Source: an uncultured Gemmatimonadales bacterium (lineage in GTDB: Bacteria; Gemmatimonadota; Gemmatimonadetes; Gemmatimonadales; Gemmatimonadaceae). From it: DNA of 64,000 nucleotides. Location of the stretch: NCBI GenBank assembly GCA_963850905.1, contig CAWKMU010000004.1, positions 448,001 to 512,000 on the forward strand. Reading direction: 5' to 3'. The position numbers and the translations under genes are program-made. A model generated the notes under the pieces. That model was given only the letters and a program-made list of their open reading frames with translations. It was not told the DNA's origin and searched no databases. How positions within the stretch are numbered: the stretch's first letter is position 1; the number at the start of each line of letters is the position of its first letter. Positions 1 to 64,000 of this stretch are shown here, piece by piece.

Positions 1-210
1 ATGGAGATGCCGTCCCTCAATCGCGCCCGCCGCTTCGCTCCTTGACGTCGTCTGCCTCGCATACGGCCCGATCAGCCTGGTCCCCCGACGCGCCGACCAA
101 GGTCCACTGTTACTCACAGTCTACGAGGAACACTGTGCGCACATTCGAGGCGCGGCGACACGTTCACGAAGCCAGCGGCATGACGACCCACGACGCGGAG
201 GACTCTGGCG

Positions 211-1351
211 ATGCGCCGCTCGACGCAAGTGATCGTTCGTGCCATGTGCGTCGCCCTGGTGACAGTATTGCTCGGCTGCCCGCACGTGCCAACACAATCC
301 GGCGCATTGGCCACCATCGAGGACCCGGCGGTGACCGCGATGCAGCTCAAGCTGCGCGTCTACGCAACCGCTAGCCAGGTGAATGCCGTCATTGAGACCG
401 CAGCCGACAGCATTCGCGCGAAGGGCGCTCTTCCCACGGTTCGCGAACGAGCGCTACTATGGAAGCTGTCGGCCATTCCCGCCGTGGAAGAGGCATCGCT
501 GGAGACTGATCCCACCGTCGCGGCGGTCGACCTCTGGGCATTCTCCGTACAGCAGCGCAACTATTTCGGTACTGGCGACGGGCGCGACGCATTCGGCTCG
601 TTTGAGCACATCGCGATTGCTGCCGCGGATACGATCGAGGGCGTTGTTCGGGCGCTGATTGCCGGCATTCGCACGACGAACACGATTGCGCCAGCGGCGG
701 ACGCCCGAGTAGAGGCCTGGGCGGCACAGCACCCGATCTACGGGCCGGCAATGCATCGTGAGTCCGTCCTTGCCTCGGATTGGCAGGCGCTCGGGGTACA
801 CTCGCAGAGCCTCGGGAGCGCGGTCGCCAGAGTGGAACAGTCGCTCACAGACGCCAACCAACGACTCGGGTACATGAACGAAGGGTTGCTCGACCGCGTG
901 ACGTGGCAGGCACAACTGGCAGCAAGCACCGCGCCGGTGACCGACCGCCTGGACACCCTCGCCGGCGACGTGTCCATCGCCATGCGGCGAATCGCTGTAT
1001 TCGCGACCGGCGCGCCATCGAGATTCGAGGAGGAGCGGCGTGAGCTGTTCGCCGCTATCGATGGGGAACGTGCGCGAGTGTTCGAGTCGATCACCGCGCA
1101 GCGAGTGGCTATCGCGGACGACTTACGCACCGGACGGCAAGCGGTCTTCGACGACCTGCGGCGGGAGCGAGTCGCAACTCTCGTTCAGGCCGATAGCATC
1201 ACGCAGCAGTCCATCGACCGCGCGGATGCCGCAGCGCGTCGACTCGCGCGCGACGTCGCCCTGTTAGCTGGCCTCGCTGATCGTCCTCGCCGGCGTCGTC
1301 GCCGATGTCGTCGTCACTCGCGCCAGCAGACGGAGGGCCGTGCACGCCTGA
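211..1351 (+). CDS. Hypothetical lipoprotein with coiled-coil region and C-terminal membrane anchor (probable frameshift near 1277)
   Basis: Lipobox-like LLGC after a hydrophobic stretch. After ~1277 a shifted frame reads LIVLAGVVADVVVTRASRRRAVHA* (TGA 1349-1351), more plausible than the Arg-rich tail of the track ORF. Confidence 0.6.
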
Positions 1352-1355
1352 CCGT

Positions 1356-1436
1356 CGGAGCAGCAGTTCGTTGGCTTCTCGGCGGAGCTGCAGTTCGCTC
1401 GCTTCTCGGCGCAGCTGCAGTTCGTTGTCTTCGTGG
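1356..1436. repeat. Three imperfect 27-bp tandem repeats (CGGAGCTGCAGTTCGYTSGCTTCTCGG-like)
   Basis: Read directly between convergent genes. Confidence 0.7.
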
Positions 1437-1499
1437 GGTTGCCCTTCGTCTATTTTCTACTTTCTGTAGTTCTACTCTCTAGCGCGAGCGAAGCAAGCG

Positions 1500-2948
1500 C
1501 TACGGGCCCCCGGCGAGTCGGAACCCGACGATGAGTGTCGCGGCGGTGTAGCCGACCTTGGCGCCACCGGGGACGATCGGGATGCCGCTCGACGTCGTTC
1601 CAGCGGTGGACGATTCCGTGTACGAGCCAAACGCAATGTCACCACCGAGCACAAATTGCGAGCCCGCGAGCCCCCACGACGCCCCGGCGGTCACATGCAC
1701 GAGATTCCATTGGGCAAGCAAAGCGTTGTTCTCATCCGGTGCGCCGATCGCGCTGTTGTCGGTGCGAAAACTCGCGTAGCCCGCTACCGTGGTGCCGAAC
1801 CGGTGCTTGACTCCAAGGCCGCCATTCACCACCGACTTGAGTTGCTCATCCACCGTGCCGGTCAGTGGCGGGCCGCCGGTCGCCGGTGTGAGCGGCAGCG
1901 GCGACAGGATCGAGTATTGGTCGACGGAGCCGAACCACTCGCCTGACACGTACAGCGTCGTCGCAGTGTGTGGGGGCCCCCAGCTGTAAGATCCGCCCGC
2001 GCCGATCGCGAATGGCGAGTTGATCGTGGAGGACAGGTTTTGCTGATAGCCGATTGCAATGCTGGGAGCTGTCGGGCCCGTGCCGCTTACGCCTTGGTTG
2101 ATGGTGGTCAACGTGCGGCCGACCGAGCCGCTGCCGAACAGATTGGCCCGGGGCGTGGTGATGACGAGCCCCGCAGTGAAATTGGGGTACACGATCCCGA
2201 GCCCGACCTTGGCCAGCAGGCCCCAGTTCGTGTAGCTGAAATCGGCCTCGCGAAGGTCGACGCCGCCAGCACCCGATGTGCCGAGTGCCGCCGCGAGCCC
2301 TGAAAAGTTGGCCGTTTGGCTGTGGACGGTGACGTACGGCGTGATGCCAAGGCCAATGTGTTCGTTGAACGGGTGTGAATACGTGATCCCCCCCCAGTAT
2401 TCCTCCATGTGCTGGTTCAGGATCAAACTGGCGGAGCCATAGCTGAGCTGCGGGCTGTCGATCGCCGAGTCGATAGGCAGGTTGCGTCCCTGAATCTGCG
2501 CGTCCAGTCGCTGGCGGGTCAGAAAGGAGTAAGCCAGGCGATCGTGTCCATGGAGGTGGATCTCGCCCGCAAACAGTGTGGGGACGCCGACGACCGACGA
2601 CGACCCGAGATTCTGCTTCGGCCCAAGGCCATTCACATAGCTGATCGATGAGAATTGATATGCGCTTCCCGCGATCGCGAGCCCCTTGTTGGTACTCAGC
2701 GAGAGCGAGCCGGGATCATAGTAGGTCGTCCCGATGTCGACCGGACTGCCAATAACGACGCCGCCGAGGAGTTGCGCCTCCGTCCCGTACGCGATGTTCC
2801 AGTATTGCGCGTCCTGCGCAGACACGATACGAGGCATGGCACTGCCGGCCAACGCCGCGAGCAGGACCCAGCGTCCACATCGCAGAGCACGCGTCACCAC
2901 CACATGCTGTCGACGTCGGACAGCCCTGACCAGTCGACTTAGGTCCAT
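1500..2948 (-). CDS. Outer-membrane beta-barrel, FadL/OmpP1-like
   Basis: Signal peptide ending VSAQ, hatch-like G..A.LLGG...YYDPGSL segment, amphipathic beta strands, C-terminal LIVGFRL. Confidence 0.6.
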   Translation of the reverse strand: MDLSRLVRAVRRRQHVVVTRALRCGRWVLLAALAGSAMPRIVSAQDAQYWNIAYGTEAQLLGGVVIGSPVDIGTTYYDPGSLSLSTNKGLAIAGSAYQFSSISYVNGLGPKQNLGSSSVVGVPTLFAGEIHLHGHDRLAYSFLTRQRLDAQIQGRNLPIDSAIDSPQLSYGSASLILNQHMEEYWGGITYSHPFNEHIGLGITPYVTVHSQTANFSGLAAALGTSGAGGVDLREADFSYTNWGLLAKVGLGIVYPNFTAGLVITTPRANLFGSGSVGRTLTTINQGVSGTGPTAPSIAIGYQQNLSSTINSPFAIGAGGSYSWGPPHTATTLYVSGEWFGSVDQYSILSPLPLTPATGGPPLTGTVDEQLKSVVNGGLGVKHRFGTTVAGYASFRTDNSAIGAPDENNALLAQWNLVHVTAGASWGLAGSQFVLGGDIAFGSYTESSTAGTTSSGIPIVPGGAKVGYTAATLIVGFRLAGGP

Positions 2949-3067
2949 TGTACGTAATCCATCACCGCTTCGTCGCATTGGGGATCCGTGATCGACTTCG
3001 CAGCACCGTCCCTACCACGATCTCTCGACGCACCACATCGGTTCGTCTTCCACCATCCAGTGTCTAT

Positions 3068-3116
3068 CGTCCAACGTCTAGCGTCCAGCGTCTAGCGTCC
3101 AGCGTCTAGCGTCCAA
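3068..3116 (+). repeat. Heptamer tandem array (CGTCYAR)x7
   Basis: cgtccaa cgtctag cgtccag ... read directly. Confidence 0.9.
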
Positions 3117-3255
3117 CTCAAGCATTCACCACGACCATGGTCCTTGGTCCAATGTCTCACACCAATTGCGGTCTGCTAATTAGCCGCAACGCAGTGGCGG
3201 AGTGAGCCGGTTTAGAAACACAGCAGCTTCGATGACGGTCGGCAGGAGGAATACC

Positions 3256-4392
3256 GTGGCGTTCAACCTGCTCGAATCAGTGTCGGACCTCACGAGCAAT
3301 GGATTTCCGGCTGCGGCAGCGCGATTCCTCGGAGAAACACCGGCGGCGACGAGAGCCGCGTTAGGCTACGTCTCGCCGGTCGTTGTCGCTGGCATCGCTC
3401 GACAGAGCCTCACCACGGAGGGTGCATCCGACGTCCTGGAGAGCCTCTCCTCGGCACCCGGCCTCGCGGATCTCCCCGATGCCAGTACGGTACTGAGTGG
3501 TGGGAGTCGAACGACCGGCCTGATCGCGCAGGGCACAGCGCTCGCTCGGCGATGGTTCGGCGACCGTGTCCAGTGGGCCGCCGGCAGCGTTGGTTCGCTG
3601 GCGAAGGTCAAGTCGGAATCGGCCTTGACACTGTTCTATCTCATGGTGCCACTCACACTGGCGTGCCTCAAGGAGCACATTGAGGGCGGCACCCAGGATG
3701 TCACCGAGCTCCAGCAGACTCTGGAGAGTCAATTCGCATGGGTCCAGGCGAGAATGGACCCCCGCGTCGCGGCGGCCGCAAAGCTTCGCAATGCTGGACT
3801 CGCTCGCGAGCCCGCGCCGAAACGACAACCATCGATTCGACCGATTCGTCCAGAGCGGCGTGAAGGCGAGACCGGGAGGTTCATTACACTGTCAGCCTTC
3901 GTGCTGGCCGCCCTGTTGCTGTTCGCGTTCCTCCGCGGACGCGCGACGAGTGCGGCCTCACACCCCGCACCGGCGTCCCCGCTGGTCGCCAGCACCGCGG
4001 CGCGCTTGGACCCGCACACGCGAGAAAACACGAGCACCACAAAGAGTGTCGCGACAGGTGAGGTGGCGTCGAGTGCCGCCGGCCTGCCAGTGATCGTACA
4101 CTTTGACGTGTCGTCAGCGGCGCTGTCGGCGGCCGATGAACAATCCGTCACGACGTTGGCCGACAAACTCACGCGCGACGGCACGCACATCGACATCACC
4201 GGGTACACCGATCAGACGGGCGGTCGGTCGTCAAACATCGCACTGGCGCGGCGTCGCGCTGTCACGGTGCACGATGCGCTCGTCGTCGCTGGCGTCCCGA
4301 CCAACCAGATGACGATGCGACCTCCCGCCGAGGTCGCGGACAGCGGCCCCGCGGAAGACGCGCGCCGCGTCGAGATTACGCTCGCGCCCTAG
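3256..4392 (+). CDS. DUF937-like N-terminal domain + TM + OmpA-like peptidoglycan-binding domain (paralog 1)
   Basis: GTG after AGGAGG. C-terminal motifs VHFDVSS, ITGYTD, N..LA.RRA..V, RRVEI. Confidence 0.85.
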   Translation: MAFNLLESVSDLTSNGFPAAAARFLGETPAATRAALGYVSPVVVAGIARQSLTTEGASDVLESLSSAPGLADLPDASTVLSGGSRTTGLIAQGTALARRWFGDRVQWAAGSVGSLAKVKSESALTLFYLMVPLTLACLKEHIEGGTQDVTELQQTLESQFAWVQARMDPRVAAAAKLRNAGLAREPAPKRQPSIRPIRPERREGETGRFITLSAFVLAALLLFAFLRGRATSAASHPAPASPLVASTAARLDPHTRENTSTTKSVATGEVASSAAGLPVIVHFDVSSAALSAADEQSVTTLADKLTRDGTHIDITGYTDQTGGRSSNIALARRRAVTVHDALVVAGVPTNQMTMRPPAEVADSGPAEDARRVEITLAP

Positions 4393-4637
4393 TATCACGC
4401 GACGAGAGGGCACGGATCGAGCCGGTCCCAGCGGCCGCGCCAATCCGCTTCGCTGTTCCATCGTCCCGAGTCCGCGGCTCGCGGCCGTTGCCCCCACATG
4501 ACCAAGGTCACATAGGCGTTCCTATGCGGTCCCTATAGGGTACGGACTGCAGGCCGATTGCCTGACACCGGAGCGAACCTCATTCACACCCTTTGTCCGG
4601 CGTCTGCACCAGCGCGCGGAGAGCATCCTAACCCCAT

Positions 4638-4889
4638 ATGGGCACAATCATCTACTGGCTCATCATCGGACTGATCGCGGGGGTCATTACCGGCAAAGTG
4701 ATGCATTCACCCGGTCGCGATCTGTTCAGTGACATGATCGTCGGCATTCTCGGGGCAATCATCGGCGGCTTCCTGATGCAATTGATCGGGTTCTCGTTCT
4801 CCGCGGGATTCATTTACAACATTCTCGTAGCAATCGCCGGAGCCGTGATCCTGACGTGGGTGTATCGGAAGATCAAGGCGCGCGCGTGA
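4638..4889 (+). CDS. GlsB/YeaQ/YmgE family membrane protein
   Basis: 83 aa, three hydrophobic segments, WLIIGLIAG...GILGAIIGG...AIAGAVIL pattern. Confidence 0.9.
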   Translation: MGTIIYWLIIGLIAGVITGKVMHSPGRDLFSDMIVGILGAIIGGFLMQLIGFSFSAGFIYNILVAIAGAVILTWVYRKIKARA

Positions 4890-4934
4890 AGCGTCGCGGA
4901 TGACACGCGCCTCTTCTTGTCTTGGGAGGACCGT

Positions 4935-5744
4935 ATGCGACTCCGATTCGCGTCTTCCATAGTAGCGCTCGTCGCCGTTGCGGCCCTCTCGGGGGCGGCA
5001 TTGGCACAGGCGTCCGCAATCCTATGTAAGGATGGGACAACCTCGACCACGACCGGCCAAGGAGCGTGCTCGCACCACGGTGGCGTGGCGAAGACTGCCG
5101 CGGATAGCGCGGCCGCAGGGGTAACCGCGGCGGGCGCAGCGGCCACGCACGCAGCCACGAACGCGACCAACACAGCGACGAACGCAGCGACGAACGCAGC
5201 GACGAACGCAAGCACGCCCGTCACCTGCGCGGATGGCACAACGTCGACCACGACTGGGAACGGCGCGTGTTCACACCACGGCGGTGTGGCCAAGAACGGC
5301 GGGAGTGCTGGTACAGGCGCGGCGGGAAGCGCCGCCGGAACGGCGGCCGCGGGTGGCGCCGCAGCAACCGGCGCCGGTACGGCGGCAAGCGGCGCCAATT
5401 CACTGGTCACATGCAAGGATGGCACGACATTGAATGGCGGGAAGGGCGCCTGCTCGCACCACGGCGGCGTGGTGACGAGCGCCGCTGGCGAGGTGCAAAC
5501 AGTTCCCCCATCGACGCAGACCGCACCACCACCCGCTGCTCAAAATCCGCCGCCGTCGGGTACGGCAAAGGGCACCGGATCATCGACGTCAGGGCAAGCC
5601 ACGGGTTCGTCGTCCCAGCACGAGGACAACAACCCCAACGGCGCGATCGCCCGCTGCAATGACGGGCTCTACTCGCACAGCACGCATCATCAAGGAGCCT
5701 GCTCGGGACACGGCGGAGTTGCGCAGTGGTTGGACCAGCCCTGA
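4935..5744 (+). CDS. Secreted protein with four DUF3761-like CxDG...GACSxHGGV repeats
   Basis: GGAGG RBS, signal peptide, four Cys/His repeats separated by low-complexity linkers. Confidence 0.8.
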   Translation: MRLRFASSIVALVAVAALSGAALAQASAILCKDGTTSTTTGQGACSHHGGVAKTAADSAAAGVTAAGAAATHAATNATNTATNAATNAATNASTPVTCADGTTSTTTGNGACSHHGGVAKNGGSAGTGAAGSAAGTAAAGGAAATGAGTAASGANSLVTCKDGTTLNGGKGACSHHGGVVTSAAGEVQTVPPSTQTAPPPAAQNPPPSGTAKGTGSSTSGQATGSSSQHEDNNPNGAIARCNDGLYSHSTHHQGACSGHGGVAQWLDQP

Positions 5745-5834
5745 GCAGGGGCAGCCACAACCCGGCGCGGCGTGCACCCTCACTCCGCCGCCGCCGCGTT
5801 GCACGACGATTCCAATCATCGACTGGGAGGTCAC

Positions 5835-6350
5835 GTGGGCGTACTGGATGATCTTGGAGGCATTCTCAAGCAGTACTCTGGCGCAGCAGCGACGGCCAAT
5901 CCAGGACCGGCGGTGGCAGAGCACTTTGATCGGGTATCGAGTGCTGTTCCTGCGTCGACGTTGGCAGAGGGCGTCACTCACGCGTTGAGCTCGAGCACCA
6001 CCGGCGGCGGGCTGGGTCAGACGCTGAGCCAGTCGTACACGCAGGGCACTGGAGAGCAGAAAGCCGGGATCCTCAATACGCTCGTTGCTTCGGTTGGCGC
6101 AGCGACCGCGGGCCGCTTCCTCGGATCGTCCGCCTCACAAGCCCTCAACAGCGGATCGCCCCTCTCCCCGCAGCACGCACAACAGATCTCGCCGAACGCC
6201 GTGCAACAGCTGGCCGACCAGGCAGCACAGAGCGACAACTCGGTCGTGAATCGGCTGGGCGCGTTCTACGCACAGCACCCGACGCTCGTCAAAGGCCTCG
6301 GGGCGAGTGCCATGGCGCTGGTGATGTCGAAGCTCGCCAACCGGAGATAG
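5835..6350 (+). CDS. Hypothetical protein (DUF937/YidB-like)
   Basis: GTG after GGAGG. Begins MGVLDDLGGILKQY and ends FYAQHPTLVKGLG..AMALVMSKL. Confidence 0.65.
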   Translation: MGVLDDLGGILKQYSGAAATANPGPAVAEHFDRVSSAVPASTLAEGVTHALSSSTTGGGLGQTLSQSYTQGTGEQKAGILNTLVASVGAATAGRFLGSSASQALNSGSPLSPQHAQQISPNAVQQLADQAAQSDNSVVNRLGAFYAQHPTLVKGLGASAMALVMSKLANRR

Positions 6351-6477
6351 ACCTCGTCTCGTTCCACGAACTGTCCGGCAGCGACCAGAGTGCGCGGTGC
6401 GCTGTCAGCAGTGGTCCGGGCCGTAGAGGTCAGCGGCCAGCCACACAGCCGAACGTCCGGATGTCGGAGGAGTCACA

Positions 6478-7599
6478 ATGGCGCTCAATCTGCTCGAATC
6501 AGCCACCGAGCTTACAGGCAATAACGGATTCACCGCGGCAGCAGCGCGGCTCGTGGGGGAAACCCCGGCCACGACGAAATCCGCGCTCGGATATATGCTG
6601 CCGGCTACCATCGCCGGCCTCGCAAAGCAGACAGAGACGCCCGAAGGCGCCTCTGGCATGATGGAAACTCTCGCGTCTGCTCCGGGCGTCGGCGAGCTGG
6701 GAGATTTCGCCACCCTCGGCAATCGAGCAAACACGCTCGTCTCGTGGGGCGCCTCGTTCTCCAAGCGCATCTTTGGCGACCGCACTCCACCAGTCGCGAA
6801 CGCGGTCGGACAATTGTCGGGCGCGAAACCGGAGTCGGTATCGACGCTCTTCTTCGTCACACTCCCGATGATCCTCGCTTTCCTCAAGCAGCACGTGGCA
6901 GCAAATGGCCTCGACGCCAACGGGCTGCGACAGGTCCTCAATGGGCAACTCAAAGCCGTGCAGCCACGACTCGACCCACGCGTCGCGACGGCCGTTGGCG
7001 TCGCGCCCAGTGCGACATGGGAGCCGTCACGCGAGACGACACGCCCCCCTGCCCCGAGTATTTCGCCCGTCACGACTGAACGACCAAGTGGACTCCGAAG
7101 ACTCGTCCCCTGGGCCGCACTCGCGGCGGCGGCCCTGCTGGTGTTTACGCTCCTGCGCAACCGGCCGAGTGCTTCACCGGCACCGGTGACCGCGGTGGCA
7201 GCGAACACCACTGCGGCGGTCGTGCCCGCAGCGCCCAATACGACCGCGACGGCGTCGCCGGGCGAAGTCGCGCCTGCTGCGACAGCGACACTCCCGCTGG
7301 CCGTCCACTTCGACGTGTCCTCGGCCGAGTTGTCGCCGACCGATCAGCAATCGCTCACCGCACTCGGTCAAGCGATCTCGCAGAACGGAACGCATATCGA
7401 CATCACCGGCTACACTGACCCGACCGGCGACCATGCCAAAAACGTCGAGCTAGCCAAGAATCGAGCGGTGGCAGTTCGCAATGCGCTGGAGGCGACGGGA
7501 GTCCAAGCGGCCCAGATCAATATGAAGCCGCCCGCTGACATCAATGGAGGCGGCAACGCCGACGACGCACGGCGAGTGGACATCACGCAATCGCAGTGA
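6478..7599 (+). CDS. DUF937-like + OmpA-like domain protein (paralog 2)
   Basis: Same architecture as 3256-4392 with clear similarity (NLLES, GETPA.T..ALGY, VHFDVSS, THIDITGYTD). Confidence 0.88.
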   Translation: MALNLLESATELTGNNGFTAAAARLVGETPATTKSALGYMLPATIAGLAKQTETPEGASGMMETLASAPGVGELGDFATLGNRANTLVSWGASFSKRIFGDRTPPVANAVGQLSGAKPESVSTLFFVTLPMILAFLKQHVAANGLDANGLRQVLNGQLKAVQPRLDPRVATAVGVAPSATWEPSRETTRPPAPSISPVTTERPSGLRRLVPWAALAAAALLVFTLLRNRPSASPAPVTAVAANTTAAVVPAAPNTTATASPGEVAPAATATLPLAVHFDVSSAELSPTDQQSLTALGQAISQNGTHIDITGYTDPTGDHAKNVELAKNRAVAVRNALEATGVQAAQINMKPPADINGGGNADDARRVDITQSQ

Positions 7600-7608
7600 T
7601 ACGGCGCC

Positions 7609-7757
7609 GTACGGGCGACGCTATGCGTCGCCCGCCTGGCACCGACCGCACATGGCCGTGGTTCGGCGGGTAGGGCGACGCCCTGCGTCGCCCGCCTGCA
7701 CCGACTGCACGGTGCCTGTGGTTAGGCGGGTAGGGGCGGCGATGCCATGCGTCGCCC
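7609..7757 (+). repeat. Three REP-like palindromes (GTAG-GGGCGACGC..GCGTCGCCC), ~60-bp period
   Basis: Copies start at ~7609, 7670 and 7730. Confidence 0.8.
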
Positions 7758-7763
7758 GCCGTT

Positions 7764-8583
7764 TTACCGGAGCATTCTCGTTGATCTCCCGGTAATTCAC
7801 GGCCGCCGCTGCAAAGGTGAAGGTGCCGTGATCGTGCATCTCGTGGGCGGCGCCAAGAAACGCACCGAGCGCGGCTCGCGAGAGCGCACTGCCGACGCTC
7901 ACCCGCCGCACGCCCAACGCCGACAGCTCGCCCAGGCTCAATTGCACGCCCTGCAATCCCATCACGACGTTCACCGGCTTGTCCACGGACCGAACAACGG
8001 TGGCGATATCCTCGGCGGTCCTGAGCCCCGGTGCATAGAGCACATCGGCCCCTGCTACTTGATAGGCCTGCAAGCGCCGAATTGTGTCGGCCAGGTCTGG
8101 CCGGCCAACGAGATAGTTCTCGGCCCGCGCGGTCAGCGTAAAGGGAAATGGCAAACCGCGCACGACGTCCGCCGCAGCGCACACCCGGTCAACGGCGAGG
8201 CCGTGCGGGTAGATGGAGTGCCTCGCGTCGCGCGACATGTCCTCGATCGAACCGCCGACCAGTCCAGCCACGGCAGCCAATCGGATCGTCTCCGCCGCGG
8301 CCTCCGGCGCATCGCCAAACCCGTTCTCGAGATCGCCGCTTACGGGCAGCTCCGTCGCCGATACGATTGCGGCGCAGTGGCCGATCGCCTCCAAGCGACT
8401 GATGGTGTTGTCCGGCCGCCCGGCCGAGAACGCGTAGCCAGCGCTCGTCGTGGCAAGCGCTTCAAAGCCGAGCATCGCCAGTAGGCGCGCCGTGCCGGCG
8501 TCCCAGGGATTGGGGATGATGAACGCACCGTCTCGCTCGTGCAGCGCACGAAACGTCTGGCCCTTTTCCACCTGCGTCGGCAT
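7764..8583 (-). CDS. Isocitrate lyase/PEP mutase family protein
   Basis: PNPWDAGTARLL, ALATTSAG, DLENGFG, GGSIED, GADVLYAPG. Removing one A near 7776 gives ...INEMLR* with the stop at 7764. Confidence 0.88.
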
Positions 8584-8667
8584 GGGTGCTGCTCCTGCGC
8601 CTCGCGCCTCGAGTCCCAACCGGTACCCACGCCTTCGGTACCCGCCGAGCTGAGGATTGATGTTTGA

Positions 8668-8709
8668 CGTCCAGCGTCCAACGTCCAGCGTCCAACGTCT
8701 ACCGTCCAA
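8668..8709 (+). repeat. Heptamer array (CGTCYAN)x6
   Basis: Read directly. Confidence 0.85.
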
Positions 8710-8770
8710 CCGTCTTCGTCGTCCGCTATGCACACCGCTAACACTCTCGTATAGTATGGGGGTTGGGCGG

Positions 8771-8804
8771 CATTGATACTTCGTGTATCATAGAAGTATG
8801 AATG
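8771..8804. promoter_or_regulatory. Inverted repeat ATACTTC-N10-GAAGTAT overlapping the regulator start; putative operator
   Basis: AT-rich palindrome with CATT/AATG outer arms in the divergent intergenic region. Confidence 0.6.
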
Positions 8805-9505
8805 TCGACCCCGAATCGCACGCAGGCGTCGCCAGTATCGCGGCGGCCATCGGAGAACCCGCTCGCGCCCGGATGCTCTACTGTTTGGTGGACGGTCGTG
8901 CGCGCACGAGTACAGAACTCGCGCTCGTTGCCCACGTCGCCCCGTCGACCGCCAGCGTACACCTGCAGCGGCTGCACGCCGAACGACTGGTGAAGGTCGC
9001 CGCGCAAGGGCGGCATCGGTACTACAGTCTGGACGGCGCCGACGTCGCGGCAACCCTCGAGTCGTTGAGTGTGCTCGCCGGCGAGACCCGAAACCCGTTC
9101 CTGCCGCGCGTCCCGGACCGCCTGCGCGCCGCTCGGACCTGTTACGATCACATCGCGGGCGCACTCGGCGTGTCGCTGCACCAGCGCTTCGAGACGATGG
9201 GCTGGGTCGCTGCCACCCCCAGAAGCGACAACGCCTGCGACGTCACCGCGAGCGGAGTCAACGGGTTCGCCACCCTCGGTGTCGACGTCGATGCGCTCAG
9301 GCGATTGCGCAGGCGCTTCGCCTTCGCGTGCGTGGATTGGAGCGAGCGTCGCCCACATCTGGGCGGTGCGCTCGGAGCCGCTGTTTGCGATGTCGCCCTG
9401 AAACGGAAATGGGTCGTCCAACAACGGGACACGCGAGCGCTGACGATCACGAACTATGGACGTCGGGAAATGCTGGCGCGCCTCGGCCTCCACTCCGACA
9501 TGTAG
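8798..9505 (+). CDS. ArsR/SmtB family winged-helix regulator with C-terminal extension
   Basis: AAAIGEPARARML, STASVHL..L, GRHRYY, ARTCYDHIAG, CVDWSERRPHLGG. Confidence 0.9.
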   Translation: MNVDPESHAGVASIAAAIGEPARARMLYCLVDGRARTSTELALVAHVAPSTASVHLQRLHAERLVKVAAQGRHRYYSLDGADVAATLESLSVLAGETRNPFLPRVPDRLRAARTCYDHIAGALGVSLHQRFETMGWVAATPRSDNACDVTASGVNGFATLGVDVDALRRLRRRFAFACVDWSERRPHLGGALGAAVCDVALKRKWVVQQRDTRALTITNYGRREMLARLGLHSDM

Positions 9506-9584
9506 GGGCGGCCTTTAGGCCGCCCGCTTGGCGTCGCCGGCCCGTTCGGTCTATCCCTGACGGCTGACCCCCGACCCCTGGCCG

Positions 9585-10647
9585 TTACCTGAATTCCTGT
9601 TGCAACTCCTCGAGGGCCGCCGCGCCGGGGCATAGGCGTCTCGAACGGTATCTGCGCCATTGGCACGTCCGATGAGTTGCTCAGCTCGTGCATGTCGGCC
9701 GCCGATTCGTCCAGATAGAGCAGTCCCGTCAGGACTTCCCCCGTCTGCTGGTGTGTCTCCAGGAACGCCGTGACCCGCGCGCGATCCGTTGGGTCGTAGT
9801 GCGGCGGGCACCGACTTGAACCGCACCACGCTGCCATCGTGCAGCGTTACGCTCGTTGCGCCGTTCGACCCGATGTGCGCCAGAATCTCGGTCGCGGGCG
9901 GGACGAAGTCGGCCTCGGTGGTCTTGACCATGTGCTTGCGCGTCTGCACGTAGCTCTTGGTGGAGCCGCTAGTGATCGTTGAACGTCACGCACGGCGAGA
10001 TGACGTCCACCAGCGCAAAGCCGCGATGCGCCACCGCCGCCTTGAGGATCGGGACCAGCTGTTCCTTGTCGCCGGAGAAACTCGCGCGCGACGAACGTCG
10101 CTCCCAACGCTAGGCCCAGCCGAACGGGATCGATCGGACGCCATGCGGTTCGGCTCCCCGCGCTTGCTCTTCGAGCCAACGTCCGCCGAGGCGGAGAACT
10201 GTCCCTTCGTCAGGCCGTAGACGCCGTTGTTCTCGATGACGTACACCATCCGCACATTGCGGCGGATCGCGTGGCACATCTGCCCGAGACCGATGGAGAG
10301 CGAGTCGCCATCGCCCGAAATGCCGATATAGATCAAGATCGCGGTTCGCGGCGTTCGCGCCCGTTGCGATCGCCGGCATCCGCCCGTGAGCCGAATTGAA
10401 CCCGTGCGCGCCGCGGACGAAATAGGTCGGCGTCTTCGACGAGCAGCCGATGCCGCTCAGCTTGGCGATCTTGTGCGGCTCCGTCGACAGCTCCCAGAAC
10501 GCGCGCGTGATCGCGGCCGTGATGGAGTCATGTCCGCAGCCCGCGCAGAGCGTGGACATGCTGCCTTCATAGTCGCGAATGGTCAGCCCCAGCTCGTTGC
10601 GCTGCGAGGCTCGGGTGCGTGGCAATCGGTTTGGTGATTGACGGCAT
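9585..10647 (-). CDS. 2-oxoacid:ferredoxin oxidoreductase beta subunit (several frameshifts)
   Basis: LCAGCGH, SGIGCSS, HGR and GDGD...NNGVYGLTKGQFS TPP motifs spread over frames. Confidence 0.88.
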
Positions 10648-10649
10648 GG

Positions 10650-12538
10650 TCAGGCGTCTCGTTCGTTCATCGGGGGGACGGCCATGTGCTCGACCTCGCG
10701 GCCAGACGCCCTCCACGACGTGCCGAGCGCTGAGCGGGAACCCGCCGTAGACCAGCACGGAGCGCAGCTGCTCCTTCGGCACGCTCGTCTCGAGCGTCAG
10801 CAGTGACTTCAGTTGCGCATCGCGATTCTGCTCGACAACGAAGCAGATCTCATGCTCGAGCAGAAACGCTTCGACACGCTCGTCGAACGGGAACGCCGCG
10901 AATGCGCATGTAGTCGGCGGGCACGCCCCGAGCTGCGAGGACGTCCATCGCCTCCCGCAGCGCCGGATCGCAGCCGCCGATCCCGACCACACCGAAGCGC
11001 GCGCCCTGCGACGCCGCCGGATCTCGGGCTGCGGCACGAATGCGCGCGGCGGCCTTGTGCTTCCGCGCCAGCCGATCCATGACCTCCCGGTATTCGTCCG
11101 GCATCTCGGTGTACGCCGCCCAGCTTGTTGTGCCCGGAGCCGCGAATGAAATAAGCCCCCTTCGCGTCCACGCCGGGGAGCGTGCGCGCCGCCACAAAGT
11201 TCTCGTCCCAGGGCGAATAGCGGAAATACTTGGCGCCTCGCTCCAGCTCCTCGGCGGTCAGCACACGACCCCGATCGGGACGGAAGGCATCGTCCCACTT
11301 CAGGCGCGGGAGTCACCCAATCGTTCATGCCGATGTCGAGATCGGACAGCATGATGCACGGGCGTCTGAAACCGCTCCGCCAGATCGAAAGATTTGACGG
11401 CGAACTCGAAGCACTCCGCCGGATTCGAAGGGAACAGCAGAATGTGCCGCGTATCACCGTGCGAGGCATAGGCGCACTCCAGAATGTCGCGCCTGCTGGG
11501 TGCGCGTCGGCATGCCCGTGGACGGGCCCACGCGCTGCACATCGATCACCACCGCCGGGATTTCGGCGTAGTACGCCAGGCCAATCAGCTCATTCATGAG
11601 CGAAATGCCCGGTCCGGCAGTCGAGGTGAACGCCCGCGCGCCATTCCACGACGCGCCGAGCACCATGCCGATGGCCGCGAGCTCATCCTCGGCCTGCAGG
11701 ATGACGAAGTTGTTCTTGCCGGTGGCGGCGTCGCGGCGATACTGCTCGCAGAACGCCTTGAACGCATCCATGACGGACGTCGCCGGCGTGATGGGATACC
11801 ACGCCGCCACGGTCGCGCCCGCGTAGAGGCATCCGAGCGCGGTGGCCGTGTTGCCGTCGATCAGGATCTTGTCGGCATTGGCATCCATCTTCTGCAGATG
11901 GAACGGCAACGGACACGCGAAGTGCTCCTTCGCGTAGTCGTACCCGAGCATGAGCGCGCGGCGGTTCGATTCGAGCAGCGCCTTCTTCATGGCGAACTTC
12001 TCCGTCAACAGCGTCTCGACGATGGGCATGTCGATGTCGAGGCGCCGCCAGGAGCGCCCCGGCGTAGGCGATGTTCTTCATCAGGATCCGCTCGCGCGGG
12101 TCCGCGAACGCCTGGTTGCACATCTTCGCCAGCGGCACGCCCAGGAACGTCACATCATCCGCGCACGAGCTCGGGATCGAGAGGCCACGAGGAATCGTAC
12201 ATCAGGTAGCCGCCGGCGCGAACCTCGCGGATATCGCTCTTGTAGGTCTGCGAATCCATCGCGACCATCAGGTCGTAGTCCAGCGCCCGCGCACCGTAGC
12301 CGTCCTTGCTCACCCGGATCTCATACCAGGTCGGGAGACCTTGAATGTTCGACGGGAAGAGATTCTTGCCGGTGACCGGAATGCCCATGCGGAAGATCGC
12401 CTGCATGAGGAGACTGTTCGCGCTGGCCGATCCGGTGCCGTTCACATTGGCGAGCTTCAGCGGCGAAATCATTGACTGCCCGCAGTGCTCGAGACCGGCC
12501 GCGCGCCGCGACGCCTGCACGTCGTGACAGACACTCAT
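10650..12538 (-). CDS. 2-oxoacid:acceptor oxidoreductase alpha subunit (several frameshifts; ends approximate)
   Basis: ANVNGTGSASAN, YPITPAT, QAEDELAA, TSTAGPG, QRVGPSTGMPTRTQQ, VVEQN. Confidence 0.88.
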
Positions 12539-14341
12539 GGCTGCGCCCCGTTCGCGATTCGGCATGCCGGCGTACGGAAGGAGGAGATCGAATTTCATCA
12601 TGTCCCAGGCCGCAGTCGGACAGCGTTCGGCGCACAACCCGCAATGGACGCAGACATCTTCGTCCTTCACCATGACACGTCCCGTCTGCGGCAGCGGCTC
12701 GGACGCATAGATCGCCTGATCCAGATTGCCCGCAGGGGCCGAGAGCCGCTCGCGGAGCTCGGACTCCGCACCGTCGTGAGTGATGGTCAGGCACTGCACC
12801 GGACAGATATCGATGCACGCGTCGCACTCGATGCAGCGCTTGGCCGTGAACTCGGTTTCAATGTCACAGTTCAGACAGCGCTGTACTTCGCGCGCGGTCT
12901 GCTCCGCGGAGAATCCCAGCTCGACCTCGACATTCAGCTGCTCGAAGCGCCGCACCAGATCGACGTGCTGCATCTTCTGCCGCGAGGCGGGATTGTAGTC
13001 GTTGTGGTAGCTCCACTCGCTGATCCCCATTTTCTGGCTGACAGGTTCATGCCCTGCCCGGGACGGTCCGTGACAGGAACGCCTTCGCACTGGTTGTGAA
13101 TGGAGATCGCCGCTTCGTGTCCATGCGCCACAGCCCAGATGATGTTCTTGGGCCCCCAGGCGGCATCGCCGCCGAAGAAGACACCCGGCAGCGTCGACTG
13201 GAACGTGACCTCGTCGACCACGGGCATATCCCGCTTGTCGAAGTCGATGCCGAGGTCGCGCTCGATCCACGGGAACGCGTTGTCCTGTCCGATGGCAAGG
13301 ATCACATCGTCCGCCGGGAAGAACACGGTGTCGAACACGCGCGACGTCTTGGCCTCGGCGTCCCACTCGAGCCGCTCGAAATCCATGCCAAGCAGCTTGC
13401 CGTTCTCGATCACGAAGCGCTTGGGGGCATGGTTGATCACGATGTCGATGCCCTCTTCCTCCGCGTCGTCCAGCTCCCAGGGTGACGCCTTGAAGAAGCC
13501 GCGTGGCCGCCGCGCCATGACTTTCACGTCCCGACCGCCCAGGCGGCGGGATGTTCGGCAACAGTCCATGGCGGTGTTGCCAACGCCAATGATCAGCACC
13601 CGTTCCCCGATCGAATGCGATGTGTTCGAAGGCGACCGACTCCAGCCAGTCGATGCCGATGTGGATCCGATCAGTGTCATGGCGCCCAGGGATCTCGAGA
13701 TCCTTGCCCCGCGGCGCGCCCGTCCCAACGAATACCGCGTCGAACGGACGCCCGTCCATCCCATCGGTGAGCAGCGCCCGCATACTGGAGACGGGACTGT
13801 TATACCGGACGTCGACCCCCATGTTGAGGATGACGGCGACCTCGTCGTCCAGCACAGCCTCGGGCAGGCGGAACGACGGGATGTTCGTCCGCATCAGTCC
13901 GCCAGGCTTATCCTGCTTCTCGAAGAGCGTGACCTCGTAGCCCAGTGGCCGCAGGTCGTTGGCCACGGTCAGCGAGGCAGGCCCGGCGCCGATCAAGGCG
14001 ACGCGCTTGCCATTCGAGTGCGGCGGAATCGTGGGCAGCAAATGCGAGATTTCACCCCGCAGATCGGCCGCTACACGTTTGAGGCGGCAGATGGCGACCG
14101 GCTTCCCCTGCGGACCGTCGAGGCGGCCGCGTCGGCACGCCGGCTCACAGGGCCGGTCGCAGGTCCGTCCGAGAATCGCCGGGAAGACGTTCGACTCCCG
14201 GTTCACCATGTAGGCTTCGGTGTACTTCCCCTGGGCGATCAGGCGAATGTACTCGGGCACGTTGGTGTGAGCCGGACACGCCCATTGGCAGTCGACGACT
14301 TTATGGAAGTAGGCGGGGTCGCGTGTATCGCTGGTCTTCAC
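12535..14341 (-). CDS. GltD-like FAD/NAD(P)H oxidoreductase with C-terminal 4Fe-4S ferredoxin domain (frameshifts)
   Basis: CQWACPAH, CDRPCEPAC, GAGPA, GVGNTAMD, CIECDACIDICP, CVHCGLCAERCP. Confidence 0.88.
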
Positions 14342-14564
14342 GGTAGTGCGCTTCCCTCGAGGTTGACCCACACGACAGAAGGCCGACCGTCAATCGAGCG
14401 CGTCGGCAAGGCTTGCAGCTTTTGCGGATCGTAGCCAATCGGCCGACAACCGCCCCCCCTCCCGAGGGAGCTGGACAGACCGACCGCCTAAAGGAGAAAG
14501 TACGGCTGGTCCACAAAACACGGAAGGCGCGGCCGGCGACCCGCCGAGGAGACGCAAAGGATTT

Positions 14565-15167
14565 ATGTCCACTGTGCTCGACGCGCGCGGCTCGGCCGCC
14601 CCTAAACGCTGTAGCTGGGCCAACACGAGCGATCCCCTCATGGTGGAATACCACGATCGCGAGTGGGGTGTTCCCGTCCACGACGATACCACGCACTTCG
14701 AGTTCCTGCTCCTCGAGGGGGCGCAGGCCGGGCTCAGCTGGTCGATCGTGCTCCGAAAGCGAGCCGGGTACCGCCGCGCCTTCAGCCAGTTCGATCCCCG
14801 CAAGGTGGCGCGGTACCGCCAGGCACGAACGGACAAGCTCGCGGCGGATCCTGGAATCGTTCGTAACCGCTTGAAGATCGAGTCGGCCGTCACCAACGCC
14901 CAGGCCTTCCTCCGTGTGCAGAAGGAGTTCGGGACGTTTGACGCCTATTGCTGGCGGTTCGTCGGAGGCCAGCCACGGGTCGGCCGAAGGGTCACCATGG
15001 GTCAGGTCCCGGCGACGTCCCGCGAATCCGACGAGCTCAGTAAGGACCTCAAACGGCGAGGATTCCGGTTCGTCGGCTCGACCATCATCTACGCCTACAT
15101 GCAGGCGGTCGGTATGGTGAACGACCACCTGGTCACGTGCTTTCGATATCGTGAGCTTCTGGGATAG
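14565..15167 (+). CDS. tag: DNA-3-methyladenine glycosylase I
   Basis: YHDREWG, LEGAQAGLSW, GIVRNRLKI, GFRFVGST, VNDHLVTC. Confidence 0.95.
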   Translation: MSTVLDARGSAAPKRCSWANTSDPLMVEYHDREWGVPVHDDTTHFEFLLLEGAQAGLSWSIVLRKRAGYRRAFSQFDPRKVARYRQARTDKLAADPGIVRNRLKIESAVTNAQAFLRVQKEFGTFDAYCWRFVGGQPRVGRRVTMGQVPATSRESDELSKDLKRRGFRFVGSTIIYAYMQAVGMVNDHLVTCFRYRELLG

Positions 15168-15191
15168 CGTAACCCGTAACCCGGCCTTTCA

Positions 15192-16638
15192 ATGCGCTCC
15201 ATCCGATCTACTGCCCGTCGCGCGAGCCTGCTGCTCGCTTGGACCATCGTCCCCGTCACCGCGTCCCCACTCCATGGACAAGCGGCGCCAGGCCTGCCCG
15301 GCGACGCGCCCCCTGGTGTGCTGCCGGGAGTGAAAATCGGCGGCAGCCCCAACGTGCACCTCCTGGCGCACATCCCGCTCGGCGGATACGCCCAGGTGAG
15401 CAACGTCGACGTGGAGCAGGAAGCGTCCCGGCCGTACGCGTACGTCGCCCAGATACTCGCCCATACCGGCTTTTCGATCTTCGACTTGCACGACCTTCAC
15501 AACGTCAAACTCATTTACCACTGGACCTTCGAGAATCTCGCGTTGCACCAACCGTTCACGGGTGGAGTCGACGGGAAGTACTTCAAGCTCAACGGTCGAT
15601 ACTACTTCATCCTGGCGACGCAGTTTCACCAAGGGACCCCCGACGCCGATCTGGGCGCGGTGATCGCGGATGTGACCGGGCTTCCCGATACCAGCAAGGT
15701 CAGAATCGTCGCACGAATCCGCGCCCCTGAGACGCCGGGCGGGTTCCACATGCTCTTTCCCTATAAGCACTCGGATGGACGCACGCTCTTGTTCACCACC
15801 GCAATGGCACCCCGCGCCAACGTCTACGACCTGCAGAAGGTGCTCGCCGGCGGCGACGCGGCGCAGTGGAAGGTGGGAGAGGTCCCGGTGCCCGACACAC
15901 GGGAGAACACACCGCTCGGGCTACAGGGTTATCACGACTTCTATGTGGCGTACGATGCCGCCACGCATCAGGACAAGTTCTACGGGGCCGGGCGTGGCGG
16001 CTACTACGTGTACGACATCACCAACCTGGCGGAGCCCAAGTTGCTGACCTCGATCGCTGGGACGGCGGGCGTCTCATGGGGCCACACCATCACGCCGGAT
16101 CCTACAGGTCGATTCGCCGTCACCGAGACGGAATACACCTTCGCGCCGCTCCGGATGTTCGACCTCAAGCCAGGTTTGGATGGCAAGGTGCAGACGATTA
16201 CGCAACCGATCGGCGCTTGGAACGCGGATTGGCACGACCTCGCGCACAATCACGAAGTGCGCTGGCCGCTCGTCTTCGTGTCGGGCTACGAGGACGGGTT
16301 GCAGATCTTCAGCATGTACGACCCAGCACACCCCGTGACGGTCGGTTGGTACTACACGTGTCAGTGCACGCATGACGAAGGCATCGGGGGAGGGCCGCCG
16401 AGCTGGCATGCACACGGAAGCGTCATGCAGGGCCCCTTCGGCGTCGACGTGCGGAACTACGACGGCTTGATCCTTATCAGCGACTCGAACACGGGCCTGT
16501 GGACCTTCAAGATGGACGGCTTCGACGGATGGAACGGGCACGATTGGGGGGTGCCCAACATTCTCGAGTGTGCAGGACTACGACCACGGTCCCGAAGGCG
16601 CCACCCCACACACCGGTCACCCCGCCGCGTCCCCCTGA
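15192..16638 (+). CDS. Secreted LVIVD-like beta-propeller protein, paralog A (frameshift ~16562)
   Basis: Signal peptide; near-identical blocks with 40395-41904 and 54827-56272. Shifted tail SSVQDYDHGPEG matches the paralogs. Confidence 0.75.
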
Positions 16639-16640
16639 TC

Positions 16641-17831
16641 TCACGTCTCCATCGGCAGCCCCACATAATTCTCCGCCAATGTCGTCGCCGCGGCCCGTGA
16701 ACTGGTGACGTAATCGAGCTCTGCCAGTTGGCGCCGATGATCGAATGCACTGGCGCTCTCATCGCGGTGGAGCATGGATGTCATCCACCAGGAAAAGCGC
16801 TGCACTTTCCACACGCGGCGCAGACACGTCGCGGAATATGCCGCCAACCCCGCGCGCTCACCGGTGGCAAAGTAGTCAGCCAAGACGCGCGCGAGCACCA
16901 TCACGTCTGCGACCGCGAGGTTGAGCCCTTTGGCACCAGTCGGCGGGACGATGTGCGCCGCATCGCCAGCCAGATACAATCGTCCGTACTGCATCGGCTC
17001 GACGACAAGGCTCCGCATGTCGGTGATGCCCTTCTGCAGAACGGCTCCGCGCGTGAGCGCAAATGTGCCATCGGTGGTCGCGAGCCGGCGATCCAACTCC
17101 TCCCATACCCGTCCGTCGGGCCACGCCTCAACGCGCTCGTGGGGCGTGCACTGCAGGTAGAGCCGGCTGATGTCGGGCGACCGCATGCTGACCAGCGCGA
17201 AGCCCCGGTCGTGGTGCGTGTAGATCAACTCACTCGAGGGCGGGGGAGAGGCCGAGAGAATGCCGAGCCAGGCAAACGGGTACGCCCGTTCGTATTCGAC
17301 GAGTGAACCCGCAGGGATGCTCCGGCGGCTGATGCCGTGGAAGCCATCACAGCCTGCGATGAAATCACAGGTGAGTTGGCAGTCCCGACCCTCATGCCGA
17401 AATCTCAGCGAGGGCCTGTCCGACGTGAGATCATGCAACGAGACGTCCGCGACTTCGAAGAGCAGCGGAGCACCCGTCACTTGCCGCGCGTCGATCAGGT
17501 CCTTCACCACTTCCTGCTGTCCGTAGATGGTGATGCCGCGCCCCTGCGCGAGATCGTCAAAGTCGATGCGATGTCCCCGTCCCGCGAACCGAAGCTCGAT
17601 CCCCCGGTGCACCAGACCCAGGCGGCCGAGTCGTTCGCCGACGCCCATCGCACGCAGAAGATCCACCGTTCCCTGTTCAAGCACGCCCGCCCGCACCCGC
17701 TCTTCGACATACTGCCGGGTTTGCGCCTCGACGACGACGCTGTCGATCCCCTGCAGAGAAAGCAGTCTCGCGAGCGTCAAGCCCGCTGGTCCAGCGCCGA
17801 TTATTCCAACTTGCGTTCTCGTGGTCGTCAC
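16641..17831 (-). CDS. pobA: 4-hydroxybenzoate 3-monooxygenase
   Basis: RTQVGIIGAGPAGL, RAGVLEQG, YGQQEV, GCDGFHG, GDAAHIVPPTGAKGLNLA, AENYVGLP. Confidence 0.97.
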   Translation of the reverse strand: MTTTRTQVGIIGAGPAGLTLARLLSLQGIDSVVVEAQTRQYVEERVRAGVLEQGTVDLLRAMGVGERLGRLGLVHRGIELRFAGRGHRIDFDDLAQGRGITIYGQQEVVKDLIDARQVTGAPLLFEVADVSLHDLTSDRPSLRFRHEGRDCQLTCDFIAGCDGFHGISRRSIPAGSLVEYERAYPFAWLGILSASPPPSSELIYTHHDRGFALVSMRSPDISRLYLQCTPHERVEAWPDGRVWEELDRRLATTDGTFALTRGAVLQKGITDMRSLVVEPMQYGRLYLAGDAAHIVPPTGAKGLNLAVADVMVLARVLADYFATGERAGLAAYSATCLRRVWKVQRFSWWMTSMLHRDESASAFDHRRQLAELDYVTSSRAAATTLAENYVGLPMET

Positions 17832-17887
17832 GGCTCGCTCGGCAGGATCCGGGTTTCGCCGGTATCTACTTCCGACGCTCTGGAGGT

Positions 17888-18300
17888 CTACGGTCTCGGG
17901 CGCGGAATGCCCGCGTCGCTATCGAGCCCCTCGAATACCGATTCGGCAGCACGGAACGCAGAGTGTGCCGCGGGTACACCGCAATACACTGCCGCCTGGA
18001 GTAAGACCTCCTTGATCTCGTCGCGCGACACGCCGTTGTTCAAGGCCCCACGCACATGCATCCGAAATTCTTCGGGGCGGTTGAGCGCGATGAGCATGCC
18101 GAGCGTCAGCAGGCTGCGCGTTGGACGAGGGAGGCCAGGTCGCGTCCAGATCTCCCCCCACGCATAGCGGGTGAGCAGGTCCGAGAACTCTCGATTGAAC
18201 TCCGTGAGGCCGGCTTGAGCACGATCGACATGCGCGTCGCCCAAAACGGCGCGCCGGATCGCGATCCCCGCTTCCCGCGTTTCTGCAGGAGTCGCGCGCT
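17888..18300 (-). CDS. pcaC: 4-carboxymuconolactone decarboxylase domain (no own start codon; probably fused to pcaD)
   Basis: RRAVLGDAHVDRA, YAWGEIWTRPGL, HVRGALNNG, AVYCGVPAA. Confidence 0.85.
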
Positions 18301-19091
18301 CAGGCGGCGAGGAAGGTCGAGAGCGTGTGTGTGAAGGCGGCTGGGTTTTCGACATTCGACAGGTGGGCGGTGGGAAGCTCGGCGTATTCCGCATTCGGGA
18401 TGTGCGCTGCGAGCCAGCGCACGTCTTCGATCGGGACCGCGGGGTCGCGCGCTCCGGAGACGACAAGCACAGGGCAGCGGATATCGGGAGCGACAGCACG
18501 GAGATCGCCGTCGCGGAGGGCCTCACAACACCCGGTGTAGCCCGGGACCCGGGTATCGAGAAATTGCTGCTCGATCGACCGAACGGCGTCGGGGCAACGC
18601 GCGCGAAACTCTTCCGTGAACCAGCGCGCCATCACCAATGGGGCGATGCCCGCCATGCCGCCCTGCCGCACGAGCGCGATACGGTCATTCCAGGTGGCGA
18701 TTGTCCCGATCCGGGCGGCCGCGTTGCATACTGCCAGGCTGACGATGCGTTCTGGGGATGCGACGGCGAGGTACAATCCGGTCAACCCGCCCAGTGACAA
18801 TCCACAGAAGTGCGCGCGATCGATGTCGAGATGATCGAGCAGATCGATGACATCGTTGCCCAGCTGCATGAGGGTGTAGGGGCCCGGTGGCACGCTTGAC
18901 CGGCCGTGACCCCGGGTATCGTATCGCACGACACGCCACCGACCGACGAGATCGTTGATCTGCGCGTCCCACATGCGAATGTCTGTTCCGAGCGAATTCG
19001 ACAGCACCAGCACGGGGGCGTCGGGCTGGCCACGCACATCGTAGCGGAGCGACCGGCCCGCGAGGCTCGCGACCGACAGCGAGTCAGTCAC
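18300..19091 (-). CDS. pcaD: 3-oxoadipate enol-lactonase
   Basis: VLSNSLGTD..MWDAQ, RYDTRGHG.S, GLSLGG, AHLSNVE. Confidence 0.92.
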   Translation of the reverse strand: MTDSLSVASLAGRSLRYDVRGQPDAPVLVLSNSLGTDIRMWDAQINDLVGRWRVVRYDTRGHGRSSVPPGPYTLMQLGNDVIDLLDHLDIDRAHFCGLSLGGLTGLYLAVASPERIVSLAVCNAAARIGTIATWNDRIALVRQGGMAGIAPLVMARWFTEEFRARCPDAVRSIEQQFLDTRVPGYTGCCEALRDGDLRAVAPDIRCPVLVVSGARDPAVPIEDVRWLAAHIPNAEYAELPTAHLSNVENPAAFTHTLSTFLAA

Positions 19092-20439
19092 GCGTGCCCC
19101 CGATCTCTCGACCGGCGTCCAGTACTCGGTCGATCAGTGGCTGCGACACCGCAGCGTGAGGTCGCGGATCGAAGAGCGCGACGAGTTGGTCGGTTGTCAG
19201 ATGGGCACGAACGATGGGATCGGCCGCGAGGATTTCTTTGAGATGGCGCCGCTCCCGCATCGCGAGCCGTGTCGCCGCCTCGACGACCCGGCGGGCTTCG
19301 GGTCGACCGACGCGGTGTGCCAGGGCCATGGTGACCGACTCGCTGTACACCAGCCCCCCTGTCGACTCGAGATTGGCCTGCATGCGGGCGGGATCGACGG
19401 TGAGACCACTCAATGCAGCGAGCAAGTGGTGCAAGGCGCCGGCCGACAGGCGCACGATCTCGGGCACACTCTCCCACTCCGCTTGCCAGCCGCCCAGTCC
19501 GCGTTCGTGCTCCTGCACCATCCCCGCGAGCACGCCGCCGGTGAGCGCAGGGACTCGGACCGCTGCCGCAAGAGTAACAGCCGCCGCGACGGGGTTGCGT
19601 TTGTGCGGCATGCTGGACGAGGCGCCTCGACCCGGCGCCGTTGGCTCTGCCAGCTCCGCGACTTCCGTCTGGGATTGCAGCGCGAGGTCGCGGGCAATTT
19701 TACCGAGCGTTCCTGTCAGCAGCGCGAGCATGGAGGCAACTGCCGCGATGCGATCTCGGTGCGCATGCCATGACACCAACGGCATGGGGATGGCGAGCAA
19801 CCGCGCCACGGTGCTGCCCACCACGATCCCCTGTCCTCCCAGCGCGGCCAGCGTACCACCAGCGCCCCCGAATTGCAGGGCGATGTCTCGTCGGCGCACG
19901 TCGGCGAGCCGACCTGCATGCCGATCGAGGGCGTCGAGCCAACCCGCCACCTCCAGACCGACGGTGGTTGGGACGGCGTGCTGCATCCACGTGCGCGCCA
20001 CGACCGGCGTTGATCGATACTGTTCGACGAGGCGCCGAGCGATCCGACGAATCCGCGAGAGATCATCATCGATCGCCGCGAGGGCATCCCGGAGCTGCAG
20101 CATGAGCGCGCTATCGATCACGTCCTGGCTCGTCACACCCCAGTGGACGTATCGAGCCGCTTCCGCATCGACGGCGGCGACGCGGGCAGTGAGTTGTTGG
20201 ACGAGCGGGATCGCGAGATTGCCCGCCTGCCCTGCCTCGGTCGCGAGAGCCACGAGATCGAAGCGCCCGGCGTCGCACTGCTGGCCGATCCGCTCGGCCG
20301 CGGCCGATGGGATCAGACCGGCCGCCGCCACTGCTTGCGCAAGCGCGGCTTCGAAGTCGAGCATGCGCTGGATGGTGCCGGCCGCCGAGAAGATGTCGGT
20401 GACGCGAGGGGCGCCGAAGAGTGGCTCGAAGAGCGTCAT
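19084..20439 (-). CDS. pcaB: 3-carboxy-cis,cis-muconate cycloisomerase
   Basis: MLDFEAALA, HWGVTSQD, QFGGAGGT, SSSMPHKRNP, EHERGLGGWQAEW. Confidence 0.95.
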   Translation of the reverse strand: MTLFEPLFGAPRVTDIFSAAGTIQRMLDFEAALAQAVAAAGLIPSAAAERIGQQCDAGRFDLVALATEAGQAGNLAIPLVQQLTARVAAVDAEAARYVHWGVTSQDVIDSALMLQLRDALAAIDDDLSRIRRIARRLVEQYRSTPVVARTWMQHAVPTTVGLEVAGWLDALDRHAGRLADVRRRDIALQFGGAGGTLAALGGQGIVVGSTVARLLAIPMPLVSWHAHRDRIAAVASMLALLTGTLGKIARDLALQSQTEVAELAEPTAPGRGASSSMPHKRNPVAAAVTLAAAVRVPALTGGVLAGMVQEHERGLGGWQAEWESVPEIVRLSAGALHHLLAALSGLTVDPARMQANLESTGGLVYSESVTMALAHRVGRPEARRVVEAATRLAMRERRHLKEILAADPIVRAHLTTDQLVALFDPRPHAAVSQPLIDRVLDAGREIGGTRD

Positions 20440-20455
20440 GCCGAAGAGTGGGAGC

Positions 20456-21010
20456 TCAAATGTCGAAGAAGACCGTCTCGTCTGGCCCCTGCAAATGAAC
20501 ATTCCAGGTATACGTGTCGGGCGATCCGGACCGCGGCTCCGCGAGCAGGGTCCTACGCCGTGCGGCATCGACGAGTTTGAGGATCGGGTCCGTGCCGTTG
20601 TCCGCTTCGTCCGCGAAGTAGATGCGCGTGACGAGATGCTTGAGCAAACCGCGCATAAAGATCGCGACGACCAGATGCGGAGCCTGCGGCGTCCCGTCTG
20701 GCCCGTTCACGCGCCCGGGCAGGATGGTGCGTAACTGGAACTGCCCCGCGTCGCCTGTTGCCACGCGGCCGAAGCCTCGGAACTCTCCCGGCTGGGCGCT
20801 GGTTGGATAACTGCCACGTGCATCCGCTTGCCACGTTTCGATCACGGCATCGGGTACGGGCGTACCGCGGCCATCGAACACCACCCCCTGGACCATGATC
20901 GCATGGCCTGCCGCCCCGCGTGCGACATCAGCGACCGCCAAGGCCTCGAGCCCCAGCTGAAAGAACGGACCGACCGTCTGCGATGGCGTCGTGCCCGGAT
21001 GCTGAGTCAC
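20456..21010 (-). CDS. pcaG: Protocatechuate 3,4-dioxygenase alpha subunit
   Basis: TPSQTVGPFF, ETWQADA, GFGR, QAPH, RGLL..L.TRIYF, ETVFFDI. Confidence 0.96.
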   Translation of the reverse strand: MTQHPGTTPSQTVGPFFQLGLEALAVADVARGAAGHAIMVQGVVFDGRGTPVPDAVIETWQADARGSYPTSAQPGEFRGFGRVATGDAGQFQLRTILPGRVNGPDGTPQAPHLVVAIFMRGLLKHLVTRIYFADEADNGTDPILKLVDAARRRTLLAEPRSGSPDTYTWNVHLQGPDETVFFDI

Positions 21011-21714
21011 TAACGCTCCATCGGAGTCGCAGCGACGCCGCGCAACACGATATCGAATCGGTAGCCGAGCGCCTCATTCGGAACAGTGGTCGTCCAGTCA
21101 AACGCAGAAATGAGCCGCGTCCTGGCAGTGGCGTCAGCCGTACTGTTGTAGATCGGATCAAACGCCAGCAGCGGATCCCCTGGGAAATACATCTGGGTCA
21201 CGAGGCGAGCCGCGAAGGCCGGGCCAAAAACAGAAAAGTGGATGTGCGCGGGTCGCCACGCATTCGGGTGATTCAGCCACGGGTACGCGCCGGGCTTGAC
21301 CGTGACGAACCGGTAGCGCCCCGATTCGTCCGTCAGGACATGGCCGCGGCCGCAAAAGCCGGGATCCAGCGGCGCATCATGCTGGTCACTGCGATGCAGG
21401 TAACGACCTGCGGCATTCGCCTGCCAGATCTCGATCAACGTGTGGCGCACCGGTCGGCCGCCTTCATCCAACACCTGCCCACTCACGACGATCCGCTCGC
21501 CCAGCGCCCGGCCCGACCCGGTAGTCGTGAGATCGCACGTGCTGCCCGCGGTGTCATCTGCCGCAAACGACGGACCGGTGAGTTCCGAGACCGTATGCGG
21601 CACCACGATGGGCGATTGCGTCGGGGCGCGGTCGATCGACGCCGCATACGGCGGATGGAGGTACGGCGGTTGTGTCCCAGCCTCAGGGCGCGGGTAGCGC
21701 AAGACCTGGCTCAC
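21010..21714 (-). CDS. pcaH: Protocatechuate 3,4-dioxygenase beta subunit
   Basis: GERIVVSG, EIWQANAAGRY, PGAYPW, WRPAHIHFS, TQMYFPGDP. Confidence 0.96.
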   Translation of the reverse strand: MSQVLRYPRPEAGTQPPYLHPPYAASIDRAPTQSPIVVPHTVSELTGPSFAADDTAGSTCDLTTTGSGRALGERIVVSGQVLDEGGRPVRHTLIEIWQANAAGRYLHRSDQHDAPLDPGFCGRGHVLTDESGRYRFVTVKPGAYPWLNHPNAWRPAHIHFSVFGPAFAARLVTQMYFPGDPLLAFDPIYNSTADATARTRLISAFDWTTTVPNEALGYRFDIVLRGVAATPMER

Positions 21715-21841
21715 GCTCGAGTCCTTCGCGTTCGGTTGGTATGCAAGGTAGCGCGCCGACCGCCTGCGGCCAGTCAATGTCGGCAGCGGAGCACCCCGCC
21801 AAATTACCAGGGGGCAGTCACTGGCCCTCGGTGTTAGTTCC

Positions 21842-21878
21842 TGGCCCCTGACCCCTGACCCCTGACCCCCTGACCCCT
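21842..21878 (+). repeat. Heptamer array (TGACCCC)n
   Basis: tggcccc tgacccc tgacccc tgaccccc tgacccc. Confidence 0.85.
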
Positions 21879-21945
21879 CGCAGTCGCAATGTTCGACTGG
21901 CCCTCGCGGTTTGTTGTAGTCCTGAACCCGGAATCCGATTTTCCT

Positions 21946-22662
21946 GTGTCGACGAATCGGTACACCCGCGCACGCGCACGTTGGCTGTCACGACCGGCTG
22001 TTTCCGCCGCCCTGGTGGTGGCCGTGCTCGGTACGCCCTGCCGGTCCCCGGGTCAGCAGCCATCGGGGAGCGCTGTCCAGCCACAGGGAGCCACCGGCAT
22101 CACTCCGGCCGAGAAAGCCAGAGCGGACCTCGAGCATCCGCGTTTCACGGCAGCGGGCGTGCATTTCATGTCGGGTATGATCGGCCATCATGCGCAGGCG
22201 ATCGTGATGGCCGGCTGGGCAGCGTCTCACGGAGCCAGCCCCGCGGTGCGGGCGCTCGCCGAGCGGATTACGGTATCGCAGACGGATGAGATCAAGTTGA
22301 TGCAGGACTGGCTCAGGGATCGGCACCAGACGATTCCCCAGAGCGACCCGCGCGGATACGCGATGCCCGGCATGGACCAGCCCATGTTGATGCCTGGGAT
22401 GTTGACGACCGCCCAGATGGCGCGACTCGATTCCGCACGCGGCGCCACGTTCGATCACCTGTTCCTGAGCGACATGATCATGCATCACGCTGGCGCGATC
22501 GATATGGTGCATCAGCTGAACGCCACTGCTGATGAGCAGGACGATGCGCTGAGTATGTACGCGACCAACGTCGAAGCCGACCAATCCGCGGAAATCGCCC
22601 GGATGCAACGCATGCTCGCGGGCCTGCCCCTCGACACGACCACGTCTCATTCTTCACATTGA
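21946..22662 (+). CDS. DUF305 (CopM-like) domain protein (start approximate)
   Basis: FMSGMIGHHAQAIVMA, SQTDEI..MQ.WL, MPGMLT, FL..MIMHHAGAIDM, Q..EIARM. Confidence 0.88.
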   Translation: MSTNRYTRARARWLSRPAVSAALVVAVLGTPCRSPGQQPSGSAVQPQGATGITPAEKARADLEHPRFTAAGVHFMSGMIGHHAQAIVMAGWAASHGASPAVRALAERITVSQTDEIKLMQDWLRDRHQTIPQSDPRGYAMPGMDQPMLMPGMLTTAQMARLDSARGATFDHLFLSDMIMHHAGAIDMVHQLNATADEQDDALSMYATNVEADQSAEIARMQRMLAGLPLDTTTSHSSH

Positions 22663-22694
22663 CCGTGTCCCCTTCCCTCTTCTTCGCCTCTCCA

Positions 22695-24551
22695 ATGCCA
22701 GGTATCCGGCCTGCCTTCGCCCTCGTGGCGGCGACCGCGCTCGCTCTCTCGGCTTGCGCGTCATCCTCGTCACCGACCGTCGACGTCCAGGGTCCGTCGC
22801 CCGTGAGGCCCGACACCGCGCCGAATCCAGATCCGCGCCTCTCGCTCAAGGCCGGATGGCTCGACGCCGGTCAAGCGCTGTGGAACATGCGACTGGTCGC
22901 CGCCGCGCGACCCTCCGGGCCGTTTTTCAATGCGTCCGGCGCCACCGAGGAGATTTGGAATTCCGACCTGGCGTTTACTGGCCAATATGTGATCCAGGGG
23001 AATTTCGCCGGTTTCCAAATCTGGGACGTGTCCAACCCGAGCACGCCACAAGTCGCCACGGCATACATCTGTGGAGGCGTCCAGGGCGACGTCTCCGTCT
23101 ACAAGAATCTGCTGTTCATCTCCGTGGAAGGCGGAGACGGCCGCCTCGATTGCGGCCTGGGTGGCGTGAAGGATTCAGTGAGCCCGGAACGCTTCCGAGG
23201 CATCCGCATCTTCGACATCAGCGACATCGCGCACCCCAGGCAGGTCGCCAATGTGCAAACCTGCCGTGGCTCCCATACCAATACCGTGGTCACGGATCCG
23301 CGCGACCCGGCCAGCATATATATCTACGTTTCGGCCATGTCGGGCACTCGCTCCCCGAGTGAGCTGGCGGGTTGCTCCGACGTCGCCCCGGAGGACGAGC
23401 CCAACACCCAGCGATTTCGGATCGATGTGATCCAGGTGCCGCTCGCACACCCGGAACAGAGCAAGATCGTCAATCGACCCGCTCTGCTCGCCAATCTCGC
23501 CCCCTATGGCCGCCACGGCGAGTACGCCGCGGACACGACAGACCCCCAGGAGCGAATGTTGGTGCGCATCACGCGGCCTTCGCCACTCGGCGCGCGCGCA
23601 CCGCGACTCAGTCCACTGGGGCCGATCGCCACCGTGTGCCACGACATCACGGCCTATCCCGTCATCGGAATGGCGGGCGGCGCCTGCATCGGGTACGGCC
23701 TATTGATCGACATCCGAGATCCGGCGAACCCTCGTCGCGTCGCGGTTGCCTCCGACTCGAACTTCTTTGGATGGCACTCGGCGACTTTCAGCAATGATGG
23801 CAAGGAGGTGCTGTTCTCGGATGAGTGGGGCGGTGGGACACTGCCGCGTTGCCGCGCGACCGATAATAGGCGATGGGGCGCCGACGCGATCTACACGATC
23901 GCTGGCGATCACATGACACTGCAGGGCTACTATAAGCTGCCCGTCGCGCAATCGTCGCTCAAGAATTGTGTCGCGCACAACGGCTCATTGATTCCGGTAC
24001 CCGGTCGCAATGTCATGGTGCAGGCGTGGTATCAGGGCGGCGTGTCCGTGTTCGACTGGACCGATGCAGCACACCCCAGGGAAATCGCGTTCTTCGATCG
24101 TGGGCCGATCGATTCGACCAGGATGTCGCCGGGTGGCACCTGGTCGGCGTATTGGTACAACGGGTACATCTACAGCTCAGAGATTACGCGGGGACTCGAT
24201 ATCCTCGAGCTCCAACCCAGCGGCTTGTTGACCCAAAACGAGCTCGACGCGGCGAAGACGGTCCATCTCGATCTCCTGAACGTGCAGGATCAGCCGCAGT
24301 TCGTGTGGCCGCCGAGCTTCGCGCTCGCCCGTGCCTACCTCGACCAGCTCACGAGAGACAACGGCCTGAGCGCCAATCGCCGCACGGCCGTGGCACATGA
24401 CCTGGCGACCGCTGAGCAGCGCACGGGTGCGGAGCGGCAATCCACGCTGACGCATCTCGCGACGCAACTCAACGGCGATGCCAGTCACGCCGGGGACCCT
24501 GCGAAAGTGAGAATGTTGGCCGACGCGGTTCGCACGCTGGCTGCGCAATAA
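22695..24551 (+). CDS. LVIVD-repeat lipoprotein
   Basis: Lipobox LSAC; NSDLAF, QGDVSVY, CRGSHT, CHDIT, WHSATF, NCVAHNG; lies just downstream of the DUF305 gene. Confidence 0.8.
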   Translation: MPGIRPAFALVAATALALSACASSSSPTVDVQGPSPVRPDTAPNPDPRLSLKAGWLDAGQALWNMRLVAAARPSGPFFNASGATEEIWNSDLAFTGQYVIQGNFAGFQIWDVSNPSTPQVATAYICGGVQGDVSVYKNLLFISVEGGDGRLDCGLGGVKDSVSPERFRGIRIFDISDIAHPRQVANVQTCRGSHTNTVVTDPRDPASIYIYVSAMSGTRSPSELAGCSDVAPEDEPNTQRFRIDVIQVPLAHPEQSKIVNRPALLANLAPYGRHGEYAADTTDPQERMLVRITRPSPLGARAPRLSPLGPIATVCHDITAYPVIGMAGGACIGYGLLIDIRDPANPRRVAVASDSNFFGWHSATFSNDGKEVLFSDEWGGGTLPRCRATDNRRWGADAIYTIAGDHMTLQGYYKLPVAQSSLKNCVAHNGSLIPVPGRNVMVQAWYQGGVSVFDWTDAAHPREIAFFDRGPIDSTRMSPGGTWSAYWYNGYIYSSEITRGLDILELQPSGLLTQNELDAAKTVHLDLLNVQDQPQFVWPPSFALARAYLDQLTRDNGLSANRRTAVAHDLATAEQRTGAERQSTLTHLATQLNGDASHAGDPAKVRMLADAVRTLAAQ

Positions 24552-24625
24552 TCCCCGGCACCTCTCTCTCCTTTCTCCTTTCTCCTTTCCCCTTTCGACG
24601 GTCGCGCAGCGGCCGTTGTCGGGAT

Positions 24626-25477
24626 GTGCCGCCGTTTTTCGATCTTCTGATTGGATACCGCCAGTCAGGAGCCTGCCATGAGTCTCGTCCGTCGCTACTC
24701 GTTCGGATCGCACAGCTTCCGGCCACCGACGATCAACGGATCTGGCGCGCGTTGATGGACCGCTTGCGCCACATTCCGCGATACCGCGAGATGTTCGAAG
24801 CCGCATACCCCAACTCGCGATTCGAACACATGAACTTCGCGTACGCGAGCAATGCAATCGCTGGGTTCATGGTCTCCAGGCTGACATTCGATCAGTCCCC
24901 GTGGGACCGATTCCTGGCCGGCAACGACGGGGCCATGACCCAGGCTCAACTGCTCGGCGCCAAGAATTTCCTCACCCTCAAGTGCTCGGTCTGTCACAAC
25001 GGATCGACGTTCAGTGACAACCAATTCCACGACGTGGCGCTCGCCCAATTCGGGCCAGGGGAAGGCGTGCTGCCCAACGTGCACGATGACTTTGGCCGCT
25101 TCAACGTCACGGGCCAGCCGGGAGACACCTATCGGTTCCGCACCTCGCCGCTCCGCAACGTCGAGCTCACCGGGCCCTACGGCCACGCAGGTCAGTTCAA
25201 GAAGCTGCGTGACTTCATTGCACACTACAGCCAGTCGGATGTCAAGCTGGAGACCTACGACCCCTCGCAGATCGACCCGATCCTCTTTGGCACCCTCATC
25301 GACAATACCGCCGCAGTGCTTGCCAACCGCGACACGTTGCTCAAAGGCGTCGTGATCCCGGACAGCACGATCGACCGGCTGACGACCTTCATGGACGCGC
25401 TGACCGATCCGCGAGCGCGTGATCTGCGCTCCATCGTACCGGACCAGGTCCCGAGCGGCCTGCCGATCGATCACTGA
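24626..25477 (+). pseudogene. C-terminal half of a diheme cytochrome c peroxidase/MauG family protein (N-terminus missing)
   Basis: SPWDRFLAG, a single CSVCH, FRTSPLRNVELTGPYGHAG. No signal peptide or first CxxCH. Confidence 0.7.
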
Positions 25478-25545
25478 GTAGCGAGCGCCATCCGTCCGTC
25501 CTAGGTTAGTCCTCCGGGCAAGTTCACTCCTGGCTGGAGCCGGCG

Positions 25546-28194
25546 ATGCCTGTCATGGACGGCGAGCGGTGGCGAGCGTTGGAGCCCTTGCTCGATCGGG
25601 CGCTCGAGCTCACAGATAGCGAACGCGACGCCTGGCTGACGGACCTCCGAGATAGCTCACCGGACCTCGCGGCCGACCTGGTCGCGATCCTGTCCGGCGA
25701 GGGCGCGGCGGACGAGCATGGGTTCCTCGCAGTACCGCTCGTCGGCCAGGAACCCTCGCTCGAGGGAGTTACGCTCGATGCCTACACCCTCGAGCGGCCG
25801 CTCGGGCACGGCGGGATGGGCTCAGTGTGGCTGGCCCATCGAAGCGACGGCCTCTACACAGGGCACGCTGCGGTCAAGCTGCTGAATCTCGCACTGCTCA
25901 CACCGAGCGGACAGACGAGGTTCCGCCGCGAGGGGTCCATGCTGGCGCGTCTCACCCACCTGGGCATCGCGCGCCTGCTCGATGCCGGCGTTGCGTCGAA
26001 CAATCAGCCGTATCTCGTGCTCGAGTACGTCGAGGGACAACCCATCGACCGGTATGCGAGCGAGCACGGTCTCTCGGTCGACGATCGCCTCCGGTTGTTG
26101 CTTCAGGTCCTCGATGCCGTCGGCCATGCGCATGCCAACCTGATCGTACACCGCGATCTCAAGCCGTCGAACATCCTGGTGACCCCGGATGGAACGGTGA
26201 AGCTGCTGGACTTCGGCATCGGGAAACTGTTGGAATCGGACGCCGGTGCCGATCGAGCCGCGACGGTTGGCGAGAAAACCCTGGCACTCACACCCGAGTA
26301 CGCCGCACCCGAACAGGTCATGGGTGGACCGATCACGACAGCAACCGACGTGTACGCGCTCGGTGTCCTGTTGTACCTCCTTCTCTCGGGTCGCCACCCA
26401 ACGGCCCAAGGATGCACGAGCGCAGGGGATGTCATCCTCGCACTCCGCGAACGACAGCCGGCAATCCTGCCACTTGGCGACCTCGGGGCCGTTGTAGACA
26501 AGGCGCTTCGAAAGGAACCCCGCGAACGCTACCAGACTGTGGCCGCGTTCGCAGACGACATTCGGCACTATCTCGTCCACGAGCCGGTCAGCGCGCATCG
26601 AAACCTGGCGCTGTATCGCGCCGCCAAGTTCGTTCGGCGCAATGCAGTGCCCACTGTCGGTGTGACGGCAGCGGCTTTGGCTCTCATCGCCGCCACGCTG
26701 TTCTCTGTCATTCAGATGCAAAACGCCCGTCGTCAGCGCGACGCGGCAGTGTTTGCCGGCAAGCAGACCGCCGCGCAAGTCGACTTTCTCTCGATCCTGA
26801 TGGGCCAATTGGGAGCGACACCATTGTCGATGCGGGAGCTCGTCGATCGTGCCCGAGCCGCCCTCGAACGAGGGCAGACCGGCGACCCGCGATTCCGTGC
26901 GTCCCTGCTCGTGCAACTCTCGGATCGTTACTCGGACCTGGGCGAGAGCACGCATCGCGGCGAGCTCCTCGCTCGCGCCGAGTCGCTCGCGGTAGCGGGT
27001 GGCTACACGACGCAGTTAGCCGAAATTCGTTGCAAGATGGCCGACAACCTCCGTACCGAAGGGCAATACGCCGAAGCGAGCGCACTGCTCGCCAATGCCG
27101 ACTCGTTGCTTCGAGCGAACCCGGATCCGGCTGTCCAGGCGACGTGTCTCGAGATGCGTGGAGGGCTCCAAACCGAAGCCGGCCCGCACGAGGGGACGGT
27201 AGCAATTCTGCAGCGGGCGATTGCAATTCGCGACAGCCTGCAATCCGCGAAGGATCTCACCTACATCACCCTCTTGGGAGATTATGCGAGCGCCCTCGAC
27301 GAAGAGGGTCGACATCGCGAGGGAGTCGCCGTCTATCGGCGAGTCAATACGCTCTTCGACAGCGCTGGCCTGGGCACGACGATGAGCAGCGTCATTAACG
27401 AGCATGACCTGGCCCTCGCGCTAGTCAAGCTCGGCGAGACCGCCGAGGGCGAGCGACTGTTCCTCGACGTGGTCGCTCGCGCCGCAGAGAGTGATCCGAC
27501 CGGGCACCTGCCGCCGCAAGCACTGATCCACGTCGCGCACGCGGCCCTGTTCCAGCAGCATTACGATACGGCCGCGCGGTACTTCGGTTTCCTGGCAACC
27601 CAGGGATTGAGGGACAAGAGCACGTACTGGCAGGGACGCGCCCTGTTCGGGTTGGCAGAGGCCGAGATCGGCGGCGGGCGTCTGACCGATGCGCGGGGAA
27701 CCATGGCAACCTTCCGACCCATCAGCACAAACCCGAAGCTGCAGAGCAGCGACGACCAACTGGTGGACTACCGCGTGCTCCAGGCGCAGCTCGCGCTCGC
27801 GACAGGAGATGCCGCTGCGGCACGGCGTGAGGTCACCCAGGGCCTGCAGGCCGCGGGATATTTCGATGGCAAGAAAAGGGGGATCTTCCGGTCGGCGCTC
27901 GTCCTGGCCGCAGAAACGGCGCTCCGCACAGGCGACCCCGCAGCGGCCGCGGCGTTCGCACGCGATGCGCGCACCCTGGCCACACTCGATTCCTTGTGCT
28001 TGACGCGGAGCGCGTTCGTGGGAGAGGCCCGACTACTCGAAGCTCGCGCGCAGCTCGCGAGTGCGGATACCGTTGGCGCGCGTGCCACGCTCGCGCAGGC
28101 CGTGACCGGACTGGAGACGGGAGCCGGCACGGGCCATCCGCGCGCTCGCCAAGCACGCCTCCTGCTGGGCCAATTGACGACCGGAACGCACTGA
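25546..28194 (+). CDS. Hanks-type Ser/Thr kinase with TM and TPR-like C-terminus
   Basis: LGHGGMGSV, AVK, HRDLKPSNIL, DFG, YAAPEQ, DVYALG. Confidence 0.95.
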   Translation: MPVMDGERWRALEPLLDRALELTDSERDAWLTDLRDSSPDLAADLVAILSGEGAADEHGFLAVPLVGQEPSLEGVTLDAYTLERPLGHGGMGSVWLAHRSDGLYTGHAAVKLLNLALLTPSGQTRFRREGSMLARLTHLGIARLLDAGVASNNQPYLVLEYVEGQPIDRYASEHGLSVDDRLRLLLQVLDAVGHAHANLIVHRDLKPSNILVTPDGTVKLLDFGIGKLLESDAGADRAATVGEKTLALTPEYAAPEQVMGGPITTATDVYALGVLLYLLLSGRHPTAQGCTSAGDVILALRERQPAILPLGDLGAVVDKALRKEPRERYQTVAAFADDIRHYLVHEPVSAHRNLALYRAAKFVRRNAVPTVGVTAAALALIAATLFSVIQMQNARRQRDAAVFAGKQTAAQVDFLSILMGQLGATPLSMRELVDRARAALERGQTGDPRFRASLLVQLSDRYSDLGESTHRGELLARAESLAVAGGYTTQLAEIRCKMADNLRTEGQYAEASALLANADSLLRANPDPAVQATCLEMRGGLQTEAGPHEGTVAILQRAIAIRDSLQSAKDLTYITLLGDYASALDEEGRHREGVAVYRRVNTLFDSAGLGTTMSSVINEHDLALALVKLGETAEGERLFLDVVARAAESDPTGHLPPQALIHVAHAALFQQHYDTAARYFGFLATQGLRDKSTYWQGRALFGLAEAEIGGGRLTDARGTMATFRPISTNPKLQSSDDQLVDYRVLQAQLALATGDAAAARREVTQGLQAAGYFDGKKRGIFRSALVLAAETALRTGDPAAAAAFARDARTLATLDSLCLTRSAFVGEARLLEARAQLASADTVGARATLAQAVTGLETGAGTGHPRARQARLLLGQLTTGTH

Positions 28195-28224
28195 CCGAGA
28201 GGAACGAAGCGGCCTGCGTGCAGC

Positions 28225-28800
28225 TCAAGCAGTCTCGTAGCCGTCGAGCAGCGCGTGATGCAACAGGAGTCGGGCCTTGCGCCACTCGCGCTGCACGGTG
28301 CGGTCGGACACCCCGCGCAGCGTCGCGATCTCGGCGAAGGCAAATCCACAGAAAAAGTGCAGGTCCACCAGCTCCGCGAGGCCGGGTGCAATTGCCGCGA
28401 GCTCGTCGAGCGCATCCCCCAGTCGGGTCAGCTCATCACTGGTGCGCATCTGCTCTGCCGACGCCGCCTGCTCGTCGGCCAGTGTGATCTCAAACCGACG
28501 ATCCCGCTTCGCAGCTTGCCGCCGACGGGCGAAGTCGATCACGAGACCGCGCATGGCTCGCGATGCGTACGCGAGAAAGCGTGCCTGGTCCGGGAACGCG
28601 ACGTCGTCGCGTCCAGTCATGTTGAGATAGGCTTCGTGAAGAAGCGTCGTTGGGGTCAGCGTGAGAGAACCACCCGCTCGCCGCAGCGCGCCCTCCGCGA
28701 GCCGGTGTAACTCCGCATAGAGGAGCGCAAAAAGCGCGTCCAGCGCCTCCGGCTCCGAGCGGTCCGCACGCTGAATCAACAGGTCGAACCCGTGCTCCAC
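28225..28800 (-). CDS. ECF-type sigma factor (kinase-associated type)
   Basis: LYAELHRLA, TLTPTTLLHEAY, AMRGLVIDFARR..A.KR, LHFFCG...EIA...VS.RTV.REW..AR. Confidence 0.9.
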   Translation of the reverse strand: MEHGFDLLIQRADRSEPEALDALFALLYAELHRLAEGALRRAGGSLTLTPTTLLHEAYLNMTGRDDVAFPDQARFLAYASRAMRGLVIDFARRRQAAKRDRRFEITLADEQAASAEQMRTSDELTRLGDALDELAAIAPGLAELVDLHFFCGFAFAEIATLRGVSDRTVQREWRKARLLLHHALLDGYETA

Positions 28801-28984
28801 CCCGTCTCTCTCCGTCTGTGAACGCGGTGCGACGTGAGTTCCGAACTCCCGCCCTGATCACGTCTCAACGCCACGCGAAGTAACACTAGGTCGGCTTCAA
28901 GTGAGAAGGCCTCAGACCTAATGTGACGGAGTTCTGCATGAGGTGGAGGGGGCGCAAAGCATGAGGCTGCTGCGTTGGTCCCGA

Positions 28985-29209
28985 TCACTCGCGAGCACCT
29001 ATCGCGTCGACGGTGACTCGCTCACGTTTGGCCCGATCGCGATGACGCGGATGGCGTGCCGGGAAGGCATGGAGACCGAGACGGCACTTGTGTCTGCGCT
29101 GGCACAGGTCGGGAGGTGGAGCACAGAGGCGAGACACTTGTCCCTGTCCGACTCCACTGGAAAGACTCTGGCTCAGTTTGAGGCGCGTGACACCGCGAGC
29201 GTGAAGTGA
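28985..29209 (+). pseudogene. META/HslJ domain C-terminal fragment
   Basis: TYRVDGDSLTFGPIAMTRMAC...E..L..AL; the N-terminal GCN half is absent. Confidence 0.55.
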
Positions 29210-29245
29210 GGTGTCCTTCGTTCGAGCCTACCCACGTTTCGCGAA

Positions 29246-29584
29246 CTACGTGGTGGTCGTCGAACCCGGTTGCGGCGGCTCCTCGGTGCTAAGCGCGACA
29301 CCGTCCTGGCCCGAAGGCACCGCAGGGCGGATCGGCACTTTCTCGGTGCGCCGCCACGGCTGACGCGGCTCCGCATGTCGAGCGACCATCGCGTCGTAGT
29401 ATGCGACGATCCGTGCTCGCACCGAATCCTCGGTGTCGCCCGCGCTCGAATGAAACGGGGCGTAGCGATGACTGTCGCTCGACACCGTGAACCACCACCA
29501 GGGGGGTGTGTGTGGCCTCCGGGCCTCTTCGATCCGGCAGACGAACATCCGCCCAGCGTCTTCGAACGTAAAAGTTTCCTTCAC
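29246..29584 (-). CDS. Hypothetical protein
   Basis: Protein-like ORF (FTFEDAGR.F.C...WWWFTVS..RYAPF..RIVAYY). Confidence 0.6.
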   Translation of the reverse strand: MKETFTFEDAGRMFVCRIEEARRPHTPPWWWFTVSSDSHRYAPFHSSAGDTEDSVRARIVAYYDAMVARHAEPRQPWRRTEKVPIRPAVPSGQDGVALSTEEPPQPGSTTTT

Positions 29585-29719
29585 ATCGTCCCTGGCTGAG
29601 GTCTCGTAACGACCGCCTGCTGCGAAGCATCCGTCTGTCGACGGACGCTTCGCCGCGGCTGTTCTACCGAGAGTCGCCACCCGAGCCCTTGCTTGCCCAG
29701 GAGCGGCGAAGGGGTGGTG

Positions 29720-29935
29720 CTACTTCTGGCCGATCTTCGTGACGTTCTCGGCGGCAGGCCCTTTCTGACCTTGGACAATGTCGAACTCAACGCGGTCCCC
29801 TTCCGACAGCGACCGGAACCCGCCTCCCTGAATCGCCGAATGGTGGACGAAACAGTCCTTCTGACCGTTCTCGGGAGTAATGAAACCAAAGCCCTTGCTG
29901 TCGTTGAACCACTTTACTGTTCCGGTCGTGCGCAT
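29720..29935 (-). CDS. cspA: Cold-shock protein
   Basis: [16 protein letters not shown] (RNP1), CFVHHSAI (RNP2), [16 protein letters not shown]. Confidence 0.95.
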
Positions 29936-30070
29936 GCGAAAACTCCTACTCGTCGTACTTCGTGATGTCGAGAGCGTTAGCGGGCCGCGCCCCACGACGT
30001 ATTGGACATACCTGCCCCAACATGGTGCAGGAACGAGCGATCATTGCAAAAGCGTCCACAGAACTGAAGC

Positions 30071-30095
30071 AAAAAGCCCTCGCCAGAGCGAGGGC
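30071..30095 (-). terminator. Intrinsic terminator-like hairpin inside the cspA leader
   Basis: Minus strand reads GCCCTCGC-TCTG-GCGAGGGC-TTTTT. Confidence 0.7.
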
Positions 30096-30136
30096 CACAA
30101 TTGTGGCGGCGCATTCGCCGCGAATGTCGCTCCTTG

Positions 30137-30165
30137 AAGTTAGAGGCCTGACGCGTTTGTGGCAA
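30137..30165 (-). promoter_or_regulatory. Sigma70-like promoter for cspA (TTGCCA-N17-TAACTT)
   Basis: -35 at 30165-30160, -10 at 30142-30137, 17-bp spacer. Confidence 0.6.
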
Positions 30166-30310
30166 GGACGCCACGCAAACAGCCGACGAGCCCGCGTCTA
30201 GCGGTCCAACGTTGAGATTGACGCCATCTCTTACCGGTATTCTACCCCGTGGCCTCAATCAGGCCGGAACGCACTCCCTGGGTAGCAGCCGTCCACCGTC
30301 TGGCGCCGAG

Positions 30311-30338
30311 TGTCTAGCGTCCAGCGTCCAGCGTCCCC
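30311..30338 (+). repeat. Heptamer array (CGTCYAG-like)x4
   Basis: Read directly; first and last copies imperfect. Confidence 0.75.
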
Positions 30339-30376
30339 GTGCTACACCAACCCGACACATCGCTCATCTTTCTGGA

Positions 30377-30919
30377 ATGGACAGAACGCCAGATCAGACG
30401 CTCTTCAGAGTCGTCGAGAGCCCGGTTGGCAAACTCCTGCTCACCGCCCGGGACGCTGGCCTGACCTCCGTGTTGTTCGAGCCGCACGACCCGAGCACTA
30501 CCGCCGACTGCCATCCCGGCGAGGACGCCAGCGGCGAGGCCTTCCTCATCCTCGAGTTGGCCCGTGTGCAACTCGCCGCCTACTTTGCGGGCGATCTCAC
30601 GATGTTTGACCTGCCGCTCGCACCTGCGGGCACGGCGTTTCAACGCCGCGTGTGGGGCACGCTCCGGGAAATACGGTTTGGAGAGTCGACGAGCTACGGC
30701 GAGCTTGCCCGCCAGATCGGCGCCCCAAAGGGTGCGCGCGCCGTCGGCGCGGCAAACGGCCGTAACCCGCTCCCGATCATCGTGCCTTGCCACCGAGTGA
30801 TCGGCGCGGACGGCACCCTGACCGGTTTCGGCGGGGGTATGCACCGGAAGCAATGGCTGCTCGAGCACGAGCGCGCCGTCTTGCGAGCGAGAGGTGAGCT
30901 GAGTTTCGCACTGCTATAA
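30377..30919 (+). CDS. ogt: Methylated-DNA-protein-cysteine methyltransferase
   Basis: [35 protein letters not shown]. Confidence 0.95.
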
Positions 30920-31114
30920 GCGGAGTCGAAACCAACCACGACGGGGACGACAGCCTGCTCTGCCGCCTCCTCTCCGTTCCCTGCATGCTCGCCCGCGAAG
31001 CGAAGCGCCTTGTGTACTTTCTACTTTCTGTGGTTCTACTCTCTCGGCCGCGAGCGGCCGTGTAGACACCTTGGTCCACTAGCTCGTCCGCGCCCTGCAT
31101 GTCGATTGTGCGAG

Positions 31115-32554
31115 ATGTCTACCGAACCAAGAAGCCCTGACGAGCCGCGAGGTCGCGAGACGACCCGGCGGCCCGAACCCGCGCCCAAAGCCGCACAATC
31201 GGTCGAGCGCGAGGTCCCGGTACCCGCGCCCAGCGTGTCTCCCGCTGAGGCACTCGAGATCGCGACCGACGCATACGTGTATGCATATCCGATGGTGCTG
31301 CTGCAGCTCACCGCCCGCGCCATGACAAACGTCGTCGACGCGGAAGCCGGCCGCGCGCCACTGAATCAATTCGCGCACATGCGCACGTTTCCCGACCCGA
31401 CGTTTACCAACGTCGTCCGTCCCAATGCCGACACGCTGTACTCATCACTCTTCTTCGACGTGGCAAGCGACCCGTTGGTGATCGATGTCCCGGACGCCGC
31501 GGAGCGCTATTACCTCCTTCCCGTGCTTGATTCGTGGACGGATGTCTTCGCCTCACCGGGAAAGCGCACGACTGGGACCGCGATGCAACGGTTCGCGATC
31601 GTCGGACCGCGCTGGCACGGTACGTTGCCCCCGGGCGTCAATGAAATTCGGTCGCCGACCTCCCGAGGCTGGGTGATCGGCCGCACGCAAACGAACGGCG
31701 AGCGCGACTACGATGCCGTCCATGTATTCCAGGATGGCCTCTCGGCGACACCGCTCCAGGCCCTGGGCAAGCGACTGCCGCCGGAAAAGGGCACGCGCAA
31801 TCCTCAGCTGGACGAGAGCGCCCCGGTGGAACAGGTCGATCGGATGGACGCGGAGAGCTTCTGGGCGCTCTTCGCCAACGCCGTCGCCGGGAATGCACCG
31901 CACGCAAACGACTACCCGATGCTGGCGCGCCTGCAGCGCATAGGCGTCGCCCCGGGCCGGGGATTGGACCTCGCGTCCCTCCTCCCGGCATCGCGCCAGG
32001 CGATGCAAGAGGGCGTGAAAGCCGCCAGAGAGCGCATCGACATCGCCAGGCAACAAATCGGTGCACGGGTCAACCAATGGGACATGATCCTCGCTCCCGT
32101 CGGCACCTATGGAACGGACTACCTGCGGCGGGCCGCGATCGCCAAGTCCGGGCTCGGCGCCAACGTGCCCGACGATGCCATCTATCCAAGCGCATCTATC
32201 GACGCGCAGGGGAAACCGCTCGACAGCGCGGCTCGCTACACCATCCACTTCGACAAGGGGAAGACACCGCCGGCGCGAGCGTTCTGGTCAATCACGATGT
32301 ACGACCGCCGCCAGCTGTTTGCCGCAAACCCGATCAAGAGATACGCGATCGGTGACCGCTCCGACTTGCAGTACAACGCTGACGGGTCGCTCGATCTCTA
32401 TCTTCAGCGCGAGTCGCCAGGGAAGGAGCATGAGCGCAACTGGCTCCCGACGCCCGCAGAGGGACCCTTTTCGCTCACGATGCGCATCTACTGGCCCAAG
32501 CCCGAAGTCGCCGCCGGCCGCTGGGCCCCGCCGCCCGTCAAACGCGCCGCCTGA
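31115..32554 (+). CDS. DUF1254/DUF1214 protein
   Basis: DAYVYAYP, VVRPNADTLYS, AFWSITMYD, DGSLDLY, NWLPTP, MRIYWP. Confidence 0.9.
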   Translation: MSTEPRSPDEPRGRETTRRPEPAPKAAQSVEREVPVPAPSVSPAEALEIATDAYVYAYPMVLLQLTARAMTNVVDAEAGRAPLNQFAHMRTFPDPTFTNVVRPNADTLYSSLFFDVASDPLVIDVPDAAERYYLLPVLDSWTDVFASPGKRTTGTAMQRFAIVGPRWHGTLPPGVNEIRSPTSRGWVIGRTQTNGERDYDAVHVFQDGLSATPLQALGKRLPPEKGTRNPQLDESAPVEQVDRMDAESFWALFANAVAGNAPHANDYPMLARLQRIGVAPGRGLDLASLLPASRQAMQEGVKAARERIDIARQQIGARVNQWDMILAPVGTYGTDYLRRAAIAKSGLGANVPDDAIYPSASIDAQGKPLDSAARYTIHFDKGKTPPARAFWSITMYDRRQLFAANPIKRYAIGDRSDLQYNADGSLDLYLQRESPGKEHERNWLPTPAEGPFSLTMRIYWPKPEVAAGRWAPPPVKRAA

Positions 32555-32572
32555 CGGTCGGGGTGATGTGGT

Positions 32573-34012
32573 TCACGGCGCTACGTACGCCGTTTTGACG
32601 ATCGTGTAGAACTCCTTTGCGTACGTGCCCTGCTCCCGCGGGCCGTAGCTCGACTTCTTTCGCCCGCCGAAGGGGACGTGATAGTCCAATCCGGCCGTCG
32701 GAAGATTCACCATCACCAGTCCACTGGCTGCGTTGCGCTTGAAGTGGCTCGCGTGCTTCAGCGATGTGGTCACGATACCCGCCGACAACCCGAACGGCGT
32801 GTCGTTCGCGACCGCCAGCGCCTCCTCGTACGATGTGACCCGGATCACTCCGGCGACCGGACCAAAGATCTCTTCGCTGTTAATGCGCATGCGCGGCGCC
32901 GATTCGGTGAACAGCGCCGGCGCCATGTAGTACCCGTCGGTTGCACGACGCAGCCGCTCACCACCATAGGCCAGACGGGCGCCTTCCTGCTTGCCGATCT
33001 CCACGTACTCGAGATTCTTCTGCAGTTGACGCTCGTCGACCACGGGCCCGATCTCCGTACCAGGCTTCAGCGCATCGTCGATGACGAGCGTCTTCATTCG
33101 CTCGATCATTGCCGTCACGAACCGATCATGGATGCCCTCGGTCACGATGATGCGACTCGACGCCGTGCATCGCTGGCCCGCCTGGAAGAACGCTCCATTC
33201 ACCGCGACCGAGACCGCCGTCGGGAGATCGGCATCGTCGAGCACGATGAGCGGATTCTTGCCCCCCATCTCCAACTGGACGCGACTTCCCGCCGGGATCG
33301 CCGCGGCCACGACCGATGTGCCGACTTCCTGCGAGCCGGTGAAGCTCACGGCGTCCACATCGGGCGACGAGGCAAGCGCGGCGCCAAGTGTGGCACCTGG
33401 CCCCATCACCAAATTCAGCACGCCAGGCGGGAGTCCCGCCCGCTGCACGATGTCCACGATCGTCCACGGAGACGCCGGCACGAGCTCGGCGGGCTTGAAG
33501 ACGACGCAGTTCCCGAAGGCGAGCGCAGGCGCGATCTTCCACGCCGGTATCGCGAGCGGAAAATTCCATGGTGTGATCGCAGCGACCACACCGAGCGGCT
33601 CGCGCGTCACCTCGACCTCGATCCCCGGCCGCACCGAGTCCAGCTTTTCTCCCGTCAGTCGGACCGCTTCGCCGGCGAAGAATTTGAAGAGCGCACCCGC
33701 TCGCGCTGCTTCGCCGATCCCGTCCGCAAGCGGTTTCCCCTGTTCACGGGACAGCAGCCGGCCTAATTCCTCCTTCCGCGCGAGGATCTCACTCCCCGCC
33801 TTGTCCAGAATGTCGAACCGCTGCTGCGATGTCGTCCTCGACCACGTCCCAAATGCTTCACGCGCGGTCGCGATCGCAAGCTCGACGTCGGCGGGCGTGC
33901 CACGGGCGAACTCTCCGACCACGTCCGCGAGATTGGACGGATTGAGATCGGTCGATCGGTCCGCCGAGGCAATCGCTCGGCCGCCAATGACGTTGGGATA
34001 GGTCGTGACCAT
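32573..34012 (-). CDS. NAD(P)-dependent aldehyde dehydrogenase (2,5-dioxovalerate dehydrogenase-like)
   Basis: ITPWNFP, FTGS, LEMGGKNP, GQRCTA, EEIFGP. Confidence 0.93.
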   Translation of the reverse strand: MVTTYPNVIGGRAIASADRSTDLNPSNLADVVGEFARGTPADVELAIATAREAFGTWSRTTSQQRFDILDKAGSEILARKEELGRLLSREQGKPLADGIGEAARAGALFKFFAGEAVRLTGEKLDSVRPGIEVEVTREPLGVVAAITPWNFPLAIPAWKIAPALAFGNCVVFKPAELVPASPWTIVDIVQRAGLPPGVLNLVMGPGATLGAALASSPDVDAVSFTGSQEVGTSVVAAAIPAGSRVQLEMGGKNPLIVLDDADLPTAVSVAVNGAFFQAGQRCTASSRIIVTEGIHDRFVTAMIERMKTLVIDDALKPGTEIGPVVDERQLQKNLEYVEIGKQEGARLAYGGERLRRATDGYYMAPALFTESAPRMRINSEEIFGPVAGVIRVTSYEEALAVANDTPFGLSAGIVTTSLKHASHFKRNAASGLVMVNLPTAGLDYHVPFGGRKKSSYGPREQGTYAKEFYTIVKTAYVAP

Positions 34013-34021
34013 AGAGATGTC

Positions 34022-34931
34022 CTACGACGAAGTGCTGGTGAGACGTGGCTTGGCGATGTGAGCAATCTCGCACAGGACGTCGACCATCGAGGAGAAATCT
34101 TTCGCCCCGTGACCGGAGCTGCGGGCGACGCTGAAACTCTCACGCGCGGCAGCCGCCACAGGCATCGGGACCTTGACTGCGTTGCCGGCTTGCACGATCA
34201 GAGTGAGGTCCTTGTGAGCCAAGTCGATGGTAAAACCGGGCTCCGTGTCTCCCTTCAACACCTTCGCCGGCCACGCGATCGCGAGCTGTCCGTTCGTCGC
34301 GGTCGTGCCATGAATGACATTCGAGCGTTTTTCGCAGCGAGAGTCCGAACCGCTGCGAGAGGGCCAGGGCCTCGGCGTTGAGCTGGCAGGAGATGATCGC
34401 TAGATAGTTGTTGACCAGCTTCGTCCGCATGCCGGTGCCCACCGCACCGCAGTGATGGATCGTGGTCCCCATCGCCTCCAGGAGCGGCTTGACCTGGGCG
34501 AATGTCGCCTCGTCTGCGCCCACCATGAAAAGCGACTCGCCGCGCTCGGCGTGGCTCGCGAGCCGGCCAACCGGCGCGTCCACGAAGGCCATCCCCTTGC
34601 GCTTCGCCGCCGTCGCTAGCCGATCGGTCACCAGCGGATCGATCGTGCTCATATCCATGATCACCGACCCGGCGCGCGCATGCGCGAGCACCCCGTTGGC
34701 TCCAGTGATCACCTCCTCGACGACAGCCGAATCGGGGAGCATCGTGATGACCACGTCCGACGACTGCGCGACCTCGGGAACCCCTTTCGCGCCCCTGGCG
34801 CCAAGGCCAGCGACTGCGTCGACCGGCGGCGTGAGAACGTCGTACACCACGAGCGAGAATCCCTTGCGCACGAGGTTCGACGCCATCGGCCTGCCCATGT
34901 TGCCGAGCCCGATGAATCCGACCGTTGTCAT
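34022..34931 (-). CDS. Beta-hydroxyacid dehydrogenase family reductase, YihU (sulfolactaldehyde reductase)-like (frameshift ~34320)
   Basis: [50 protein letters not shown]. Confidence 0.85.
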
Positions 34932-34972
34932 GGCGCTCCCGTGTAGGTGAGAGTCCGGAATGTACGCACGAA

Positions 34973-35155
34973 GACCGGCTGGGGCGACGCATTGCGTCGC
35001 CCACCATGGCCGTCCGCAGAATCTTCGCTCAGGACGGATAGGGGCGACGCATCGCGTCGCCTGGCATGGCCGTCCGCTGAATCTTGCTTTGGACCGGTAG
35101 GGGCGACGCATTGCGCCGCCCGCCATGAGCCGTCCGCAGAATCTCGCTCGACGGT
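34973..35155 (+). repeat. Three ~60-bp units, each a REP palindrome plus a conserved CATG(G/A)..CCGTCCGC(A/T)GAATCT linker
   Basis: Read directly. Confidence 0.85.
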
Positions 35156-35183
35156 CAGGGCAACCCATCCCGCCGGCCCAGCA

Positions 35184-36578
35184 TCACGGTCCGTTAGGCG
35201 GTGCCAGTTGGCCGTCGGAGCGCAGCATCTCGAGGCTCGCCTCGAGTGCGGCCGCCGTGGCGTCGATATCGGCGGCGGTGTGAGCGGCGGACGTGAAACC
35301 CGTCAATCGGCTGTTCAGGTCAACGCCGTTCGTCAACAGTGCGAGGCGCAGGAGCTGGGCCAGCGCCGGTGGGTTCGAGAGTAGCTCGCGATAGCTCAAC
35401 GCCATCGGATCGAACTGCAGCGGGTCGATGTCGCGGCGCTGTGGATTGAGGAAGAAGTGGAAACCGCTGAAGGTGCCGTAGACAGCCCATGGCACGCGAG
35501 CCGCCGCCAGCACATCGTTGAGCCGTGTCCGCAGGGCTTCGGCCGCAGCGGTCGCGCAGCGACACGCGTCGGTGGTGCCGACGAGCGTCAGCGTCGCGAT
35601 CCCGGCCGCCGCCGACAGCGGATTGGCATTGTACGTGCCTGGGTGCGTGATCTTCTCGCGGCCCTTGCGCTCCATCGCCTCGAAATCGATCCCGTCCAGG
35701 ATGTCGCGTCGGCCGCAAACGGCTCCGCCGGGCAACCCGCCCGCAAGGATCTTGGCCAAGGCGGTGATGTCGGGCATGATGCCGAATTCCGCTTGGGCGC
35801 CGCCCGGCGAAACGCGGAAGCCCGTGATGACCTCGTCGAACACGAGGAGGATGCCGCGCTTCTCGGTCTCCTCGCGAACGAGCGACACGAAGCCCGGCGA
35901 GATCGGCGCCGCGCCAAAGCTCGTGCCCGTCGGCTCGAGTATGACGCATGCGATGTCGTCGTGGCTCGCGAGAGCCTGTCGCAAGGCGGCGGGGTCGCCG
36001 GGTGGCAGCAGAATCACATTCTCGGCGACACCTGCGACCACTCCGAGGGTAGCCGAGCCATCGAAGTGATTGGTGTGTCCCGACGTCATGTGGTCGTGCC
36101 ACCCGTGGAACTGCGTGAGGAAACGCACGAGCTTTGGCTTCCCCGTTGCTGCTCGCGCCAGACGCACGGCCAGGAGGGTCGCTTCAGTGCCAGAGGAGGT
36201 GAAGCGTACGGACTCGGCCGACGGAATGAGCTGGTGCACCAGCTGCGCCCACCGAACCTCGCCCGCATGGTTGGCGCCGAAATGCGTGCCGTACTTCAGC
36301 GCCGCCTCGGTCGCTGCCACTACCCGTGGATGGTTGTGGCCGAGGAGCAGCGAGCCGTGGCCGCCGAAAAAGTCGATGTACTCGTTGCCATCGACATCCC
36401 ATTTACGCGATCCCGCGGCGCGCTCGACGTAGATGCCGTATGGCTTGGTGTACCGAGCGTCATGCGTGATACCGCTCGGCAACAGCTCGCGCGCCTCCGC
36501 GGCTATCCGCTCCGAGCCCTGGGTGCGGCTTCGATAGGCCGCCACGATCGTCGAATCAGTCAAGGTTGCGACAGACAT
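35184..36578 (-). CDS. Class III PLP aminotransferase (glutamate-1-semialdehyde aminomutase-like fold)
   Basis: WDVDGNEYID, RFTSSGTEAT, FHGWHD, FDEVITGFR, LAKILAGGLP, HPGTYNANP. Confidence 0.92.
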   Translation of the reverse strand: MSVATLTDSTIVAAYRSRTQGSERIAAEARELLPSGITHDARYTKPYGIYVERAAGSRKWDVDGNEYIDFFGGHGSLLLGHNHPRVVAATEAALKYGTHFGANHAGEVRWAQLVHQLIPSAESVRFTSSGTEATLLAVRLARAATGKPKLVRFLTQFHGWHDHMTSGHTNHFDGSATLGVVAGVAENVILLPPGDPAALRQALASHDDIACVILEPTGTSFGAAPISPGFVSLVREETEKRGILLVFDEVITGFRVSPGGAQAEFGIMPDITALAKILAGGLPGGAVCGRRDILDGIDFEAMERKGREKITHPGTYNANPLSAAAGIATLTLVGTTDACRCATAAAEALRTRLNDVLAAARVPWAVYGTFSGFHFFLNPQRRDIDPLQFDPMALSYRELLSNPPALAQLLRLALLTNGVDLNSRLTGFTSAAHTAADIDATAAALEASLEMLRSDGQLAPPNGP

Positions 36579-36618
36579 TGTCGGATGGGTGACAAAAGGT
36601 ATCGAACGATTCACTAAT

Positions 36619-37371
36619 CTAGCGCATGGAGCAGTTGACGTAGACGAGGCCGCGGTGAGCGCTCGCGATCGCGCTCGTTCGCGGCAGCTCAGAGGCGTAG
36701 TCCCCGCGCTCGATCCGCCACAGATACGGAGGATGGGAGCCGGGATAGATGTCGACAACGCCGCCATCGAGCAGGTAGTAGGCATAGAGAAGGACGGGTG
36801 TTTCCTCGACCAGGAACATCGCCCACCGTTCGAGGCTCGCGGCGTCACGTGTCCCGTTGGCGCGGTCGCGTGCGTGCGCAACCACATCACTATAGAGGCA
36901 ACCGCGCGCCTCCCACGCCCCGTTGACTTCTCCGCTGAGCCAGGGCGGCGTCTCCGCTGCCAGGTCGCCCCACGAGATGAACGAGAGGCGTTGCGAGTCG
37001 TACCGACGCAGGATCCTGCGCACCTGCCGCACCCGGTCCTGGCTCAAGCGTCGCACACCATCGATCCCACGCTCGGCACTCTGTCCATTGGTTGCCGCCA
37101 CCGCATTACGCAGATACGGCCGGTCGACCACCGTGACGTAGCCGACCCGGAGGCACTCGCTGGCGAACCGGCAGTAGCCGTCGATGAGCGCCGTGGTGAA
37201 CAGGCGATTCTTGATGCTGACCATCAACATCCCGACGCGATCAACAAGGGACGTCGCGTCAGGTGGGGCCGTCCGGCAGCTCATCTCTCCCCCAAGCCGC
37301 TCGTGGCCGCGCCACGGAACCGAGAAGATGACGGGCGGATCGGCCGGTCGCGTCGTCGACCTGGCCGTCAT
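36619..37371 (-). CDS. tRNA-dependent cyclodipeptide synthase (CDPS)-like protein, XYP type
   Basis: ~250 aa. LMVSIKNRLFT (SxxN), VVDRPY..N, FLVEETP (Y/F-xxx-E-x-P) and DIYPG (YP) occur in CDPS order. ATG overlaps the upstream TGA. Confidence 0.65.
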   Translation of the reverse strand: MTARSTTRPADPPVIFSVPWRGHERLGGEMSCRTAPPDATSLVDRVGMLMVSIKNRLFTTALIDGYCRFASECLRVGYVTVVDRPYLRNAVAATNGQSAERGIDGVRRLSQDRVRQVRRILRRYDSQRLSFISWGDLAAETPPWLSGEVNGAWEARGCLYSDVVAHARDRANGTRDAASLERWAMFLVEETPVLLYAYYLLDGGVVDIYPGSHPPYLWRIERGDYASELPRTSAIASAHRGLVYVNCSMR

Positions 37372-38237
37372 GTGGCGCGCGAACTGACGAAGTCCCGCAG
37401 TCGCCGCGCCGCCAGCTCGAGGTGGCGGCCGACCGGAGGAAAACGTTTCACCCACGACGGGGTAATCCCGACCGTCTTGTTCGCGTCAATCACGGTCGCA
37501 ACATCATCCACCATGAAGTAGTCGATGGCGCCGAAGTCGAAATGCAGTGCGCGCCGCACAGCGATCACCGCATCAGGTACGTCCGAAAAGCACTCGACAC
37601 CCACGACATTTTCGGGGTCGCAGAGCAACCCTTGATGGGTAGACCGGATATTGAGCTCCACGTCGAAGAAGAAATCGTATCGGTATTTCTCTATGGGTGG
37701 CTCGAGACGTCCGGGCAGAAACCGCTCGACCATCAGCCGGCGATCGTCCCACACTGCGCCCGGCACGGCGGCCATCAATGGATACACGGAGTACTCCGGA
37801 CAGGCGCGGGCCACGAAGCGCGTGTCAATCCGGGTTCGGAGGTTGTGCCAGGCGCGCCGCGATAGCGTCCGCCGGCTCTCGAACCGGACCTCGGGCCACC
37901 CGTGGTGGTTGAGCACCGTCTTCACGATCACGGGCCCATCGTAGGCGTCGCCGCGAACGACACGGACCGTCGAGTACAGCAGGCGAGAGATGTTTGTGGC
38001 GCGCCCATTGACGCATGCCGCGTAGCCCTCTTCTATCCCACGAAAGGTGTCTGGCACCACCGTGAGGTCTACGTGGAGAAACGCGTGGCTCCCACAGTCC
38101 TGCGGACGGAAACGGTCCAGGATTCGATACGCCAGGCGATCTCCTCCAGCGGCGCGGAGCATGTGCTGCAGCTTGTAATCCTCGCTTTGCAGAAATGCAC
38201 GCGCGTTCTCGACATAGATGTCGAGCTGGGCTGACAT
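37368..38237 (-). CDS. Divergent ATP-grasp-like protein (paralog 1)
   Basis: GPVIVKT, LMVERF, DFGAIDY...VIDAN pattern; homologous to 46720-47742. Confidence 0.6.
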   Translation of the reverse strand: MSAQLDIYVENARAFLQSEDYKLQHMLRAAGGDRLAYRILDRFRPQDCGSHAFLHVDLTVVPDTFRGIEEGYAACVNGRATNISRLLYSTVRVVRGDAYDGPVIVKTVLNHHGWPEVRFESRRTLSRRAWHNLRTRIDTRFVARACPEYSVYPLMAAVPGAVWDDRRLMVERFLPGRLEPPIEKYRYDFFFDVELNIRSTHQGLLCDPENVVGVECFSDVPDAVIAVRRALHFDFGAIDYFMVDDVATVIDANKTVGITPSWVKRFPPVGRHLELAARRLRDFVSSRAT

Positions 38238-38309
38238 GTCGGTCCCAATATGCCCGGGATCAGCCCCGGCACCCCGCGCCGTGTGTGGCCAGCGGGCTGC
38301 ACGTGGCGG

Positions 38310-40271
38310 TCACTGCTGGACCGTCAGCGCGAAGACAGAGATGGATGACGCCTGACCCGGCGCCCGATACACTCGTTCGGTCGCCGGCTGGAAATCGGAG
38401 TCATCAGCGCGATAAATGTCCTCGAATCGCTGCGGGTTCCGGTCCACGAGCGGGAACCAGCTGCTCTGAACCTGCACCATGATCCGGTGGCCGCGCTTGA
38501 ACGTGTGGAAGACATCATCCATGTCGAACTTGACGTGGGTCACAGCACCGGGTGTGAAGGGCTCCGGGTGCTCGAAGCTGTCGCGGAACTTGCCGCGGAT
38601 CACGTCCCCACGCACGAGCTCCTCGAAACCGCGGAGCGGGTGGTCCTGTTCGGCATAATAGAGAGCGCGCACCCGCTTCGCGTCGAGCGGCGTTGCCGCC
38701 GGGGGGCTAGCCCAATTGACGCCCGGTGGGTCCTCCGGGTGCACATCGATCACCTTCACCACCCAGTCGCCGTCGGTGCCCGTCGTCGATACGAAGAGAT
38801 CCGGTGCGATCGGTCCGGCAATCGTCACGTCGGCATCGAGCGGTGCGCTCTCGTACACGACCACATCAGGACGCCGCGTCGCGAAGCGCTGATCCTGCGA
38901 CATGTAGTCTGGATCCATATCTGTGCTGAGCGACGGTACGTACGGGACGGGGTGCCGTGGATCACTGACGTATTCGTCGAATGGCTTGCTGCCGGAATCG
39001 GCCGGCGGATCGAACGACAACAGCCCGTTCGCGTGGAAGTAGAGCGACTTCGGCCTCGCGCCCGGCGGCGGCCAGGACGCGAACTGACGCCACGTGTTTG
39101 CCCCCGTCTCGAACACGTAAGCGCGCGGCAGATCGGTCGGAGTGTCCGGCCGCAAATAGTGCTCGAAGAATGGGAAGATGATCGACGTTCGGTAGAACGC
39201 CGACGTGTTCGATCCGAAATGCAACGAGTTGATCGAATCGCCCGCGACAGTCCACTGGCCATGGTACCATGGACCGATCACGAGCCGCGCATCGGTCGAT
39301 GGGCTTTGCCGGACAATGCTCTGATACACTTGGAGCGCGCCGAACAGGTTGTTCGCGTCGTACCAGCCACCCACACTCATGATCGCCGGGCGGACGTTGC
39401 GAAGGTGCGGTCGCAGGTTCCGCGCTTGCCAGAGCGAATCGAACGTGCCGTGCTCCATGAGCTCCGTCCAGCCGGGGATTTGCCCATGGAAGTAGCGCGC
39501 ATCTGCGTTCTTGAGCGAGCCCAGGCCGAGGTAGAAGCTGAAGCCATCGGGCGTACCGAAGTCGAATGGCACGCCACACGACATCGATTGCCCTGCGCCG
39601 CTCCGCCCGCACATCGCCATCCAATTGAAAGCTGAGGTCAGGAAAAACGCGCCATTGTGGTGGACATCGTCGCCCATGAACCAGTCGGCTTGCGGCGCCT
39701 GCGGGGAGACCGCTTTGAGCGCGGGATGCGCATCGATCGCACCGGCCGCCGCGAAGAATCCACTATATGAGATGCCCCACAGCCCGACACGCCCGTTGTT
39801 GTGCTTGATGTTGTGGATCAGCCAGTCGATCGTGTCGTAGGTGTCCGTGCTCTCGTCGATGTCGTGCGGTCCGTGCTTGACGTCGAGGTGTGGCGTCATC
39901 TGCACGAACGTGCCACCGGACTTGAAGCGGCCGCGGACGTCCTGCCGTACGAAGATGTACCCGGCACGCAGAAAGTCGTCGCTCGGCGCGAGCGTATGGG
40001 GATAAGCATTCTCCCCGTACGGCCCGACCCCATACGGCGTGCGAACCATGAGAATGGGATATGCGCGAGCCGTGTCGCGTGGAACGAAAACCGCTGTGAA
40101 GAGCTTGACGCCGTCGCGCGCTGGAATCTCGTACTCGTACTTCTTGTAATGCGCCGGGACGTCGTACGGCGCGGCCCCGTTAGAAACACCCTGCGCACGA
40201 GCACTGACCGGCCCGGTCGAGGCCAGTCCAGTGAGCACAACGAGAAAGCGGAAGAGGCGACAGTGCAGCAT
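38310..40271 (-). CDS. Secreted CocE/NonD family hydrolase (alpha-amino-acid ester hydrolase/glutaryl-7-ACA acylase-like)
   Basis: RDGVKL, RTPY, QDVRGR..SGG, GISYSG, GPWYHG, QSSWFP..DRNP. Confidence 0.92.
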   Translation of the reverse strand: MLHCRLFRFLVVLTGLASTGPVSARAQGVSNGAAPYDVPAHYKKYEYEIPARDGVKLFTAVFVPRDTARAYPILMVRTPYGVGPYGENAYPHTLAPSDDFLRAGYIFVRQDVRGRFKSGGTFVQMTPHLDVKHGPHDIDESTDTYDTIDWLIHNIKHNNGRVGLWGISYSGFFAAAGAIDAHPALKAVSPQAPQADWFMGDDVHHNGAFFLTSAFNWMAMCGRSGAGQSMSCGVPFDFGTPDGFSFYLGLGSLKNADARYFHGQIPGWTELMEHGTFDSLWQARNLRPHLRNVRPAIMSVGGWYDANNLFGALQVYQSIVRQSPSTDARLVIGPWYHGQWTVAGDSINSLHFGSNTSAFYRTSIIFPFFEHYLRPDTPTDLPRAYVFETGANTWRQFASWPPPGARPKSLYFHANGLLSFDPPADSGSKPFDEYVSDPRHPVPYVPSLSTDMDPDYMSQDQRFATRRPDVVVYESAPLDADVTIAGPIAPDLFVSTTGTDGDWVVKVIDVHPEDPPGVNWASPPAATPLDAKRVRALYYAEQDHPLRGFEELVRGDVIRGKFRDSFEHPEPFTPGAVTHVKFDMDDVFHTFKRGHRIMVQVQSSWFPLVDRNPQRFEDIYRADDSDFQPATERVYRAPGQASSISVFALTVQQ

Positions 40272-40318
40272 GGGAAGATGAAGGTGGCGGGTGCTGGCCC
40301 CGAAGGTCAGGTCTCCAA

Positions 40319-40388
40319 CGTCCAGCGTCTAGCGTCCAGCGTGCAGCGTCTAGCGTCTAGCGTCTAGCGTCTAACGTCCAGCGTCTAG
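40319..40388 (+). repeat. Heptamer array (CGTCYAG-like)x10
   Basis: Read directly. Confidence 0.9.
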
Positions 40389-40394
40389 CCTCTC

Positions 40395-41904
40395 CTATGG
40401 CGCCGCTGCCGGCTTGCCACTCGGCGCAGCGTGCGTGCCGTCAGGCCCGTGATCGTAATCCTGGACACTCGAGATATTGGGCATGCCCCAGTCGTGCCCA
40501 TTCCATCCATCGAAGCCGTCCATCCGGAAGAACCACACACCGGCGTCCTCGTCGCTGATCATGATCAGGCCGTCGCGATTCCGCACATCAATCCCAAAGG
40601 CCCCTTGATCGACGGACTGCGTGTTCATGAACGCGCGGGCCATTGATCCGATTCTGGTGGCTGCAGGGACAGGTGTAGTACCAGCCGACCTCGGTCGGGT
40701 GCGCTGGATCGTACATGCTGAAAATCTGCAGCCCGTCCTCATAGCCCGACACGAACACGAATGGCCAGCGTACCTCATGGTTGTGTGCGAGGTCCCGCCA
40801 GTCGGCCTGCCACGCACCGATCGGGTGGTTGATAGTCTGCACCTTCCCGTCGAGGCCCGGCTGCAGATCATACACGCGAAGCGGAGCGTATTGGTACTCG
40901 GTCTCCGTGATCGCGAATCGGCCGTCGGGACTCGGGGTGAACGTATGCCCCCAGTCGACGCCTGAAGAGCCGGTCACCGACGTCAGGAGCTTGGGCTGGG
41001 CGACGTCCGTGATGTCGTAGACATAGTATCCGCCCCGGCCGGCGCCATAGAACTTGTCCTGATGCGTCGCCGGGTCGTACGCGACATAGAAGTCGTGATA
41101 ACCCATGCGACCCAGCATGGTCGTCTCACGGGTGTCGGGCACAGGGACCTCGCCAATCTTCCACGCCGCTGGGTCGCCCCCTGAGACGACCTTGGCGAGG
41201 TCGTAGACGTTGGCACGTGGTGCCGCAACGGTCGCGAAGAGCAGCACACGGCCGTCCGAATGCTTGTACACGAAGGTATTGTGAAAGCCGCTCGGCGTCT
41301 CAGGCGCTCGAATGCGCGCGATGATCTTGATCTTGCTGGTGTCGGGAAGATCGGTGACGTCCGCAATCACCGCCCCAAGGTCTGCGTCGGGGGTGCCTTG
41401 GGCAAAGCCAAACGACTGCAGGTAATAGTATCGGCCGTTCAGCTTGAAGTACTTGCCATCCATTCCTCCAAGCATTCCCCGGTGAAGCGCAACGTTCTCC
41501 ACGGTCCATCGATAGAGCAAGCGAACGTTACTGAGGTCGTGGAGGTCGATGATCGCGAAGCCAGAGCGGTCCTGCGCCATCGAGACGTAGGCATATGGGC
41601 GGTTGGGATCCTGCTCGATCTCGTCATCCATGACGCGAACCGATCCGCCGAGCGGGATGTGCGCGATCGGATGGATGTTCGCGCTCCCACCGACCTTGAC
41701 CCCGGGGAGAATGCCGGGAGGGGCGGTCCCGGGAGCCTGCGCGACTACTGCCGCTGCGCTCGCAACCAGCGCGATGCCGACACCGGCGGCCTGCCACCGG
41801 CGCAATCGGTCGCCGCGCCGCGCCGTCCCCTGGCGCCGGGTGGGCGTACGTAGCTCGCGATGACGGCAGCGATCGTCACTTGCGGGAATTGGCATTGGTG
41901 GCAC
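40395..41904 (-). CDS. Secreted LVIVD-like propeller protein, paralog B (frameshift ~40645; start approximate)
   Basis: Shared blocks DGKYFKLNGRYY, GYHDFY, HNHEVRWP, GFDGWNGHDWG. Confidence 0.75.
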
Positions 41905-42076
41905 CTCACGATGGGGCCAGAGCCTCGAGACCCAACTCGCACGAGCGAAGATGCAGGGGTTACGGTCGGGCAGCTAGCCCACGTGATTGGCCACCGCCTG
42001 GGCCCCGCCTTCTCGCCTCGACCGCGCAGGGTTAGATATCCGGACGACCTATAATCGCAACCAGGAGGCTCCTCCA

Positions 42077-42721
42077 ATGAAGGCCATCGCCTTTGCCGTC
42101 GCGCCAGCATTGCTCATCGTCGGCGCGCTTCCTGCCGCCATCGCAGCGCAAGGAGCACCACCGCCGGTGGCCACCGAGGTTGGTGGCGCGCAGCTCGCGA
42201 TGAAGGTCCTGCCGGCGCAGGGCGGCGCCACACTGACCGTCACGAGCCCGGCATTCAAGGCCGGCGGGGACATCCCCTTCGAGAACACGCAGTACAAAGG
42301 CAACGTGTTCCCTGGCCTGTCGTGGAGCGCGGGTCCATCAGCGACGAAATCGTACGCGATCATTATGCAGGATCCGGATGCCATGAGACAGGGCGCTCCG
42401 ATCCTTCACTGGACCATGGTCAACATCCCGGCCACGGTGATGAAGCTCGAGGCGGGCATGACGGCGCCGCCGGCTGGCGCCGAGTACGGCCCCAACATCC
42501 GGGGCGCCAACCAGGCCTACATGGGCCCGCACACGCCTCCCGGTCCGAAGCACCGCTACCACATTCAGGTCTTTGCGCTCAGCACGACCATTCCGTCCGA
42601 GGCGACCGCGAGCTACAGCGCCCTCCTCGACGCCATGAAGGATCACGTGCTCGCGAGCGGCGAGCTCATCGGACTCGGCCAAGCCCTTACCGGCGCCACG
42701 ACTGGTATGGCGGCGAAATGA
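42077..42721 (+). CDS. YbhB/YbcL (PEBP) family secreted protein
   Basis: AGGAGG RBS; VTSPAF, MQDPDA, HW, Y.GP..P.G..HRY...VFAL. Confidence 0.9.
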   Translation: MKAIAFAVAPALLIVGALPAAIAAQGAPPPVATEVGGAQLAMKVLPAQGGATLTVTSPAFKAGGDIPFENTQYKGNVFPGLSWSAGPSATKSYAIIMQDPDAMRQGAPILHWTMVNIPATVMKLEAGMTAPPAGAEYGPNIRGANQAYMGPHTPPGPKHRYHIQVFALSTTIPSEATASYSALLDAMKDHVLASGELIGLGQALTGATTGMAAK

Positions 42722-42763
42722 CCACCGTCGGGTAGCACTCAAACACACGTTGCATCAAATCAG

Positions 42764-42790
42764 AAGGCGAGCGACCGTGTCGCTCGCCTC
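42764..42790. terminator. GC hairpin between convergent genes
   Basis: AGGCGAGCGAC-CGT-GTCGCTCGCCT. Confidence 0.55.
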
Positions 42791-42798
42791 CATTCATT

Positions 42799-42832
42799 CC
42801 CTGACCCCTGACCCCTGACCCCTGACCCCTGG
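42799..42832 (+). repeat. Heptamer array (TGACCCC)x4
   Basis: Read directly; the minus strand is (GGGGTCA)n. Confidence 0.9.
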
Positions 42833-42861
42833 CGCCTGACACCGCCCTTTGCCGTCCGCCG

Positions 42862-43185
42862 TCAGTCCTTCCTTAGCTCCACGGGCTTGCCATGGGGTGT
42901 GTGCCGGTACGCATCCGCCCACGCCTCCTTACGCGCGAGCAATGCCGGCCGATCGGCCAGATTCTTGTCAATGAGTAGACGCTCGAGCGCCTGGAGCCAG
43001 TACTCGTAGTAGCGCGACCCATCGTCGGCCTCGCCGGTCTCACCAGCCTGCCGCAGCTCGTCGGCCAGCGCCGTCGTCCACTCCTTCCATGTGAAGTAGC
43101 CGCGCCGTGACAGCTCGACCGCGATCCCGAAGGCTTGCGCCTCCCATGGTTCGGCGAATACCCGCTCCGCATCGTCGCGCATCAC
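42862..43185 (-). CDS. Nitrile hydratase accessory protein
   Basis: VFAEPWEAQAF, FTWKEW, YYEYWL.ALE, AYRHTPHGKPV. Confidence 0.9.
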   Translation of the reverse strand: MMRDDAERVFAEPWEAQAFGIAVELSRRGYFTWKEWTTALADELRQAGETGEADDGSRYYEYWLQALERLLIDKNLADRPALLARKEAWADAYRHTPHGKPVELRKD

Positions 43186-43189
43186 AGGC

Positions 43190-43849
43190 TCAGGCGGGAT
43201 CAAGGTAGTCGTCCCAGAGATCCAGAAAGACCGCATCGCGTGGCGCCGCACGCTCACCCCAGAGCTCGCGCGCAGCGAACCGCACGGAATACACGTGCTG
43301 TGGCTTCTCACCGAGAAAATGAGCGTTGGTGTCCGGGAACACGAAGACACCGTGGTCGCGCGCAATGCTGCCAATCTTGTCGCGAGCATAGCGCGGCAGC
43401 CGGGTGTGGCCAGCGGGATGCATATTCTTCGTTCGCACCTGTTGGCCGGTGCGAAAGCGTGGTGTGACCGGAACGGCGCGGCTCGTGGGAATTCCCCCGG
43501 CGATGAGCGCCTGCGCTCGGGCCACCGTGAGAGCGGGCGTCACATCCGGCGAGGGAGTCGCTGGAGACGCGGCCGCGACTTCGGCCCGCGTGAGCAGACC
43601 GACCTCCACCATGAGATCGATAAATGCGGCGAGCTGACGTTCGTAGTAGCTCATCGCCAGGTAGTCGGCTGGTGGGACCCGCTCGACACCATAGCGCGTC
43701 GCATCGATGTTCCACTTGCCCCACGCGCCCATCGCGCGCCGCAGCGCGAACACGCGCGACTCCCACCACTCGTGAAAGACCGGCTCGTCGCGCTCGGGCG
43801 CGACCGCACCCATGCCCTGCATCCCTCCCATGTCATGCACGCCGTTCAT
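43190..43849 (-). CDS. nthB: Nitrile hydratase beta subunit
   Basis: [38 protein letters not shown]. Confidence 0.95.
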
Positions 43850-44451
43850 ACGGCGATGCGTCCCACGCCGATCATGGCATCACGCGTGACCACCGCAGCG
43901 AGCCGGTCCTCACTCCACCCCGCGGTCGCCGCGGGGCGCTCGGGCAACACCAGGTAGCGCACCTCGGCCGTGCTGTCCCACACACGGATCTCCACCTCCT
44001 CGGATATCTCGAGGCCGAATTCGCGCAGCACGCCACGCGGGTCGATCACTGCACGCGAGCGATAGGGCGCGGACTTGTACCACACCGGCGGCAGGCCGAG
44101 TACGGGCCACGGATAACACGAGCACAGCGTGCAGACGATGAGGTTGTGTACGGCTGGTGTATTCTCGACGGCGACCATGTGTTCGCCCTGCATGCCACCG
44201 TAGCCCAGCTCGCCGATCGCGGCATCTGCATCAGAGAGCAAGCGCTGCTTGTACGCGGGATCCGCCCACGCTCTTGCGACCACGCGGGCGCCGTTCCGTG
44301 GACCGATCTGGTGCTCATAGGCATCGATCAGCGTGTCGAGAGCCCGCCGGTCCACCAACCCCTTCTCGACTAACAGTGATTCGAGAGCTTTGACGCGGAG
44401 CGTGAGGTCTGACGGAAGCGCTTGGTGAGCGTGCTCGTGTGTGTGTGTCAT
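43846..44451 (-). CDS. nthA: Cobalt-type nitrile hydratase alpha subunit
   Basis: [10 protein letters not shown] (Co-type CTLCSCY), GLPP.WYKS..YRSR. Confidence 0.96.
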
Positions 44452-44578
44452 TCGCAAAAAACTACAGAGAGTCCGCGGTCTCCTCAACTCTGTATCGACG
44501 CAGTCACAAAGACCGGACATAGGCCTAAGGTCCACTGCTCCGGACACACGTCTCGTCGCGATCATCTCTCGCGCGAAC

Positions 44579-44612
44579 GTCCCATTATTTGGTAAAGTCC
44601 CATTATTTGGTA
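44579..44612. repeat. Perfect 16-bp direct repeat GTCCCATTATTTGGTA, 18-bp period
   Basis: Copies at 44579-44594 and 44597-44612. Confidence 0.85.
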
Positions 44613-44817
44613 GTAGTGGCAGCAGCGCACGAGGCGCCCACGTTGGCTGTGCCCAGACACCTCTCGACAACACAGTCTCTTCGATCACCGATCCAGGCGA
44701 TGAGCTGGGTACGGTAGGCACTGCACCGCTTCGAACGGGGGCAACGCCAGGTGACCAATGACACGACGGCTGAACGCCAGCAAGCACGGCCGACCACGGA
44801 GTCGGAAGGAGCATCAC

Positions 44818-45354
44818 ATGCCTAGCGCTCATGACCCTCGTCCCGATCGCCCAACCGATACGCCCAAAGCGCAAACCCGGAAGCGCAGTTCGCAAAAGGA
44901 GCAACCGATGGCAGATGTCGATGAACATGCAGCGTCAGCCGATCAATCTGCGACCAGGCTCTTCGCGTTCACCATCGATGCGAACACGGCGCAGATCGTC
45001 AAGCTCGAGAGCCTGGACTCGACCGGCAATCGGCACGAGTTGTCGGAAGACGAAATGGCCAACCTCGTCAGGGACGCTCGAGAGGACCGGCTCGAGAAAG
45101 TCGTCGAGCAGGCATTTGAAGCGGGCATTGCCTGCGTGCTGGACACCGGAATCGAACAGGACGACACGCACGAGTCCGCAGACGACGCGGAGCTCCGACA
45201 CATCCTGTTGACGCCGTTGATCGAGCGCAGCGCCGCCAAACACCTGATGGAGCGCGAGGTCTTGAATCGCGCCATTCTCGACACATTGATCGAGCATTCC
45301 ATGAAGGCACGCGGGACCGCCCATGAGGACGGGCCAACTGCCGGCGTGCAGTGA
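44818..45354 (+). CDS. Hypothetical acidic protein (alternative start 44908)
   Basis: Both in-frame ATGs follow AAGGAG; globular-looking sequence ([19 protein letters not shown]). Confidence 0.7.
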
Positions 45355-45417
45355 GATCGCTCTGGTAAACCCCGTTAGCTCTATCCGTTTCAGCAAACGA
45401 CAACGAGGAGACCCCCA

Positions 45418-46518
45418 ATGGCAACCACCATCGAGCATGAAGAACTTGCAGGAATCGCGGGCGCCGCGATGCGCGGCAAGCGGGCCCGTCGCGCACTCAT
45501 CGCCCACCTCCTGAAAGAGAGGAGCGAGGGCCAGGACGAGGAGGAGGGCGATGAAGGGTACAGCGAGGAAGGGGGAGGAGATGAGCGCAAGCTCGTTCGC
45601 CTCCTCATCGCCAGCCGCATCCTGCGCCGTCGACGACTGCGTCGCTTGGTCGTTGCGCACCTGTTGAGCGAAAAAGGTGAGGAAGGCGAAGAAGGCGATG
45701 AGGGTGAGGAAGGTGAGGAGGGTAGCGAAGAAGGGTCGACCGATGACCGCAAGCTCGTGCGTCTGTTGATCGCCAGCCGCATGCTCCGCCGTCGTCGCGT
45801 CCGCCGCGCTGTGCTCGCCCACCTCCTCAAGGAGCGAGGCGAAGCAGCGGAAGAGGGCGACGAAGGCGAAGAAGGCGAAGAGGGTGAAGAAGAGTCCGGC
45901 GCAGAAGGAGAAAGCGATGAGCGCACGCTCGTCCGTCTCCTGATCGCGAGCCGCATGCTCCGCCGCCGTCGCGTCCGCCGTGCCGTACTCGCCCACCTCC
46001 TCAAGGAGCGAGGCGAAGCAGCGGAAGAGGGCGACGAAGGCGAAGAAGGCGAAGAGGGTGAGGAAGAGTACGGCGAGGAAGGTGGAGGCGATGAGCGCAA
46101 GCTCGTCCGTCTCTTGATCGCCAGCCGAATGCTCCGCCGCCGTCGCGTACGCCGCGCAGTCATCGCCCACCTCCTGAAGGAGCGGGGCGAAGCCGGAGAA
46201 GAGGGCGACGAAGGCGAAGAAGGCGAAGAGGGTGAGGGAGAGTACGGCGAGGAAGGTGGAGGCGATGAGCGCAAGCTCGTCCGTCTCTTGATCGCCAGCC
46301 GCATGCTCCGTCGCCGTCGCGTGCGCCGCGCTGTTCTCGCCCACCTCCTCAAAGAGCGCAACGAAGGAGAGGAAGGTGAAGGCGATGAGGACGAGTCCGG
46401 CGAGGGTGACGGACGAAATCGAGAGCTCATGCGCCTGCTGATGGCTAGGCAGGCCGTGCGCCGCCGACGCGCGCGCCGTGCCGTCGCCTACTCCATGCAC
46501 AACGGACACGACGAGTAG
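45418..46518 (+). CDS. Tandem-repeat polyampholyte protein (Arg-rich segment / Glu-Gly tract)
   Basis: GAGGAG RBS. ~58-aa units; differences between copies are largely synonymous in this frame. Confidence 0.8.
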   Translation: MATTIEHEELAGIAGAAMRGKRARRALIAHLLKERSEGQDEEEGDEGYSEEGGGDERKLVRLLIASRILRRRRLRRLVVAHLLSEKGEEGEEGDEGEEGEEGSEEGSTDDRKLVRLLIASRMLRRRRVRRAVLAHLLKERGEAAEEGDEGEEGEEGEEESGAEGESDERTLVRLLIASRMLRRRRVRRAVLAHLLKERGEAAEEGDEGEEGEEGEEEYGEEGGGDERKLVRLLIASRMLRRRRVRRAVIAHLLKERGEAGEEGDEGEEGEEGEGEYGEEGGGDERKLVRLLIASRMLRRRRVRRAVLAHLLKERNEGEEGEGDEDESGEGDGRNRELMRLLMARQAVRRRRARRAVAYSMHNGHDE

Positions 46519-46624
46519 TCAGCGGAACAGCGGGCCTTGGGACTCGGGACCGCTTGAGATACAAAGACAGCGATTGCAAAGGGCCAGTGGCGGCTATCCG
46601 TCACTGGCCCTCACTGTATGTTCA

Positions 46625-46670
46625 CCCGTCATCCGTCACCCGTTACCCAGCCGTTCCGTCACCCGTCACC
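46625..46670 (+). repeat. Degenerate heptamer array (CCGTCAC)n
   Basis: ccgtcat ccgtcac ccgttac ... ccgtcac ccgtcac. Confidence 0.65.
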
Positions 46671-46719
46671 CTTCCACGCCGGCTTGACACTGGCCCACCC
46701 CTTCGAGGAGCCAACAAGC

Positions 46720-47742
46720 CTGAGACTCGCCATCTACGAGTGGGATGCCTGGCACCAGTTCATGCTGGTGCGCGCCGTCCCGGAAGCCGTTCGGGTCAGC
46801 GCTCGGATAGGCGAGAGCGCTGACGAGATCCTTGCCCGTCTGCCGGGAGGGATCAATGCCTTCGCGTTCCATCTCAACATGACCGCGACTGCGGCTTTTC
46901 CGGCAGACCGGCAGGTACTCGTTCACGAGTTGCTCGCACGGGGGATCGTGCCACTCAACGGGGCCGTCACCGACATCTCCAAAACCCAAGTCCACGCTCA
47001 ATGCCGGGCGTTCGGACTCCCGAGCCCCGCGACCGACATCCATGGCGAGGCATCGGAACTGGTGATCGTGAAGACTGATCTCAACTTCGGCGGCAGGTCT
47101 GAGCGACAGCTTCCGTCGGCGCACTCGGGCACCATCGGGCCGCAGATCTCGGCAGTCATGTCCGACTGGACCGCCTATCAGATCATGCGCCGCGAGGAAG
47201 TGCCAGCCGCGTGGTGGAATGATGCCGCGCTGGTCATCGAGCGCTTCATCGACAATCGCGCGCAGCACCTCTACCGAGTCAATTTTGCAGGCGATCGTGT
47301 CGTCATTCTGCGGCTGACCAATCCGCACCCGCTCAAGAAGATCGTGAACTCGACGGCCCGCCTCGACGTGTACTGCCGGACCGAGGATCTCGCGACCGGC
47401 GCCGTCGCCGGCGTGGAGCCGCTCGTCGCCGCCGCGATCGTAAGGTACCTCGACCGATCCGGCATGGACTTCGGCGCGCTCGAGATCATTCCGGATGATG
47501 CGGGCCACGCGTACATCATTGATGTCAACAGCACGTGCTACGCAAAGGTGCTCAATGTGCGGATCCTCACGTACCTCCGTCGGGGACTGTTCGCGAGAAT
47601 CGCGGCGCGAGCCGCCGGCCTGGGATGCCCGATCCCCCAATGGCGCACCCTCGCCCTCCCAACCTGGCCGATGCTGCGCAGCGACGCGAAACGCCTAGCC
47701 GAAACGCTGATGTCCCGTACCCGCCGCGCACCCAGCACCTGA
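46720..47742 (+). CDS. Divergent ATP-grasp-like protein (paralog 2; start uncertain)
   Basis: LNGAVTDISK, VIVKTDLNFGG, VPAAWWND..LVIERF, DFGALE...IIDVN. Confidence 0.62.
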   Translation: MRLAIYEWDAWHQFMLVRAVPEAVRVSARIGESADEILARLPGGINAFAFHLNMTATAAFPADRQVLVHELLARGIVPLNGAVTDISKTQVHAQCRAFGLPSPATDIHGEASELVIVKTDLNFGGRSERQLPSAHSGTIGPQISAVMSDWTAYQIMRREEVPAAWWNDAALVIERFIDNRAQHLYRVNFAGDRVVILRLTNPHPLKKIVNSTARLDVYCRTEDLATGAVAGVEPLVAAAIVRYLDRSGMDFGALEIIPDDAGHAYIIDVNSTCYAKVLNVRILTYLRRGLFARIAARAAGLGCPIPQWRTLALPTWPMLRSDAKRLAETLMSRTRRAPST

Positions 47743-47832
47743 TCTCGCAGCCCTCGATGGCAGAGCGGCCTGGCACCACCCAACTCGCCAGGCCGCTCAA
47801 CTTCTGTATCTCCTCTCTCCTTACTCCTCTCT

Positions 47833-47884
47833 ATTTCGGCCGCGCTGTGCGCGCCGAAATCGGCCGCGCCGTGCGCGCCGAAAT
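47833..47884. repeat. 24-bp direct repeat with internal ATTTCGGC/GCCGAAAT hairpin; possible terminator
   Basis: CGGCCGCGCYGTGCGCGCCGAAAT twice, between convergent genes. Confidence 0.6.
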
Positions 47885-48828
47885 CACGGGGCCAAGACCG
47901 CCATCACGAGATCGGAATTCTCCCGCGTGGTCCCGTTGTAGTAAAAGACGTAAACCTTATGCGTCTTCTCGTCCACCGCGGCCGTCCGCGCCCCGCCCCC
48001 CGTGGCCACTTTCCCGACCACCGTGAACTTGTTCGGACTATCCTCGTGCACGATGGTCATGGTGCTGTCTTTGCGATTGGCGTTGAAGGCGAGCTTCGCC
48101 ACTGGATCGAAGGCGTTTTGGTCCGCTCGACTCGGCACGCCGATTCGCGCCACCACGCTGCCGTTGTCCGCGTTGACGACGACCATCTCCGTGTCGCACG
48201 CCATGAACAGCCGGCGACTGGATGCGTCCATCGCGAGGCCCTGTGCGCGGCCGCAATTCGGGATGCGAAACGTCGGCCCGACCTTGTAGGTCGTCGCATT
48301 GACCTCCTGGATGTAGCCCGAATCCTCGACGTTGAGAAAAAGGTTGCCCTTGCCATCCGCAACCCCGGACTCGAGGCCGTCCCCGATCGTCGTCTTCGCG
48401 AGGAGCTTGCCCGTCCGCATGTCCACGACCCACGCGTCTTTGCCCTCCCAGGTGAAGGCGCGGTGGGTGAATGGATCGTAGCGAATGCCATCGCCCTTCG
48501 ATCCGACGTTGCCTTCGACCGCGAGCGTTTTCAGGTTGAAGACCACACCATTTCGCACCAGTCCGCGGTCCTGATCCGCTGCGATCGCAAAGCCGCCACC
48601 CCCACCTTCCACGGTGCCGACGACAGTGTCCTTGTCGACGTCGATGACATTGTCTCCCATCCCGTATAGGCGACGACCCACCGGATCCACAATGAGGTAG
48701 TCGGCGCGGACATGACCCAGGTCGAGACGCTTGACTACGTGATAGCTGGAGCCCTGGGCGCTGAGGCCGGACGCGACAAGCAGCGGCAGCAGGCTGGCGG
48801 TGCAGATGGCGGCGCGAAGCGGACGCAC
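47884..48828 (-). CDS. Secreted YncE-like beta-propeller
   Basis: GTG after AGGAG; signal peptide; DYLIVD...RRLY, GLAMD..SRRLF..C, GART.AVD.KTH. Confidence 0.8.
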   Translation of the reverse strand: MRPLRAAICTASLLPLLVASGLSAQGSSYHVVKRLDLGHVRADYLIVDPVGRRLYGMGDNVIDVDKDTVVGTVEGGGGGFAIAADQDRGLVRNGVVFNLKTLAVEGNVGSKGDGIRYDPFTHRAFTWEGKDAWVVDMRTGKLLAKTTIGDGLESGVADGKGNLFLNVEDSGYIQEVNATTYKVGPTFRIPNCGRAQGLAMDASSRRLFMACDTEMVVVNADNGSVVARIGVPSRADQNAFDPVAKLAFNANRKDSTMTIVHEDSPNKFTVVGKVATGGGARTAAVDEKTHKVYVFYYNGTTRENSDLVMAVLAP

Positions 48829-48922
48829 GGCAACTCCTGGAAGGGGACTGGTCGTTGGTGCAGCCAAGCTAAGGCGCCAACCTGACACGACCATTACAGG
48901 CTGCCGGGAGCGGCGCCGCGAC

Positions 48923-49159
48923 CTACCCGACGCCGTCGACAAGCGTGACGGCGGCGCGGGCGTCCTCGAGGGCCGCCTCCGGGACGCGGACGGTCACGCC
49001 GCGCGCGGTCGCCCCCTGAAAACCTGGGCCGAAGATCCCCACCGTATCGTTGTTGTCACGTATCGCCGGAATACCGGCAGTCTCGAGTTGCGCCATCGCC
49101 AGATCTGCCTCGAAGCCAGAGGCGTATGTGGCCAGCACAGACCAGCCGTCTGCGTTCAT
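48923..49159 (-). CDS. DUF2007 small protein
   Basis: TY...FEADLA...LE.AGI...V.V.....E.A. Confidence 0.7.
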   Translation of the reverse strand: MNADGWSVLATYASGFEADLAMAQLETAGIPAIRDNNDTVGIFGPGFQGATARGVTVRVPEAALEDARAAVTLVDGVG

Positions 49160-49412
49160 CGGTCCTCCAAAGGGGCCACCCGTTGTCACCAGCGACCCGA
49201 TGTCGCGCCCAACGTCCACGGCAACCCACCTACGCAGAATGCGCCACGGAAACGCCGGGGGCAAGCATGCCCCGAACCGGTTCATCACTGGTGTGTACCC
49301 GGGGCCGGAATCGCATTGGCATCCATGCATAGGCCGGGACTGGCATGAGTGGGCGGACGAACACCAATCCCCGACCCTAACTGGGTCAGGGGTCTGTGCG
49401 TCCGCGCTGGGC

Positions 49413-50099
49413 TTACGTTGTCGACCCACGGGCCTGAGCTCGTGCCCTCCGCGCGTCCTCCCACATCCGAAAGCCGCCGACGAAAGCGTGAGCATTGTCG
49501 CCCGCCCGGCAGCCCTCCGGGGGCGTCTTCAATTTCTTTGCGTTGCCGCCCCCCAACACGACGTCATCGAGGTGCATGATGGGCACGAGACGACGCACGA
49601 CTTCCGCAACGTGTTTGCGCCATTTCCGCTTGCCGAGGCGCTCCAGGGCACGCCGGCCGAGATAATCCTCGTACGTCCCCTTGCGGTACGCCAACCTCCC
49701 GAGCTCCATCGGAACGACAACGCCCTCGACGACCAACGCCGCGCCCAGGCCGGTCCCAAAGCCCAGAAACAGCATGGTCCCGCGCTGGTAACTCCCCAGC
49801 GCCTGCATGGCCGCATCATTGATGACCTTCACCGGTCGCTTGAATGCGGCCTCGAAGTCGAATTCGACCCAACCCTTACTGAGGTTGCGCGGCTCAGCCG
49901 TGGGTCGGTTGTGCTCGACGGGCCCCGGGTAACCGATAGACACCACATCGTACCTCCAGTCCTTCGCCAGCGCTTTCACATGTTCCGCCATGAGGTGCGG
50001 AGTCATTGCCCGTCCGGAAGCGAACCGACGACGCTCCTTCTGCCCGGTCGCGAGCAGCTTCACGTTGGTCCCGCCGATATCGATCGAGAGGACGCGCAT
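49413..50099 (-). CDS. ROK family / polyphosphate glucokinase-like
   Basis: IDIGGTNVK, GYPG, INDAAMQA, GFGTGLG, ELG, GGGN. Confidence 0.85.
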   Translation of the reverse strand: MRVLSIDIGGTNVKLLATGQKERRRFASGRAMTPHLMAEHVKALAKDWRYDVVSIGYPGPVEHNRPTAEPRNLSKGWVEFDFEAAFKRPVKVINDAAMQALGSYQRGTMLFLGFGTGLGAALVVEGVVVPMELGRLAYRKGTYEDYLGRRALERLGKRKWRKHVAEVVRRLVPIMHLDDVVLGGGNAKKLKTPPEGCRAGDNAHAFVGGFRMWEDARRARAQARGSTT

Positions 50100-50336
50100 A
50101 CCTGATTCTCCAGTCGCTCATGTGTTCTACGAGCCGGTCATTCGCATCGTAGCCCGGGCGACGGAAGAGGAGTAGCAGTCGTTGTGCCGATGCTCCTCCA
50201 GAGCTCGCTACCGCCCGCCCACAATTCGTGAGTCGGCGGGAACGTGTGGCACGTGCACCAACGTTCACGAACAATCGACCAATCGACGGGACCGGCGACC
50301 GGCATCACCGTCCACGACCAATTCGTGGATTGGCGG

Positions 50337-50361
50337 ATAGGGGCGACACATGCGTCGCCCG
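50337..50361 (+). repeat. Single REP-like palindrome
   Basis: ATAGGGGCGACACATGCGTCGCCC. Confidence 0.7.
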
Positions 50362-50449
50362 CCGTTCCCAGAGTGGACCTACCGTCCGCGCACGATCCGT
50401 TCGTCCAACGGGTCGACGGACGCCGCGCGTTTGTCCTCGAGCCAGTCTC

Positions 50450-50805
50450 TCAGACTGCGCCTCCGTGTGTTCGAAACACGAAGTAGACGGCGCCGAGAAT
50501 GCACAGGCCGGCCCAGAGATAGTCGAGATGGACGGGCTGCTTCATGTAGAGCACCGCAAAGGGCACGAACACGGCGAGCGTGATCACTTCCTGGAGGATC
50601 TTCAGTTGCGGGAGCGAAAGCGCCGTGTATCCAATACGGTTGGCGGGCACCTGGAGCATGTACTCGAAGAAGGCGATCCCCCAACTGATGACGGCCGCAA
50701 CGTACCAGGGGCGGTTGCTCAGGTTTCTGAATGGGCGTACCACGCGATCGTCATAAAGACGTTCGAGCCGACCAGGAGGAGGGCGGTACGAGCGACAACG
50801 GGCAT
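50450..50805 (-). CDS. DUF486/DMT family membrane protein (frameshift ~50733)
   Basis: SNVFMTIAWYAH, then in another frame SWGIAFFEY.LQVPANRIG..QLKILQEVITL. Confidence 0.85.
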
Positions 50806-50942
50806 GGGGTAGACCGGGCAAAGGGGACGGTTAGCGCAGACCGGCGCCATAGGGTAACATTTGATGCGTAATCTGTAGTATCGTGATACTCGGTACCCCG
50901 TAGTCCGCAGTGACCGCGACTCGCTAACCCAGGAGACAGGCC

Positions 50943-52094
50943 ATGGAACTCTCGCGCCGCAAGTTCATTCATCTCGCCGGTGTCGGCGGCCTCGGCGCCT
51001 TGGCCGCTCCAAGTACGTCGCTCCGATTCGGGTCCGAGGAACTCGCATACCTGAGCGCCGGGCCGCGCAACGTCCCCGGCGCGCCAATGCGGCTCTCCAA
51101 CAACGAGAACCCCAACGGGCCGGGTAGGGCCGTCGTCGATGCGATTCGCGCTCGCGCCGCCGAGGTCTCGATGTATCCGTTCGAGCCCGGTGCCGAAATG
51201 CACCTGGCGATCGCGCGCTACCTCGAGGTGCCGGAAGTGAACGTGATGACGGCACTCGGATCCAGCGAGGTGCTCGAAGTTTGCATGAAGACCTTGGTCG
51301 GCCCGGATCGCCCCCTCGTGATCGGGACGCCATCGTACGACTACATCGGCCAGATGGCCGCGAGGCTGCATGTGCCGGTCCGCGCCGTCCCGCTCACGGC
51401 GAACCTCGAGCTCGACCTCGATCGCATGCTGGAAGCAGTCGACGGCGCCGGCATGGTCTACGTCTGCAATCCGAACAACCCGACGGCGACGGTACACCCA
51501 GCTGCGCATCTGCGCGATTTCGTCGACAAGGTCAATCAACGCGCACCGGCTGCGAAGATCATCATCGACGAGGCGTATATCGATTTCGCGGACGACCCGG
51601 CACAGATCAGCATGATTGCGACCGCGATCCAGAATCCGACCGTGATCGTCACCCGAACCTTCTCCAAGATTTTCGGGCTCGCCGGGCTGCGCCTGGGATA
51701 CGGGATCGCGCGCGAAGAGACATTGAAGCCCCTGATGCCGGAGCGCGTGTTCATCACCGCGCTCGGGAACTACCTGGCAGGCGTTTCGGCGGTCGCCACC
51801 CTGCCGGACCGCGCGCACTACGACTCGGAACGACGCCTCAATCGTGAGTCGCGCGAGTTCACGCAGAAAGCGCTCGCGAGCCTCGGGTATCCGAGTGGCG
51901 CCTCCGCCACCAACTTCATCTTCGTGCCGATCCGCCGCGATTCGAAGGACTTCGCCGACGCGTGCGCCAAGCACAACATCCTCGTGGGGCGCCCCTTCCC
52001 GCCACTCACACAATACGCACGGATCTCGATTTCGACGCTCGACAACATGAAGATCGCCGCCGACGTGTTCAAATCGGTACTGATCAACGTGTGA
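50943..52094 (+). CDS. HisC-like PLP aminotransferase with twin-arginine signal
   Basis: SRRKFI; RLSNNENP, CNPNNPT, DEAY, RTFSKIFGLAGLRLGY. Confidence 0.9.
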   Translation: MELSRRKFIHLAGVGGLGALAAPSTSLRFGSEELAYLSAGPRNVPGAPMRLSNNENPNGPGRAVVDAIRARAAEVSMYPFEPGAEMHLAIARYLEVPEVNVMTALGSSEVLEVCMKTLVGPDRPLVIGTPSYDYIGQMAARLHVPVRAVPLTANLELDLDRMLEAVDGAGMVYVCNPNNPTATVHPAAHLRDFVDKVNQRAPAAKIIIDEAYIDFADDPAQISMIATAIQNPTVIVTRTFSKIFGLAGLRLGYGIAREETLKPLMPERVFITALGNYLAGVSAVATLPDRAHYDSERRLNRESREFTQKALASLGYPSGASATNFIFVPIRRDSKDFADACAKHNILVGRPFPPLTQYARISISTLDNMKIAADVFKSVLINV

Positions 52095-52648
52095 AACCAG
52101 CGCCACGGCGGCCAAGTCGCGAGGAGCTGATCGCGGCCGCCGGGCGCACCGTGCGGGATGTGATCCGGCCCGGGCTTCGCATCCTGTTCGCTGGGATCAA
52201 CCCTGGACTGTACTCCGCCGCCGTCGGGCATCATTTCGCGCGTCCGGGGAACCGGTTCTGGCCAGCGCTGTACGCTGCGGGACTCACCCCTCGTCTCGTC
52301 GCGCCGCACGAGGAGCATGAACTACTCGCGCTCGGGTACGGCGTCACCAACATCGTGGCCCGGTCCACCGCAACGGCCGTGGAGCTCTCGACGCCCGAGC
52401 TCACTCGCGGTGCGCTCTCTCTCCAGACAAAAGTGAGGCGCTATCATCCCCGCGTATTGGCCGTCCTCGGCGTGACAGCCTATCGCGCGGCGTTCAGCCG
52501 TCGGCACGCAGCGCTCGGCCGGCAGCCAGACACCATCGGGGACACCGTGATCTGGGTGCTGCCAAATCCGAGCGGTCTCAATGCACACTACACCCCGAAG
52601 GCCCTCGCGCCGCTCTTTCGCGCAGTGCGCAATGCCGTCGACGGTTGA
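52091..52648 (+). CDS. mug: G/U mismatch-specific DNA glycosylase
   Basis: GINPGL, HFARPGNRFW, LPNPSGLN; GTGA overlap with the upstream gene. Confidence 0.92.
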   Translation: MKPAPRRPSREELIAAAGRTVRDVIRPGLRILFAGINPGLYSAAVGHHFARPGNRFWPALYAAGLTPRLVAPHEEHELLALGYGVTNIVARSTATAVELSTPELTRGALSLQTKVRRYHPRVLAVLGVTAYRAAFSRRHAALGRQPDTIGDTVIWVLPNPSGLNAHYTPKALAPLFRAVRNAVDG

Positions 52649-52650
52649 GA

Positions 52651-53250
52651 CTATCTGGGCCCGCCGTGCTGGCCAACGTTCGACATCTGCTGTTGCATCT
52701 CTTCTTCGCGCTTCGCCTCGTCCTCATGGATCTGAGCGACGTTGCGGTCGAACTGGTCGCGTTGAGGATCAGTCGAGAGAAGATTGCGAGCCGCGGCGAA
52801 TTCCCGATCACGCAGGTCCTTCGCCTGTTGCCGCAAACTGTCCATCCGCTGTCGATCGGGCCGCTCATGCGCGGCATGGGCGCTGTCGACCATCTGTTGG
52901 GCTTGCTCCCCCATCGGCTTGAACAGCTTGCTGTAGCCCCGCTCAATCTCAGGAAACGCGTCCTTCTGGTCCTTGGTGAGACCATCGATGTGTTTCACCG
53001 CATCCTTGAGCGAGGCGAGATCCTCGAAATGCTTCGAAACGTTCGGCGCGCTCGAGTTGGACGACGACTGCGAGCCGTGTCCGTGTCCGCCGTGCCCCCC
53101 TCCACCCATACCGCCCGGCGACCCAAAGCCGCCCATGCCGCCACCCTGCGCGGCCGCCATGATGGGTAATGCGGCGATGGTCACCAGCGCGACGAGCGCC
53201 ACCCTCACCGCGACGCGTACGTCTTGGGTCAGTCCGCGTGCGAACAACAT
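52651..53250 (-). CDS. Secreted helical protein, Spy/CpxP-like
   Basis: Signal peptide, Gly-rich linker, LT.DQ motif, Met/Gln-rich helices. Confidence 0.55.
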   Translation of the reverse strand: MLFARGLTQDVRVAVRVALVALVTIAALPIMAAAQGGGMGGFGSPGGMGGGGHGGHGHGSQSSSNSSAPNVSKHFEDLASLKDAVKHIDGLTKDQKDAFPEIERGYSKLFKPMGEQAQQMVDSAHAAHERPDRQRMDSLRQQAKDLRDREFAAARNLLSTDPQRDQFDRNVAQIHEDEAKREEEMQQQMSNVGQHGGPR

Positions 53251-53309
53251 CGAGAGCTCCCTGAGTTGATGATCCGCCGTTGCGAAACCCCGCCGGCGAC
53301 AGGTTTTGT

Positions 53310-53368
53310 CTTCTAGCGTCTAGCGTCTAACGTCTAGCGTCTGGTAGGGGCGACGCATTGCGTCGCCC
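53310..53368 (+). repeat. Heptamer array (CGTCTAG)n abutting a REP palindrome
   Basis: cgtctag repeats run straight into GTAGGGGCGACGCATTGCGTCGCCC. Confidence 0.85.
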
Positions 53369-53741
53369 TCCTGCGCCGCCCGTCTCAGCCGATAGTCAGC
53401 GTAACAGGACCACTAGCCCCCCAATTACCATTCGCGCGCGGCGCCGCAAACGTTGGGGGGTGGCCCGTGTCTGCCCCACAAACCTACATTTTGCGCCCCA
53501 TGCCCAGCCTCCGGCGAGTCGGCGCCTCGACCGGGGTGGCCGCATCGGCCGTCGCGATAGTCGCATTCGCCTGCGCGTCCGCATCCGCCACGCGATGTGG
53601 ACGGGCACCTGGCCCCTCGTCGTCTGGCTGTGAGCAGCGAAGCCCATCGTCAGAACAGCTCACTGCGCTTCAAGCACCGTGCGCGTTAATACTACGACCC
53701 GGAATAGGCATGTCGGATCATTGACCCCACGGGAGGGCGAA

Positions 53742-54599
53742 ATGCCAAACGTGATCGCGCAGGACCTGCGGAGCCACGTCGAGGTCGGTCACGAAAATTC
53801 CACCCCTATCGACCTCTACTACGAAGACCACGGATCCGGCTCGCCGGTGATTCTCATCCACGGCTATCCGCTGGATGGCGCCTCCTGGGAGAAGCAGATA
53901 CCGGCGCTCATTGCCACAGGTCACAGGGTGATCACGTACGACCGAAGGGGCTTCGGCAAATCGAGCCAACCAACGATTGGCTACGACTACGACACGTTCG
54001 CCGACGATCTGCATACGCTCGTCACGCACCTCGAGCTACGGGACTTTTCCCTGGTCGGATTCTCAATGGGCGGCGGCGAGGTCGCACGCTACTTCGGTAA
54101 GTACGGCGCCAATGGCGTACGCAAGGCGGTGATCCTCTCCGGCGTGCCGCCATACCTGCTCAAGACACCCGACAACCCCGAAGGGGTGGACAAGAGCGTG
54201 TTCGACGGAATCCAGGGCGCGATCACAAAGGACCGGTACGCGTTCTTCACCGACTTCTTCGCCAACTTCTACAACACCAATGTCCTGCTGGGAAAGCGTG
54301 TCACCCAGCAGACGGTCCAGTCCAGCTGGAACGTGGCGGCAGCATGCTCGGCGACGGCGACGCTGCAATGCGTTCCAGCGTGGTACACCGACTTCCGAAA
54401 AGACCTGACCCGCATCACGGTGCCGACACTCGTCATGCACGGGGACGCCGATCGCATTCTCCCCATCAGCGCGTCTGGCGCCAGAACGGCAAAGATGATC
54501 AAGGGTGCGAAGTACGTTGTGGTCAAGGATGGGCCGCACAACATCGCGTGGACCCACGCTGACATCGTGACACCGGAGCTCGTCAGCTTCCTCAAGTAG
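53742..54599 (+). CDS. Alpha/beta hydrolase, non-heme haloperoxidase type
   Basis: LYYEDHG.G, IHGYPL, YDRRGFG.S, GFSMGGGEV, HGDAD, GPH. Confidence 0.9.
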   Translation: MPNVIAQDLRSHVEVGHENSTPIDLYYEDHGSGSPVILIHGYPLDGASWEKQIPALIATGHRVITYDRRGFGKSSQPTIGYDYDTFADDLHTLVTHLELRDFSLVGFSMGGGEVARYFGKYGANGVRKAVILSGVPPYLLKTPDNPEGVDKSVFDGIQGAITKDRYAFFTDFFANFYNTNVLLGKRVTQQTVQSSWNVAAACSATATLQCVPAWYTDFRKDLTRITVPTLVMHGDADRILPISASGARTAKMIKGAKYVVVKDGPHNIAWTHADIVTPELVSFLK

Positions 54600-54826
54600 G
54601 GCCCGAAGACGCCTGCACGTGCACGTTGCGCCGGTCCCGCGACTACGCCGTTGCGGGACCGGCGACGTGATGGGATATCGCCGCGTGTGCCGCGTTGGTT
54701 GCGAGAACGCGCGCCAAGTCGCATCATCGTCCCTGGTCTCCGGACGTTGTTACCACGCGTCAAATGCACCGCGAGCGGTGCCCCTGAATCCGTGACAACT
54801 CCGATCATATCGAACGAACCGGGGAG

Positions 54827-56272
54827 ATGAAGGCAATGACACAGTCGTTGATGACGCGTTGGCCGACGCCGCGCCGACTAGCGCACTTGCTCGGGCTAGC
54901 GGGCGTCGTGGCCGCAGCCCAGATGGCGGCAGGTCAGGCCGCGCCCGGATCGGGGCCGGACGCACTGCCCGGCGTGCTACCGGGCGTCAAGATCGGCGGA
55001 AGCTCCAACATCCACCTGGTCGGGCACGTGACACTCGGTGGCTATGACGCGGTGGACGACAATGAGATCGAGCAGGACCCGGATCGCCCGTATGCGTACG
55101 CGTCCCTTGGCGACATCGACCGGCCAGGTTTCGCGATCATCGATCTTCGCGACCTCAACAACGTGAAGCTGCTGTACCGGTGGCAGATCGAGAACGCGGC
55201 GCTCCACAAGACCATCCTCGGCGCGCCGGACGGCAAGTACTTCAAGCTCAACGGTCGCTACTACTACGTACAGACGTTCCAGTTCAACCAGGGCACACCC
55301 GACGCCGAGCTCGGGGCGGTCGTCGCAGATGTCACTGGGTTGCCCGATACCAGCAAGGTCAAGATCGTCGCCCGCATCCGTGAGCCACAGTACCCCGGTG
55401 GGTTTCACAACTCGTTCATCTACCGACACTCTGATGGACACGTCTATCTCGTCGTGACTGTTGGCGGCCCGTACGCCCAGGTCTACGACTTGGCCAAGGT
55501 GCTGTCGGTGAGCGACCCTGCGCAGTGGAAGGTCGCAGAGATTCCGGTGCCTCAGACCGAGTCCAACACGCGGTTGGGAATGTCCGGGTATCACGATTTC
55601 TACCTAGCGTACGATCCTGGTGGGCATCTGGACAAGTTCTACGGAGCCGGCCGCGGCGGGTATTACGTCTACGACATCAGCGACATCCACCAGCCAAAGC
55701 TTCTGACGTCCATCACTGGCTCGGCCGGCATTTCATCCGGGCACACGATTACGCCGACGCCCGACGGCCGCTACGTCGTGACCGAGACGGAATACCAGTT
55801 CGCACCGCTCCGGATCTTCGATCTCCAGCCCGGTCTCGAGGGGAAGGTACAGAGCATCACCCGTCCGATCGGCGCGTGGAACGCGGACTGGCACGATCTC
55901 GTCCACAACCACGAGGTTCGCTGGCCTTTTGTCTTCGTGTCGGGATACGAAGATGGGTTACAGGTGTTCAGCATGTACGACCCCACACATCCGGTGAGTG
56001 TCGGGTGGTACTACACCTGTCAGTGCGCCCACGAGATCGACCCCCAAGGGTCAGACCGCTGGGGCGTGGACCAGGGGGCCTGGGGTATCGACGTCCGGAA
56101 CCGGGATGGCTTGATCATGATCAGCGACGGCGATACCGGCGTGTGGTTCTTCAAGATGGATGGCTTCAACGGCTGGAATGGCCACGATTGGGGCGTGCCC
56201 AACATCTCCAGCGTCCAGGACTACGATCACGGGCCGGAAGGCGCGACGACTCCGGCCAAGCCGGCGGCGTAA
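54827..56272 (+). CDS. Secreted LVIVD-like propeller protein, paralog C (intact)
   Basis: Signal peptide; same conserved blocks as paralogs A and B. Confidence 0.8.
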   Translation: MKAMTQSLMTRWPTPRRLAHLLGLAGVVAAAQMAAGQAAPGSGPDALPGVLPGVKIGGSSNIHLVGHVTLGGYDAVDDNEIEQDPDRPYAYASLGDIDRPGFAIIDLRDLNNVKLLYRWQIENAALHKTILGAPDGKYFKLNGRYYYVQTFQFNQGTPDAELGAVVADVTGLPDTSKVKIVARIREPQYPGGFHNSFIYRHSDGHVYLVVTVGGPYAQVYDLAKVLSVSDPAQWKVAEIPVPQTESNTRLGMSGYHDFYLAYDPGGHLDKFYGAGRGGYYVYDISDIHQPKLLTSITGSAGISSGHTITPTPDGRYVVTETEYQFAPLRIFDLQPGLEGKVQSITRPIGAWNADWHDLVHNHEVRWPFVFVSGYEDGLQVFSMYDPTHPVSVGWYYTCQCAHEIDPQGSDRWGVDQGAWGIDVRNRDGLIMISDGDTGVWFFKMDGFNGWNGHDWGVPNISSVQDYDHGPEGATTPAKPAA

Positions 56273-56284
56273 ACCGCCGTGTCT

Positions 56285-56314
56285 CCCAACAGGCGCCCTT
56301 CGGCGCCTGTTGGG
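56285..56314. terminator. Hairpin between convergent genes
   Basis: CCCAACAGGCGCC-CTTC-GGCGCCTGTTGGG. Confidence 0.65.
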
Positions 56315-56953
56315 TTACACCGCGGCTTTCGCCCCCTTGCACCGCGTCCGCAGCATGGTATCGGCGTAGTCGAGCAGTGAAGGCTGCGCGCCTCTCGGAG
56401 TCATGAAGTCCCGCGTGCCGGCATTCCGCCTGGAGCCGTACTGCTGCGCCAGCGTGGCATCGTTGTGGACCGCCCACCACTCATTGCACTCGTCGGTCCG
56501 TGCGGCAAGCACGGCTTCCGTGCGGGCGCGATAATAAAAGGACACCGAGAGGAAGAAGTTCGTCTCTGCCGTCGACCGCACCGAGTCGGACAACGACAAG
56601 TATCGGATCGCCATACTCAGCGAGTCGACGTGGGTGTTGAGATTCCGCGAGCTCAGGGAATCGAGTCGCGGGGCGATGTTCATTAGGCGGAACAGGCGGT
56701 TGCCTTCGATCAGCGCGTACCGCGAGACGTCGTCCGAGTCTTCCCGCGACGCGGAGAAGAGCACGGCCCGTAGCGTCGTATAGGCGGAGTCCGGCCGCCG
56801 CTTCAGCTGCTCGTTGTACGTCCTGAGCAGCCCCTCCACGGCCGCTGGATCCTGTTGCACGACCTGAGCGTGCACTCGAGCAGTGGAGCCGATCCCCCCA
56901 ATTCCCATGCACACAACCAAGCTCGCGATCTGCTGCACTCGTGCCAGCGGCAT
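56315..56953 (-). CDS. Hypothetical secreted helical protein
   Basis: Signal-like N-terminus ending VHAQ. Confidence 0.5.
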   Translation of the reverse strand: MPLARVQQIASLVVCMGIGGIGSTARVHAQVVQQDPAAVEGLLRTYNEQLKRRPDSAYTTLRAVLFSASREDSDDVSRYALIEGNRLFRLMNIAPRLDSLSSRNLNTHVDSLSMAIRYLSLSDSVRSTAETNFFLSVSFYYRARTEAVLAARTDECNEWWAVHNDATLAQQYGSRRNAGTRDFMTPRGAQPSLLDYADTMLRTRCKGAKAAV

Positions 56954-57194
56954 GGTACGGCCTCGCTCCGGTGCCCTGTTCGGGTTATCACTGCGTGACT
57001 CGCCACGAACCCTGGCTCGACCGAAGGCCGAAGCCACCCATCCGATCACAAACGACCTGAATTCTAGGTGGCCGAAGAGGCAGGTGAAAGGAGACAGAAG
57101 TCTGCCCTTGTGTACCAACTCTCTCGGCCACCCAAGCTCTTCGTCTCCTTTCTCCTTTCTGGTTCGCTCCTCTCTAATTTGAGCGGCCGTGCCG

Positions 57195-58805
57195 CTAAAA
57201 TTCGGGTATCTCCCCGGGGATGTAATCAGGCAATCCGCCAGCCGGAAAGAAGCCGAGCAGCGCCAGTCCGGCAAGCGCGAAACACGAAACTTTGAGCGCG
57301 ACAAGCCTCGTCTCCGTGTTGATGCGCTCGAGCTCGACCACCTGTCCGGGTGTCGCATCCGTCTGCTGAAAGCTCGCCCGCAACTGGTTGTTGCTGATGA
57401 ACGGGATATCGTCGAGGTTCATCTCGACCTTCAGCTCGTTCGGGATCACGACGTTGTCGGCCAGCTCACGATGCACACTCGTCCCAAGCACCGCGACGAC
57501 CAACGCACCCACCACTGCGGTCCCTACGCCCGAGGCGAGGTTGTTGGCAACGCCGCGCAGCGAGCCGACATCTCCGGCCAGAGTCTTGGGCGAAGCCGAT
57601 ACGAGGACGTTGAACAGCAGGGTCATGAGCGCGCCCTCGCCAAGCCCCGCGAGCGCCATACTGATGATCACGGCAATCGTGCTCCAATCGTTTCGGATGA
57701 CGACGCCGAGCATCGCAACGCCGGCTGACAGGACCAGGAACGCATAACGGGCAATGCGCTGGGGACTCACACGATCGAAGAGTCGTACCACGAGGACCGC
57801 GGCCACGAAGCTCGATAGCGAATAGGGTATGACCGCCACGGCGGTCTGCAGCCCGCTCCGTCCTTGCACCACCTGGATGTAGAGCGGGACCAGGAACGTG
57901 ATGGCCGACCCAAGTGCTCCGACGATGAATAGGCACAGTGTGGCAAATCGTTCTTTGGGAGTCTCCAGCACCTCGAGCGCGAGCAGCGGAGGTTCGCCGA
58001 GCCGCTGGCGTCGCTCAGACCAGGCAAAGAACGCTTGACCGAGAAAAACGCCGCAGATGATCATGATCGGCGCGGGCGACATGTCCACGACGCTGAACGG
58101 CGCTCGAGGTCCAGCGAGCAGCGCGCCCCAATGCGTCAGGTTGTTGGCGCCGATGCTGATCAGGAGCACAGCGGCAGCGGAGAGCACCACGCCAATGGCG
58201 TCGATGCGTACCCCCGAGCGGCCCTGAACCGGTTTGAGCTTGGCGCTGAGAATCCAAACGACCGCCGAGAGCACAACGAGCAGGCCGAATGTGAAACGCC
58301 ATCCCGCGAGCGTGGCCAGCGCTCCGGCGATCAAGAAGGCCAGCACGATCCCCGCCGGCAGTGCCCCCGCCAGCCATCCCAGCGCCTTCTGCTGTTGGTC
58401 GCCTCTGTAGTTGTCAGCAACGAGCACGACGAGCGTGGGAACGAGAGCGGCCGCGGCGGCGCCAGCAATGACCTGAGCCAGGATCACGACCCCGATGCCG
58501 CGACTCAACAGCATGAGCGCCATCGCCCCGCCGAAGAACCCGATCGCCGTGCGAAACACGCGGCGCGAGCCGAACGCCTGACCGAGCTTCGCCCCCAGCA
58601 TGATGAAGCCCGCGACCACCAGCGAATACGTCACGATCGCTGTGCCCAGGACGGTCGCAGGAACATTGAAACTGGAGACAATGCCTTCGATCGACACCTG
58701 AAGTGTCGAGACGTTGAAGATGAGGAGGATCTGTGCCATGGCGATCACAACCATCGGCAACCACGACGCACTCGGCTGGCGATCTGCAGTCGATTCCGTG
58801 TTCAT
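57195..58805 (-). CDS. MFS transporter (DHA2-like)
   Basis: GAKLGQAFGSRR motif A; about 14 hydrophobic segments. Confidence 0.9.
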   Translation of the reverse strand: MNTESTADRQPSASWLPMVVIAMAQILLIFNVSTLQVSIEGIVSSFNVPATVLGTAIVTYSLVVAGFIMLGAKLGQAFGSRRVFRTAIGFFGGAMALMLLSRGIGVVILAQVIAGAAAAALVPTLVVLVADNYRGDQQQKALGWLAGALPAGIVLAFLIAGALATLAGWRFTFGLLVVLSAVVWILSAKLKPVQGRSGVRIDAIGVVLSAAAVLLISIGANNLTHWGALLAGPRAPFSVVDMSPAPIMIICGVFLGQAFFAWSERRQRLGEPPLLALEVLETPKERFATLCLFIVGALGSAITFLVPLYIQVVQGRSGLQTAVAVIPYSLSSFVAAVLVVRLFDRVSPQRIARYAFLVLSAGVAMLGVVIRNDWSTIAVIISMALAGLGEGALMTLLFNVLVSASPKTLAGDVGSLRGVANNLASGVGTAVVGALVVAVLGTSVHRELADNVVIPNELKVEMNLDDIPFISNNQLRASFQQTDATPGQVVELERINTETRLVALKVSCFALAGLALLGFFPAGGLPDYIPGEIPEF

Positions 58806-59095
58806 CAGTCGTCGGGTTCTGCGTCCACTCGAGCGCGGACCTGGCGCGGCAGGATGCGGCTCGGCATTTGAGTGCCCAGGAGCAGTGCAGGCACTAGCAG
58901 GGGTCGCGCACCTGCCCTGCCGGTCCGAGCGGTTCGGCCACAGCCGGATCAACATCCGTGCCCCGTCGTGCGGCCACGCTCGCAATGGATTCCGGATTCA
59001 TCAGTATGTCGTCCTCGCTTTCGCTGTGCTCGCCGGTACTGCTGTCGTACTCGGCAGGCTCTTCGAGTGCACAGCCGCGCCGGCTCGCCATTGCC

Positions 59096-60289
59096 TCACG
59101 GGAGCGCAACGACTTCGTTCTCCTCCGGGATCGCCCGTCGCCGCGGGATGGTTGGATGCGTGTTCTCCTCGAAGACCTGGCCTGACCCCAGGTCAGTGTA
59201 CGATCGCAGCACGTACGGTATCCCCTCGGAAGCGAATACCGCTGGGCCGTCCGTGATCTGAAAGTGAAGATGAGGAGCCGTGGTCTGGCCACTGTTCCCG
59301 AGCAGTGCGATCACGTCGCCGCTCGAGACGTGCTGCCCCATGTGCACTCGGACGCTGCCGAGCTTCAGGTGAGCGTAGGTCGCGTACTGTCCCGAGGCGA
59401 TGCGGATCGTCACGAGATTCCCGGCAATGTTCCCGAGTGTGATCGGCGGCAGTGGCGAATGCGGCGCATTGTCAGGGATGCTGTCCACGACGGCTACCAC
59501 CTGGCCACCAGCAACAGTCTGGACGAACTGCCCAAACCCCCAATAGCTCTCGTTCCGGTGTTCGTCCCCGCGGTGCGTATCGCCATTCGGCCCGACCATG
59601 TTCCAGTCGATTGCGAACCGCTGCGCGAGCCACACGCGCCCACTGACCGCCACGATGGAGCGCCGATGGTCGGAGCTGTTCGATGGGCCGCTCGCCGCCA
59701 CCCATTGGCCACCACGAACCGGCGCCGTCACGACCGGTGCGGCTCCAGGCTGCACGGCCACCACGATGCTGTCGATCGCCGCCCGCGCGCCATGGTCGCT
59801 CCGCATGCTGCTTGAATCGAGAATGTCGAAGACCAGGCGGTGGCGCAGCGCCGCAGGGACCGCCCGCGTGTTCGGGATCGGCAACCAGACAAAGGCCACA
59901 GTCCGACAACCTGGCTGAAGACGGCTGCTGCTGTCCCCCGTCATCGACCCAGCCGGCGCCACCATGGCGCGCAGCGCAGTGTCTCGATACGCGGCCAGCA
60001 GCGTTTCTGGGCTGGCGACGTCCATGATGTCGAGCTCGCGGAGACGCAACGGCCCCGGGGCGAAGTTCGTGATGTGCAGCTCATAGACGAGCACTCGCTG
60101 CGTATCGACGGCGACCGGTATCGGCGCCTTCGGCACGACGACTTCGACACGCGCCTGCCGCGCCGCGATTTGCGCGAACGCCTGCTGCGGAGCAATGCCG
60201 GTCAGCGCCACGAATATCCCCGCGGGAAGCGTCACTGTCTTGCGCCACGCAGGCGCCACTCGGTTGTCGAGCAGCTCTCTATGATGCAT
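59096..60289 (-). CDS. M23 family metallopeptidase
   Basis: H...FAID, GN.V.I, YAHL, GNSG.TTAPHLHF. Confidence 0.88.
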   Translation of the reverse strand: MHHRELLDNRVAPAWRKTVTLPAGIFVALTGIAPQQAFAQIAARQARVEVVVPKAPIPVAVDTQRVLVYELHITNFAPGPLRLRELDIMDVASPETLLAAYRDTALRAMVAPAGSMTGDSSSRLQPGCRTVAFVWLPIPNTRAVPAALRHRLVFDILDSSSMRSDHGARAAIDSIVVAVQPGAAPVVTAPVRGGQWVAASGPSNSSDHRRSIVAVSGRVWLAQRFAIDWNMVGPNGDTHRGDEHRNESYWGFGQFVQTVAGGQVVAVVDSIPDNAPHSPLPPITLGNIAGNLVTIRIASGQYATYAHLKLGSVRVHMGQHVSSGDVIALLGNSGQTTAPHLHFQITDGPAVFASEGIPYVLRSYTDLGSGQVFEENTHPTIPRRRAIPEENEVVALP

Positions 60290-60361
60290 GTGCGTCTCGC
60301 TGTGCGAAGATCTCAGGGGTGAACGGTGCGGAGCGACCGGCCGAGTGTGCGCAGGCGGTCG

Positions 60362-61390
60362 CTACGCCGTGCGCAGATCCCGGAACCGGGATCGGTAGTC
60401 GTTCGGCGACACCTGGAGCACGCGCGAGAACGACCGCCTGAGGCTCTGGATGGAACCGAACCCGCAGTCGCTGGCGATCTTTTCCAGCTTGTCAGGGGAC
60501 TCCTCGAGCCTGCGGCGCGCCGCCTCGACACGGAGGCGCTCGACGAATTGTGCGGGTGTCGTACCCGTATCCTTGTGAAATACGCGCGCGAAATGTCGAG
60601 GACTCATTCCTGCCTGCGCCGCCAGCTGATCGACCCGCAATTCGCGGTGGAGGTTATCGAGGACCCAGGACCGGACGTCGGCGATTTGCTTGCGGTCGGA
60701 TGCTTGAAGCGCGAGCGCGGCGCTGTACTGCGACTGCCCACCCGCTCGCCGCAGATGCAGCACCATCTCGCGGGCTACGCCGAGCGCGAGCGACGATCCG
60801 AGATCTTCCTCGACCAGCGCGAGCGCGAGATCCATCCCCGCGGTGACGCCGGCCGTCGTATAGGTATTCCCGTCCCGGATGTAGATGGGATCGGGATCGA
60901 CCGTCGCTCGCGTATACTGGGTCGCGAGGTCGCCGGCCCATTTCCAGTGGGTGACGGCGCGTTTGCCGTCGAGCAGCCCGGCCGCACCGAGGAGAAACGC
61001 GCCGGTACAGACGGATCCGATTCGGCGGACCCGGGGCGTGACTTTCCGAAGCCATTCGACGAGCTCCGGATCCTGCCCGGCCTCCTGCACCCCGGTGCCA
61101 CCTGCGACGAGGAGCGTGTCGATCGCACCGCGCAGTTGACGGTATGGCGTGCCCCCTGCGAGCTCGAGGCCACAGTTCGTGCTGACGGAGGCGCGGCGTG
61201 TCGTGCTGGCGAGGACCACTGTGTACGGCGCGGGTTGCCCCGGGTGGGCCTTGGCGTAGAGCTCGGCCGCCCGCACGAAGATCTGGAACGGACCGGCGAC
61301 ATCGAGGATCTGCGTATTGGGCGCGGCGAGGAAGACAATCGTCTTCCCCCGACCTTTCGGTGCCCGTCGTTTCGAGAGGGATGCGGTCAT
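60362..61390 (-). CDS. GlxA-type AraC regulator (DJ-1/PfpI + HTH)
   Basis: SVCTGAF, THW, TAGVTAGMDL, RR.GGQSQY, MSPRHFARVF, CGFGS. Confidence 0.93.
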   Translation of the reverse strand: MTASLSKRRAPKGRGKTIVFLAAPNTQILDVAGPFQIFVRAAELYAKAHPGQPAPYTVVLASTTRRASVSTNCGLELAGGTPYRQLRGAIDTLLVAGGTGVQEAGQDPELVEWLRKVTPRVRRIGSVCTGAFLLGAAGLLDGKRAVTHWKWAGDLATQYTRATVDPDPIYIRDGNTYTTAGVTAGMDLALALVEEDLGSSLALGVAREMVLHLRRAGGQSQYSAALALQASDRKQIADVRSWVLDNLHRELRVDQLAAQAGMSPRHFARVFHKDTGTTPAQFVERLRVEAARRRLEESPDKLEKIASDCGFGSIQSLRRSFSRVLQVSPNDYRSRFRDLRTA

Positions 61391-61578
61391 ACGTCGGACG
61401 CTAGCGGCGGAACACGATGGCAGCAATGACGAAAGAGTATCATTTACTGCCATCGCGTCAGATGCAGCGACTGCCACCCGCGCCCCTTACCCCAGACCCC
61501 CAACCCCAGACCCGTTCAGTTTATCTCCCCTCACCTCTCTCCGTCTCTCCTTTCTCGGGGCGCGAAGCGCCCGCGGCG

Positions 61579-63554
61579 CTAGTGCCCCGCCGCATTCACG
61601 TTGGCGGCAGGCGACACGACGGGCAACACGATCGTGGATGGGTACTGCGGCCCGTGGTGGATGACGTTGTGAGCCACCAGTGGGTCTTTCTCGTCGTAGT
61701 TGTTCCCGCCCGTGTTCAGGTTCCGTTCGAAGTGCGGGAAGTTGCTGCTCGAGATCTCAATGCGAATCCGGTGGCCCGCGGCAAAGGTGTTGCCGGTGGT
61801 CAACGGACTGAACTCGACTTTGTACACCTGCCCCGGTTGCATGAACACCGGGTGGTCCCACCCCTCGCGCCAGCGGACTCGTTGAATGGTTTCATCCAGG
61901 TTGTACGCCTTTCCGCTCGGATCGACATCCAGAAGTTTGAACGTCAGATCGGTGTCCTTGCGGTCCGAGGAGAGGTACATCGTCCCTGTGACCGGCCCCA
62001 TGATCTCCACTGCCTGCGTGAGCGGCGGCGTGGTGTACACCAGCACGTCGGCCCGCATTTCGAGCCCCGATTGATCGTACGCCCCGGCCGGCTCGCCCGC
62101 GGTGAGCGCCGTGTGCGAATAGCAGCACCACGTACCGCCGCCGACCGTTGGGGCCGGCGTCATCGGATCGTACGTGAAATGGTCCGCCGCATGCTTCTCC
62201 GGCTTCGTCGTCGTCAGCCGGCCGTTGCCCAATCGGGTGTTCGCGTCGCCATCGCTGTCGAGATAGTACGTCACGGCAGCGCGCTTCCTTCGGCGGCCAG
62301 CTGTCGTAGCTGCGCCACTCGTTCGCACCCATCATGTACGCGCGCACGCGGGGCTGGCTCAGCACGTCGTTGGGGACCCCCTTCACGAAGTGGTCGAACC
62401 AGTTCTGCACCAGCGTGACATAGTCGAATCGGCCGTCCCCGAGGTCACGCTCGCCAACGACCGTGTGCTCGGTCGCCCCCAATTGCGAGCAGTGCAGCGT
62501 CGGAGCAATGATCATCCGCGAGTCGTTGCGGGCGCTCTCTGTCGCGCCGTCCTTCACCTGGTGCCCGAACATCGTGACGTTGGGCCCGATCGAGATATCG
62601 TACCACGAGTTGATGTACAGGGCGGGCGCGCTGTTGTGGTCCTCGTCACTGCCGAATTCGGTGTCTTTCCACCGTGGATCGTTCGGGAGACGGTTGACGT
62701 AGTTGTCGAAATCACTCGGAGGCTCACCGAGCACGTTCATGATCTGGTTGATGGGCAGCGTGCTGAGCGCAGAGTCGACCTTGAGCGGGTTGACCTTGAG
62801 CTCGGGCATGAGATCCCACTGCTGGTGGATGCGGATCATGTCAGCGCGTGAGTACGATGCGGGAAAGATGGGCCGAGCTGGATTGCCGGCGGAGATGTTG
62901 TCGTACCATCCCACCCAACCCGCGAGATGTACCGCACCACCGCGATAGAAGTTGCCCATCTCGTTGTACGGCCCGACGTGACCGATGCCGGCGCCCGACC
63001 CCATCGGCACCACGGCCGCCAACCCCGGGATATGGGCCGCGTTGAGCCGGTGCTGCTCCTCCGCGCTCGACGAGCATCCGATCGCGCCCACCTTGCCGTT
63101 GGACCACGGCTGCGACGTGATCCACTTGATCGTGTCGAACCCATCCTCGGCCGTCCGGACGAGGAAGGTGTACGTCCCCTCGGAGTAGAACCGGCCGCGC
63201 TCGTACTCCCACACGACCGCGTAGCCGTGCGCCAGGAAACTCTGGATGTACTGGCGCAAAGGACAGGTGGTGGGCGTCGATCCAGTACGGGATCCGGATC
63301 AATACGGTCGGCATGTTCTGTCGGGGCTGGCCTTTGGGAAAGAGGATGAGGTGGTAGAGGCGCACCCCATCGCGCATCGGCACCATCACCATGTCCTCGA
63401 CGTCCGCGTGCTCGTTGATGTACGCTTGCGCCTCGTCGGCCGACGAGACCTGGGCGGAGACGCGAGCGGGCAATGCCCCTGCCCCGGCAAGTACACACCC
63501 GACCGCGCCTATCCGGAGAACCCGAGCCAGTAGTGATCCGCAGTGGCGACGCAC
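61579..63554 (-). CDS. Secreted CocE/NonD family hydrolase (frameshifts ~63260 and ~62280)
   Basis: VPMRDGVRL, ERGRFYSEG, SNGKVG.IGCSS, SSNFPHFERN. Confidence 0.85.
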
Positions 63555-63717
63555 GTTACCTCTCCAAGGTGGTTGGTCGCGGCCAATCTGCGGTGATTCG
63601 GGTCGGGATATCAAGCTCGGAGGGGCCGTGCTCGCCGCCAGCCGGTCCCATTTTGCGGGAAATCGTCCCACTACCCTTCCGGTAGGGCGCTGCGGACTTT
63701 CACCGTCCAACCCGACA

Positions 63718-63762
63718 TGTAGGGGCGGCCGTCAGGCCGCGCGGCCACGCATGCGTCGCCCT
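63718..63762 (+). repeat. Degenerate REP-like element (similar copy at 9502-9525)
   Basis: GTAGGGGCGGCC...GCATGCGTCGCCC. Confidence 0.55.
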
Positions 63763-63818
63763 CTCGCCCCCCCCGCCCAGGCTTGTCGGCCAAACCCCCA
63801 CCTCTACATTAGGCTTGC

Positions 63819-64000
63819 ATGCGCATCCACAGTCATCGTCCTCTGTACGTCCTCCTGGCCGCCATGTCGTTCCTGGTGTTGCAGTCACGTGCAGACGCAC
63901 AGAATGCCGCGAGCGGCATCGGGTCGCTCGCGACGCGCGACGCCGCCGCCATCCGCGCGGAGTTGGATACCATGGCCGCCGGCTGGAATCGGGGTGACCT
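63819..64000 (+). CDS. Partial secreted NTF2-like/DUF4440 protein
   Basis: MRIHSHRPLYVLLAAMSFLVLQSRADAQ...AIRAELDTMAAGWNRGD; runs off the window end. Confidence 0.6.
   Translation, partial: MRIHSHRPLYVLLAAMSFLVLQSRADAQNAASGIGSLATRDAAAIRAELDTMAAGWNRGD

Follow-up and report, generated by a model that had tools for sequence, protein, structure and literature searches.

What would a cyclodipeptide synthase (CDPS)-like protein and an ATP-grasp-like enzyme make together, two peptide-bond-forming chemistries encoded in one unit? The window that raises this question is a stretch of 64,000 nucleotides from an uncultured Gemmatimonadales bacterium. On its minus strand, the gene for P0002, a 289-aa protein of an unnamed family with a predicted ATP-grasp fold, occupies 37368-38237 and is followed at 36619-37371 by the gene for P0001, a 250-aa CDPS-fold protein of the XYP type with Phe at the Tyr178 position of AlbC. 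Both reading frames lie where the initial annotation had placed them (38237-37368 and 37371-36619), and bases 37371-37368 do read ATGA, a stop/start overlap of the two genes that suggests translational coupling. The reading that we favour, and believe somewhat more than we doubt it, is that the CDPS-fold protein would make a cyclodipeptide and that the ATP-grasp enzyme would then amidate a side chain of the ring. An acylated diketopiperazine had also been one of the two guesses of the initial annotation and keeps its lead.

The gene models themselves appear sound. The start of P0001 at 37371 is backed by close homologs with the same start position and by a confident two-strand hairpin (residues 16-32) in the AlphaFold model; a database gene caller had called a shorter form of 201 aa (P0003). 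Compared with L005, a 90%-identical locus labelled Gemmatimonadales, 45 of 73 base differences in one gene and 35 of 54 in the other fall at third codon positions, so that both frames look conserved. A public contig from sequencing run X1, possibly the source sample, spans 37147-37798 and covers the overlap gap-free. One contig from run X4, at a depth of 2.5, carries a one-base insertion within the CDPS-like gene, which counts against our reading. The ATGA overlap is not universal: it is present in the window, L005 and L006, and is replaced by a gap of 8 bases in L003 and of 39 bases in L001 and L002.

Searched singly against Pfam and the PDB sequences, neither protein had a match. The AlphaFold model of P0001 (pLDDT 94.2) has the Rossmann-like CDPS fold; the Foldseek matches listed were all CDPSs, with BcmA at E 3.6e-10 (TM 0.66/0.76). 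Against TIGR04539, P0001 scores 17.9 bits (cut-off 45), and it has no match to the Pfam CDPS family (PF16715). Its 23 close homologs fare similarly, with 22 weakly matched by TIGR04539 and two by the Pfam family, a point that we count against our reading. A profile from these 23, searched against 1.84 billion representatives, found 164 proteins, of which the best 150 were used. In a tree of the sequences with at least 200 residues (140 of 170), a branch of 105 tips (the best-ranked 102 plus four added, one fragment dropped) stands apart from 38 more distant matches (FastTree support 0.953, midpoint root). A 97-sequence profile of this branch matched the solved CDPSs 9GUN (1.3e-12), YvmC (1.5e-9), ParcuCDPS (5.6e-9) and AlbC (5.2e-7). 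The ESM Atlas placed the protein among CDPS clusters at 0.83, which we treat as a lead only.

By alignment, S52, N55, F186, E190 and D207 of P0001 correspond to S37, N40, Y178, E182 and position 200 of AlbC, and Y209-P210 to Y202-P203. The motifs expected from the initial annotation are present, namely M50-V-S52-I-K54-N55, F186-L-V-E-E190-T-P192 and I208-Y209-P210-G211. Within the first, S52-x-K54-N55 (37207-37218, minus strand) holds the likely acyl-enzyme serine and the N40 equivalent (S in 101 of 102 branch members, K/R in 98, N in 92). D83-x-P85-Y86 (37114-37125, minus strand; D in 99, P in 101 and Y in 98 of 102) brings an aspartate that matches D58 of ParcuCDPS in the alignment, a residue that partners the catalytic serine and is essential in that enzyme (PMC7613923, in part). 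F186-x-x-x-E190-x-P192 (36796-36816, minus strand) covers the positions of AlbC Y178, E182 and P184, with Tyr replaced by Phe (F 99/102, E 102/102, P 101/102). Lastly, D207-x-Y209-P210-G211 (36739-36753, minus strand) holds the bottom of the P1 pocket, the cyclising tyrosine and the XYP proline (D207 and Y209 in 101 of 102, P210 in 100). The CDPS catalytic residues Ser37, Glu182 (with Pro184) and Tyr202 thus have counterparts in S52, E190, P192 and Y209, and the X40-Y202-P203 signature that defines the XYP subfamily (PMC11580168, in part) in N55, Y209 and P210. Predicted fold, branch profile and residues together bear out a CDPS-type fold with an XYP signature. Further residues are near-invariant in the branch: K/R54, P85-Y86, E148, Y198-Y199, D207 and P230. 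We presume that the Arg/Lys cluster of AlbC serves in tRNA binding; P0001 has a basic helix at residues 96-125 with nine K/R and four D/E. It is the region matching this helix in which that cluster was mutated (PMC3105412, in part).

Under the reading that we favour, the first amino acid would be loaded from its tRNA onto Ser52, helped by Asp83. Glu190 would position and deprotonate the amine of the loaded amino acid, and Tyr209 would assist ring closure to the cyclic dipeptide. The ATP-grasp enzyme would then activate a carboxylate as an acyl phosphate and add one amide bond to a ring side chain. Counting for this proposal, S52, D83, E190, P192, Y209 and P210 are kept in 99 to 102 of the 102 branch members.

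Two conserved positions depart from the AlbC pattern. Phe186 replaces Tyr178, as in 99 of 102 branch members, and Met50 stands at Gly35; as Tyr178 is the fourth conserved catalytic residue, we file P0001 as CDPS-like and not as a family member. In AlbC, the Y178F and G35A variants were both poorly active (PMC3105412, in part), which counts against our reading. In the XYP enzyme ParcuCDPS, the equivalent variant, Y167F, still made cyclo(His-Pro), at a lower yield, according to the available part of PMC7613923. Active XYP enzymes often carry Pro, Leu, Phe, Ala, Val or Ile at position 35 (PMC5816076, in part), so Gly35 is not strict for this subfamily. Phe at Tyr178 and Met at Gly35 mark the branch and do not argue against ring closure. 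The initial annotation had called the enzyme atypical for Phe at Y178 and MVS for GxS; by themselves, these features do not point away from cyclisation.

The alternative that survives best, unlikely as we consider it, is that the CDPS-fold protein does not cyclise at all: Ser52 would hand its tRNA-derived aminoacyl group on to an amine that the ATP-grasp enzyme produces, or a linear dipeptide would be released and then extended or capped by that enzyme, giving a linear peptide or conjugate. The branch-wide loss of the Tyr178 hydroxyl, together with the new near-invariant residues, would fit a changed job. GNAT domains are fused to three CDPS-like relatives in a sister subclade (P0151, P0170 and P0297), which would suit a free N-terminal amine. 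A further hint comes from relatives of the ATP-grasp protein. In a 133-tip ATP-grasp tree, all 13 tips known to be paired with a CDPS-like gene fall into one 79-tip clade (support 1.0), and its sister clade comprises 28 tips (support 0.999) with proteins named Mesorhizobium. Family-5 peptide-binding proteins usually bind linear peptides. In all eight of the 202 Mesorhizobium genomes that carry the sister-type ATP-grasp gene, a gene for such a protein lies directly ahead of it, about 10-160 bases away by our own gene calls; the eight represent one synteny block, and the family label comes from one scanned protein (E 1.3e-96). At these loci (L048-L055), the two genes are divergent from genes for a 600-aa unknown protein and a 1200-aa DUF7929/DUF11 protein. 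Against a linear product stand the retention of Tyr209 (101/102) and Glu190 (102/102), the tolerance of the Tyr-to-Phe change in an XYP enzyme (PMC7613923, in part), Phe at position 178 in 10 of the 38 CDPS-like matches outside the branch, and the available part of a 2026 review, which gives cyclisation only for the CDPS family (PMC12945691). The case for transfer without cyclisation, raised in the initial annotation, is thus weak.

In two CDPS-like relatives of 430 aa, P0217 and P0218, the CDPS-like domain is preceded by an unnamed, hydrophobic N-terminal domain that spans some 200 residues; neither protein gave an informative Pfam match or a PADLOC match, and the two could be a membrane-anchored form. 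No ATP-grasp-CDPS fusion occurred in the best 150 of the 164 profile matches, the longest of which has 430 aa.

For P0002, the AlphaFold model (pLDDT 95.8) bears out the ATP-grasp-like claim. Foldseek retrieved Ddl, RimK and synapsin (E 3e-6 to 5e-6), and VIA-align ranked ArgX first (Z 15.4, rmsd 3.5, 236 residues aligned), followed by RimK (14.6), LysX/ArgX (14.2), GshB (14.0) and PPIP5K2 (13.9). The Foldseek comparison with CDPS and ATP-grasp structures proposed in the initial annotation has thus recovered both predicted folds. At the level of sequence, P0002 reaches no cut-off of a named ATP-grasp family (RimK, Ddl, LysX, graspetide maturases), and of its at least 512 relatives, 120 were among the matches listed and 115 were aligned, none of which matches an ATP-grasp Pfam family. 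The ATP-grasp profile A2 gave chance-level matches only, the best match of distant paralogs to Ddl was 1.7e-4, and the ESM Atlas returned unnamed clusters at 0.98. The residues follow the published ATP-grasp template, which comprises a linker Lys/Arg, a strand-2 Lys, a strand-4 Asp and a terminal E/D-x-N (PMC4431377, in part): R/K85 and K106 are found in 115 of 115 relatives, D239 in 113 and D251-x-N253 in all 115. Together with E171 and R186, these are likely the nucleotide, metal and ligase residues of P0002. R186, kept in 99 of 101 members of the closer group and placed by predicted secondary structure, is probably the Arg typical of amide ligases in the same template.

This bears on another alternative, which we regard as distinctly less probable than a linear product: the CDPS-fold protein would release a plain cyclodipeptide, and the ATP-grasp enzyme would be no ligase for it, instead phosphorylating the product or another small molecule, making an unusual precursor, or tagging a protein. 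D-x-N replaces the usual E-x-N in all 115 aligned relatives, kinases are among the top fold matches, and no named ligase family is reached at its cut-off; that inositol-phosphate kinases score as high as the ligases (PPIP5K2 at Z 13.9 versus ArgX at 15.4) counts against our reading. Inositol-phosphate kinases may also carry D-x-N, which we did not use as evidence. The same D-x-N is also found in CDC123 (PMC4431377, in part), the ligase-type Arg of that template is apparently present, and amide ligases take the first four places among the fold matches. D251-x-N253 aligns with the E-x-N of PruB in a weak match. An amide ligase seems likelier than a kinase.

The breadth of the ATP-grasp family can likewise be read in favour of a non-ligase role, since its partners are of several kinds and this genome encodes five paralogs that are more distant. 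Nineteen tips make up a third clade, which adjoins methyltransferase-like genes (all four of the neighbours that were scanned, one of them with a weak match). No CDPS-like match was found in any of 12 genomes with sister-clade ATP-grasps (eight Mesorhizobium, four of the third clade; positive control G401), which we count against our reading. That the ATP-grasp family is not bound to CDPSs weakens the initial annotation. Since sister ATP-grasps adjoin other genes and CDPS relatives are fused to GNAT or N-terminal domains, each enzyme appears to swap its partner, in most cases for a protein that tailors or binds small molecules. At one third-clade locus (L027, 6616-10576), the ATP-grasp gene lies amid unnamed ORFs, one of which encodes 76 aa with a serine motif that we take to be carrier-protein-like. 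Of the five paralogs, one is encoded in the window itself (46618-47742, plus strand; E 2.5e-10 to profile A2) and four on contig C3. Relatives of the distant paralog in G402 are solitary, lie in varied contexts and keep the D-x-N.

Is the pair more than a chance neighbourhood? In all six loci fetched with the CDPS profile, an ATP-grasp gene lies directly upstream on the same strand. As L004 and L006 look like one organism, this leaves five distinct loci apart from that of the window. One comes from Gemmatimonadales and one from a Betaproteobacterium; a third lies on a seawater contig, where the ATP-grasp shares 96% identity with a protein that bears the name Ahrensia sp., and the remaining two are on further metagenome contigs. 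Of 28 further CDPS-like entries, eight share source and contig size with a listed ATP-grasp (null mean 0.20, maximum 3, from 20,000 shifts of the lengths); this test misses the true pairs L001 and L002. Over 12 pairs, seven of them from size matching, sequence identity in one gene tracks that in the other (Spearman 0.58, Mantel p 1e-4), which shows co-inheritance only, because kinship explains such a correlation. Order, strand and tight spacing are kept at 34-64% ATP-grasp identity. The flanks differ at every paired locus outside the genus, so we regard the pair as a two-gene cassette that recurs in unrelated bacteria. We rejected a larger conserved unit that would take in the CocE/NonD hydrolase gene upstream and, downstream, the genes for the aminotransferase, dehydrogenase and aldehyde dehydrogenase, because L005 alone shares these flanks with the window. 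A promoter scan gave 0 sites and carries no information. Genomic context is known for about 13 of the 105 branch sequences, and the 13 of 79 tips with known neighbours in the paired ATP-grasp clade were all found through the CDPS; both points count against our reading.

The cassette is rare and patchily distributed. It occurs in 2 of 401 genomes of its own phylum, and the ATP-grasp gene in 2 of 171 genomes of its own family; among 401 genomes of the phylum of G401, there was one strong match, the seed genome itself, and one weak one. P0053 had no match at E 1e-40 among 401 genomes of the G486 family, in a search run without a positive control. Three genomes of the same genus (92-98% complete) have no CDPS-like gene, and by DNA search close copies of the downstream genes are missing from them too, which leaves no empty insertion site to define. 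Searches of plasmids, phages and IMG/VR gave no match, and PADLOC matched none of 10 proteins, which lends no support to a known defence system. It is very improbable that the genes are neighbours linked only by history or that P0001 is a dead enzyme. In favour of this, AlbC-type enzymes have six residues described as conserved, two of which differ here (PMC3105412, in part), numerous metagenomic XYP enzymes were inactive in E. coli and the distribution is patchy as above; against it stand the order, strand and spacing retained amid different flanks, the third-position bias and the invariant active-site residues.

Several other features of the window were noted along the way. Between the pair and the paralogous ATP-grasp gene, 45418-46518 (plus strand) encodes a 366-aa low-complexity protein with about six repeats of 54-58 residues, in which an Arg-rich helix alternates with a Glu/Gly-rich linker; it has a counterpart in L005, and its Pfam matches are weak and composition-driven. 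The 3-hydroxyisobutyrate-dehydrogenase-like gene at 34931-34025 (minus strand) is frameshifted near 34320, likely an assembly error, because contigs from runs X1 and X6 lack one base and L005 reads through. In L005 (10794-13160), aminotransferase and dehydrogenase form one 788-aa frame; they are separate in the window, where about three GC-rich palindromic repeat units lie between them (34931-35205). A gene with a weak choice-of-anchor-B match (41904-40395, minus strand) is split by a frameshift near 40617; its L005 counterpart is split elsewhere, a paralog at 15318-16700 is whole, and the splits are probably assembly indels. Three genes at 44451-42862 (minus strand), where a cysteine motif was seen, resemble those for the alpha, beta and accessory subunits of a nitrile hydratase.

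Returning to the acylated ring that we favour, what might it contain? A ring lacks free termini, so that an amine (Lys-like) or a carboxylate (Glu/Asp) has to be present on one of its residues. Of the two, the amine is favoured by Asp207, which is near-invariant, and by the GNAT fusions of the sister subclade. Pocket residues were assigned by alignment and checked against the published ParcuCDPS pocket, which gave M48, M50, T80, V82, W134, V193, L194 and D207 for P1 of P0001. In AlbC, position 200 is the deepest point of P1 (PMC3105412, in part), and the branch-wide Asp207, which is matched by Asp in 7 of 38 sequences outside the branch, could accommodate a positively charged side chain. An acidic residue there does not define the substrate, because a cyclo(Gly-Gly) synthase has Glu at position 200 and an XYP cyclo(Tyr-Tyr) synthase is also acidic there (PMC5816076, in part). 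Moreover, the bulky residue at position 35 and the Trp at position 119 resemble those of Gly/Ala loaders, and a pocket that loads Gly or Ala, combined with an acidic residue as the second of the ring, is a possible alternative. Lys and Asp were the sole standard amino acids unseen in CDPS products as of a 2022 review (PMC11610984, in part). We therefore raise, tentatively and thinking it rather unlikely, the idea that this branch of about 100 sequences may be the first lysine-loading class of CDPSs, in which Asp207 would hold the epsilon-amine and a partner, the ATP-grasp enzyme or a fused GNAT, would acylate it. If so, the cassette would be a two-gene route to acylated or isopeptide-linked diketopiperazines and would yield the first lysine-containing CDPS product, and the sister ATP-grasp that Mesorhizobium-like genomes encode after a peptide-binding protein would work on a substrate brought in from outside.

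Either way, the locus adds a CDPS-like branch of about 100 sequences, whose tested members are weak or silent against standard profiles, and an unnamed ATP-grasp family joined with it in a small two-gene unit. Studying the pair could show whether an enzyme with a natural Tyr178-to-Phe change cyclises, and would assign the first function within an ATP-grasp family that counts at least 512 relatives in the databases.

How does the pair compare with known systems? By predicted fold, P0001 is closest to the XYP CDPSs (ParcuCDPS 7QB8, SsBcmA 9J61, the putative P. gingivalis CDPS 9GUN and Fdum-CDPS 5OCD). It shares with them the equivalents of Ser37, Glu182, Pro184 and Tyr202-Pro203, the Asp aligned with ParcuCDPS D58, and Trp119, yet differs in its low identity (8-19%), the branch-wide Phe178 and Asp200, signatures of its own (S-x-[KR]-N, D-x-P-Y, x-Y-Y) and an ATP-grasp gene as partner. 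Its set of P1 residues does not appear in the accessible part of the 2018 pocket table (PMC5816076). P0002, for its part, resembles RimK, LysX, ArgX, GshB and Ddl in the three-part fold (Z 14-15, with some 236 of its 289 residues aligned), the Lys/Asp/Asn sites and the likely ligase Arg, whereas identity is 11-13%, D-A-N-K-T takes the place of E-x-N, a basic helix pair (110-145) is inserted, and the partner varies between the clades of its family, being CDPS-like in one, peptide-binding in another and a methyltransferase in the third.

Regarding the pairing, which the initial annotation did not recall as a characterised pathway, we found neither a bacterial CDPS-ATP-grasp pair nor this CDPS-like branch described in the open-access literature. 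Precedents nevertheless exist. Aravind et al. (2010) described CDPS genes beside Mur or GNAT ligases and predicted further peptide linkages on the CDPS product (PMC2922099, in part); those Mur ligases are P-loop enzymes, unlike the ATP-grasp partner here. In the available part of a survey of CDPS clusters, N-acetyltransferases are frequent neighbours and the words "ligase" and "grasp" are absent (PMC5767969), and the 2022 review, as far as its accessible text goes, counts "ligases" as CDPS tailoring enzymes with no detail (PMC11610984). The closest parallel is fungal. The ank cluster encodes AnkA, a tRNA-dependent cyclo(Arg-Tyr) synthase, and an ATP-grasp enzyme in the pathway to NK13650 (PMC11610942), and the latter, AnkG, was proposed to add L-Asp (PMC12568646, in part). 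AnkA-type RCDPSs use a Cys and a DDXXE motif (PMC11610942), and are said in the accessible part of a bioRxiv preprint to have no sequence similarity to bacterial CDPSs; P0001 has Ser52 and F-x-x-x-E instead, which sets it apart from the fungal AnkA/AvaA type. That a ring made from aminoacyl-tRNAs is amidated by an ATP-grasp enzyme is thus already known from fungi, and the window pair, as predicted, would share with the ank pathway a tRNA-dependent cyclodipeptide to which a clustered ATP-grasp enzyme adds an amide bond at a later step. The difference lies in the setting: AnkG acts late among several tailoring enzymes, whereas here the conserved unit consists of two genes.

Follow-up and report, generated by a model that had tools for sequence, protein, structure and literature searches.

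To our knowledge, few bacterial condensate scaffolds are known. In PopZ of Caulobacter crescentus, helical stickers and an acidic spacer tune the condensates, with valency and spacer length both mattering (sections of PMC9512792). CsoS2 carries repeated binding motifs on disordered linkers, and CcmM has two translation starts (sections of PMC13159521). More generally, phase separation is favoured by segregated charges and by Arg in preference to Lys (10.1101/2020.01.06.894576, in part).

The window analysed here, a 64,000-nucleotide stretch of DNA from an uncultured Gemmatimonadales bacterium, contains two adjacent genes, A and B, the second of which encodes a repeat protein. Like PopZ, B combines helical segments with acidic disordered spacers, features known here from sequence and prediction. 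PopZ, as the sections cited describe it, has a single spacer and a single helical domain at its C-terminus, whereas B has two to eight alternating units, Arg patches that balance its spacers and a dedicated partner gene; no Pfam or NCBIfam match at E up to 1 indicates PopZ homology. B also resembles CsoS2, EPYC1 and CcmM, as far as the cited sections go, in placing repeats on disordered linkers, and the inferred dual start of A recalls the CcmM isoforms, although it belongs to the partner, not to the repeat protein itself. B showed no homology to these three proteins. A role as a CsoS2/EPYC1-type linker was rejected, since a Pfam scan of 109 clusters of A-B neighbours contained no Rubisco or shell genes. 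Like charge-block disordered regions of the Ddx4 type, insofar as the cited part covers them, B alternates blocks of net charge and prefers Arg, but its basic blocks are conserved, predicted amphipathic helices with a regular 49-58-aa period, and it carries no enzyme domain. Judged by homology and gene context, B is a member of none of the PopZ, CsoS2/EPYC1-linker or Ddx4-like groups. The pair and its family are apparently new, with no credible match in the libraries and literature searched, and the likely physics of A-B has, by analogy, precedent.

Gene B: repeat layout and coding evidence

Gene B and its parts lie on the forward strand of the window:

45418..46518, +, gene B, a multiblock polyampholyte of 366 aa with 75 K/R and 94 D/E (open reading frame and dN/dS)
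45406..45410, +, Shine-Dalgarno site AGGAG of gene B (most loci have a similar site before B)
about 45445..45522, +, degenerate N-terminal block (tblastn with the core block, E 5e-4)
45586-45675, 45748-45837, 45922-46011, 46096-46185 and 46270-46359, +, five core Arg-rich amphipathic blocks with acidic linkers between them
45523-45585, 45676-45747, 45838-45921, 46012-46095, 46186-46269 and 46360-46413, +, six acidic Glu/Gly/Asp linkers
about 46420..46497, +, degenerate C-terminal block (tblastn with the core block, E 1e-3)

A preliminary description of the open reading frame had recognised the five core blocks, the two degenerate terminal ones and the six acidic tracts, all of which we recovered as mapped above. 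The core blocks are 30 aa each, with start-to-start spacings of 54, 58, 58 and 58 aa, and TRF reports a tandem array with a 174-nt period (3.9 copies, 88% matches), in line with the central unit of 58 aa (174 nt) proposed earlier. The blocks had also been called near-identical. This label fits blocks 2-5 only, which mutually differ at 0-2 residues, since block 1 differs from the rest at 6-7 of 30.

Over all 10 block pairs, codon differences are synonymous in 106 cases and non-synonymous in 31, and dN/dS among blocks 2-5 is 0-0.07. Compared with its orthologs in L001, a Gemmatimonadales MAG and the closest named relative, and in genome G623, whole B yields dN/dS values of 0.118 and 0.065, respectively. 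The blocks alone give 0.044 and 0.035, and the linkers plus ends 0.14 and 0.067, indicating purifying selection there too. The earlier claim of mostly synonymous variation under selection on the protein is therefore borne out: gene B, which is single-copy in its genome, is a real gene under purifying selection. To judge from its Shine-Dalgarno site, it is probably well translated.

These data leave a practically negligible probability that B is non-functional, whether it arose by expansion of low-complexity sequence, by collapse during assembly or as the shadow of a 524-aa antisense frame opposite it (44935-46509). That long frame is what speaks for such a reading, but it is open because B lacks the codons TTA, CTA and TCA, and in L001 it is interrupted, while the forward frame evolves at a dN/dS of 0.065-0.12. 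Five core blocks are present in all three assemblies compared (this genome, L001 and G623) and DNA identity among the repeat copies reaches only 88-91%, which makes a collapsed or inflated repeat, a possibility raised in the preliminary description, unlikely.

The charged-residue fraction of B (0.46) is the highest among 2801 ORFs of 200-600 aa in the genome. Its charges are strongly segregated, with a kappa of 0.447 compared with 0.144 +/- 0.024 in 100 shuffles (shuffle maximum 0.204), as expected of the block-charged polyampholyte described before. The long-range measure SCD is 0.46 versus 2.6 +/- 1.5, a value as low being reached in 8.5% of 200 shuffles and hence not clearly below chance; the short alternating blocks may thus merely self-neutralise within one chain. 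The low-confidence AlphaFold2 model (mean pLDDT 64, pTM 0.23) shows no globular domain or global fold; its blocks are helical with a central break, and its linkers have pLDDT <50. Each block is accordingly predicted to form a broken, two-part amphipathic helix, and the spacers to be disordered.

Other repeats in the window are short arrays with a 7- or 14-nt period (3056-3117, 8667-8715, 21840-21878, 30290-30336, 40319-40393, 42799-42840 and 53312-53342), which comprise two related sequence types and are intergenic where checked. In addition, REP-like arrays with a 60-nt period and a common palindromic start occupy 7609-7760 and 34981-35149 (2.5-2.8 copies). The overlapping reverse-strand ORFs 40588-41904 and 40395-40871, within 40395-41904, look like parts of a single gene whose frame shifts near 40620-40870, and L001 has a similar split.

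The B family: conserved blocks, drifting linkers and balanced charge

B belongs to an apparently undescribed bacterial family, as judged by its relatives. A word-indexed search recovered 78 of these (201-357 aa), all 78 with the block, and a representative search returned 129 rows, 125 with the block; 16 rows are common to both. The block search with a comparison of repeat counts, proposed in the preliminary description, gave 2-8 blocks among 45 complete single-frame B genes from fetched loci, as counted by a profile that under-counts degenerate ends. Over 239 copies, the block consensus is hxRLL[IV][GA]SRhLRRRRhRRhhhAHLhRE. Family blocks carry 10-12 basic residues each, with Arg strongly preferred (5549 Arg versus 665 Lys in the family), and one Ser is conserved per block (86%); acidic positions are not conserved. 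Blocks are more alike within one protein (0.80) than between proteins (0.68).

The blocks are joined by acidic spacers some 19-28 aa long and recur with a period of 49-58 aa. The linkers do not align and switch freely between Glu-rich and Asp-rich versions; 231 of them contain 37% E, 22% G and 20% D. Nevertheless, the (K+R)/(D+E) ratio has a median of 0.886 (IQR 0.873-0.907) in 114 distinct proteins, a set from which nine hybrid, frameshifted or partial proteins had been removed and whose members are related, so that the spread of the ratio understates independence. Net charge is negative in 110 of the 114, and the charge of the linkers follows that of the blocks (r 0.58). Overall charge balance, as read from these sequences, is tightly kept in the family, slightly on the negative side, while linker sequence drifts.

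Cyanophycin is a nitrogen and arginine store. Nitrogen storage had been among the functions first suggested for B, which would then be a ribosomally made counterpart. The family composition (19% Arg, 24% Asp+Glu), strong ribosome sites and variable repeat number would suit such a store. Nitrogen per residue, however, is only modestly high (1.62 versus a genome-ORF median of 1.48), at just the 78th percentile of a reference set that includes some spurious frames. Moreover, a block dN/dS of 0.04 and the fixed hydrophobic pattern exceed what a store needs, and no mobilising enzyme is linked to B. We therefore regard the store reading as very improbable.

Neither Pfam nor NCBIfam holds a credible family match for A or B. 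The preliminary description had named membership of B in a characterised family as evidence against its reading, and no credible match of this kind emerged. NCBIfam matches to TilS_C and beta-lactamase stem from repeated or biased composition, and PHROGs tail-fibre matches fall largely on the Gly/Glu linkers. DUF4054, an automatically assigned label of many B proteins, reaches 38.7 bits on whole B, above its cut-off, and Atlas clusters bear this label at 0.81-0.85; we rejected the identity as spurious, because the score sums repeated weak matches with no passing stretch (0 found; the best covers 36-61, or 26/105 profile positions). The ESM Atlas gave no usable match for A and four clusters scoring <0.9 for B, which serve as leads only. 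Searches of PDB sequences produced no B match at E up to 10 and nothing credible for either protein, and Foldseek against the PDB and viral models likewise found no credible match. The best VIA-align hits of the low-confidence models, for A (Z 3.7, rmsd 4.2, 53 aligned) and for B (Z 5.0, rmsd 1.5, 42 aligned), are to generic helices. Searches of titles and abstract openings returned nothing on the A/B family. In the portion of a tandem-repeat protein survey that we consulted (PMC11417379), the main text lacks the searched terms, and its supplement might list the B family.

Partner gene A and the A-B unit

Upstream of B lies a conserved partner gene that the preliminary description had missed. 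Its features, and a hairpin that follows B, are:

44818..45354, +, gene A, long form of 178 aa with a 30-aa low-complexity N-tail (Shine-Dalgarno site AAGGAG at 44806-44811)
44908..45354, +, gene A, putative short form of 148 aa from a second in-frame ATG (second AAGGAG at 44896-44901)
44962..45144, +, conserved N-terminal part of A, with a near-invariant FEAGI motif at its end (alignment and AlphaFold2)
45178..45297, +, C-terminal helices of A, similar to a single B block except that the poly-Arg patch is replaced (reciprocal profiles)
46580..46611, +, strong GC-rich hairpin after B (81-nt region, -33.3 kcal/mol, z -4.9)

Gene A has 281 homologs. The protein is acidic, with a net charge of -18 here and a median of -9 in 120 homologs. 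Its N-terminal part is modelled by AlphaFold2, at low confidence (pTM 0.27), as three short strands and two helices. At least two in-frame starts with their own Shine-Dalgarno sites occur in 29 of 50 scorable loci (83 loci, of which 55 were parsable and 50 of these not cut), as they do in the A gene of the window, suggesting that A may be made as two isoforms. The K-E codons preceding start ATGs of A read AAGGAG in every K-E case counted, a count that includes related sequences and pools first with internal starts; in B, Glu codon use is equal (GAG 39, GAA 39).

The C-terminal helices of A and the B block find each other reciprocally: among 5025 genome ORFs, an A-only profile ranks A 1st and B 3rd, and a B-only profile ranks B 1st and A 12th, in the same register. 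By hhalign the likeness is only 0.5% (E 0.11), and the segments were chosen after it had been noticed, which makes this a post hoc test. The B searches yielded 196 proteins, and five of these are hybrids that join A and B in frame (P0051, P0066, P0158, P0199 and P0123); such hybrids may be natural fusions, decay products or assembly chimeras. No long fusion of A was found at 383-2000 aa, which is weak evidence.

The two genes are tightly linked. Among 80 metagenome loci selected through A, 68 have B directly downstream on the same strand, and the remaining 12 end within 237 nt of A. A is present in 14 of 401 genomes of the family, with B behind it in 14/14; B is clearly matched in four of 401 phylum genomes, with A present in 4/4. 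Beyond these, G557 was matched at E 4e-4, and a match in G170 (E 1e-3) lacks the block. G558 has a truncated A, so that some lineages may do without this gene; G501 has a frameshifted B, and the truncated A of locus L104 could reflect either natural decay or mis-assembly. Over 55 loci, which are related and hence not independent, A and B distances correlate (Mantel rho 0.60, permutation maximum 0.28). No third conserved gene was found near A-B, the commonest neighbour cluster occurring in 9 of 87 loci.

The hairpin downstream of B lacks a T tract and so was not called by the terminator scan; it is the probable 3' end of an A-B transcript. Of 34 dereplicated loci, 26 have a strong hairpin no more than 130 nt from the stop codon of B, strength being judged against 15 simple shuffles per locus. 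In 20 loci chosen by hand for their similar hairpin, both sides have changed in 6 of the 10 pairs. A GC-rich stem with compensatory changes is shared across the divergent loci L013, L015, L023, L028, L041, L066, L068 and others; the window's own hairpin differs from it in sequence. Strict A-B pairing, the lack of a third shared gene and the usual hairpin together define the unit as A, B and the hairpin. On the 5' side, 33 dereplicated upstream regions contain no shared promoter motif, no sigma-70-type site was found for the unit, and the locus has no Rfam matches of note. Divergent from A, the window encodes nitrile hydratase alpha, beta and accessory genes (42862-44460, -), the beta gene having its N- and C-terminal Pfam domains in one unsplit ORF. 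An 18-nt direct duplication (about 44579-44612) lies between these genes and A and has no counterpart in the L001 translation.

Beyond the hairpin, ORF 46618-47742 (+) weakly matches the ATP-grasp peptide maturase TIGR04187 (E 0.0099, far below the cut-off). The preliminary description had likened the linkers to alpha-tubulin tails and had proposed a multi-core modification substrate. Substrates of TTL carry a C-terminal EEY-type tail on a tubulin fold, and graspetide precursors consist of a leader and cores with conserved Ser/Thr/Lys and Asp/Glu cross-link pairs. That B is a multi-core RiPP precursor or a tubulin-tail-like substrate of this downstream gene appears extremely improbable. The TIGR04187 match and the position of the gene behind B in G000, G278 and G623 argue for it, but these genomes all belong to one genus, and the gene is absent from the 80 metagenome loci (many short; 28 of 87 loci extend 1.3 kb downstream of B) and from 17-kb regions of G131 and G337. 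Furthermore, it has four more paralogs elsewhere in the genome, on contig C3, and the strong hairpin separates it from B. For these reasons, we rejected both its membership in the A-B unit and, as adjacency is confined to one genus, a graspetide-type precursor with a conserved adjacent ligase; no graspetide-type leader was recognised in B. The lack of a third conserved gene, with no enzyme travelling with B, argues against a modification substrate in general. The ATP-grasp-like family has a second member in the window (37368-38237, -), neither member having a credible Pfam match, and seven matches in G623 compared with none in four other congeners.

The tubulin comparison fares no better. Some B linkers are Glu/Gly-rich like the tubulin tail, but they are internal, and C-terminal Tyr occurs in 3 of 114 B proteins. 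EEY is found once in B and in 12 of 231 family linkers, the tail motif quoted earlier is absent from B and from all 231 (0/231), and linker Tyr is not conserved. With no globular domain in the model either, a tubulin-tail or TTL substrate was rejected; because the block is conserved and the linker sequence is not, the likeness is coincidental.

A-B occurs in Gemmatimonadales relatives and many metagenome contigs; a low-complexity pattern scan of named genome contigs returned one locus. As leads only, the Atlas clusters scoring <0.9 contain Pseudomonadota members, and some neighbour genes look proteobacterial. Neither flank gene was found in four congeners without A-B, and the control genomes gave none either. 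On the 786-kb contig of L047, genes for an AbiEii-type toxin and for a DNA methylase occupy 193-3313, 3-5 kb upstream of A, which suggests a mobile island in this locus alone.

A patchy two-gene unit with a small acidic upstream gene and unrelated flanks also calls to mind an addiction or defence pair. B would then be a polyprotein of cationic amphipathic peptides, membrane- or ribosome-active, masked by acidic pro-pieces and freed by proteolysis or by an invader's polyanion, with A as antidote. The blocks do resemble such peptides, and animal antimicrobial-peptide precursors contain acidic spacers. On the other hand, PADLOC, which does not cover novel systems, gave no family match (0 at E up to 0.01) to any of 7 proteins, and A-B was not found in the viral contigs, plasmids or phages searched. 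The 109 neighbour clusters are mostly ordinary metabolic and transport genes mixed with regulatory ones, with a few transposases and one AbiEii; a conserved exporter or protease is not among them. The 79 B proteins scanned lack a Tat motif, neither A nor B proteins have a membrane segment, and B has its own strong ribosome site. Taken together, this makes such a pair improbable.

A candidate self-neutralising scaffold

We tentatively favour, at a probability somewhat below even, a two-component, cytoplasmic sticker-and-spacer scaffold that neutralises itself, with A as a co-assembling cap or adaptor. The Leu/Ile/Val faces of the B blocks would act as stickers packing block to block, and the Arg patches would be neutralised by acidic spacers of the same or other chains, so that B would condense into a granule, a gel or a network of filaments, with its charges balanced and its valency set by repeat number. 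The C-terminal helices of A, block-like but poor in Arg, would dock it onto this assembly, where it would serve as cap, nucleator or adaptor and display its conserved N-terminal domain. RNA, DNA or polyphosphate could compete with the spacers and thereby enter or dissolve it. Of the functions first proposed for B, condensate or filament formation and polyanion binding remain plausible on sequence grounds. The cellular purpose, for example sequestration at times of stress, is a guess.

Several features point to this scaffold reading: the strict linkage and correlated divergence of A and B; conserved blocks with free spacers, a kept charge ratio and Arg over Lys; variable repeat number with blocks more alike within proteins; and modelled helices on disordered linkers. 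Further pointers are the reciprocal likeness of the A C-terminus and the B block and the five in-frame hybrids. Against it stand the weakness of that likeness by hhalign and its post hoc nature, the possibility that the hybrids are chimeras or decay products, the absence of a client or shell gene among the neighbours scanned, and the patchy distribution (14/401 genomes in the family), which means that A-B is no core cell-organising scaffold.

An overlapping alternative, which we consider unlikely, is that B is a multivalent binder of nucleic acid or polyphosphate, such as a nucleoid compactor or RNA chaperone, auto-inhibited by its acidic spacers, with acidic A as chaperone or release factor. 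The Arg-dominated blocks and the negative charge of A throughout its homologs fit this proposal; the negative charge of nearly all whole B proteins and the tracking of block charge by linker charge do not, and neither A nor B matched a nucleic-acid-binding family or fold in the libraries searched. Returning to the scaffold reading, a bolder version, doubtful but with a real chance of being right, would make A-B an undescribed mobile, two-component membraneless body. B, charge-balanced and tunable in length, would self-coacervate through its helical stickers, and A, derived from a block by loss of the Arg patch and present as two isoforms in some lineages, would cap the network and recruit a client, with polyanions (polyphosphate, RNA) as the switch.

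The scaffolds compared here are tied to known clients such as Rubisco or cell-pole regulators. A-B is a two-gene unit. B reads like a designed multiblock polyampholyte, and A-B is a possible minimal scaffold for synthetic organelles. In the course of evolution, the valency of B (2-8 blocks) and its linker sequence have varied while charge balance was held within a few percent; the family therefore offers a natural series in which to study how block number and charge pattern relate to assembly.
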